In this document: in pieces, positions 1 through 64,000 of the stretch | Numbering within the stretch: the first letter of the stretch is position 1 | Layout: every line of letters begins with the position of its first letter | Assembly: GCA_021613535.1 (NCBI GenBank) | Contig: CP075493.1 | Location: 8,556,001-8,620,000 of the forward strand | Length of the DNA stretch: 64,000 nucleotides | Reading direction: 5' to 3' | Origin: Adineta vaga | Lineage: Eukaryota > Animalia > Rotifera | Position numbers and translations under genes: made by a program | The notes under the pieces: generated by a model | Seen by the model: the letters and a program-made list of their open reading frames with translations, nothing else | Told to the model about the DNA's origin: nothing | Database searches by the model: none

Positions 1-1337
1 TAGCGCATATACGTTCAAGGTTTCTTCTTTACATGGGTACACACACACACTCCAATCTGTCACATACTTTCTAGCTGATGTTGTAGTTAAAGTTACGTAA
101 TGCAGAAGAAGAAAAAAATCGAGAGAAAAAGGAAAAGAAGTGTCAAAAACGATTCGTTGCTTGATGGTTGCTTGTTGAGCAGACGAATGTATTGATGGAC
201 GATGCCGCTAACCGCAAAGAAAGAAAAAGAATTGCGTATTAGAGAGGGAGGGAGTGAGAAAAAAAAATCAAGGAAGAAAGAACTATCATATGAGACAACG
301 ACGAAGAGAATAAAAACAGAAAGAGAACAGTTTCTTCATTAGTAGAAGAGGACGAAGAAAAAAAAATCGTGAAAAGACAAGAAGAAAAAGAAGTTTGCGG
401 TCGACTGTCGAGGCTGTATAGAATAAACATGCTTGCTCAACCCACGCGTCGAAACATACGGTTTTGACGATAGTGATTCGTAACTAATGCAAAGAAACGG
501 AGAGAGAGAAAAAAAATCATATGTTTCATTTTTTTTCTCTTCTTCTTACTCCATGTTGTATATGATACATGGGACAAGGTCGTCGAGACTTTTGTATGTG
601 TTCAAACAAGCAGATTAATTCAATTTCTCTTTTATCAATAATAAAAGAGAGGGAAAAAAGAAGAGAACGTCCTTGTAAGGACATATCTCAAAGTCTAACA
701 ACAAAAAACAAAACTTCTTTGTTTCTTTCTATTTATCTATCTTCGATAACTTTCTTTTATTGACTTTTACTAGTAGTATCAGGACCTTGTCATATCGCCA
801 ACACTATGTTCTATACTGTTCGACTAGGATATATATAACAACCTTGCTGTTCAATATGTGATCTATATAAGCAACGGATCGAACATAAGAGTAAGAGACA
901 GAAAAATGTGTAATTAGCCATAAAACCTTGGTATATACATTGCGACTAAACGATCAATCGATGAAAGAAATTCAAGGATGAATAACGAGTGAAAAAAAAA
1001 CCGAACGAATGAAAGAATGAATGAGAAGGAAAAAAAATTAAAATAACAGTTTTTCTTTTTTTTTTTTGAAAAGCAATTTATTTAGTTGTCATGTCGAGGC
1101 GGTGATGTTGGCTGCTATGATAAAATATACACAGCAACGATAAACGAACAAATACAAAAGAAACATCTGTTGTCTATGTAAACATACCAACAGACAGAAC
1201 TAGTCGATTCTTGCTCGAGAAAATAACAGAGGATTATTGACTAAGCAAACTATCCTAACAACCAATCCTTATGATTATTATACAGGTGATATGAAATCAA
1301 AAACTAATGTTTTTTTCATTGATTCAAACAAACTTAC

Positions 1338-1482
1338 TTGATTTCGATGGCAATGTTGCTATCATTGTTTCTCGAGTAGATTTGCATAATTGTCTTACAT
1401 AATAGGGTAATCGATTTGTCAGAGATACTGACGAATGATTACGAACATTATTGATCTCAGATACAGCTATTGATTGTGCCAT
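1338..1482 (-). CDS. Possible first coding exon of a gene continuing off the left edge of the window
   Basis: ATG at 1482 opens 48 codons (MAQSIAVSEINNVRNHSSVSLTNRLPYYVRQLCKSTRETMIATLPSKS) ending at a strong GTAAGT donor at 1337. No homology recognised. Confidence 0.3.
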
Positions 1483-4400
1483 TGATAAAATGAATATAGT
1501 GATGATCGATGAAGCGCAACTATTGTTTTTGTGTTTTTCTTTATAACAATGTCGTTTTATTCTCGGTAAACAAATGACTGTTTGTTAGTTGACAACATAA
1601 CATAATCTATACGATAGTCATGAAAATAGTCGAAATCAAGGAAGTTAGAAAGAAAAAAAATAAGCGAGAAAAGAAAAAAAGAACCTTCTTTGTTCTCTCT
1701 TTTTACTACTAATTTCTTAATTTAACATATAAAAGAAAAGATACAATTCATCTTTTTTTCTGTTCTTACGGAAGAATAATACTTAGAGAGCATGAACATA
1801 AAGATACGAATAGTATATTATGTATAGATATCATTTGCCTTAGGGAAATAGAAAATAATAATTAGATAAGAAGAAAACTATTGATATAATAATCTACTTT
1901 TTCTAGACATCACTTATTCTTACCTATTGATATAGTATTATTCACCATATCACTTAAAAATTGACTGGATTTGCTTTTGAAAAATCGAAGTAATCCCATG
2001 ATTGATTTGATCTGAAGATTTCCTTCAATAATGGGGTGTATTTATATATGTACACAGATGAGAATAAGAAGCTGAATAATAAAATAGTTTATATTATTCG
2101 AAATGCAAATAGATCTAAAAATTCCCCACATAGACAATATATAGATCAGTTCAAAGTCGAATTATTTCAAGAAACAAAGAATGTACTTACATTCTGATGC
2201 ATTCTTAGCAGTTCGTGGATTAGTTTTGAAAGCATAAATTTACAAGAATTTCTCACGAAAATAACTCAGAATGTTAATTAAAACAGATGGAATAGGATGG
2301 GTCATGTATGATATAGAATAACTTTAGGCTTATCTAATGTTTGTTTTGTTTTCTATATTCATCAATAAGTTCTAAAATATATGTCCGCGTTTGTATATAT
2401 AATTCTACAGGTAACTATCACTCGCTAATCGTATGCTCGTCATGTGTTGCAATTATTTATCTCACCTGTATACGCAAAGGATAAAGAACAAATCTCAAAG
2501 TTCGGATCTCTCAATCTGACTCAATCTATTTGTTTAATATACATAGAAACATCATCGCCTCCACTAAAATATTATCTTCTCATGAGTCAATATGTTGATT
2601 TATGTATAAACAAGTTATACATACCAAATAATGCAATAACGTTTGGGAAATGTTATATTTATGTCGTTTAAGAAAACGGAGAAAGACAGAATGTCGACGT
2701 GAGAATTTTGTTGACGTTTGTTGCAACTCTGATAATTTTTCTTCTTTTTAAGGGAGTTACGTATCGATGGGAAAAAGAAAAGGGAAATGATGTCTTTTTT
2801 TCTCCATCATATGACTCTGAATAAGTCAGGTGTCGTATAGACGAGTCCTCTTTTTATGTCATATGATAAATTTGAGTGGGTTATTCATGCAGGGTGACAT
2901 GAAACACATTATTATTTTATTTTATGGCAATTACCAATCTATCTATTCGATTATTTTGATGTCAAGAAAAACATTCTAGTGAATTTTTTGTTGAAAAATA
3001 TCGGTGAAATTTTATTAGTTACCTGCTTGGAAAAAATCTCGTGTTTGAACTCAATTCTCTCACAGAAAAGAAAAAGATTTATATACGTACGTTGTCTGTG
3101 ACCTCCTCCGTAGAGTACTTTATTTTACCGCCTTGAATAGTCGAGAATACAGAAACGGAAAAAAATATGCACTTTTAAACGTACCTGACAGGAGATGTGA
3201 GAAAGGTATTACTTTCAGGACAAATAAATATTACAAGAGTCATATTTTACATTATAATTGCGTAACACTTTATATTCTTAAACGAAAAGTACATGCTTCA
3301 TGCAAAAAAAAATAAAATGCTCAAGTGTAAGTTCTTCGTCACAAAACATTAAGATAGAGTTTCTTTCACGATAGAAACTATTATCGATATACGTAGATAA
3401 GAAAATATGTTTTATTCAAGTTGGAATGTACTCGAATAAGAATTTTTCAGTCGCAGAATTTTTTAAATTTAACTTAGATTTGATAAATACGCAGATAGAT
3501 ATTAACTACGAGAATAACAATAAGGTATGTATGAGATATTTAATTACGTAATAGATAAAGTTATCTATGTTGTTTTTATTTACAATTTAATTGGTTGTCT
3601 ATACACAAAGTTTGTTATAAAGAATTCTATTAATATAGTATATTTCTAATTTTGATGAATAATTATGTTTATAGACCGGTTGAATTTTTAATAGTAAACT
3701 GAAATATTCCGATCTACTTTCATGTAATTATCTCTCATTGAAAGGTGTATGCATGCATGCATGTGTTCCTTGAATATTTAAAAATGTTTTACTCATATTG
3801 AACAAATTGACCGATTGAACATTCTAGTAGATCACAGTAACAATATCAATTAAATGATCGTTTAACACTATTTTCCAACGTTTTGACATCGGTAAATATC
3901 AAATATATTTTTCAGTGCCATTAGATACGATAATAAAGTACATAAAAATCTTCGAAAACATTCTTCTGCATGCTTCTTCATCAGTAAGATTTCATTTCGA
4001 TTCTTATCTTTATCACATTTGGTACATTGACCAGCACGTGTATATACACGTGATTAGGTTCTCTGAACTTTCTCTTTCTTTCTTTCTTTCTTTCATTAGA
4101 TACATCAAATATGAACGTACAATTATTGATAGATGGATACAAAAGAAACAGTAGTAAGTCTTGATAAAGTAATGAGAACAATGTAATCGATATTACATCA
4201 GAACAATATGATGAACGATTTTATTATATTGGCTTTTACTGGAAAAAAAACTCACATAACATATGTTTAACCAAAGTGCATTCATGTTCACATACGATTG
4301 AAAAAAAGAAGAAGTAGTAGTCATAAAATATTTAATTAATCATGATCTATATAGTAATGCATGAATTACACAAGTTAGTTTAAGAACAAACATGAGTGAA

Positions 4401-4868
4401 CGATAACGTGACATTCGTCTAGAACAAATAATCTACGTTCTTTTTATTAGAAGTAGAACGTGCTTAAAAGCAACATAAGTTTTTAGTAAAGTCATGACGA
4501 GCACCAGGTATAGTCTAGCATCTTCGACAGTACTTTAGAAGGACATCAGTTGAATAAGATTGAAGAGCCAGAGAAAATAGTCTAAGAAAAGAAAACTAAT
4601 ACTACCATATCCAAGGATACAAATCAAACAACTTCTTTCTAGCTAAATATACTAGACAATGCATTTCTGTTATTGAAATGAAAATATGAACTTTTCCAAC
4701 ATTTGTGAAAGAAAAGAAGAGTTGTTTAGACATGTCGAATACGCATTGTGAACGTGTCAACTTATTTTCATTGGAATTTCGTTGATAAAATTGAGAATGA
4801 TTTATTTGATGTAATTACAAAAATATATATATACATAGAAAAATCCTAGCAAAAGTCTGTTCTATAAA

Positions 4869-7800
4869 TTAGACGCTAGTTGTTTCTGCAAAGTCGTTCT
4901 TTTTATGGAGCATTTTCGACGCATGATGTGCCTGAAAAGAGATCAAACATTAGATTTATATTGTATTGAAAACATTCCGTTGAATTTTACCTGTACAAGT
5001 GAAAAACGTTGCAATTCATCGCTATTTACCATAAATCTTGGACTTTGTTCATTTGTATTATGTAATAATTTCGCAAAATTTCGATAACGCTGTGCTGTTG
5101 ATAAATGTTGAGTATGTGGTATATAATATCTAGCAATAGCTTGAGCAAATGTATCGTTTGGTGAAAGTCCTTGATCCGTATTCATTCTCATCAAATGACG
5201 TGATGGTGGACCAGCACTATCACTTGTAATTGTATTTTGACGCTGAAGACGTTGATTTTCTGTAGATGGTTCAGCGGCAAACGTTTCTGCCATGTTTTGT
5301 TTTTGTTGTCGATCAAAATATGTACGAAGAGCAATCTGAATAGAAACGAAAATTGTTTCGATTGTTAGATATTCTATAACTTACTTTCAAAAGATCTAAT
5401 GGAAAAAACCAAATAATATTCCATATCCAAACGATGGCAGCCCATTTCCAGCCACAACCATGTATATGAGTAAAACTCCAATTTGCCCATACGGCGATGA
5501 ATGTTGCAATTAATTGCGCAATAATAAAAGTACCGACTAAGACTATCGATGGTCGTTCAAGAAAAAAGAAACTATGTGAACGAGTAATGAAGATTAATGC
5601 TTGACTAATGGTTGAAACTTGTAAATAAATAATAGAATTTAACATTGGATGATTCCAACCAGGATTTGTATGCAATTGTGATGTATATTGAAAATATTCG
5701 ACACCAAATTTTTCTTGAAAAAATGTTGTTTGAACAGCAACTGTAAAGAAAACAATTGTTGATGCTGCTAAATATGTACCGTATACAATGGCATATGTAA
5801 AGATTTCTGATAAATGCCAACTATTTGGATAGGGAGAAGGTTTTACACGATCTTTCGATATTGTTAATATAGTACCGTCATTTAGAATAGCAAGAATAAG
5901 AATCTAAAGAATATGTCGTCAATTAAAGGTGCGTTTTATCATGATTGAATTACCATAAATGATGGAAAATCAAATTTATAAGCGAAGATCAGAACAGAAA
6001 ATCCAACCAAAATACGAATTGTTATTGAACATGTGTATATAGCATAATTTCGCATACGTTGAAAGATTTGTCTTGAACCAAGAATAGCTATGCAAAATAA
6101 TTTTTTCATATAGAAAATATGTTTATCAGTCAATTGTTCAAATTAGATGATCTAATCCAATTTTAAATGATATTTCCTGTTATTTGATACTTACCATCAA
6201 TAATTACCGATAAACCCGGTTCTGTTAATACAATATCAGCTGCTGATCGTGCCGCATCCGATGCATTTGCAACTGCGACACCAACATTGGCTTTTGCAAG
6301 TGCTGGTGCATCATTTACTCCATCACCAGTCATGGCAACCATATGACCCATTTTTTGTAATCGCTCAACAATTTCGTATTTATGTTCAGGATATACTCCA
6401 GCAAAGCCATCTGCATGTAAAATTAAATCATCAATATCTCGATAATTAGAATCTGATGGTGGTCCTTCTTTAAGTGTTTTTGATAGGAACATATTGTCAC
6501 CAATGCCAAGACGTCGTCCAGTTTCTTTAGCAATTGCTAATTGATCACCAGTTAACATTTTGACTTTCACGCCTAGTAATTTTTATAAATGAATGGTGAA
6601 TAAACTATGATCAATATATCTACCAAGTTGCAAGGCACGTTCAATAGTTTCTTTTGTATCTTCACGTGGCGGATCATAGATTGGTAAAAGACCGATTAGT
6701 TTAAAACCATTTCCTTTGCCATCTTTTTGTCCATCAGATACATCTTCAATTGCTACTGCTAATGCTCGTAAACCACGATCAGCAAATTGATTAACATCAG
6801 TATTTAATTGTTTGATTTGTTCATCCGTTTTATCTCGTGTGCATAAGTCAAGAATAGCATGTGACATGCCTTTACTAATTCGATATACACTTCCATCATT
6901 GACTTGTTTATAAGTAATTTCTGTTCGTTTATCAGTTGGATTAAATCTACAGAAGATCATTCAACAATTTTTATTTTGTCAAGAAAAAAGTTTCTTTTTC
7001 TTACGGTTTAAAATCTAATTCTTCAATACCATCTCGAACTTTATTCTTATCACCGTAGGTTGAAATAACACAATTATCACTAAAATAAACGAAAAAGAAA
7101 AACAGATTGAAATTCACTGTATTACATATTCATTTACATGGCATCAGAATTTTCTGATCGAGAAGCAATTGCTGCATAACGAATAATATCATCATTCTCG
7201 ATATCAGAATATTTTTTGATCGTTTCTTTATCAATAACCAGTTTATTCAATGTTAATGTACCAGTTTTATCCGAACAGAGAATAGTTACAGCAGCGAGTT
7301 CTTCAATAGCTGTCACATGTGTAACAATCGCTTTATGTTCAGAGAGTTGTCTAGCACCAATTGCTAGTGTTACAGATAAAACTGTTGGCATCGCAATTGG
7401 TATGCCACCAATAAGAAGAACAAGTATATTGTTAATACCACGACGATAATCATAATGAAAAGCAGCACTAAATATGATGATAACAGTAGACAAGGAAGAA
7501 AAGAAGAAGAAGAAGAAGAAGAAGCATATTTTAACATACTACATTACGAAAATTTCAGCAATAATAAAGATACTAATTGCAATAATACAGAAGTTACCAA
7601 TTTTAGCAAGAATAGTTTGTAAATGACCAATTTCATCATTAGCACTACCAACTAATTTAGCGGCTCGACCGAAAAATGTATTGAGACCAGTACCAATAAC
7701 TAAAACATAGCAAATTATTATTAAAAATCAAATGTAATCTTTTTCTGTTTGAGATTGATCGAAGACTCTCAATCGATTCATAGAAGAATTCGAAAACATA

Positions 7801-8700
7801 TAAATAAAAATGTTTCTTACTAACCAACTGCTTCTCCTTCGCCCTGTTTACACGTTGAACCAGAAAAAATCTCATCACCAACCTTCTTCTTGACAGGCAA
7901 TGATTCACCAGTTAATGCTGCTTGATCGACCGATACTTCTCCTTGAGCAACTAAATACAAACAATAGTGATTTATTTCTCCTTGTTCTTCTTGAAAAAAA
8001 AACATTTACCAATCAATCGAGCATCGGCTGGTATCATATCACCTAATTTTACTCCAATGATATCTCCTGCAACAAGTTCGGCAGCATCCATAACTTTCCA
8101 TTGACCATTACGTTTAACTTTTGCTTCGGGTGCTAAGGATGCCATTAATGCTTTCACTGCACTTCCAGCATTACGTTGTTCAATAAATCCAATGATCGAA
8201 TTTGCAAGAAGAAGTAAAACTATACCAACAAAATCTTCCCAATCAGGTGCTCGACCGCCACCATTCGATACAGCAATCGCAACTATAGCAGCTGCTTCCA
8301 TAACCCACGAAAGTGGATTCCACATGAACAGAAGAAATTGAATGATAGGATTTTGTGTTTTTTCTTCCAAACGATTATAACCAAACTAAATGAATAAGCA
8401 CTATGAAAATTATTTCTAAATATATTATATATTATTACTTTCTCCAGACGTTCCTTGATTTGATCATCATTTAGACCTTCTCGTTTTGTACTACAAGAAT
8501 TCAAATGATTAATAAATAATACAAAACAAAAACAATCGAAAATCGACATACTCAAGCATTTTAAACACATCACCTTCTTTCATTATTGATAGATCATACT
8601 TTTCTTTATTATACATTTCTTCTACTGTCAAATTTTTCACACCATGTTCTGGTATATCCACATTTGTGGATTTTGAATTCTCATTCATATTTGGTGCCAT
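4869..8700 (-). CDS. PMA1: P-type IIIA plasma-membrane H+-ATPase (fungal/plant type), about 13 exons
   Basis: Spliced exons give [28 protein letters not shown] (M4), CSDKTGTLT (phospho-Asp), [56 protein letters not shown] (M5 Arg) and ILAILNDGT (M6 proton-acceptor Asp). Twelve GT-AG introns join in frame. The last exon 4931-4869 ends FAETTSV*. Confidence 0.95.
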
Positions 8701-10269
8701 AATCTTCGTTATACTGAATTTATTCAATTAAAACTGACAACAGTTCTAGTCTTTCATCGGATAAACAATAGTAAGTTTTAATGATCAGTGAATACCTATG
8801 AAAATATATCTTTCGAAATAAATGAAAAATAAATGCAGTCTAAATCACTCACCGTTATAACGCAGTCTTGTGTTGTACAACACAATATGAAAGAAGAAAG
8901 AACGACGCGATCGAATATATAGATATAGAGAGGAAAGTAAGAACAGAAGAAGCACCAAGTGAACTGTGTTTGTTAGTGTTATAGAAAGGATTCTAAATTT
9001 CCCGCCTATCTATTCTTATACATAATCAAAATATATAGCGTTTATCGTCCGTCACTATGGACAAGACTTTTTTTCAAGTAACGAGAAAGAGTATACAATC
9101 AATTCAACTTGCTTGTGCATAAATTTGTTTCCTTCAAAACAAAAACTAACCGCCTTCATAATAAATCAAAATGATTATCTGTGTGTTGTCTTCCGAAGAA
9201 AAACTTTCAATAAAAGTTTTGTTAACGTTTTATATTGAGATTATCTTTCTTACACATTCATCTGAATGCAAAATTTAATGTATGTATATTCTTCGAGACA
9301 GCGCGCGCTCACACAGCAAAGAAAGAAAAAGAAGGAAAACGAGGAGCGAGAAAGAGAGATGAACGATTAACACCAAAAAAAAGAACACATAGTGGAATCG
9401 AACATATCTAGAGAAAAATGAAGCATGAGAAGTAAATAAAGGAGAACGCAAGAACACCAGAAGAAAACAAACTGAATACATGCACAATGAAAGGTAACAA
9501 ATGACATGTCATCTATGTGTGCATGTGTATGTGACAATATGTTAATAAAGATAGGATTTTCAAAAGAGAAAATCGAACGCGCCATAGTAAAATGAAAACC
9601 AAACAGATCAAATATGAATATAGAATGTGCAAGAGAAACCATCAAATACAGAGACAGAAAAAAGAAAGTCAAAAGAAACAATTTCACTTTAGTTACAAAG
9701 AGAATAAAGAAGAGCACACACTGTTATTTTCAGGCGATATAAAAACGTGTTAGGTCAAGAAAGAATAAATTACGCGAAAATTATTTCAATATGTATTTAT
9801 ATATATATTCATGTGTGCAGAAAAAGAATGAGAATGAAAAGCAACGTTCATCCGTAGATTGAGAAAGATAATAATAATGATGATGATGATGTCGTTCTAA
9901 AATCTACATGTGTGCGCACAGAAGAAACCGAATAGAAGAGAGAAAGATAGAGATTAGAAAAACAAATTATTTATAAGAGCTGATTCTCATGGATGAATTT
10001 CTCACGCCGGAAGAAAATTGAAAATAAATGCCTTAAAGGCATGAGCAACAGCACAGCAGAGAAAACAAGAGACAGAAAAAGAGATCCTAGTTTGTGACTC
10101 ACATCGAAAACACACAGAAATGCAATGTGTGTTGAGTTATTTGATTCATTTGAGGAAAAAAGAAAAAGAAAACAATCACTAAAAAGAACACATCAGACAA
10201 TAAACAAAGACACAAGACAAAAAAAATGAGAGAATGAGAGCGAAAGAAGAAGAGATTAGAAAAAGAAAA

Positions 10270-15523
<5,254 letters not shown>

Positions 15524-18500
15524 TTTTTATACGAAAAAATCAAGTTGATCTCTGTTGAAGGGATATCGAGTATTATCTGCAGTTGAAATCTTGTAATAAC
15601 AAACTAAACTGTTCACCAAGTCATGGAGAATTTGTTTTTCTAATAATCAGGATGGGATATTGATATTAAGAACACATAGTCATCCCATTTGAGAAATGGT
15701 TTCATAATCTAGATCTAGAGAAGAAGAAAAATCAATTGATTAAATCATCAAAAAGAAATTAACTATTCGATTCTTCATCATCATCGTTTTATATTGTTCG
15801 TCAATGATCAAAACATATATACATGCTTATTGTACAGGTGTCGGCCATCTTGAGTACATGTATGTGAACCTCTCGAATGACATACACAGGTGTTTAGTTA
15901 TGAGTTCAATATAATAAACAAACAAGAAAACAAATCAATTTCGACATTATTTCGACATGAATTTGAAACGAAAAGTTCAATCTTACATACATTCAAAAGA
16001 AATAATAATATTAATTGAGTTTGTTGATAGATGGCGCTAGTTTGTTAGATTAACGAAGAAAGAAAAGACAGTGTGTTGTATTGTCTGAACTTTGAAAGTA
16101 TTTGTCATGGAGATTTTAATGAGAACTAAAAATAAGTTTAAGACAGTCTGAGTTGTGTAAAATTACAATTGAAATCTACCTTGATATGTAATCACAACAG
16201 ATATAGACACTGGAAAAAAATGAGACTTGACTAATTCGAAACTACAGGTGAAAAAGAACTCATCTATGATAGATTAAATCAAATTCTTACATATTTTCTT
16301 TCGGGTTATAGTAGTTCATTCCACTAATGGATATTAATAAACACGTTTTGAAGATGAGTTTAATAATTTTATTGGAAAAAAGATCGATGGTGTAGAGACT
16401 TCCGAATGCAGAAAAACTCTTTTTCTTTTTTGTTTTCTAGAACCTTGACAAATTGTTTTTTTCTTAAATGTCAATCTAGCATTATTCCAGTACATAAATA
16501 TACAAGTGTCTTGTTTACAATTAATCTTCCCTATGCATGGAAAGGATACAGAACGAATTGATCTTGTAAATACATGTTGTGAGATGATTGATTGACGATT
16601 CTCTTTTGTTTCTTTTTTTTCTAACATTGTCGAAGTCAATTATATTATTGATGTGATATTGATAATTAAAACAAAAAAAATTTTCCCAAGGTCAAAAACT
16701 AATCAAAATCAATCTATTTAGAATTAGTGCAATGAATTGCGTATAACTTCTACAGCTGTAAGATTGTTTGCACAATTGAGAAATGTCTTGTTATTAATGT
16801 GCAAAAAGATTATTATTCATTATCCATGAATGATTGACAAATGAGTCTGTTCTTGATAGTGGTAAGATAATGTCTATACATCTTTTGTTTTCTATAATAA
16901 AAAGATATCATCATTGTCTCAAATCTATTGAAAAATCCAATAATCTACGATACGAATACTAGAGTTTAAGTTTTTCGGAAAAAGAAATGTTCTCAAGTAC
17001 ATAGTATTCATCCTTTGAACAGCTATTAACAATGTCTCAGTCCTGCTAATTTCAATATTGTTCAGTATTATTTATTACTCATAAAACTCACATGTTTTCA
17101 ATGTATCTATGAAAATAATCTACAAAAGCTTCTTTTTTCTGTTTTTGTATTATACATTCTCTCTATTCAACCCATGTTTTAAAAATTTTGATTAGATGTA
17201 ACAATATGTGAATATTTGGCTGCGGAAATAATGCATATATGTGAAACATTATTGTGAAAAAGTTCTTCAGACAAAATAATCAATCATTTGTCGATAATGA
17301 AAAACGAACGTATACGAACATGCATCATTATAATATACATTCAGTTCGATTGTTTTCTATGTCATAAATAGTGTCACTAAAATGCTAAATAATACATTTA
17401 TGATTTGCTCCAGTCCTTCATTTATATGCAATATAGAGTTGCTAGATGACGACGAATCATCTCATCATATTTGCATTCATTCTGAATAGATTATTTCAAT
17501 GCAGCAATGTCTCATTTGTTTCTATCATATAGTTCATACACTCGTATTTGTTTAGTAATTTAATGTCTTCCTATACAATAAAATTCTATTTACTCTATCA
17601 CCAATGTATGTTCAGTATCGACTACACATAGAAAAATTCACATGCCATCGAAATACAGACGATGTATTTGAGTTTCATACGAATAGAAGCTTTATACATC
17701 GAAAAATTTCTTTTGAAATAATACAAAAACAACAGGTAATATATAAGCAGATGTAATTACAAATCATATTCTTTCTAGAAGAGGAAATGAAATTGTTCTT
17801 TCTTCCTTTTGTAGTAGTTCTTTTTTTGAATAAGAATAGAATAGAAAGACAAAGAAAGAAAGCAAAAAAAATGTCAAGGGTTATGTATCTGTAATAAAAT
17901 AGTTTCTCTTATATTTAAAACACAAAAGAAAAAGATTAAAATATTTCATTTTAATCCCTTAAATATTTGCATCCTTCATTTATTTATTCATTTGAACAAA
18001 TAGGTAGGCATACCATTCGATTCATCGGTTATTTCGTGTCAGTTTTAAGTGTATATCGACTGCGTCTCCTCTTTCATAGAAATAGCATCCATTACTTTTA
18101 TAAGTGCCGTTTCTATAGCATCAAAATATGTAGAAAATAAATGCGACAAAAATTTCTTTTTCTTTTACTTAAGCACCTTATTCATCCAATAATTGTAGAT
18201 GACATATACTTCCAATAAATCGTTCTCTTTCAATGAAATAATGTGAGTTGATTATATTGCAAGAGTAGTATCGTTATTCCAAATAGTTATAAGAAAAAAA
18301 AGCTTAGTTTTTATCGAATAGAATACCAAAAGTAAAGTATTGGTTGTCTATACGTATATATTTATATTTGTCTCAAGTGTGCACGACGGGTTTCTTTGGT
18401 AAGGTTGAATGTTATGTTGAAATGTACACATGAACTGATTGTCTTTGTTTTTTTTACTACTCGATGACACTTACACATTGATTTGCACGTGTAAAGAAAT

Positions 18501-18716
18501 CGTCCGACTATTTAATGTGTTAACTTCTCTATATAGAACATTTGAATGTTCAGTTCACATTTTTTCAAGAATATGTTGCTTAGTTTCCATGAAGCTCCAT
18601 ATGGAGTAAATAAGTTTTATTTGTTCTTCCTAGCAAACATCAGCATTCAAATTCACTATAAGTTCTTTTTTAATTTACTTTCTTATAGAAATATTTCATA
18701 ACGAAAGGGTGACTGC

Positions 18717-19137
18717 AAAGAGCGTCAAAAAGTCGTTTTTTGTAACAGATGTTCCAAAGAAAATGGGTATACCAATATTTTAGTACTCTTTCCATAAAGT
18801 TTTATGTGCTGAGACCTAATTTTTTTCAAAAGATTCGTCTTTTCATGCTCTACAAAATGGTGTATCTTTAATTTATGTAAATGACTTAACATCATTAATT
18901 TCTACAATATCCTTCAAAAGAGCAGTCCAAAGTAAACAGTTTTGCAAAACAATATTTTGGATGATGCATATTTTAGAAAATTAAAGATACACCATTCTGT
19001 AGAGCATGAAAAGACGAATCTTTTGAAAACAAAAATAGGTTTGACTGAATAAGAATTTATGGAAATATTACTAAAATATTGGTATACCCATTTTCTTTGG
19101 AACATCTGTTACAAAAAACGACTTTTTGACGCTCTTT
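18717..19137. mobile_element. MITE-like / foldback inverted-repeat element
   Basis: aaagagcgtcaaaaagtcgttttttgtaacagatgttccaaagaaaatgggtataccaatattttagta from 18717 is the exact reverse complement of the sequence ending at 19137. A second matching block lies at about 18827-18883 / 18968-19024. Arms are about 165 bp around a spacer of about 85 bp, with no ORF of note. Confidence 0.8.
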
Positions 19138-19162
19138 ACTTTTCATCTTATAATGAAGGCAC

Positions 19163-19305
19163 GATGCATTTGAGTGAAATACGAAATATACATTATTGTA
19201 GAGCGTAAGAAGACCTATTTCTTTAAAAAAAATGTGACTCCGGATGGTTTAGTTTTGATAAATATATCAGTAAAATACTGAGAGGTCCATTATTTCTGGA
19301 ACACG
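19163..19305. repeat. Degenerate extra copy of the MITE right arm
   Basis: atgcattt...tgtagagcgtaagaagacc...cagtaaaatactgagaggtccattatttctggaacac is collinear with 18964-19108 (atgcatattt...tgtagagcatgaaaagacg...tactaaaatattggtatacccattttctttggaacatc). Confidence 0.55.
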
Positions 19306-20776
19306 CATTATCAATCGTTTAGTCAATAGAAATCAACAGGACATTAATAATTCCTTTTCGCATCAGGTTACTTACAGTCAACATGTGACTTTTTTCTTCA
19401 CTCAGATCCGATTTCATATCGCACAAGACAGAATAGGCGTGTTTATTTATTTTTTCTGTATGAATATCATTGATTGGCCATTATAAAACGTTTGATCAAT
19501 GAGCTACAAAATTCTTGGTAATGCTACGGACCAGTATAGTTGATGAAATCCGTACATAATACTTTCTAAGTATTCTTAAATGCGGTGAATAGTTTTTTCT
19601 CTTCCTCTATTTCAGTGCGATATATCATTTGCTACTATTGACATAATTTTATGAAAAGAAGAAAAGAAAACGATAGAATAAGTTTTTTACATCATCGATT
19701 TTCTTAAGCTCTTTTTTTTAATAAAATACAAAGTGAGAGCAAAAATTTTCTATTTCTTTCATTATTAGACTTACCTAATCAATGCCTTTTGTGATCTTAA
19801 AATTGAATGCAATAAGCAAAATTCAAATTACTTCTAAATTCTCCTATTTTTTAAGGTTCTTTTTATCAAAAAAGTATGTATCATAGCATGTTTGATAGAA
19901 TTAAATACTTTCGAAAGAAAAATCTTTCGCTTCCTCTGCAGTTGCATTTTTCAACAAAAATTTTCGTTAATACGATATCAAATATTCGTTTTCATGTTAA
20001 TGATGGATATCATATTTGCTGTACTTCGGATGTAATATCAAATTTTGATTTCGCATGACGCACAGTCAATATCTCTGTTAACACATGACAATGTTAAACT
20101 TATTCTATCTACCGTTCAGTAAGTTTTTTTTTATTAGAAAAAAACATCTGTTAGAATAATTTTAAATGAATAATCATATGGTTATCGTCAACTGTCAAAT
20201 CCGTTCTATCTATGAAAGTTTCTTTTGTTAATTTTGTCATCAGTAATGATCCGTTCACATGGAATAGGTCTATATAGAAGTCGAATACCTGTTGTTTCAA
20301 TTATATTTCACGGTATTTATTTTCACAAAAATTCTTCTTATTTTTTCGAATTCAATAACTCTATCATTAAGTTAAGAATCTGATTGAAATAGTTGAATAT
20401 TAGACAGTGTTTTTTCTTCTAAACTTGAATATACCGTGCGATCGTTTTGCTTGTGAGTTTGTAGTATTTTCTGCTATCATTTTTTCTTCTTTCTTTCTTT
20501 CTTTCTTTCCTGGAAGGAAAGAAACCATGGATAGTGAATAGATGTAATTTACTTTAAAAGAAATCTTTTTATTGGAGCACCTCTTCTGACAAGAAATTCT
20601 AATTAGACGATGTTTCATATATAGAAAAAAGAATGTCCTGAAGAAAAGAAGAAAAAACACGTTCGCAGAAGGATGCGGATTGAAATAGCCTCACATTGAC
20701 CTACTTTTGAAAATATCTAATATCGAATGTATTTTTCATTCTAGGAGTGATTTTTCTACCTCGATTTTATCGTTCA

Positions 20777-21796
20777 ATGATGTCAACTAATAAATTAATT
20801 CTTCTATTATTCATTCATTTTATTGTTGGCATTTTGGTTGGTCATTTTATAAGTAATAAAAAAATTATATATGAATCAAATTATATCTTACCGACAGGGG
20901 CTTCATCATCGAATAAAGCATCCCAACGTTTAATCAATCTACCCTCATCACACATCGAGATTGTTAATTTTAGTAAAGCGATTAATGTCGATTTCAAATG
21001 CATGAAAACAAAAACACTTTTAAACCATTTCCACTCACATATATGTGTGTATGAATCTCAAAAAGATGTTTATGTTAGTAATTCATTTCGTGAATCAGCA
21101 TCGATTTGGGAAGAAGAAGGTGTTGTACGAATACTTCAAATGCTGCTTCGTTATCCACATCTAGATTTTATCGATATCGGAGCAAATATTGGGACTTATA
21201 CGATGTATGCTGCTGCGTTAGGACGATTTGTTTTAGCTATTGAATGTTTTGGTCCGAATGTTGAACGAATTCATCGTGCTGTTCAATTATCTAATATTGC
21301 TAATCGAGTTCTTCTTGTTCAAAATGCATTGTATACGGAATCTGGAAAATATGTCAAATTATCTAATGTTTCAACGAATGTCGGTGGACAAGAATTAGAT
21401 GTAGCTATGAGACCAAACAATAGTGAACCATTTGCAAACAATCAAAATCGTACGAATGATCCTTATTTAGTAAAAACCATCCGATTTGATGATCTCGTGC
21501 CGCTTTTACTTGAACGTAGTATGCGTGGTGCAATTATGAAAGTTGATATAGAAGGTAGCGAAAGTTTTATTGTCGAAGCTGGTAGTCAGATATTTGATTT
21601 ATTTGAAATACCAATGGTACAAATTGAATGGTTAAAAGTACGAGATTTTCCGAATCGTGTAAAAACATTAATAGATTTTTTTGTTAAACGTAATTATGAA
21701 CCGAAAACATTTCAGTGTAATTTACTCGATTTCAAACAAGTTCAACAATGGCCGAATGATTTTTGTTGGATAAAGAGAAATTTCACATTTTGTTAA
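20777..21796 (+). CDS. FkbM / Methyltransf_21 family SAM-dependent methyltransferase with N-terminal membrane anchor, intronless CDS
   Basis: FIDIGANIGTYT (SAM motif I), VLAIEC, KVDIEGSE and an N-terminal hydrophobic segment LILLLFIHFIVGILVG. First ATG is at 20777. Confidence 0.85.
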   Translation: MMSTNKLILLLFIHFIVGILVGHFISNKKIIYESNYILPTGASSSNKASQRLINLPSSHIEIVNFSKAINVDFKCMKTKTLLNHFHSHICVYESQKDVYVSNSFRESASIWEEEGVVRILQMLLRYPHLDFIDIGANIGTYTMYAAALGRFVLAIECFGPNVERIHRAVQLSNIANRVLLVQNALYTESGKYVKLSNVSTNVGGQELDVAMRPNNSEPFANNQNRTNDPYLVKTIRFDDLVPLLLERSMRGAIMKVDIEGSESFIVEAGSQIFDLFEIPMVQIEWLKVRDFPNRVKTLIDFFVKRNYEPKTFQCNLLDFKQVQQWPNDFCWIKRNFTFC

Positions 21797-22199
21797 ATTA
21801 GCATTACTATATATATTTTTTTTTGTTGCTGTTATTTTCCTCCTTTACAAATGACAAACAAGTCTTGGAATAAAATGTTGAGATTTGTAATGATTATCAG
21901 CTGTTTAATTGCAAAACAATGTGAAAGAAATAGTACGGATTTATTTTTTTTGTTTATATAATCATGACAAAAGTTCGTTGAATAAGAAAAAATGAAAGAT
22001 ATTCATTCGAATTTTGTCATATCAATCACAGAAAAATACAAAATAAAACTGCTAGATGAAAAAAAAACCATTTGATTTGTTATGACATGGATTTTCTTCT
22101 TTATTGAATATGTAACGAACTATCCCATAGATAACTTCCTGCTTAATCGATTGAATCTTGAATTTTATGTTTGAACCAGAATTATTGAACACATCGTTC

Positions 22200-36093
<13,894 letters not shown>

Positions 36094-36530
36094 AATAATT
36101 TAATACATCTAGATAAGAGAAAATCACTGTTTTTATTCTCTGAATTTCATCAGAATGAATTAATCTTTCAGTTTTTTTCACTCTTTTCTAGCCGATCGAT
36201 TTAGCTAACTGTCTTGTATTGAAGAAAACCAATTGAATTTCATCTGTTGATCTTCATAATGAAGTTAATTCTATTCACTAGATGTCGCTATGTATTGCAG
36301 TAGTCATTTCTTGTTTCGATGCATTATAGCGAATTTAAACTTAAATGGTATGATGATACATGCACAACAAATGATTGAAACAATTCATAGACAAGAAGAT
36401 TTTATTTCAACAAAAAAATTGTACAATCAAAATAACATCAATCTGTCGGTTTGTACGAACAAACACATACACATATATTTAGATTTTAGATAACTAATCT
36501 TTTTCAAAAAAAATCGATTTCTTATTCTCA

Positions 36531-38151
36531 TTATGTGATCTGTAATAATCGTTCGATTTCTATCTGATTATCTGGATTATTTTCGACTAGTTTTTTTGAA
36601 TATAATTGACGAAAATCATCATTAGATTCCATGAGGAAAGCATTTCTTATGCTATCTAAGATTTGTGACCATGTTATTTCTTGATCTGGTGTCCAATAAA
36701 AACGTATTACATTCGATTCGAGCATTTGTAATTGTTCAAATGTAGGTAAACTTTGATTATTTTCATCCGAAATATGTTGAATAAGTTCCATCGCATATTC
36801 ATAAACATTAAATTTCGTTCGATCGATTTGTTTCAATTTTTCTTGAAGAGTTAATGATGGTTTTGATCGTTTATGATCCATAGATATATCCACCGTCTTT
36901 CGTTTTGATGGTCGAATCTAAATATAAAGAAAAAATATGATTTTTAATCAATTAAAATAAAATTTCTAACTTTTTTCTTTTCAAGAAAGGATTCAATAGC
37001 CCAATCAATACATTGTGACCATTTTTCTGATTCAATATTATTATCTATTGGGAAATGTTCGAGCCATTTTTGTTTTATCCATAGCAAATGAACTGGATGT
37101 GCATAATAAATACAGATATCATTGTCATTCCATTGTGATGATAAATCTTGTTTTGCTGAAACAATTTCTTTGATATTCTCTTGTGGAATAACAAGACGAA
37201 AAAGTAAACATAGAAATTGTTTTTCATCGGTACAATTATTATTTTCATTAAGATTATCAATATTAACTCCAGGATATTTCAATAAAGGTGTATCTGTTGA
37301 AAAATGTTGTTCACATTGAGTGTAGAAATTGTCTCGTTCATTCTCATCGAATGGTTTTTGTCGTTCATTTAGAATAAGTTTTAGAATAAGATCAAATAGA
37401 AGTCGTTTATGTCGTGGATAAGGTAATTTACTATTGATACCATTATAGTTACAACAAATTCGTTCATCATGATTGAAAATTTTTGAATAAACTTTGAATA
37501 TTGCATCTTCAAGATTATCTATCTGACGAAGATGACGAATAAATGAAACAAGATTTGGTTGATTTGAATCATGAAGAAGTGGATAATTAGGAAAGAGATC
37601 TTTTGGTGTTAATCGTTTTTGAATTATATCTTCTAATGTAATTGATGATAATGGACAAGTCTTTTTCGATGGAGATGTTTTACCATTAACACTGAAAAAC
37701 GAAATATATATACATAAATTAGATGTCTCTCAATTGCTCTTTGAAAATCAGATATTTTTCGTTTAAAAATTCTCTACGATAAAGATCAATTTATCTTACC
37801 CATTATCTTCACCATTTTGTGATATATCATGAACTGGTGATGTTCCATTTGTTTCTAAGAAAACATAAAACATAGAAATACCATTTTATCATTCATCTCT
37901 TTACTTTCAAAGAATCCATCTTTTGATACATTAAGATTATTTGAAATATTCAATATTAATTGTCGTGCTTCAGTTAAAAATGTTGCTGTTTGAATGATTA
38001 ATTCTTCACGTTGGATTTCATTAAAACATAATTCATTATCATCAGGTTTTATAATCAAAGCATTGATAAGTAATTTCGCCGTTGTTTCAATAGCTGTTAA
38101 GTTATCCAGAGTATTTTGACGATCAAGTAAAATATTCATCTGGTCATTCAT
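36531..38151 (-). CDS. Uncharacterised protein (about 4 exons) with a helical N-terminus and up to three BEN-like domains
   Basis: Exons at about 38151-37905, 37854-37800, 37692-36971 and 36917-36531 splice in frame by eye. The BEN resemblance is pattern-based only. Confidence 0.65.
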
Positions 38152-38424
38152 TTGAAAACAAAAGATAATCAATCAACTGAATAGGGAAAGTTATGAAGAC
38201 AAAGAACGAAAGTATAGAGATGGACAGCAAGTGTCATCTTTGATTTATCATGATTGGTTAAGATGAATCGACATTTATTTCGGGAAAAATAACCAAAATT
38301 ACGAAACGAAAAATGAAAAACAATACATGAATTTAATAAACGAGAATAAAATTAGTTTAATTAAATGTGAAAGACACGAATTAGAAAATAAATAAGAATA
38401 CAGATGCACTGTTAAAAATGTGTT

Positions 38425-41400
38425 CTATCGTTGCAATAAATCGTCATTTTCATCATGGTTATTATTCTGATCATCAGCAAGATCTTCTAATGGAACATAT
38501 TCAATATTTTTAAACAATCCTTCAGTTTTACGTGTCACGCTAGACGATCTTAAATGACGAATGCTCGTGACTATCAAGAATATACCAGAAAAGAATAAAA
38601 GAGAAATTAAAAGTATTAAAATAGCTTTTTGATATGAACGATCTAATTCGGTAAATTTAGTTTGAATTGTACTTATTGGTGATGGTAACCACCAATTCGA
38701 TGAATATGATGATGGAGATACAAGTGGATGAAGACAAAAACCTATAAAACACACAGAAACATATTTGATTAAACAAGAGAGTAGTTCACGTACCATTCCA
38801 GATGGCTGGACATTGACAACAATCTTTAGATGATTCAGCTGATGTACAGCAAGATAAACATTCCTTAGTGGTAGGAGAAAGTGACATTGGATAAGAACAT
38901 TGTCGACAGTAAGAACCAGGTGATAGACATTCGAGACAATTGTTCGTGCATAGTTTGCATTGCTTCAAAAGAAGAGCAAAAACAAACATAGAAAACAGAT
39001 TATTGTCTCATTCATTGCTCTATCATATTCGACGTATTCTACTCACTTTTTCATCTTTATCAAAAAAATTTCCATTTGAACATGTACTTGAACATTTCTT
39101 TTGTTTATTGTCATAAATAAATCCTTCTGTACATGTTTTACATTCATCTTCCGATGGTCCTTGAAAACAAAAACATATTCATTTTTTTCTTATGTTCTTG
39201 AGAATCTATCATTGATCTTTACCTCGACACGTATTACAAATTGGATGGCATGCTACACATTCCTTCCCGTTCGCATAATAACCATCTGGACATTCGGCAA
39301 CACATTGATAATTTAATAAATATAATTTTCCTCGACATTCAAAACAGCTTGTTGAATTGTAACATGTTAAACATGGATGTTGACATGGTTTACAACTTGT
39401 ACCGTCAGTGTATGAGCTGTAATAATCAACAGAATATATATATATATATATATATACTTCAAATCAATTCTATTTACTTGTCTGAACATGTTGGCGCACA
39501 TTCATCACCGACTAAATGATAACCTTTATCTTCATAACAGCGAACACATTGTTTTTCTTTGTTACATCCTTTACATCCAAGTGTACATGGTAGACAAACA
39601 TTTGTTTCAATTTCAACTGTTCTACTTTCATTAATATAAAAACCATCAGGACAATCATTCACACAATGTCCATCACTGAGAAGTACTTCGGTGACTAAAT
39701 TACATGCAATGCAATCAGTTGGATTTGGTCCTTTACATTGTGTACATGAAGAATGACATGGATATGTTTCACTTGTACTTTTATCAATATAATATGGTTT
39801 ACCATTATATTTTTCACATCGATGACTTTCTGGAAGATAAACATAACCTAATTTACATGATAAACAAGATGTTTCACTCGATGCTGTACAATTTAAGCAA
39901 GCATCATAACATGGAAGACACTGTGAAGTTGATTTAGATAAGTAAAAACCCGGTGAACATGAAGATACACATGTATGATATTGAAGATAAGGAAATTTGC
40001 TTGTTACTTCACAGGATGTACATTGATAACCTGTAGGTCCACTACAAGTTAAACATCATGAATCACACCATCGACAACTAAGAAATATAGCAGTAATATG
40101 AAATATAGATTGTTGTTTTTTTCGATAGTATTTACGTATTAGTAGCAAAATCAAAATAATCTGTAGAATTACATGATTGTGTTGCTTTCACACAATCTAT
40201 ATCTTTCAATGCATATCCATTTGCGCATGACGTACATATATAAGAGTTTGTTTCACATGATGCACAATCTGCCTTGCAATTTACACATTTTCGTAATTTT
40301 CGATCTAATTAAACAAAGTTTACTTTTCTATTTCTTTCTATTCATATGATCTAGTTACCAGTATAATATTTCTCAGGACAAGATTCAACACAAGTCATTT
40401 CATTAGGAACAAGAAACAAAGCAGATTTACATCCAATACAACTAGATTCACTAGCATTTCGACATGATCCACATTTGTAATGACAAGGTAAACATAATTT
40501 ATTCATTTCCGATGAATAAGTACCTTCAGGACATATACCCACACATCGACTAAAATAAAATGATAAGAAAAATCTTCTACTAGCAAATTTACTTACAATT
40601 TTCCATCTTCTGATGGTTGTTTATAATGTTGACATACTGAGCAGCTAGTATCAGTTTTACCACATGGTTCATTTGATTTACATTCGATATGACACTAAGA
40701 CATACAAAGAAAAACCAATTAGAAGATAAAAATACAAGACATCTCTTAAGCAACCCCTATTACAAACACAAAGAAATAAAATATAACGAAGCATCTATTA
40801 ATTGAAAGACTACACGAAACAATATCAAAACAATGGATACTTCTCTGAATACTTTACCAAATAGTTAATTATTCAAATTTTCAACAAAAAAAGTCAATTA
40901 CATAGCTATACTATTTTTATTTTATTATACATGAATAACAACAATCGAACGAAAAATGAAATATCACGAAAAGTATGTCTGAGACAAATATGATCGAAAA
41001 ATAGTAAAATATATTCTCCTAACCTAGAATGAAACATGACTAAGAATGATGATGTCACTCAAAGATAAATTATTCAATTTCGAAAATTTTAGAAAAACAA
41101 AACAATGCAAATAGATTATTAGAAATAATAAAAAACAATAAATATCTATAGAAAAATCAATTACTATTAAGGAAATAAGACAAGATTTAAAATGGAATAG
41201 GCAACAGTAAATAGATCAATATGAAAATAGGATGGAATGAAATTTGAGAAGATGTTGAAGGAAAGAAATAGAATAATCGATCGATACTTACATTGGATGA
41301 TTGATTTTCAACTGATGAACGAGGTGATATAGGATAAACATTTGTACCATGAACAACAAGTTTCCAAGACATTAGAGTAACTAGATAATAAAGAAAGAAA

Positions 41401-43965
41401 TGAAAGTAGATCTCTAATTCATGAAAACTGATTACCTGTTCCTCCACCTTGATTATACATTTCTAAAGTCCAGTTTCCATGCGGTTGTTCACCCCATAAT
41501 TGTACTGTTAGAAATGGCCAATTCGTAAAGCCTTGTCTACTATGATCATTGATTCGTTTCTAAAGCGAACAGAACAATTTCAATTCGAAGAAAAATTATC
41601 AATGAATCATACTGGTAAAAGTTGTGTTCTTGTTTTTGAGGGTGAAATAAGATAGATTTCTATTGCACCTCGATTTGTTGTTGTTAAAGTAATTAATATC
41701 TGTACTTGTTCAATATAATTTACTGTACGTTTCACATCGTTACTTTCTCTACAGTCAGTTAATTCCAAGGTGAACATTTCATGTGATGTAGGTTCTATCG
41801 TTTTTTGCGGATTATCCATCATCGTTTCACATGTTGACATAGCAGGAACATTAGTCCAACCAATTGCATACCATGTCATAAGACCAGCATCCATCAAACC
41901 AAATCCATATTTACTACTAACTAACGACGAAATCAAGGAATAGTAAAAGAAGAAAACTCAAAAATGTTTTACCATTAAATCCAGCAGCATTTCGAATAAG
42001 TTCTTTATTTGATGGTATAGCATTTGGACGAGAACCAAGAACAGTTATGTGCATAATATCACGCCAAGTTAAATTAGGACTAAAGAGAGAAAGATAAAGT
42101 AATTGAACTCAATAGACAAAACAAAATCAATACTTGGCTTCTAGAACGAGTGCATAAATAGCTGCAGCTAATGGTGCTGCTGCCGATGTTCCCGTATGAT
42201 GACTTGTACAACCATGATGCAAATCAGTCGTAATCTTTCATCCGTACAAAACATAAGATTGTATAAAAAAAACGAATTATATAACTTACAATTTCGTGAT
42301 CAGAATTCGACTGACCACTACTGTATGCGGTAGTAAGAGTAGAAGAGCATTCTTCAAGAAACCATGGTTTTTCTCCTGTTTCTGTTACCGAACTAACAGC
42401 AATCTATGTAAACATATATATGTACACATATTGAATGATAAGTAAAGAAATGAATGAATGTAAGAATTGAACGATCTATTTTTCATTAGTATGTGAAATC
42501 TACATACGAAAAACATGTAAATCTCGGTAAAATTCTCGCATAATTTTTCTGTCGATTTTATTATGTTTATATCCATTGTATATTTTTTGTTATGTATCAA
42601 AAACATACCGTATAAATGGAATTTATATATCCATCACATGCACATGAATCTCCTGCACGACCACCGTTTCCACTAGCCCAAACAAAGATCGATCCTTTTC
42701 CACCTCGACCCTACATATTTCAATATGAAAAGATTCATTATTGAATTTCTTCATTCACTTACAGTTAAAGCACCCTTCTCGAATGCGTTTGTAGCTAATA
42801 TACCTGGTCCATCAACAACAAGACCATTATCATCTGGTCCCCTAAACATATCATAAAAACACGAAATTTCAATCCGACAAATATACGCATGTAATTTAAT
42901 TTTTACCAGCTAGCAGAATAAATGTCTACATGATCTGGTCGATGACTAATAGAACGTGCTTCGACACTATCTGTAACTTCGCCATCTAACATTCGAACAC
43001 CTCCAACTCGAGAATGATATGCAATTCCTACTCCACATATTCCATTATCTGCTTTTGCGGAAACTTCACCTGCACATCGAGTTCCATGTCTAAGCAAATC
43101 ATTTATTTTCTTCACATACATAGATATTCATTTAAATTGTATGTATTTACTTGTTTTCATCTGATTGTTCATAACGTGGTGAAGGATCATTATCATTACC
43201 ATTAATATCAGTACTAGCTTCAGGATCCTATTAACCAACGAAAAGGATTTTTTTCATTGGAAAAGCATACACACAACTTCAGGTCAACATACATAATTTT
43301 CTTGTAAATCAGGATGCTCAAATTCGAGACCATCATCAAGAAAAGTAACTACTCGACCACGACCTGTATAACCCATTTGCCAAGCTCCAGTGACATTCAA
43401 ATCAGGTAAACTCGATGTTTTGGAATTTCTTATCTGTATAAAAACAGCCTATGATTATAACAAAAATAAAAACAAACTTTTCTTACCAAATACCACATAT
43501 TATTCCATTCAGGATCAGAAAATTGATAATCACGTTTTCGCCTTATTTTCGCTACTTGACTTTCTGCCCATTGCACCTATTGATATTAAATACAAGGAAA
43601 GGATTTATAAAGAAATAAATCATTTTTAATTTCTTTTACATATGCATGACTGCGAAGAAGATGAGCTGGATCTATATTTTGTTCTACAGCACGTCTATGA
43701 CGAATATAATTCACTGATAATGGATCTTCTTCAATTTCACAGAAATCATCAAAAATCTAAAAGAATAAATACACTTTTACGTTATAATCTCAAAATAAAT
43801 CATACTTTTCGAACATAACGATATCCGTGTTCTTGAGCGATTTTATCAGCAAGTAGTTTACAATCACCTTTGACTTGTATAACAATTGATTGTAAGGAAT
43901 TCGTTGGTGAAATTAATAAGTAATACAGAATTGTAGAAAAAATAATGGATGAAAACATTGTTCAT
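38425..43965 (-). CDS. PCSK5: Furin-like subtilisin/kexin proprotein convertase (Furin2/PCSK5-type: S8 domain, P domain, furin-like Cys-rich repeats, TM)
   Basis: Signal peptide, propeptide ending RRKR, catalytic [19 protein letters not shown] and [10 protein letters not shown] domain, many CxxC furin repeats, TM segment, and a cytosolic tail with YVPL and ENDDLL sorting motifs. Exact orthology is uncertain. Confidence 0.9.
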
Positions 43966-45597
43966 GGAAAAAATTTGAAGAAAAACAGTGAGATTCAGAT
44001 GTTTGTTCACCTTATTTCTAGAGATCAGTTTTATTTAGATCTAAAATTGAAAAAACAGGTAATTGATACAAATGTGATAGGAATGCTTTTTCGGATTGAA
44101 TTAATCGTCGATGTTTCTCGAGTAATTTAGAAGACGAAAAAGAAAAGTGCATATTTTGCTATAAAGGCCAAAACTCAATGAAGCGAGTATATGATTGATT
44201 TTAAATGTACGAATGAGAAACGAAACCTTTATTTGTGTATGTACGAATATACTTCAGCATGGATTACCCACATAAGCTTTTTCTCCTTTCATACAGGGAT
44301 GAATTTAGATTAAAAATGCACGAAATAGATGAATAGAAAAAGAATAATAGATAAATGTACAAATTCGAAACTATTCAATTGCATGCACATGGTCCTTTTT
44401 CTACATAAATTTGTGTTAGGTAAACGTTCTGCTTGGCGAGTTCCATTACTCGCATATATTTCAATCAATTCAAATATAACGTGCCAAACTGTTTATAAGT
44501 TATTTATCGATTCAAGAATTTTCTTTGGGGAAAAAAGACTTCATTTTCAATTTTTTATGTTGTATGTATTTAAATAAATAATAGTGCTAAGAAAAAACAA
44601 AAGCTGAGAATTTGAAAATAATACGACATCTATCACTCAAATGTTTTTGAGCACAATTGATTGATATCATTTATACTAAGAGGTCGCCAATGATCAATAT
44701 CTAACTGGTTTCCCACACTATATATTTTGTATTTCTCAGATAATTTATTTGATAATGTTAGAAATGAAGCAGAAAAAGTGTCACCATCATGTTCTATACA
44801 ATCCAGTGCGAAATCAGCATAACTTTGCATCCAACAGCTGCATAGCATTCGGAAGGAAGATCACTTTTTGGTTGTAGTCAACTCAATGCTCTCTATGATG
44901 TCATATTAGATCTTAAATGAAATTTGATTGTTAGTGATACGAGAAATAACTGTATTATAGGACGATTTTAACAAAATGCGACAGTCTCACATTTATCTGT
45001 AGATATGAATGTCATGATCTTTATTTTTTTGATAAATAAAGTGGTTGTGTACAAATTTTAAATATTGATACTTTACGATTAACATAATCATGAACTATGG
45101 CGTCCGCTCTCTTGTCATATAGAATCTAGACCGATCGATATATGGAAGTTCATACTGGTTGTTCGCATAGTTATATAAGCAGATATCCATATAATACAGG
45201 AACGTATGGAGGCATGATTGCTGATCGAGTGTGTTTTCCTAGGAATACAGTAGAGCAAATGAATCTTCCTCGATGCATGTTTGTTGATGAGAATAAGAAT
45301 AACGATAAACTTTATATTTATGATTACAATAAAAATTCATAAATCTTATTTAAATGTTCATTTGATTGACACAGAATTTTATATATACTATAACCACACA
45401 ATGACGATCTATTAATTTTGACATGATTTTTCAAGATTTATTTTAATGTTCAATAGAAATTTTCAAGAAAAAGAAAAATATCGTTACATATGTTTATACA
45501 GTAAAGAAAGATCACAAACGAAAGAAAAAAAAATCGCACCGGGCTAATACGTGACGTTTCGAATAACTGAACAGAAGAAGTATTTTTTTTAAATATA

Positions 45598-48500
45598 TCA
45601 TTCTAGTTTTTTCAATGTGTATTGATGTGATGATGCAACATTAAGGAAAAATGGTGATTCACGATTAGGTTCAAATGTAGCTGGTCGAATTGTATATGTA
45701 CCACCAGGTATATTATCAAGTGTTAAAACACAAAATCCTGATCGATATGAACCTGATTCGGTCTTATGAAATTCTCCCGAAGAATTGGAAACTCTTGTTT
45801 CTGTACAGATAACTTCAAAACCAACTTGAAATTGTTTTGGTGCACGTAGTTCAATTTTAACTTAAAAAGAAAATGATTTGAAATCAGAATGAAAATTACT
45901 TTATTTGTACATACTATGATTATTTGCTTCACGATTCTCTAAGACAAGTTGAAAGAGTGGATTATTTTTGAACGTTGATGGATTATTTTGACAACCACCA
46001 GCAGATTTACCTTTCCATTCACCTGTTATTTCTTGTTGATAACGTGGATTATAATAATCAGGTGCTGGAGTTAAACTAAATTCACATGTCGAATAAACAC
46101 GTAAGGAATAATAAATATCAACATTTTTTTCGTATTGAGATACCTAGAAAAATGATATACAGTTTCTAGTTAAACGTATTAGATAATAAAGATGAAAAAC
46201 AATAATTTACCACAAGAGTATATAAGGTTTGTCCTTGTAAATCTGCATCATCAGTCACAAGTTTAACTAAATAATGTGCTGAATTTGTTTTCACACCATC
46301 TTGGATAGGTTTTATTTCATTTGGATAATAAACTTTATTACCACCATTTTTATATACAAATAATGTTATAAAGATTCGATTAACTGCAAAATCTTGTCGT
46401 TCTGTAATATGTCGTGTTAAAAGAATCTGTTTAAAACAAAAACTAAATGATGTATCTAGAAAAACAAATAGATGAAAAGAACAAACCCAAATCGATGCTT
46501 TAGTTTTTGGATTAACTCGAAGAACATATTGTGGATTATCACCAAGATTATAAAGATCTTTGACTGGTCCTTGTCTTGCTGGCCAAGAATTATGTATACA
46601 TGATGTATACGAAAATAATGATGGTGACCAATTCAAATAGAAATTTTCAAAATGATGACATAAACTATTATAATCAATCCAGAAGACTCCATTATCAACA
46701 TCAACTTGTAATTTTGGATCATAATTAAGTGCTTTGATTAGTTCAGGTGTCCAATTTCGAGTATCATAATCACTGAAATTACCTTTCCATTCCAAATGTG
46801 ACCAAGGATTTTTTAACATTACTAATTTATGTCCACTGATCTGACGCATATCAAGTAATGCATAAGCATGACTGGAAACAAGACCACTACGTTCTTCTTC
46901 CTCTTTAGAAAGATTTGGTGTTGCTAGATAATTTGAGAGAAATGAAGATAATAGAAGAAGAAAAATAAATAAATAAATCCTACCAACAGTAATCAATACA
47001 TGTCCAGCATGAAAACGTTCGAACATTCGATCAAATTCTTTATCTTTATCGAATGATGCTTCAGCATGATGAATAGAAACAAGTTCTGGTATCCAACCTA
47101 AAAAGATGTCATTCGATTAAGATTCTATACTAAAGATCAAATGTATAGATTCTTGATAACAGTACTAATCATAAGAGATGAGTTAACTTGATGATGATGA
47201 TGATGTATTTATCTCTAGACTCACTCATTTTTATCAGTTTCAGTACTTAAAGGTAGATATGACTAAAACAAATCAGTAAGTGCACATCAATAGAAAGAAG
47301 ATTGATTATTCTGCTGAGTATTGATGAAATATTCTTTCGAAAAAACATTTCTAGTTGAAAATGCAGACTGTAGCTATTGGATTTGTCTTAACATACCAGT
47401 TAATGCATGTAGATCAACAGTTGAATTTGAACCAGGAAAATCGTATCCACCCATGACTTTCATATATGCTTTTTCTAATAAACTAACCCAAATTTCATCT
47501 TTATTCGTCGTTGATGAACATAGTAGACCTAGAAAATGTTTATTGTAGTTCTATTTTGATTTATTTTATTGAATTTACGATTGGAACGATCAACTGGTAA
47601 TGTATCATCAATAATAACTTTTCGCCAAACACCGTTCAAATGAAAACGAATCATATATTTTCCACATGGATTATAGATTGGTTCACCTAATCGATCAAAA
47701 CGAAAAAGATTAATTGATAAATTTCTTTCCAAATCAAAAATTAACCTTGTTTATTTTGTGGATAAATAATTGATGTAATCAAACGTTTGTTAAATTTCTT
47801 TTCATATTGTACACTAACAGCAAGACTAGCAACAAATGAACAATCCGATATAAGATCTTGTTTGATGGAGAAATATGATAAAGCCATGATCATTTTTGGT
47901 TCCGACATGATTTCATCAGGTCGTGCCCAACGTGCAAAATGAGTCTGTTGTTTTGGTGCTAATTTCAATGCACCATGAGTATCATTAAATGGTGTTTGAT
48001 ATGCGAAACGTTCACGTAAATCAATATTAAAAAATGGAACATAATCACGTCCATTAATTTTCGATCCACGTCGTAAAACATCTAATTCATGTGCAGATAA
48101 TTTTGCTCGTTTATCGATAATATTTATATTTGCTTGATCAATATCAAGTGGTTGTTGTTCTTCATTTTGAATAATCTCATCACGTGGCGGAGATGGTAAA
48201 CGTACATGTGATGATGTATTGAGTTCCGTTCGTTTTAATTCTTCAGCACGTTCCAAAGCTATACGAATAATAAATCGAAACTTTTCCTAATCAATCGTGT
48301 TTTATTTTCTTACCTTGATAAGCTATTTTTTCTAATTGTTCTTTGATTTTTGCATTATCATTGGTTTTCTTTTCATTAAGACAGAGTGTGATTGCTTCTT
48401 GATATGATTTAAAAGCAGTCTCATAATGTTTTTGTTCATCTTCATTAAGTGCTTGTGTTAATAAATATCGAGCACGTTCAACACCTTTTTCTGAAGTATT

Positions 48501-48791
48501 TTTCAAATGAAGACTCTGAGCTGGTTTTGATTTTAAACTAGCTTTGATTTCTTCTGCACGTTTAATATAATTATGTATTAAGCGAACGATTTCAGCCAAA
48601 TCAATCGTTGATGCTGATGAAGATTTTGATTGTTGTCGATCAGAAACCAATTGTTCACGAACACTAATTAATGCTTGAGCAGCTTCCACATAGAAGAATA
48701 CTGCATCTTCACTTTTACCTTTTGAATCAAGATCAACTGCTTTAGATGCATGTTTACGTGCATCACTTTCGAGTTTAGCAATATCAACCAT
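45598..48791 (-). CDS. CAPN7: Calpain-7 (PalB homolog): two MIT domains, CysPc, calpain domain III repeats
   Basis: Tandem MIT helices ([17 protein letters not shown]; [17 protein letters not shown]), [13 protein letters not shown] (Cys), HAY (His), KNPW (Asn), NPQY, and PATFEP near the end. Stop at 45598. Confidence 0.95.
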
Positions 48792-49540
48792 TCTTTTGTT
48801 GTTGTTGTTGTTGATATTAAATTGAGGAAGTCATTGAAAAAAACTAGTGTTATATCAATGACGTCGGTCCTGCTTTACTTTACTCATTCAGTTTACCATT
48901 GGAGTTTTGCCATCTTTTTATGATTATATATCATTGGTGACAGTGGCAATCGACGGATGATAGAGACATCTAGTCTATAGTCTGATGAAGATCGATAAAA
49001 TTATAGCTAGCAAAGTCGAGTTAAATTATGAGAAAATCATTACATAAAATTTTGATTTAAAAATATTACTCGATGAATATTAGTTTTATGAACATACATT
49101 TCATATATTATATGTTGAATATCTTCGTTTTTGCTAGCAAGCTGTTTTTTCTTGAAAATATTCACCAGCGTTCGAATTTCATTTGCAAAGAAATGATATA
49201 AAAGATTACTTTTGTCTTCGTAACTGATTGTCAATCAGTTCTGAAGTTGAAAGTATGAAAGACAAAGAAAATGTCGATGAGAAAAATATGGAAGAGGAGA
49301 AAATAGATCTATATTAGATAGCGAGCAAACAAATATTGAATAAAATCGCAACCAAAACATTGCACTAAGTAAAAGCGGACCACGCCATATTCTTTCTTGT
49401 TTTCATATAAACGAATTCAATAATTTTATTGAATACGAATGTGAACCTGCGCGTGAACATATCAATATGTGCAAAATCATATTCATTTCTTTTCTTTCCA
49501 TTCAATATTCCATCCATATCTCGAATAAGATGAAAATCGT

Positions 49541-49843
49541 TCAGAAACAACCGTTGCATGAGCAAACACCATTCGGTCCAAAATGATGTATTCGATTCGC
49601 ATCACGAACGAAGATGTCACATTTATGAATCGCAGCAGTCAACTTTGTTGCTTAATTTACAATGTAGATGATTAGAGAATAATCTCAAAGATTCAAAAAA
49701 TACTTACGACAATCTCCACACACTCGCAAGTTTTTTGTCAATTGTATCATTTTTGTATTGGGATTTACGACAAAATTCCATGCTATTGCCAGCTTTTCGC
49801 TATGCCCACAAAGTACAGATTCTACAGTTTCATCTGCTTGCAT
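49541..49843 (-). pseudogene. DYW-type cytidine deaminase domain (PPR-DYW C-terminus), spliced and probably decayed or truncated
   Basis: Exon 49843-49708 encodes MQADETVESVLCGHSEKLAIAWNFVVNPNTKMIQLTKNLRVCGDC, followed by a GTAAGT donor. The second exon encodes ..ATKLTAAIHKCDIFVRDANRIHHFGPNGVCSCNGCF*. HSEKLA, KNLRVCGDC, VRD, HHF and CSC are hallmark DYW motifs. In-frame stops lie just upstream and no PPR array is visible. Confidence 0.85.
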
Positions 49844-50369
49844 CAAAGTGTCATATTATTATGGATTATTTTTCATGAATACAGACATTTCATTTCCAAA
49901 CTTTCATGCATATAAATTCACATCCTCATCACTGTCGATCGTATTTTCATTGTCCACTTCGTATGACGCATTCGTCAGGACATTATCAAGTATTTGGCAT
50001 GCTTGTTCAACAGGTTTCTGCTCATGAATGTTATCTGAAGAACGATAAGAACTATTCTTTACCAGGTGATTGGCTAACAGAGTCAGCGCAGACACACCAT
50101 CTTGAATTTTACTTTCGTGAGAGTGCATAAAAACACATGCAAACTAATCGATTATTGTATTGATTATCCAATTTTTTTCTCTTACGCTAACAGCGCAAAG
50201 TTACGTGACGAAACATGGCGCTGTAGACTGATTTCTTCATTTGCGAAAAGGAAAACAAAAAGTAGTAATGTATTTTTTTTTCGGAATCAAATCATTTTGA
50301 AAAGGATTATAATATATATTTTTGTGCAAAACTAATTCTAGTTATACAAACTTCTAAAATAAATAGAAG

Positions 50370-51427
50370 TTATTTAAAAAGATTTCCAACGAAAATACAA
50401 GCAAGAACCATAAGACCCGTTGTACGATTTGACACGAATGTATGCCAACAGGATTGATTATCATTTAGATGAACTCTTTCAATTTGTCGGTAAAGATGAT
50501 ATCCAACACCTACTAACCCAATATAATATGGCCATGTCTGATTAACACCTAAACCTACTGTAATAAGATGTGTTAACATTCCAACTGAAAAAGCACGAAG
50601 CCATAATTTAGAATCTTTATCAAAAAGAAGTGCAGTTGATTTTACACCAATAAGTAGATCATCCTGTTTATCTTGATGAGCATAAATCGTATCATAATGA
50701 AGTGTCCAACAAATACTAGCAATATATAATGGAAATATAATTGATCCATATACATGACCCGTAACAGCAGTGAAGCCCATTAATGTACCCCTAAGAAGTA
50801 ATTTTTTCAAAATAATCGAATTGTTTGATCCATACAAAAGTTGTCTACTCACCAATTCAATGTAATTCCCAGAAATAATTGCGGCCAATATGTATATCGT
50901 TTCATTATCGGATAGATACACACAGGTATTAGTGATAAGACACCGATACCGATTGTCGGTAGATTCAATTGGATTAATATGATAAAACTCAATGATAATT
51001 GTACAACAGTCCAAATTATTCCTTGTCGAATCGTAAGTTGACCACTTGCTAATGGTCTCGATTTAGTTCGTTCTACAAGACGATCATAGTCTTTATCTAA
51101 AAGATCATTTATTGTACAACCAGCTCCTCGCATCAATATCGTTCCAACACCAAATAGTACAAATAGAGAAAGAGTATCTAATGATGTTTCTGCTAGTGCA
51201 ATACTCCATGCTGCTGGTAAAAATATCACCCAAGAACCAGTTGCTTTATCAAGTCGACTTAAACGAATGTATGGATGGAATGATCTTGGTGCAATATCAA
51301 ATACTGATCGTGAACGAGTTGTTGAGCTTTTCTTCGAGAAACATTGTCTAAATATTGATATTGTTGAAAGACGAAAGATTGTTGAATGTGAAAACAATGA
51401 GCATGTAGGACGTAACAACGGAATCAT
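50370..51427 (-). CDS. COQ2: 4-hydroxybenzoate polyprenyltransferase, mitochondrial (UbiA family), 2 exons
   Basis: Mitochondrial-type presequence, RLDKATG, GAGCTINDLLDKDYDRLVERTKSRPLASG, YPIMKR and YDTIYAHQDKQDD. Intron 50791-50852 joins LNW|GTLMG. Confidence 0.95.
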
Positions 51428-51790
51428 TGCAACAATCTAAAATGAATTAAAATCCATACTTATAACGTTGAATATACATATTGTATACGTTTATAAGTAG
51501 AAAGAATTCAAACTCAATATCTAATCAATCAATTACCAGTAATTTTTGATAAGATGAAATTTCTTTACATTTGATAATTTGTTGAATATTTTCGAATCTA
51601 TCACATGATTTATCTTCTCAATATATGATGAACTTTAAAAATCATCTACAACTGAAGAAAAAACATTTTTTGAAATCATTTAGTTTTTTTTTGAAAGACA
51701 ATAGATGATCAGTTTCTAGTTGAACTAGCATGAATAAATAAATATATAAAAAAAAGATGCCATGATAACGTTTGTTGTTTGATTCATTGT

Positions 51791-52501
51791 TCACTGTTTT
51801 TTCTTATTTGTCTGAATAAAACGATCATGAATAACACAGCTTAGTGCTGAAACTGCAACAAAGAAATATCCGAAACTTCGACGAAAAAGATTTTTATACA
51901 TCCAACCGACACCAGGAATACCATCGATCATATCGGCAAATGACCTATAATAGAATTTGATTGAGTTTTTCAATAGAACAAACAAACAAACATACCACAT
52001 TTCTTCATGTCGAAATATTTCAAATTGTGGTTCATCAATATTTTGACAATTTAATAAACGAAATTCATAGACAAATATTGAACGTAAAGGATATGTATAA
52101 ATCCATGAAAATTGTTGTAAATTCATAATTCCATCAACAATACAGCGACCTGTCATTCCATCTTCATTTAGTTTAACATTTAATTGGAATGTATCGAATG
52201 TAAAATGAAATATATTATGGAAACCTAATTTAAATCAAAAGAATGATTAATTTACTACAATCCAATGAAGTATACCTTTCATTCCAATACGATACAGTTG
52301 TTTATTACCACCTTCTTGCCAAGGATCTTTGAAAATAATATCATCCGCTATGTATGGTAAGACTTGTCGATCAAGTACAGGACTCGGTATATTTGTCGTA
52401 TAGAGTAATTGAGTTATTGTATCGAATTGACGCTCTAATTGACTGATAAGTTTAGCTTGATTAGCAGCACTTTTTGAACGAAATGTTAAAGTCTCCGACA
52501 T
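51791..52501 (-). CDS. NTF2/SnoaL-like fold protein, 3 exons
   Basis: YIADDIIFKDPW, a beta-rich core and IFRHEEMW are typical of SnoaL/NTF2-like proteins. Two short GT-AG introns join in frame. Confidence 0.6.
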
Positions 52502-54800
52502 ATTGGTTAAAGGAATGTTTGCACGTGAAAGATAAAAAGTTGAAATAAATGAATGATGATGATTACTGTTTTCTTTTCAAAGTTCGTAAATGGCATTTAT
52601 ATGGGCAAATAGTAAACGACATGGATAATATCGATGATGTACGACATCTATGTTTTATAATCGTCTGCAACCAAACGACTAAATTAGACAACAATTACGA
52701 CAAGAATACTTCTACGAAGATTATATATTCAAATGATTTTAGAATGTTTAAAGTCTATTCTATCGATATACAAAGAGACATTCAATATCCCAACGGAATT
52801 TGTCATTTCGATCAAGTTTTAATTATACACATATGGTTCCATAGAAGGGATGCTTATTCTTATTGTCTTCTTCTTCTTCATCTTACAAGATTTTTCTAGT
52901 CTAGACATTATCAGTAGTCTTATCTTGTGCATCGTATTCTTCATTTAATTGAAAACTATTCTCTTGTGTTATTTTTTATTTTTGTTTTTGAGAAATATCT
53001 TGACTCATTGACATTCATGGTACAGAATTTTTTCAGTTGATCGAGTCGATTATGTAAATAGAGTACATCGTACTATATATTTCCTTTAGGACGATAATCA
53101 TCGGAACTTTTCAATAAATTTATATTAACAAAAACAATATGAAACACATTGATTGCATTGTTTGAATACTAACTATACATATACATATCCAAACAGTCTT
53201 TGTCAACGAAATTATAATAAATTATAATGGATCAATGAATAATATATATTATGATATATTCAGCGTTATTGATGCGTGCTTTTTTATTACGCACAAATAT
53301 TATATCTTGATTCCTTGGCGAATGTCTTTATTAAATATAAGAATTCATTCACACAAGAACTGTTATAAAAATTTACAATCTTTTATTGGATATATTGACA
53401 TGAAATTTATGATCGTCGTAGTATGTACATCAATCGATACATAATCCGCTTAACAAAATTACCCTTTGATATTTCGTATCCACGTCACGTTCCTTCATTA
53501 TCGGTCTGTTAGTACGCATAATTGATGAATCAACGACCTAATATGTTTTCTCAAGGACAACAAGAAGGTTCTCATCATCATTATCGAATAATTTCTCTAT
53601 CAATTAATGAACAACTCTCTATCTCATTGTCATTAGATAGATTTTTCTCTCTAGCTTTAATGATGTGCATGAAACATCAATGACATATACGTCATGAATG
53701 TTTATATTATCCGAACGAGTAGGCAAGGAAATGAAGAGAAGGAAAGAAACGATCTTATATACTTTAGGATTTGTACAGTGAATTCTGGATAAAAGTTCTC
53801 AGGAGTAAACGTGAGAGAAAGAGAGAGAGAGAGAAAGTGAGTTAAAAAAAAAGAAACCCTTGAGATTTTGAAGTATAGTAAAATAAAATGCATCTTATGT
53901 ATATGTGCATGTATGATGATGTTTGTCTTTCATCACCTTTTCTTTCCGTATATAGATTTCAATACCGATGACATGTTGCAATCGAATGTGTCCGTGTACA
54001 CCTGGAGCAAAAATATTATTCTACCAATCAACAAGCTTTCTTCTAAGTATACATGTCGTACACAAGAAGGAAAGCAATTGAGATTAAAAAGAATTGTAAA
54101 TGTATGAAACGAAGAAAAAAAGACATTGTTTGAAGGCAAAAAAAAACGAATTCCATTCTTTGTTTGCCTTTCAACTGCACTCAAATGAGAAATATCTCAT
54201 CTGTATTTTTTTCACGAGTGATAAAATATCCACTATTCTTATCTAGCATATTCAAATATTGCCCTAAGGTTAAATATAAAAACTAACAAATTAGATCATT
54301 ATCATATGTATACCTATTCAATTAAATATATGTATATCCGCCATCGGCTTCCAACACGTATTCATTCGTTTTATTGTTATTATTAGAACCCTCGCGCATC
54401 AGTTACTGTTCTTGGTAAAACAGCAGATGTCATTATCATTCTTGGCATATACACACACACACACTCGTAGATAGATTCATTCAGAACGCGTACGATTATA
54501 AGTTTTTTTTGGCGTGCGTACAAATTGAAAAATGCTGTGCGAAATAGCATGTGTAATGTTTCGATAAGATGCGTATGTTTGCCGGACAATGGTAGTAAAC
54601 GAGCACCGTATGTAATAGTATCGTATGAATGAAATAGTTTTGCAAAAAAAAACAACACGAAGAAAAAAGGAGGATCGAAATAAAGAACATATATATATAT
54701 ATATCTATAAATATTTATGTATATAAAACACGAGAGCAAACGAACGGACGGTAAATGTAAAAGAAAAAAGACGAAGTAAGAAGAATCGTAGACGAAATTT

Positions 54801-55665
54801 TTAAATATATTGTGGAATTAAACTGCTAGTCGATGATGTAGATGATGAACATGTACGACGTGTGAATGTATCTGGTATAGTAGAGAAAATAGATGGATAA
54901 ATCTGTTGTTGATCTTGCGTTTGAAAAACATCACCAGTATCGTAGGAGAGTAAAGCTTGATTAAGTTCTTCAAATGTAAAAGGAAACTTTGACGAAGAAT
55001 GAGATTGATCTGAATGGGTTGTATAATCACTGTTCATACGGTTTCTATAAAACAAAAGAAGCAAAATCATCCATAATATTTTGTGAACGAAATGTTTGAA
55101 GAAACAAAAAGAAATACCTTGCCATTGATTTTTGTGGTGATTGAGATGTTCGTCCATCGGAATGTCGTCGTACTGTTGTTGGCTGATCAGTTGGGTCTAT
55201 TGCTGCTCGTGCTTCATGAGTATCATGAATAAAATGACATCGAGGTCCATATGGACAATAGCCAGCTAGAAAAATAATTGAAAAAAAACACATAGGAAAT
55301 GAATGATTTTATGATTAAATTGATTAATTACTTGTATGAAATGTACGACAATACTCTGTTTTATATTTGGGATGACGCATCAAAATTCTTAATTCTGTAA
55401 TTCCATGTGAAAATTGACATTTATCACCATATTTGCATTTACCAGTTTCTGTAAATGGTCGGCATAATTCTGTTTTGTACCGTGTAACACATACATGCGA
55501 TTGTGTTATTGATGTTTTAGCAGTTGGTGTTGATGGAATTCTCATTGGTTGCTGTTGTTGCTGTTGTACTATATCAGTTATTGGTACGCGTGGAGATGAG
55601 AGAGAAGATGTTGATGATCCTGATGATGATGAATAACAAGAAGAATGCGATTCCTTACTTGGCAT
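54801..55665 (-). CDS. ZFP36: Tristetraprolin/Tis11-family tandem CCCH zinc-finger ARE-binding protein, 3 exons
   Basis: [27 protein letters not shown] and [14 protein letters not shown]|[14 protein letters not shown] with canonical 18-residue spacing. Confidence 0.93.
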
Positions 55666-58056
55666 TGCTAATTTTTATCTAAAAGATCAGAATTATAATA
55701 TCGGTATTTTTTTGAAATTTTATATATACATAGAAAATTTTCGAAAAGGAAAAAAACAAGAACGAATGCACAGCGAAGCGTGTTGTAAGATGAGAAGATG
55801 CAAAATGTGTGTGTGTGTGTGTGTAGAATGTAGATATTATTATGCGTGCATAGCGTATAGTAGTAGTTAAGAGAAGAGAATACCAAAGAGAAGCAGGGAG
55901 AGAGAGGGAGAACAGAACAGATCGAGTAAACGTCATGACGAAGACAGCAGAAAAGGAATGGAACGAAAGGAGAAGGGTAAAGAGCAATAGTTTGCAACAG
56001 CGAAACTTCATGGTGAATGTATGAATAGGCACTTTTTCCTCTTTTCTCGCACGAGCATAGGCACTTTTTCACGCCATTTTTTTCCAGAATACATAAAGAC
56101 GAAGAATCGAAAATAATAAAGATGATATGCAATGCACTTTGTATCCATTTCTAATACATCAATGAATATAAAACTGACTTACTTTTATTCCTTCTTAACA
56201 TTTCCTTATCGGTACCGGTCAACAATCATTTTTTCTTCTTTTTTTCTGCGTACTTATGACCGGAAGAAATGAGTGTCATGCTGTGTCATAGATTATATAT
56301 ACATATATTACTCAGGACTCGTCTTTTATTGCGTAAACTTTCAGCATATTCACAAGAGGTTGGTGGGTTTTTTTAAGACAAAGTTCATTTTTTTCTATTT
56401 CTCTCTCTCTCTCTTTCTGTCGTTCTTTTTCATTGACTGTGTATATGTCAAAAAGAAAATGCACACAGAAGAAGAAGAAAAAGAAAGAATATATGAAGTC
56501 ATCATGTTGTAATTACAAATTTTCAATTTTCAATTTCTTCTTCTTTTTTTTCAAATATCAAAAAAAGATCAATAATATACACATGTCTAACTTACATACA
56601 ATTGATAATTGAACGAAATAGATATGTATATAAACACTATCGAGTAGACAAAAAAATCGAAGACGACGAAGAAGAAGGATATATATATATATTTATGATA
56701 TTGACTTTTACTCTTATTCTTTTCGTAAAGGCCTTGACTTTACATGAAGAATGTGAGTAAAAGAGAGAGAAAAAACGAGACGAATATGGATTTCTTTTTT
56801 TTTGGCATCGTCTAGATGTGATTTGTAATTCGTAAAACCAATGAAAGATAAAATAAAATTACGTGTGTTCATTGACAAGATTAAATGAATAAAAAACTTG
56901 TATAATATTCCTAATACATACTTAAGATAACATCGTTGTATATATGAAGTATCTACATTTGATCATTGAATGGAAAAAACGAACTTCAATGTTGTTATTT
57001 TGACAGTAACGAGACATATTTAATTAGCTTGTTTTTGTCGTATTGGTACATTTCATGTACATAGATATCTTACACTTGTGCTCGCATACGAGTAATGACA
57101 GGAACATACATGATTCATTCTGACTCAATTTTATCGTTCGTTGACAAACACATAGAACTGCAAATCGATAATTGCACACTTAATGATAAGCACGAAAAGA
57201 GATTTTTTTTTTGTTCGATGTCGTTTCAATAATCGAAATCTGGTGCACTTTCGAGGGTTAGATCAAATATTCTTCGATTGAAGTTTTATGTCTGGCATCA
57301 GACATATTGTATAAGATTCAATTTAGACTGGCACGTTGCTACTTCGCGACAACTTGCTTTTGAAGAATACTTATGATTCAACTCAAATATGAACACTAAC
57401 AAAGATTTTAGGATTCGATATTCATATTTCATTATTGTAATAATTTTCTCATTTCTTTTTCCTTTCAAATGTTTTTTATTAAATGAATACAAAGACATAC
57501 TATTTACGACCGTAACTTATCATTTTAATAGCTGTCATAATATAGCTATATATTGCGATACGGTAAAAAGAGTACAAATGTAAAAAAACACGACGTTTTT
57601 TTCTGCTTATTCCTCAGCAGAACGATGAAAGGAAAAAAACAAGCGAGATCTCTTTTTGAGTCAAGCAAACTCTCCTGACGTATATATTGACTGTTGGGAA
57701 ATAAATACAAGGCAGATATTGTATATCAATGTAAAATGATGCACAAACAGAATCGATCAAAATTTCAATGATGTCATATGAAATAACAAATATGTTGTCT
57801 TTACTTTTCAATTGGAAACTATTTTCGATGTCAGATGACATGATTTTCTAAGATACAAATGAATTTCTATGCAAAAAAAAAAGAAGAAAATTAATCAGTT
57901 TTGCTGAGAATGATACACATCTGTTTGGATTCTTGCCCTAATGCTCCTGTATTATCAGAGGCCAAGTTTAAAAAAATTGATAACACGAGAAAAAGAACGT
58001 ATTTCCGAAACTACCGATAAGACGATTTTCTTCATAATAATAAATATGCAACAATA

Positions 58057-60941
58057 ATGATAATCATAATCGGATTGATCTATTTGTTTCTGTTTCAAAT
58101 TGATTTCATAGTGTCAAATCAAGGTTTATCAACTATTTTTCCAATTGTTGTTAGAGAAGACGTAATCTCTTTGAATGATGTAACCCAGTCAAGAATAAAA
58201 CAAAGTCGAAATCGTGCTAGTGTACCACAATCTTTAACACTGTTAATGAATTTTAAAGATGATGGAACAACATCATTTCAAATTATGCAAGGTTAGTTCA
58301 ATCAAATTGATTGTCATTATATTCTAGGTTTTTTTCTAAATATTAGGTACACAAATTGTTTATTTGGATAATGGATTTTGTCAATATGGACAACTATTTG
58401 ATCCATCAACAGGTCATTGTCGAGATATATATTGTCAAGAACTTAATTATAAATTCAATGGAACAACTTGTATACCTGATGAACATAAGAATATATCGCA
58501 TGCACGAAAGCCCATGAGTGATATCGATTTATCCTTAACATTAAATATTTTTCCAAGTGATCATTATCAAAGGGGAAATTATTCGAAACGACTCAATGGT
58601 CGAATGCATGAAATCTGTACAAGTAATTGGAAGCAAATGTTTCACGATGCTTTACATAGTAAGTTAATATATTAATATTAAATGTCAGAAATCAAATTGA
58701 TATGGATCTCTATCTTATTTAGTTTATCTTGATATTGATTATGAACGTATTACAAAAATCAAATATCGTTTACAAGACATTACTGAAGAATCCGCAGAGG
58801 AATCATCAATGGATCAAAATATTAAAAGTTCTGCATTAGAAACAGAAACTGATCATTCGTCATATGAAGTAATTAAAGATATTCTTACAAAAAATGAATC
58901 AATCACTGTCGATATCTATTTTACAATTATCGATCAAAGTCATGATTCAAATGATAAATTAACAAGTTTACATATTGTTACTTTACTTTTACTTGCTTCA
59001 GAATTTCATGCTATTATTGATTTATGTCAACATTATTCAATTAAAGTAGAAACCCTATCAATCATATCTGATAAAAATAAAACTCGTGACGAATTCTGTA
59101 GTGATCCAGATGTAATGTATCCAACAAAAAATGGTATTATACGTCGACGTGTACGTCCTGATGGTGAACTTGATTATGTCGTTGATATTCCAGAATTAGA
59201 CACAACCTATGAAAGTGGAGATTATACTTATTTATTTATGATTTCAACAATAAAACAACAACAAACGGTAATATCTTGTTTACAAAACAAAGATCGAGAT
59301 TTACTGTTAACAATTCATATCTTTTATCTATTTAGACAGATATTGTTAATCAATCTACTCCTGCCAATTCAACTTCAGCAATGAAATTAGTATCTGTCTG
59401 TAATCGACAACCTCGTATAGTAGATCGTTGTCCTGATAGTCTCGTGATGCGTTTTGCATTATGTGAAATAACTCAATACAAAAATTTTTCCATTCGAATC
59501 AATCGTACTGGTCGTTTATATACAAATCGTGAATATCGTTATGATGAATATCGACCGGATTTATATATTGTTGTATGTAAACATCAAGCACAAAATGGTA
59601 CAACAACTGGAAAAAAACTTGGTTTTGTTGAGAAAGCTCCAGGAATTCTTTCATCTGTTGCAACATTTCTTTCAATATGTGCATTAGCTATTACTTTATT
59701 TACGTTTATTCTCTTTTCATCATTACGAAATCTACCTGGATGTAATACAATGAATTTAATTGTTGCATTAATGATTGCTCAAACATTATTTTTATGTCAA
59801 AGTTTAGTGATTGTTACGAAGTCAAGTGTTTGTCTAATCTTTGCATTAGGCATACATTTTTTCTATTTAGCAAGTTTCTTTTGGATGAATGTCATGGCTT
59901 TTGATCTATGGAAAACATTTCATAAAGGTTTTTCACTTTATGTTTATGAAATTCATGAACGTTTACCATTTTACGCTTTATATGCATGGGGTATGCCTGT
60001 TATCATTGTGACTATTGGAATTATATTAGATGCAAAAAATGCTCCATTAAAACCATGTTATGGAAGATTCTTTCGTGGATGTTATGATGTATGTTTTCGA
60101 ACGAAAAATGATACACCATTGCAAGGTAATGAGAAGAAATAGTTGATTGAAATTTATTTTCAGTAATATGTTTAGGTTGTTGGATTGAATCGGCTTTGAT
60201 GCGATTAATTCTATTTGGATGTCCAGTAGCTATTATTCTTCTTATTAATTTTATCTTTTATACTTTAACTGTTCGAAGTATTCGTCGAGGATTGAAAACA
60301 GGTTAGAAACAAAATGATTTATTTTGCATAGGATAATCATTTTGTCTTTATATTTAGTTCGTGTTCAAGTTGAACGTAAATTTCAACGTAAAAAACAAGT
60401 TATACCAGGCGAATATGATGTTAAGATTTACATGCGTATGGCAATGTTAGCTGGTTTTGGTTGGACAATTGGTTTCATTCTATTTGTTTTGCCTGATGGT
60501 CCTGAAAATTATAAACGATATCTTGCAGCTGTATTTAAATATCTGTTTATACTTCTTAATGCAACACCGGGTTTATTTATCTTCGTTGTTTATGTATGTA
60601 ATCGTCGTGTTTTGTCTTTATATGGTAAATTATTAAAACGAATTTATCAATTCTTTCGATTAAATTTTACTCGATGTCAAGACTATCTATTGAATCATAG
60701 TCGAAATTGGTTTATTAAAACGAAAGATAAATTAGACGAATTTAGCAATCATGAATATAAATCAAAACAAGACGAATTAGCCATGTCCAATCTATCAATA
60801 ACTTCAAATGACAAATCAGTTCAATTAATCAAGAAAACTGTATTGACACATTTATTAGCCGAACAAAATTCTCTAACACAAGACAACATGAATTCAACTT
60901 ATCAAACAATAAATTCTACAGCATCCGAAAATCAATTCTAA
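58057..60941 (+). CDS. Secretin-class (Methuselah/adhesion-like) 7TM GPCR with a long Cys-rich ectodomain, about 6 exons
   Basis: Signal peptide, CQYGQLFDPSTGHCRDIYC, and 7tm_2 motifs LRNLPG, HFFYLASFFWMNVMAFD, YAWGMP, CWI, GFGW and NATPGLFIF. Confidence 0.85.
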
Positions 60942-61300
60942 TCGACTTTGATATCTTACTCATCAATACACAGACGTGTCTTCTATTTTTTGTCAAATAT
61001 CTATGTATACATACATAAATAAATCGAAAGAAATCCGAAGAGTTCATTTGATATTCAAGCTCATATAACAAACAATCCTGATCTTTTATGCTAGCATTCT
61101 TAGCAAAAAAACATATAAGATGAAACATCGCTATATTATATCTCATGCATGATTTACCACAAGAGCATATGAAATGATACTAATTGTCATCAAATTCGTT
61201 TATTTGCTTTCTTCGTGCGTGACATTAATTTAGTAAATTTTATTCACATTACTGCACATAATTATGTATAAACTTTGAGGGTGATGAAAACGGTCAATTT

Positions 61301-62450
61301 TTAAACTGTATATGGAGTTGATGGATGATTTTTGAAATGAAGTTTTTCTTGTAGATATTTGTATATTGTTTGAAACAATTCAAACAAGGTTTTTCGTAGA
61401 ATATGACAACTGAGAAAGCATGCGTAACCAGTAATCGCATGATTCATCATTTCCAAACCTATGATTTCATAAAATGAAAAACATATACAAAGAGAGAAAT
61501 ATTTTTAAATCTATACCTTGCAGTGTATGTGTTATTACGGATATAATTGTATCATTAATATATTGTGAATTCATATAGATATTCCATAAAATAATAAATG
61601 AACGTGGTACAATAAATATTGAAAATATCGTTAGAAAAAACAGTATCCAAATAGATTCTACTATTTTTCGACTAGCAATTAATGGTAAACGTCTTAATTT
61701 ATAAAAAAGTATCATATTACAAATTAATAATGTTGTTATTGGTAGAACATCATCAATTAGAATGTAACTTAAAATTATGTATAAAATTCCGTTGTAGACA
61801 TTTGGACCATAGTAAAACTTTGAATTAGGTATATTAACTAAGAATAATCGAACAGGATCGATATATGTATATGCATACCGGTTAGGTATAAAATTTGGAT
61901 GTTGACTAATTAATGCACAGATGAGTAGAAGCAGAATTAAGTAGAATATGCGTCGTTGTTTAATACGTTGAGTATTTGTCGTATTTTTTGAATGAACATT
62001 GTAACGATTTGTTATCCAGTATTTAATGGTAATAATTCGTTCAATAGCCAGGAATACTTTCAACCAATTAGTTACATTTTTTGTATAACGATAGAATACA
62101 ATGTATATGGTTGAAGTTATGGTGTTCACTGGAATGATATCTGCTTGGAAAAGATAATACACAGCAACAGAAAATAAACGAACAATATCAAATATAGCAA
62201 TAAAAGTAAGAAATAATCCATAGGGAAAACGACAGAATGATGAACGATAAATAACCAAAAGAAGTGTCGCATTTCCAAGAGTACCAAATAAAATACAAAG
62301 TATACTGATGCTTTGACCAAGATGAAAACCGATAAGAATTGCTGGAGTTGGTTTCAAAATTATATCGGAGGAATAATTTGTGTCAATCATTGTTTGATTC
62401 ACACTATAGATAGTTGTTGATACATTGACAATACTATTATTATAAGCCAT
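61301..62450 (-). CDS. Divergent rhodopsin-like (class A) GPCR, 2 exons
   Basis: Seven hydrophobic segments with GTLGN (TM1), AIFD (TM2), AIER (TM3), LP (TM5) and IVP (TM6). Intron 61459-61516 joins to a TM7 exon GLEMMNHAITGYACFLS... ending at TAA 61301. Confidence 0.8.
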
Positions 62451-63720
62451 TAAATGCAAGATGTACGCGATAGATAGCTACAAATTTTAGAATGAAAAAA
62501 TGTATCTCATTTCTTTATTAATGATAGTTCTTTTTCTCTTCTCACATTAAACTGTGTCACGTTTCTCTCATCTTTAAATTACGATAAAAGAAGGTTTTTT
62601 AATAATTATATTATTATTTCATGATTAAGTTGAAAAGCGTTAGTTTATTATTACACTGTAGAAGAAGAAGAAGAAGAAGAAAAACACCGCATAACATTAG
62701 TATTAGGTCATTCTGTGAAAATTTATTCTTTTTTCGGTGAACGACATTGCAGATAATTAAATGCGATTATATATTTATTCTATAGATGAAAGATTCTTAA
62801 AAATTGTGTTTTCTGGCAGTTATAGAGGCCTCTATGTTGATATCAACGTTCAGTTATACATATATATATATATATTACACATTCGAACTTTCTGCTCTCT
62901 ATTTCTTTTTCTCCTCTATGTTTTCTCTCTCGTTCATTGTTTTTCCTTATTCTCATTTATCATCACTTATTGTAACATGTCTTTGATTTTATTTTCAAAA
63001 AAACTTTTTCCGGAACATGACTTCATATTGGGGTAAAACTCATTATATACGAGAATCTCACAGTGTTGTACAACTTTTAGGATACTGAATAAACTCTTAA
63101 TGTGAAAGTAAAAAATATGAAAGTATATTGCAGTTTTCTTTATATATTCTAACCTCAGGGAAAATAAATACAGTTTGTGTTGATTCCTTTTTATTTTTAC
63201 TCCTAAATAACAATGAGATTTTTCAAGCTTAAAAATATATAAATAAATTTTTTGATGAAAAAAAGCAACGTTTTTTTTAATTATCTTTTCATTAAGATAT
63301 AACAGCATCTAGATGAATTCCGTCAGCTACAGACACATCATCAAACGCCCTTCATATTATCTTCAAGAAGAATTTTAAAACTTCATCATCCTTGAAAAGA
63401 AATGCAAGGTGAGAATAGATCAAAAAGTTCATAATTTGATATTTTAGTAAATCTTCCTTCTATCATTAGTATTTCCTGCAAGAGGAATACTTTTGTGAAA
63501 TTAACATCTGTAAATCCTACTTAATGATGTGCAGTTAGTAGGATGTTTTCATCATTCCGATACACATTGTATACACAATCGCTAGGGCTCAGATAAAATT
63601 TTCAAAGACTTCTTGAGGGCACTTCAAATGGAAGGAATTGAATGCTGTCATTGAAATTTTGCAGACATCAAATTTTCGATATGATTCATATACAGATGAA
63701 AGATTTGTTTGATTATAAAT

Positions 63721-63839
63721 GCTTACGGCCATACCACGTTGAATACACCAGTTCTCGTCCGATCACTGAAGTTAAGCAACGTCGGGCTCGGTTAGTACTT
63801 GGATGGGTGACCGCCTGGGAATACCGAGTGTCGTAAGCT
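63721..63839 (+). rRNA. 5S rRNA
   Basis: Canonical 119-nt eukaryotic 5S sequence (gcttacggccatacc...ccgatcactgaagttaagc...gtacttggatgggtgaccgcctgggaa...tcgtaagct). The ends pair as helix I, and boxes A and C are intact. Confidence 0.98.
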
Positions 63840-63845
63840 TTTTTT
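63839..63845 (+). terminator. RNA polymerase III oligo-T terminator of the 5S gene
   Basis: A T7 run sits immediately at the 5S 3' end. Confidence 0.85.
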
Positions 63846-64000
63846 AACTTCGAAAACACAAAACAAACTACAAAGATATTTATTTTAATTATTCTCATCA
63901 AGTTTTAAGTCAGTAGAAAAATTTTCTGTTGATAATTGTCTAACTACATTCAACTTAATCAAATTTTGTCGTTCAGTATTTGCATCATACTCTTGTTTTT

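What the first reader, a model, noticed from the sequence alone, without database searches (positions are those of the whole stretch)
4869..8700. Intact, intron-rich fungal/plant-type P3A proton pump among animal genes
Seen: a complete H+-ATPase with all catalytic motifs and both proton-transport residues (M5 Arg in SITIRI, M6 Asp in ILNDG). It is split by 12 host-style introns and sits directly next to a metazoan MARK gene. Established: P3A ATPases energise plant, fungal and protist plasma membranes and are not part of the standard animal repertoire, which uses Na+/K+-ATPase. Inference: an old, domesticated horizontal transfer. From memory, the N-terminal [14 protein letters not shown] and C-terminal [10 protein letters not shown] segments resemble basidiomycete or early-diverging fungal Pma1. 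It could give an animal a proton-motive-force system for acid tolerance, ion uptake in Na+-poor water or recovery from desiccation.
Basis: partly seen in the sequence, partly recalled or inferred. Interest (0 to 1): 0.85.

Follow-up and report, generated by a model that had tools for sequence, protein, structure and literature searches.

The report
Fungal proton pump gene in rotifer
A bdelloid rotifer (an animal) carries an intact, spliced and conserved plasma-membrane proton pump gene of the kind animals are said to lack; its closest relatives are the pumps of Mucor-like fungi, and it still has some of the fungal gene's introns.

Summary
Window 8700-4869 (minus strand) holds a 13-exon, 12-intron gene of 1008 codons with no internal stop. 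It has every P-type ATPase motif and both P3A proton-site residues.

Contigs from RNA-like public runs skip 11 of the 12 predicted introns exactly. A MARK/Par-1 kinase gene lies upstream. The same gene pair recurs in Adineta steineri and in the duplicated block on contig 4 of this genome.

The genome (100.8 Mb, 6 contigs) has five such loci. Homologues occur in Adineta, Rotaria and Didymodactylos.

The fungal guess holds. Bdelloid proteins form one clade (100/100), sister to Mucorales plus Umbelopsidales (95/99). Core identity is 73-75% to these fungi against 58% to plants. AU tests reject grouping with a holozoan, a plant or Dimargaritales. They do not reject a position outside all fungi (p 0.11).

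Window introns 1, 2 and 12 sit at exactly the positions and phases of Mucoromycota introns. Intron 3 is about 2 nt off.

Best reading: an ancient transfer of genomic DNA from a fungus, now a working proton pump family. No paper on it was found. The physiological role is untested. The scan's first stage also flagged a paralogue on another contig of this genome.

The parts
8552..8700 (-). Exon 1: start codon and N-terminal regulatory segment (the [14 protein letters not shown] stretch)
   Evidence: Gene model. The intron 1 joint 8552/8490 is seen in RNA-like contigs. It is 58-62% identical to Mucorales N-termini.
8439..8490 (-). Exon 2
   Evidence: joints 8490/8552 and 8385/8439.
8010..8385 (-). 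Exon 3: M1-M2 (including the M2 Asn) and the start of the A domain
   Evidence: It was placed as its own row inside the bdelloid clade.
7825..7950 (-). Exon 4: A domain with TGES
7543..7699 (-). Exon 5: M3
   Evidence: Its 5' border is confirmed by the joint 7699/7825. Its 3' border (intron 5, 7468-7542) lies at a masked TTC repeat and was not shown directly. The A. steineri orthologue has the same intron.
7138..7467 (-). Exon 6: M4 (PIAMPTV) and the phosphorylation site DKTGT
7005..7079 (-). Exon 7: N-domain segment
6624..6946 (-). Exon 8: N domain with the fungal-type KGMSH motif and DPPR
6195..6572 (-). Exon 9: P domain with MLTGD and [10 protein letters not shown]
5954..6087 (-). Exon 10: M5 with the Arg of SITIRI
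5385..5903 (-). Exon 11: M6 (Asp of ILNDGT) through M10
4991..5335 (-). Exon 12: C-terminal regulatory domain homologous to the zygomycete-type tail ([16 protein letters not shown])
   Evidence: It evolves fast (pN/pS about 0.85).
4869..4931 (-). Exon 13: last 20 codons ending ...TTSV, plus the stop codon
4804..8762 (-). Minimum extent of the transcript as covered by spliced contigs
   Evidence: table 8: pieces reach 4804 and 8762.
10179..14182 (-). Upstream neighbour, a MARK/Par-1-type kinase gene (kinase, UBA-like and KA1-like exons). Extent is approximate.
   Evidence: The neighbour of the A. steineri orthologue is Pkinase+KA1. A copy of the KA1 exon lies upstream of the contig 4 ATPase copy.

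Best explanation
This is a working gene for a P3A plasma-membrane H+-ATPase of the 'zygomycete' fungal type, in a bdelloid rotifer (Adineta vaga by all indications). A stem bdelloid took up genomic DNA from an early-diverging fungus whose nearest sampled relatives are Mucorales and Umbelopsidales. The fragment came with the fungal introns. At least three of them are still spliced at the same sites, and about eight more were added in the rotifer lineage. The gene then duplicated. It was copied again by the bdelloid genome doubling together with its MARK neighbour, and today it is one of five loci. Inferred mechanism: like its fungal relatives, the protein uses ATP to form an aspartyl-phosphate at DKTGT. 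It then expels one proton through the M6 Asp / M5 Arg pair, making the membrane potential more negative and removing acid from the cytosol. Activity is probably restrained by the inherited C-terminal regulatory domain, which keeps a basophilic RRFS-type site. Shown here: gene structure, splicing, conservation, phylogenetic position, shared intron sites and synteny. Inferred: proton transport, plasma-membrane location, regulation and physiological role.
For: The gene is intact with all motifs. Eleven of 12 introns are spliced out in RNA-like contigs from two studies. dN/dS against the A. steineri orthologue is 0.18. The best non-rotifer hits of a bdelloid protein are Mucoromycotina at 69-72% over nearly the full length, against 58-60% for plants. 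The window's core exons are 73-75% identical to Mucoromycotina and 88% to A. steineri P0284. In the tree, bdelloids form one clade at 100/100, sister to Mucorales+Umbelopsidales at 95/99, inside fungi at 100/99. Five window exons were each placed independently in the bdelloid clade. AU tests reject rotifer+ichthyosporean (p 7e-5), rotifer+plant (p 2e-5) and rotifer+Dimargaritales (p 3e-4). Intron sites 49.2, 67.0 and 988.0 are identical to Mucoromycota introns, and 192.1 compares with 193.0. I estimate chance at about 6e-7 for 3 of 5 exact matches. Fungus-specific signatures are present, namely KGMSH..LCTRDKT and the tail domain. The MARK-ATPase synteny is seen in A. steineri and on contig 4. 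GC content equals that of the surroundings.
Against: The AU test does not reject a tree in which all sampled fungi form a clade without the rotifers (delta lnL 22.4, p 0.113). Chytrids, Blastocladiomycota, Glomeromycotina, Zoopagomycotina, Entomophthoromycotina and Ascomycota were not in the tree. Absence from monogonont rotifers and other animals rests only on two top-120 hit lists and a tail search. The kind of the 'RNA' runs is a guess by the tool. No transport assay exists. The regulatory tail evolves almost neutrally.
Confidence: 0.8

Rival explanations
1. Vertical inheritance. A P3A gene with these introns was present in the opisthokont ancestor. It was kept in fungi and in the line leading to bdelloids, and was lost in all other sampled animals.
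For: Shared intron positions are also what vertical descent predicts. The AU test does not reject rotifers outside all sampled fungi (p 0.113). At least one holozoan, Chromosphaera, has a P3A pump.
Against: The free tree nests the rotifers inside fungi as sister to Mucoromycotina at 95/99. Rotifer plus the holozoan sequence is rejected (p 7e-5). Identity to Mucoromycotina (73-75%) is far above identity to basidiomycetes (about 50%) or the ichthyosporean (about 41%). The only named animal hits were bdelloids. This reading would need many independent losses, in a group already known for massive gene uptake.
Confidence: 0.08
2. The gene is real and fungal-derived but no longer works as an electrogenic proton exporter. 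It might carry another ion, act on an internal membrane, or act as a sensor.
For: Animals already energise their membranes with the Na+/K+-ATPase. The regulatory tail is diverging fast. Sister paralogues on contig 5 have replaced the M6 Asp by Asn, which shows that the family is functionally labile.
Against: This copy keeps every residue known to matter for proton transport. Its transmembrane exons are under strong constraint, with pN/pS 0.1-0.2.
Confidence: 0.1
3. Fungal contamination or a chimeric assembly.
For: The high identity to Mucorales could suggest a contaminant.
Against: The introns are 49-125 nt, the size of the A. steineri orthologue's introns, and eight lie at sites that no sampled fungal gene has. 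GC is 31-33%, like the flanks. The same MARK-ATPase order appears in an independent A. steineri assembly and in the duplicated block on contig 4. DNA-like contigs of a further run are colinear with the window. Homologues exist in nine or more bdelloid assemblies.
Confidence: 0.01

Closest known systems
Plasma-membrane H+-ATPases of Mucoromycotina (Rhizopus, Mucor, Apophysomyces, Umbelopsis; database name 'plasma membrane H+-ATPase')
   Same: Core identity is 73-75%. The same N-terminal and C-terminal regulatory segments are present, as are the KGMSH motif, the M5 Arg and the M6 Asp. Introns lie at 49.2 and 988.0, and nearly at 193.0.
   Different: The host is an animal. There are eight extra short introns. 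The tail carries an insertion of about 25-30 residues (EPST..Q..RR) and a terminal TT-x-V ending, which Mucoromycotina lack but Dimargaritales have. AT-rich composition like that of the surrounding rotifer DNA.
Arabidopsis AHA2 (PDB 5ksd), plant P3A pump
   Same: It is the best solved-structure match for exons 3 and 9. It shares the NGGG..PDW loop, the M4 PIAMPTV segment, and the Arg at the same M5 position (SITIRI).
   Different: Overall identity is only about 58%. Plants have KGAP where fungi and rotifers have KGMS. The plant R domain with its YTV end is not homologous to this tail. A plant+rotifer clade is rejected (p 2e-5).
Yeast and Neurospora Pma1 (PDB 7vh5, 1mhs), Dikarya P3A pumps
   Same: The same family and catalytic cycle, and a fungal lineage.
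   Different: They are much more distant (exon 3: 65-74 bits against 161 for AHA2). They lack the NGGG loop. Their M5 Arg sits at a different position according to PMC10654040.
Other horizontally acquired genes of bdelloid rotifers (for example the trehalose genes, PMC4498783; biosynthetic genes, PMC11258130; foreign gene expression, PMC3499245)
   Same: A non-metazoan gene, expressed, carrying short introns, linked to metazoan neighbours and shared across bdelloids.
   Different: This one is a primary ion pump that could change membrane energetics. Its donor was a eukaryote, and the donor's introns appear to have been kept. I found no mention of it in those papers' main text.

Membership tests
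P-type ATPase superfamily | Phosphorylated Asp in DKTGT, TGES in the A domain, and the hinge motifs DPPR, MLTGD and [10 protein letters not shown] | tested here: met
   All were read in exons 4, 6, 8 and 9. Pfam finds E1-E2_ATPase and Hydrolase.
P3A plasma-membrane H+-ATPase | Sequence groups with P3A pumps rather than with P2 or P3B pumps | tested here: met
   In the PDB sequence search, H+-ATPases score 135-163 bits against 72 or fewer for Ca, Na/K and Mg pumps. All close database relatives are named plasma membrane H+-ATPase. Tree.
P3A plasma-membrane H+-ATPase | Proton acceptor Asp in M6 (AHA2 Asp684) and controlling Arg in M5 (AHA2 Arg655), as described in PMC10654040 | tested here: met
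   ILNDGT in exon 11 and SITIRI in exon 10, aligned with the plant and Mucoromycota residues.
P3A plasma-membrane H+-ATPase | ATP-driven electrogenic H+ export at the plasma membrane | not testable with these tools
   This needs vesicle assays, yeast complementation and localisation.
Zygomycete-type fungal P3A subgroup (Mucoromycotina and allies) | KGMS in place of KGAP, and a C-terminal domain with ARYY..RNF..E[LM]RRFS.VQ | tested here: met
   Alignments. Exon 12 finds only Mucorales and Umbelopsis tails among the fungi.
Zygomycete-type fungal P3A subgroup (Mucoromycotina and allies) | Nested placement within that fungal group | tested here: inconclusive
   Sister to Mucorales+Umbelopsidales at 95/99, but the AU test of fungi as one clade without rotifers gives p 0.113.
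Dikarya Pma1 type | M5 Arg at the Pma1 position, and no NGGG..PDW loop between M1 and M2 | tested here: not met
   The window has the loop and the AHA2-position Arg. Basidiomycete relatives are about 50% identical and branch outside.
Horizontally acquired bdelloid gene | Physically linked to metazoan genes in more than one assembly | tested here: met
   A MARK gene lies upstream in the window, in A. steineri, and in the contig 4 block.
Horizontally acquired bdelloid gene | Absent from other Metazoa | tested here: inconclusive
   Bdelloids were the only animals named among the top 120 hits of two searches and in a tail-only search. Monogonont, seisonid and acanthocephalan genomes could not be searched directly.
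Horizontally acquired bdelloid gene | Transcribed and correctly spliced | tested here: met
   Eleven of 12 introns are skipped in contigs of three runs from two studies. The RNA nature of these runs is the tool's guess, but the DNA-like run shows no such joints.

The most novel reading that the evidence does not exclude
Bdelloid rotifers run a second, fungal-style proton-based way of energising or de-acidifying the plasma membrane beside the animal Na+/K+ pump. It rests on a five-gene family that arose from a single uptake of intron-bearing fungal DNA. One branch of the family (contig 5 copies, M6 Asp changed to Asn) has since evolved a different transport or signalling function. This would be the first P3A pump system working in an animal, and a clear case of donor spliceosomal introns surviving a fungus-to-animal transfer.
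Probability: 0.35. Interest if true: 0.8.

Novelty: new member of a known kind. Interest (0 to 1): 0.6.

Why it matters
Reviews of P-type ATPases describe P3A proton pumps in plants, fungi and some archaea, and the Na+/K+-ATPase as long considered unique to animals (PMC10654040). Here an animal lineage has kept an expressed, constrained family of fungal-type proton pumps since before its radiation and genome doubling. That offers a natural experiment on whether animal cells can use a proton-motive plasma membrane. Such a system could serve ion uptake from dilute water, acid extrusion or recovery from drying. The shared intron sites also bear on how bdelloids acquire genes: at least this transfer involved genomic DNA from a eukaryote, not cDNA, and the recipient spliceosome handled the donor's introns. 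The Asp-to-Asn paralogues give a built-in comparison for structure-function work on the proton site.

Tried and rejected
1. My first reading was 'plant-type, not fungal', based on the PDB sequence search and the representative search with exon 3. It was wrong. PDB holds only Dikarya Pma1 and AHA2, and the 50% clusters hid the Mucoromycota. Searches corrected it.

2. I tried to build a profile from exon pieces aligned to a full-length scaffold (A1-A3). MAFFT scattered the fragments, and the Bangia scaffold has frameshifted stretches. I abandoned this route.

3. Site-heterogeneous (PMSF) trees on 60 rows did not finish. All the trees I report use LG+G4.

4. A tail-only search found only bdelloids, so it gave no extra donor clue.

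5. The Atlas look-up was uninformative for taxonomy.

6. I considered that the terminal T-x-V is an animal-specific PDZ ligand added after transfer. This is weakened, because all three Dimargaritales sequences end in ARTTSV. It is more likely an inherited fungal regulatory end.

7. A Dimargaritales donor is rejected by the AU test (p 3e-4).

8. Six literature searches for this pump in rotifers or other animals found no report. Two further searches and three papers read did not mention it either.

9. Complex prediction and structure prediction were not used, because no claim here depends on them.

Inside one script the exons were strung together only to count codons and stops. Every search, alignment and tree used single exons by reference or database proteins.

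Full report
WHAT IS THERE

On the minus strand between 8700 and 4869 lies a gene of 13 exons and 12 GT-AG introns of 49-125 nt. The exon coordinates are listed under parts. The frame runs for 1008 codons without an internal stop.

I checked that count inside one script by stringing the exons together. The joined product was not printed, saved, searched or folded. Everything else was done exon by exon, by reference, or with database proteins.

Pfam finds E1-E2_ATPase and the HAD hydrolase domain on the exons. Read exon by exon, the gene has:
- TGES (E4)
- the M4 PIAMPTV segment and the DKTGT phosphorylation site (E6)
- DPPR (E8)
- MLTGD and [10 protein letters not shown] (E9)
- the M2 Asn (E3)
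- the M5 Arg in SITIRI (E10)
- the M6 Asp in ILNDGT (E11)

The last two are the proton acceptor and its controlling Arg, as described for AHA2 (Asp684, Arg655) in PMC10654040. Against solved structures, exons 3 and 9 match the plasma-membrane H+-ATPases at 135-163 bits, with 65-74 bits for Pma1 on exon 3. All Ca, Na/K and Mg pumps score 72 bits or less.

IS IT EXPRESSED AND REALLY PART OF THIS GENOME?

Contigs of three RNA-like public runs (X1 and X3 from one study, X5 from another under a different organism label) skip 11 of the 12 predicted introns at exactly the predicted borders. The skipped pieces end in CT..AC on the plus strand. A DNA-like run (X9) is colinear with the genome and shows none of these joints.

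Intron 5 (7468-7542) lies on a TTC repeat that the tool masks. The length of one 1184-base contig fits its removal, and the A. steineri orthologue has the same intron. The spliced contigs reach from 4804 to 8762. The tool only guesses that these runs are RNA, and I say so plainly.

GC content across the gene (31-33%) equals that of the flanks.

Upstream on the same strand lies a kinase gene with a kinase domain. It also has UBA-like and KA1-like exons, which I recognised from the translations and from memory of MARK.

Two further observations fix the linkage:
- In an independent assembly of Adineta steineri, the orthologue (P0284, 88% identical over the core exons) has a Pkinase+KA1 gene in the same place and orientation.
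- In this genome, contig 4 carries a second MARK KA1 exon at 3877621, about 8 kb upstream of a second ATPase copy at 3885788-3888679.

So the pair was copied as a block. Contamination or chimerism is effectively excluded.

WHICH ORGANISM, AND HOW MANY COPIES?

The assembly has 100.8 Mb in 6 contigs. An earlier follow-up note of this scan names it Adineta vaga. The closest orthologue is from A. steineri.

Five loci match exons 3 and 11:
- contig 1 (this gene)
- contig 4 (75-82% identical)
- two tandem copies on contig 5 (61-66%)
- one on contig 2 (63-69%)

Full-length homologues are deposited for Rotaria (four species or isolates), Adineta steineri, A. ricciae and Didymodactylos carnosus. That covers three bdelloid orders.

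Between the window and A. steineri, dN/dS is 0.18 summed over nine exons. The transmembrane and catalytic exons give pN/pS of about 0.1-0.2, and the tail exon about 0.85.

WHERE DID IT COME FROM?

My first impression was wrong. From the PDB search and a representative search with exon 3, the gene looked plant-like.

Using a full-length bdelloid protein (Rotaria P0260) as the query changed that. The best non-rotifer hits are Mucoromycotina: Rhizopus, Apophysomyces, Umbelopsis and Mucor, at 69-72% identity over 97-99% of the length. Plants reach 58-60%. Some rotifer paralogues are more distant than the fungi.

The window's own core exons give:
- 73-75% identity to Mucoromycotina
- about 72-74% to Mortierella and Dimargaritales
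- about 50% to basidiomycetes
- 58% to a plant
- about 41% to the ichthyosporean Chromosphaera

The main tree has 34 rows and 967 columns (IQ-TREE, LG+G4). Bdelloids form one clade (100/100). That clade is sister to Mucorales+Umbelopsidales (95/99). Fungi plus rotifers separate from plant, green alga, stramenopile, Ancoracysta and ichthyosporean at 100/99.

Five window exons, entered as separate rows, all fall inside the bdelloid clade next to A. steineri P0284.

AU tests give the following:
- rotifers + the holozoan: rejected (p 7e-5)
- rotifers + plant: rejected (p 2e-5)
- rotifers + Dimargaritales: rejected (p 3e-4)
- all sampled fungi as one clade without the rotifers: not rejected (delta lnL 22.4, p 0.113)

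Fungus-specific signatures agree with the tree:
- KGMSH..LCTRDKT in the N domain, where plants and protists have KGAP.
- A C-terminal regulatory domain (ARYY..RNF..E[LM]RRFS.VQ..HA) shared with zygomycete-type pumps. In BLAST, exon 12 matched only Mucorales and Umbelopsis tails.

INTRONS

I mapped exact gene models for eight fungal genes and two rotifer genes. Positions are given in the numbering of the window and its A. steineri orthologue, as codons completed, then phase.

The window has introns at 49.2, 67.0, 192.1, 234.1, 286.2, 396.2, 421.2, 529.1, 655.1, 700.0, 873.0 and 988.0. A. steineri has the same twelve.

The fungal genes have five distinct sites in all:
- 49.2 (Rhizopus, Umbelopsis, Phycomyces, Lichtheimia)
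- 67.0 (Mortierella, Calcarisporiella)
- 93.2 (Mortierella)
- 193.0 (Rhizopus, Umbelopsis, Phycomyces)
- 988.0 (Umbelopsis, Lichtheimia)

Dimargaris has no intron.

Three of these five sites coincide exactly, phase included, with window introns 1, 2 and 12. A fourth lies 2 nt from window intron 3. The fifth coincides with an intron in the annotated Didymodactylos model.

The window has 12 introns among about 3000 possible sites. By my own estimate, three exact hits out of five by chance has a probability of about 6e-7.

The gene therefore arrived as genomic DNA with its introns, or descends vertically (see the rivals). The remaining eight introns are rotifer additions, or were lost in the sampled fungi.

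The bdelloid genes hold the union of sites that different fungal lineages kept. That fits a donor branching near the base of Mucoromycotina rather than inside Mucorales.

HOW IT MOST LIKELY WORKS

This part is inferred, not shown. The protein would be a single-subunit pump that autophosphorylates at DKTGT and expels one proton per ATP through the M6 Asp / M5 Arg pair, as in its fungal and plant relatives. It would hyperpolarise the membrane and remove acid.

The inherited tail probably autoinhibits the pump and is released by phosphorylation. The conserved RRFS site is a basophilic kinase consensus.

Rotifer tails carry an insertion of about 25-30 residues, and most end in TT-x-V (TTSV in the window). 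The same ending, ARTTSV, closes all three Dimargaritales sequences. I therefore read it as an inherited fungal end, not an animal invention.

Where in the animal the pump acts, and for what purpose, is unknown.

COMPARISON AND NOVELTY

The pump belongs to P3A. Within P3A it belongs to the zygomycete-type fungal subgroup, not the Dikarya Pma1 type. It has the M1-M2 NGGG..PDW loop and the AHA2-position Arg.

Horizontal acquisition by bdelloids is well known (PMC3499245, PMC4498783, PMC11258130). Databases already auto-name the bdelloid proteins 'Plasma membrane ATPase'. Eight literature searches and the three papers I read turned up no discussion of a P3A pump in rotifers or any other animal. 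A 2023 review treats P3A as a matter of plants, fungi and archaea (PMC10654040).

I class this as a new member of a known kind. It has two points of wider interest: an animal with a proton pump family, and donor introns retained after a fungus-to-animal transfer.

The first stage of this scan also flagged a paralogue on another contig of the same genome.

LIMITS

- All reported trees use LG+G4; the mixture-model runs did not finish.
- Several fungal phyla and most holozoans are missing from the tree.
- Absence from other animals is inferred from hit lists only.
- The RNA status of the runs is a guess by the tool.
- No function was assayed.

Noticed in passing
G000:C5:5098094-5098612 and 5107128-5107646 (L008, L009): The two tandem paralogues on contig 5 have Asn where the M6 proton-acceptor Asp should be (..NNAT.. 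instead of ..LNDGT..). Their relatives in A. ricciae show the same change, and a Rotaria sordida relative has His in place of the M5 Arg. This long-branched subfamily may no longer pump protons.
   Followed up: partly
G000:C2:11239011-11241659 (L010): The contig 2 paralogue has a different intron layout. It has no intron between the equivalents of exons 10 and 11, and it has an extra interruption inside [10 protein letters not shown]. The stop reported inside the match is probably that intron.
   Followed up: partly
window 20747-21796 (+): An uninterrupted 349-codon ORF with an FkbM-type methyltransferase domain (Pfam E 3.5e-7). This could be another acquired gene.
   Followed up: no
L001:9492-11066 (Logan contig of SRR28211910): A GC-richer homologue, 78% identical on exon 3, with introns at the two Mucoromycotina sites (after ..FQLLQ and after ..DGRLVA). 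It lies beside a TOP3-like gene and an MFS gene. It is probably a Mucoromycotina-like fungus and not a rotifer. The organism was not identified.
   Followed up: partly
window 7489-7533: A TTC/GAA microsatellite inside intron 5. The reads tool masks it, which is why this one intron could not be confirmed directly.
   Followed up: partly
P0184, P0182, P0183 (Dimargaritales proteins): All three end in ARTTSV, the same TT-x-V ending as most bdelloid pumps, although the AU test rejects a rotifer+Dimargaritales clade. This may be an ancestral regulatory end that Mucoromycotina lost.
   Followed up: partly
L004, L005, L015 (Didymodactylos carnosus contigs): The deposited Didymodactylos gene models (322, 862 and 960 residues) look fragmented or mis-spliced. 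They have odd intron sites and introns of up to 1339 nt, so their intron positions should not be trusted without RNA data.
   Followed up: no
window 28804-29589 (-) and 46166-47026 (-): ORFs with ATR-like HEAT repeats and a calpain protease domain. These are ordinary eukaryotic genes and fit a normal chromosomal setting, not a foreign-DNA island.
   Followed up: no

What the first reader, a model, noticed from the sequence alone, without database searches (positions are those of the whole stretch)
49541..49843. Hidden DYW RNA-editing-type deaminase domain: relic or stand-alone mini-protein
Seen, and absent from the ORF track: a two-exon DYW domain with an intact HSE..CGDC catalytic zinc site, VRD, HHF and CSC, ending NGCF instead of DYW/DYF. 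The likely ancestral acceptor appears mutated (tgtaa|AT TAA GCA: AG lost plus a stop). However, an AG 6 nt downstream (intron 49651-49707, 57 nt) restores the frame. That gives an 81-aa ORF from ATG 49843 (..CGDC-PTKLT..) lacking the His after CxxC, a ligand of the second zinc. Established: PPR-DYW proteins perform organellar C-to-U editing in plants, and homologs have been reported sporadically outside plants, including bdelloid rotifers, where their function is unknown. Inference: this is most likely a decaying copy. It does indicate an intron-bearing DYW family in this animal, with possible uncharacterised RNA-editing or defence roles.
Basis: partly seen in the sequence, partly recalled or inferred. 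Interest (0 to 1): 0.8.

Follow-up and report, generated by a model that had tools for sequence, protein, structure and literature searches.

The report
Dead fragment of rotifer DYW gene
This is a real but broken 318-base leftover of the tail end of a plant-type PPR-DYW "RNA-editing" gene, lying between two ordinary genes of a bdelloid rotifer; the family is already published for this animal, so the find is ordinary.

Summary
Window 49541-49846 (minus strand) encodes the C-terminal part of a DYW deaminase domain in two pieces. Each piece passes Pfam's own cut-off for PF14432.

It is a gene fragment, not a gene. Similarity to paralogs covers only 318 bases (49527-49844), at about 90% identity, and stops sharply on both sides. 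The PPR repeats, the E motifs and the first ~60 residues of the DYW domain are absent. Both flanks are unique in the genome.

Compared with eight paralogs, this copy has:
- lost the intron's acceptor (AG to AA);
- gained a TAA two codons into exon 2;
- changed the terminal DYF to GCF.

That frame would lack 40% of the domain and the histidine after CxxC.

Transcript contigs cover both neighbouring genes but not the flanks of the fragment. Every contig lying on the fragment carries paralog sequence at its ends.

The genome (a bdelloid rotifer, about 40 DYW loci) belongs to a published family: 60 DYW-type PPR genes in Adineta vaga, Mol Biol Evol 2026. This scan has already reported the family on other DNA of this genome.

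One small oddity remains. The exon-1 piece is far less diverged than the rest, probably through a gene-conversion patch.

The parts
49527..49844 (-). Whole block of similarity to PPR-DYW paralogs: a 318-base relic made of the end of the DYW exon, the intron, the last exon and about 17 bases of 3' UTR
   Evidence: blastn against 29 paralog loci: L028 89.9%, L002 89.3%, L004 88.4%, always query 557-874 = window 49844-49527. Alignment A1 shows similarity ending abruptly on both sides.
49708..49844 (-). Exon-1-derived piece: ..QADETVESVLCGHSEKLAIAWNFVVNPNTKMIQLTKNLRVCGDC plus the first base of the split His codon. HSE lies at 49796-49804 and CGDC at 49709-49720. The ATG at 49841-49843 was made by a window-specific ATA>ATG change.
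   Evidence: Pfam PF14432 47.5 bits, profile 15-56. 97% identical to L028. Aligns to residues 65-101 of the OTP86 DYW structure 7O4E. ATA>ATG is shown.
49657..49707 (-). Remnant of the family's 51-base phase-1 intron. The GT at 49707-49706 is intact. The acceptor AG is mutated to AA at 49658-49657.
   Evidence: All three close paralogs read ATAG|AT GAA GCA. G at the 49657 position is present in all eight paralogs compared, so A is derived here. Paralog transcripts use that acceptor (joint 49653/49708 with CAT between; loose ends at 49708).
49652..49654 (-). In-frame TAA stop in the ancestral exon-2 frame (GAA in the close paralogs)
   Evidence: GAA E > TAA *
49651..49652 (-). It would give a 57-base intron and CGDC-P-TKLT. 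No use of it was seen.
   Evidence: Sequence reading. No contig in four transcript-bearing runs joins 49708 to 49650.
49541..49656 (-). Exon-2-derived piece: (H)*ATKLTAAIHKCDIFVRDANRIHHFGPNGVCSCNGCF plus TGA. The terminal DYF of the paralogs is changed to GCF (49544-49552).
   Evidence: Pfam PF14432 33.4 bits, profile 60-91. Aligns to 7O4E residues 106-135. 84-85% identical to paralogs together with the intron. Codon changes are listed.
49845..50369 (-). Upstream flank, unique in the genome and unlike anything upstream of the DYW part in paralogs. It contains the end of the COQ2-like mRNA (poly(A) near 50274) and an orphan 74-codon ORF (49904-50128).
   Evidence: Only a self match in the genome. 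No Pfam family. No similarity to the L028 locus by blastn or tblastx. The X5 contig ends at 50274 with a T run.
48877..49526 (-). Downstream flank, unique in the genome, with no transcript contigs. It runs to the start of the calpain-7-like mRNA (about 48876).

Best explanation
The feature is a non-functional, 5'-truncated DNA fragment (pseudogene relic) of a bdelloid-rotifer PPR-E-DYW gene.

A 318-base piece was copied at the DNA level, since the intron is retained. It comprises the last 45 codons of the DYW exon, the 51-base intron, the last exon and a few bases of 3' UTR. The source was a member of the L028/L002/L004 subfamily on the same chromosome. Alternatively, the piece was left behind by deletion of the rest of a copy.

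It sits in the intergenic space between a COQ2-like gene and a calpain-7-like gene. It has no PPR tract, no E motifs and no first ~60 residues of the deaminase domain. Its own lineage then lost the splice acceptor, gained a stop two codons into exon 2 and mutated the terminal DYF.

It makes no deaminase and most likely no product at all. Shown: the anatomy, the derived state of the lesions, the uniqueness of the flanks, and the absence of locus-specific transcript contigs. Inferred: how the fragment arose (ectopic capture during break repair versus deletion of the rest).
For: - Identity: PF14432 hits above the cut-off for both pieces.
- Extent: similarity to paralogs is limited to 49527-49844 with sharp ends. 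Flanks are unique in the genome and unlike the paralog locus.
- Parent type: the closest paralog, L028 (154 kb away), is a full gene with a presequence-like N-terminus, PPR exons (PF01535/PF13041), E motif (PF20431), E+ (PF20430) and DYW.
- Lesions: acceptor G>A, GAA>TAA, DYF>GCF. The two DYF changes and the acceptor change are derived here by comparison with eight paralogs. The stop codon's base could not be polarised.
- Exon-2 changes: against the consensus of the three close paralogs, exon 2 shows 8 amino-acid-changing codons (one of them the stop) against 3 silent ones, as expected without constraint.
- Structure: the pieces align to residues ~65-101 and 106-135 of the 138-residue OTP86 DYW structure 7O4E. 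The N-terminal ~60 residues are therefore missing.
- Transcripts: spliced contigs cover both neighbouring genes but leave 48877-49535 and 49845-50294 empty. Contigs on 49536-49844 carry 2-9 mismatches and run on into paralog sequence. For example, the loose end at 49844 equals L004's upstream exon, and the loose end at 49708 equals the paralog exon 2 spliced at the canonical acceptor.
- Annotation: no protein of 29-93 residues more than 83% identical is in the 5.8-billion-protein collection.
Against: - The exon-1 piece is oddly well kept: 4/137 differences to L028 against 28/181 in the rest (Fisher p 1.3e-4).
- A window-specific ATA>ATG change creates a start codon exactly at the fragment's 5' edge.
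- An in-frame alternative acceptor exists.
- The transcript evidence comes from assembled contigs, which show presence and not absence. Only one read-laying run was allowed.
Confidence: 0.9

Rival explanations
1. Stand-alone mini-protein. The ATG at 49843 would start either an 81-residue product spliced at the alternative AG (49651/49652), or a 53-residue product by intron retention (ORF 49685-49846). It would act as a short DYW-like or zinc-binding peptide, perhaps in trans like plant DYW1.
For: - The frame exists.
- The exon-1 piece has only two lineage-specific changes, one silent and one creating the ATG.
- Plants do have short trans-acting DYW proteins. DYW1 is in the PDB as 7W86 and matches this piece.
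Against: - No transcript contig is specific to the locus and the proposed junction is not seen.
- The exon-2 part evolves freely and has lost DYF.
- The product would lack the His after CxxC.
- It would also lack the first ~60 residues of the fold. Even DYW1's 117-residue chain starts 38 residues earlier.
- No such protein is on record.
- There is no promoter evidence. The fragment lies between a poly(A) site and the next gene's start.
Confidence: 0.03
2. Non-coding role. The fragment, 94-97% identical to paralog exons over 137 bases, would be kept as a template for small RNAs or antisense RNA that act on the L028/L002/L004 subfamily, or as part of the calpain-7-like gene's upstream regulatory DNA.
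For: - Low divergence of the exon-1 piece.
- From my own knowledge, not tested here: bdelloids are reported to direct piRNA-type small RNAs at foreign genes.
Against: - No long transcript contigs lie on the locus. Small-RNA data were not examined.
- A gene-conversion patch explains the same pattern without any function.
- A second, more decayed relic of the same subfamily exists, which shows that such fragments simply decay.
Confidence: 0.05
3. Assembly artefact: paralog reads wrongly placed between COQ2 and calpain-7.
For: The exon-1 piece is nearly identical to a paralog.
Against: - The block carries 23 bases found in none of the three close paralogs, and 14 are derived relative to eight paralogs. 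It therefore cannot be made from paralog reads.
- DNA-type runs from an independent 2013 study hold 58-83% of the sampled words of the 3.8-kb stretch.
Confidence: 0.02

Closest known systems
Bdelloid rotifer PPR-DYW gene family (plant-type, horizontally acquired; 60 DYW-subgroup PPR genes reported in Adineta vaga, PMC13386178; rotifer DYW clade also in PMC4202320 and PMC3239186)
   Same: Same domain sequence, same phase-1 intron after CGDC and same DYF-type ending in the parent subfamily. It is 85-97% identical at the DNA level to the paralogs L028, L002 and L004 on the same chromosome.
   Different: Only the last 318 bases of such a gene are present. The acceptor is lost, a stop is gained and DYF has become GCF. 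There are no PPR repeats, no E motifs and no PG-box half of the domain. No transcript of its own was seen.
Land-plant DYW deaminase domain (OTP86, PDB 7O4E/7O4F; designer PPR-DYW 9KFX)
   Same: HxE and CxxC zinc-site motifs, VRD, HHF and CxC, all aligned to the solved structures.
   Different: It covers only residues ~65-135 of 138, interrupted by a dead intron and a stop. The His after CxxC is not encodable in the alternative frame, and the terminal tripeptide is changed.
Arabidopsis DYW1 (PDB 7W86), a short trans-acting DYW protein
   Same: A DYW-only polypeptide without PPR repeats is a known working arrangement in plants. The fragment matches DYW1 residues 39-80 and 85-114.
   Different: DYW1 keeps the upstream part of the domain and an intact C-terminus, and it is expressed. 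This fragment starts 38 residues later, is broken, and shows no expression.
Second relic of the same subfamily at G000:C1:2057805-2058021 (L037)
   Same: Also a 5'-truncated piece with the same intron, on the same chromosome.
   Different: It is more decayed. HSE is missing, CGDC has become CEDC, the donor GT has become CT, exon 2 has a deletion of about 10 codons, and a stop lies inside CSC.

Membership tests
DYW deaminase domain (Pfam PF14432) | Significant match to the family profile | tested here: met
   47.5 and 33.4 bits for the two pieces against a 24-bit cut-off; 68.7 bits in the genome scan
DYW deaminase domain (Pfam PF14432) | Catalytic zinc site HxE...CxxC | tested here: met
   HSE at 49796-49804 and CGDC at 49709-49720, aligned to HSE/CxDC of 7O4E and 9KFX
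DYW deaminase domain (Pfam PF14432) | Complete domain, including the N-terminal PG-box part (~60 residues before HxE) | tested here: not met
   Similarity to paralogs starts 12 codons before HSE. Profile positions 1-14 and everything upstream are absent. The pieces align only to 7O4E residues 65-135 of 138.
DYW deaminase domain (Pfam PF14432) | Second zinc site: His after CxxC, HxF, CxC | tested here: not met
   HHF and CSC are present. The His codon C|AT depends on the dead acceptor and is followed by TAA. The alternative acceptor gives Pro.
DYW deaminase domain (Pfam PF14432) | C-terminal DYW or DYF tripeptide | tested here: not met
   Paralogs end NDYF; this copy ends NGCF through two derived changes
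PPR-E-DYW editing-factor gene (functional member) | PLS-type PPR tract and E motifs upstream of DYW in one gene | tested here: not met
   Present in L028. The window's upstream 525 bases have no Pfam family and no similarity to L028.
PPR-E-DYW editing-factor gene (functional member) | Uninterrupted, spliceable reading frame | tested here: not met
   Acceptor AG>AA and TAA at 49652-49654
PPR-E-DYW editing-factor gene (functional member) | Transcribed and spliced | tested here: inconclusive
   No locus-specific contig in four transcript-bearing runs, while both neighbours and the paralogs are covered. Contigs cannot prove absence.
PPR-E-DYW editing-factor gene (functional member) | C-to-U editing activity on RNA | not testable with these tools
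   Needs an assay. Not known for any rotifer member according to PMC13386178.

The most novel reading that the evidence does not exclude
The exon-1 piece (49708-49844) might be kept by selection rather than by gene conversion. It has only two lineage-specific changes, one of which creates an ATG at the fragment's edge. It could then serve as a 53- or 81-residue zinc-binding micro-protein, or as an RNA template that cross-talks with the L028/L002/L004 PPR-DYW subfamily.
Probability: 0.04. Interest if true: 0.5.

Novelty: already known. Interest (0 to 1): 0.1.

Why it matters
It matters little. The fragment adds one dead piece to a gene family already described in bdelloid rotifers, and it says nothing new about what these genes edit. 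Two minor uses follow:
- It is a dated by-product of family turnover, showing that partial DNA copies of PPR-DYW genes are scattered into gene-dense chromosome cores.
- Its uneven divergence is a small candidate example of ectopic gene conversion between dispersed paralogs in an asexual animal.

For annotation, it should be marked as a pseudogene fragment. RNA-seq reads mapping on it should be treated as cross-mapping from paralogs.

Tried and rejected
- **Hidden upstream exons.** I looked for PPR, E or PG-box exons upstream. The 74-codon ORF at 49904-50128 and the whole 525-base flank have no Pfam family, no copy elsewhere in the genome and no similarity to the L028 locus.
- **Old in-place gene.** I located the COQ2 ohnolog (C4:3830083, 60% identity). 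It has neither a DYW piece nor the calpain-7 neighbour within 3.3 kb, so it is uninformative.
- **Processed retrocopy.** Rejected. The intron is retained, there is no poly(A) at the 3' edge, and paralog mRNAs run at least 55 bases beyond the fragment's 3' boundary.
- **Deaminase-type hypermutation of the exon-2 half.** Rejected. The derived changes are of mixed types.
- **The same locus in other samples.** An exact 24-base junction word found nothing in metagenome contigs. An exact look-up of the neighbouring MIT-exon ORF also found nothing. Both tools may leave out the window's own genome.
- **An annotated mini-protein.** The word search with the 53-residue ORF found only 58-83% identical exon fragments of other rotifer DYW genes.
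- **Not done.** The joined two-exon model was neither built nor searched, by instruction. The large representative search and structure prediction were not needed.

Full report
**Observation**

- From the ATG at 49843 the frame reads MQADETVESVLCGHSEKLAIAWNFVVNPNTKMIQLTKNLRVCGDC.
- A single C (49708) follows, then GTAAGT.
- Fifty-one bases on, where the family has its acceptor, the sequence reads ..TGTAA|AT TAA GCA ACA AAG...
- From there the frame reads ATKLTAAIHKCDIFVRDANRIHHFGPNGVCSCNGCF and ends with TGA at 49543-49541.
- An AG at 49652-49651 would restore a frame, giving C+CA = Pro and then TKLT.

Pfam's DYW_deaminase model (PF14432) matches both pieces. The first scores 47.5 bits (E 1.6e-12, profile positions 15-56) and the second 33.4 bits (E 4e-08, positions 60-91). 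Each exceeds the 24-bit gathering score.

The two exons were searched apart, by reference.

**The family in this genome**

The window is G000:C1:8556001-8620000 of a 100.8-Mb assembly in six contigs. Earlier notes of this scan call it a bdelloid rotifer, Adineta vaga.

A six-frame scan with PF14432 gives 72 matches, which amount to about 40 loci. Most appear as a pair: profile ~1-60, then ~58-92 some 30-60 bases further on. Translations around HSE show the same break in nearly all of them..KNLR(V/I)CGDC followed by reading into GTAAG. The phase-1 intron right after CGDC is therefore a family trait. Two loci (L001, L013) lack it.

The closest paralog, L028 at C1:8759862, lies 154 kb from the finding and is a complete gene. 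It has a presequence-like first exon, several PPR exons (PF01535, PF13041), an E motif (PF20431), an E+ motif (PF20430) and the DYW domain.

The family is published:
- A rotifer DYW clade was noted in 2011 and 2014 (PMC3239186, PMC4202320).
- A 2026 paper counts 191 PPR genes in A. vaga, 60 of them DYW-type and 58 of those expressed. It argues for transfer from plants (PMC13386178).
- This scan has also reported intact and broken members on other DNA of this genome.

**What is at this place**

blastn of window 48800-50400 against 29 paralog loci gives matches that always start and stop at the same points, window 49844 and 49527. Identities are 89.9% (L028), 89.3% (L002) and 88.4% (L004), with 67-76% to the rest of the family over at least 100 bases.

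The alignment shows similarity beginning within an exon, 12 codons before HSE. It ends about 17 bases after the stop codon.

Upstream, where the paralogs read ..EFRAHDRSHPRS..ELIQHGHKYNSSWVTRPI, the window has unrelated sequence. That sequence is unique in the genome, has no Pfam family and has no similarity to the L028 locus even by tblastx. The downstream flank is likewise unique.

Only 318 bases of a PPR-DYW gene are therefore present. They lie between a COQ2-like prenyltransferase gene (50373-51427+) and a calpain-7-like gene (MIT exon 48314-48791).

**The lesions**

The three close paralogs read ATAG|AT GAA GCA ACA AAA TTG.., which gives CGDC-H-E-A-T-K-L. They end ..CSCNDYF-TGA.

The window copy has AA for the acceptor AG, TAA for GAA, and GGT TGT for GAT TAT (DYF to GCF).

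Five more distant paralogs served as outgroups. By that comparison the acceptor change and both DYF changes are derived in the window copy. The stop-creating base is found in no other copy, although the outgroups cannot polarise it.

Against the consensus of the three close paralogs, exon 2 shows 8 codons with amino-acid changes (one of them the stop) against 3 silent ones. That fits a lack of constraint.

Mapped on solved structures, the two pieces cover residues ~65-101 and 106-135 of the 138-residue OTP86 DYW domain (7O4E). A full rotifer DYW (L001) aligns from residue 4. About 60 N-terminal residues of the fold are thus missing.

The natural short protein DYW1 (7W86) still starts 38 residues before the point where this fragment starts.

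**Expression**

One search for runs and one laying of contigs were allowed. All four runs chosen carry spliced transcripts.
- The calpain-7-like gene is covered from 47744 to ~48876, with a GT..AG joint at 48258/48314.
- The COQ2-like gene is covered from ~50274-50323 to 51437, with a joint at 50789/50852. One contig ends in a T run at 50274, which marks a poly(A) site on the minus strand.
- No contig lies on 48877-49535 or 49845-50294.

Contigs do lie on 49536-49844, but they are not from this locus.
- They carry 2-9 mismatches.
- At 49844 they continue with the reverse complement of ..GACTTCCAGTTGGATCACACGTCC, which is L004's upstream exon sequence in alignment A1.
- At 49708 they continue with the paralogs' exon 2 (AT GAA GCA ACA AAA TTG ATT..), spliced at the canonical acceptor.
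- The single joint reported there (49653/49708 with CAT between) is that paralog junction forced onto the window.

Contigs show presence and not absence, so silence is likely but not proven.

The word search with the 53-residue intron-retention ORF found only 58-83% identical exon fragments of other rotifer DYW genes. It found no protein of this locus.

**Origin**

Three points argue for a DNA-level copy and against a processed retrocopy:
- the intron is kept;
- there is no poly(A) tract at the 3' edge;
- paralog mRNAs run at least 55 bases beyond the fragment's 3' boundary.

I cannot tell from one genome whether a 318-base piece was captured during break repair or whether the rest of a larger copy was deleted. 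The COQ2 ohnolog on C4 has no DYW piece and no calpain-7 neighbour nearby, so it is uninformative.

A second, more decayed 5'-truncated relic of the same subfamily lies at C1:2057805-2058021. Such fragments are evidently shed and left to decay.

**An oddity**

Divergence within the fragment is uneven. Against L028 there are 4 differences in the 137 bases of the exon-1 piece and 28 in the 181 bases of intron, exon 2 and UTR (Fisher p 1.3e-4). The paralogs compared among themselves show no such contrast.

| Class of change | Exon-1 piece | Rest of fragment | Fisher p |
|---|---|---|---|
| Derived in the window copy | 2 | 12 | 0.028 |
| Derived on the stem of the three paralogs | 0 | 7 | 0.021 |

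The stem counts mean that in its 3' part the window copy branches off before L028, L002 and L004 split. In its 5' part it does not.

The simplest reading is a gene-conversion patch over 49708-49844 from an L028-like copy. One transcript contig (X11, record 8) comes from a spliced paralog or allele. Its exon-1 part apparently differs from the window only at the two window-derived bases, which would make it a plausible donor.

Selection on the exon-1 piece is the alternative. I give it a few per cent because the adjoining exon 2 decays freely, the fold is incomplete and no transcript is seen.

**Verdict**

The mini-protein idea is not supported. The family is already known in this animal, so the finding is ordinary.

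Noticed in passing
window 49708-49844 versus 49527-49707: Divergence inside the relic is mosaic. The exon-1 piece is 97% identical to L028 and the rest 85% (Fisher p 1.3e-4). The 3' part branches off before L028, L002 and L004 split, while the 5' part does not. This is probably an ectopic gene-conversion patch.
   Followed up: partly
L037 about 2800-3020 (G000:C1:2057805-2058021): A second 5'-truncated relic of the same DYW subfamily. It starts at ..WNFVANPNTKMIQL. CGDC has become CEDC, the intron donor GT has become CT, exon 2 has a deletion of about 10 codons, and a stop lies inside CSC.
   Followed up: partly
L002 and L004 (G000:C1:6450933 and 6467849): Two tandem PPR-DYW copies 17 kb apart share the same TAG 22 codons before HSE (HGHT*..SSWITRP). 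Both are nevertheless represented by spliced transcript contigs that cross-map onto the window fragment.
   Followed up: partly
G000:C5:15.2-16.1 Mb and G000:C4:14.29-14.68 Mb: Most DYW loci sit in two dense clusters. The C4 cluster lies within 1 Mb of the contig end (C4 is 15.22 Mb long). The relic studied here lies mid-chromosome among ordinary animal genes.
   Followed up: no
window 49904-50128 (minus strand): A 74-codon ORF lies between the COQ2-like poly(A) site and the DYW relic. It has no Pfam family, no other copy in the genome and no transcript contig, so it is probably a chance ORF.
   Followed up: partly
L035 5662-6719 (G000:C4:3829661-3830718): The COQ2-like gene has a 60%-identical second copy on C4 (an ohnolog-like pair). 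The search reported two TAA stops inside that match. I did not check whether they are intron read-through or damage.
   Followed up: no
run X11, record 8 on window 49708-49844: A spliced paralog transcript contig has only 2 mismatches to the window in its exon-1 part, apparently the two window-derived bases. It is closer than the assembled L028 (4 differences). This points to an unassembled allele or copy of L028.
   Followed up: no
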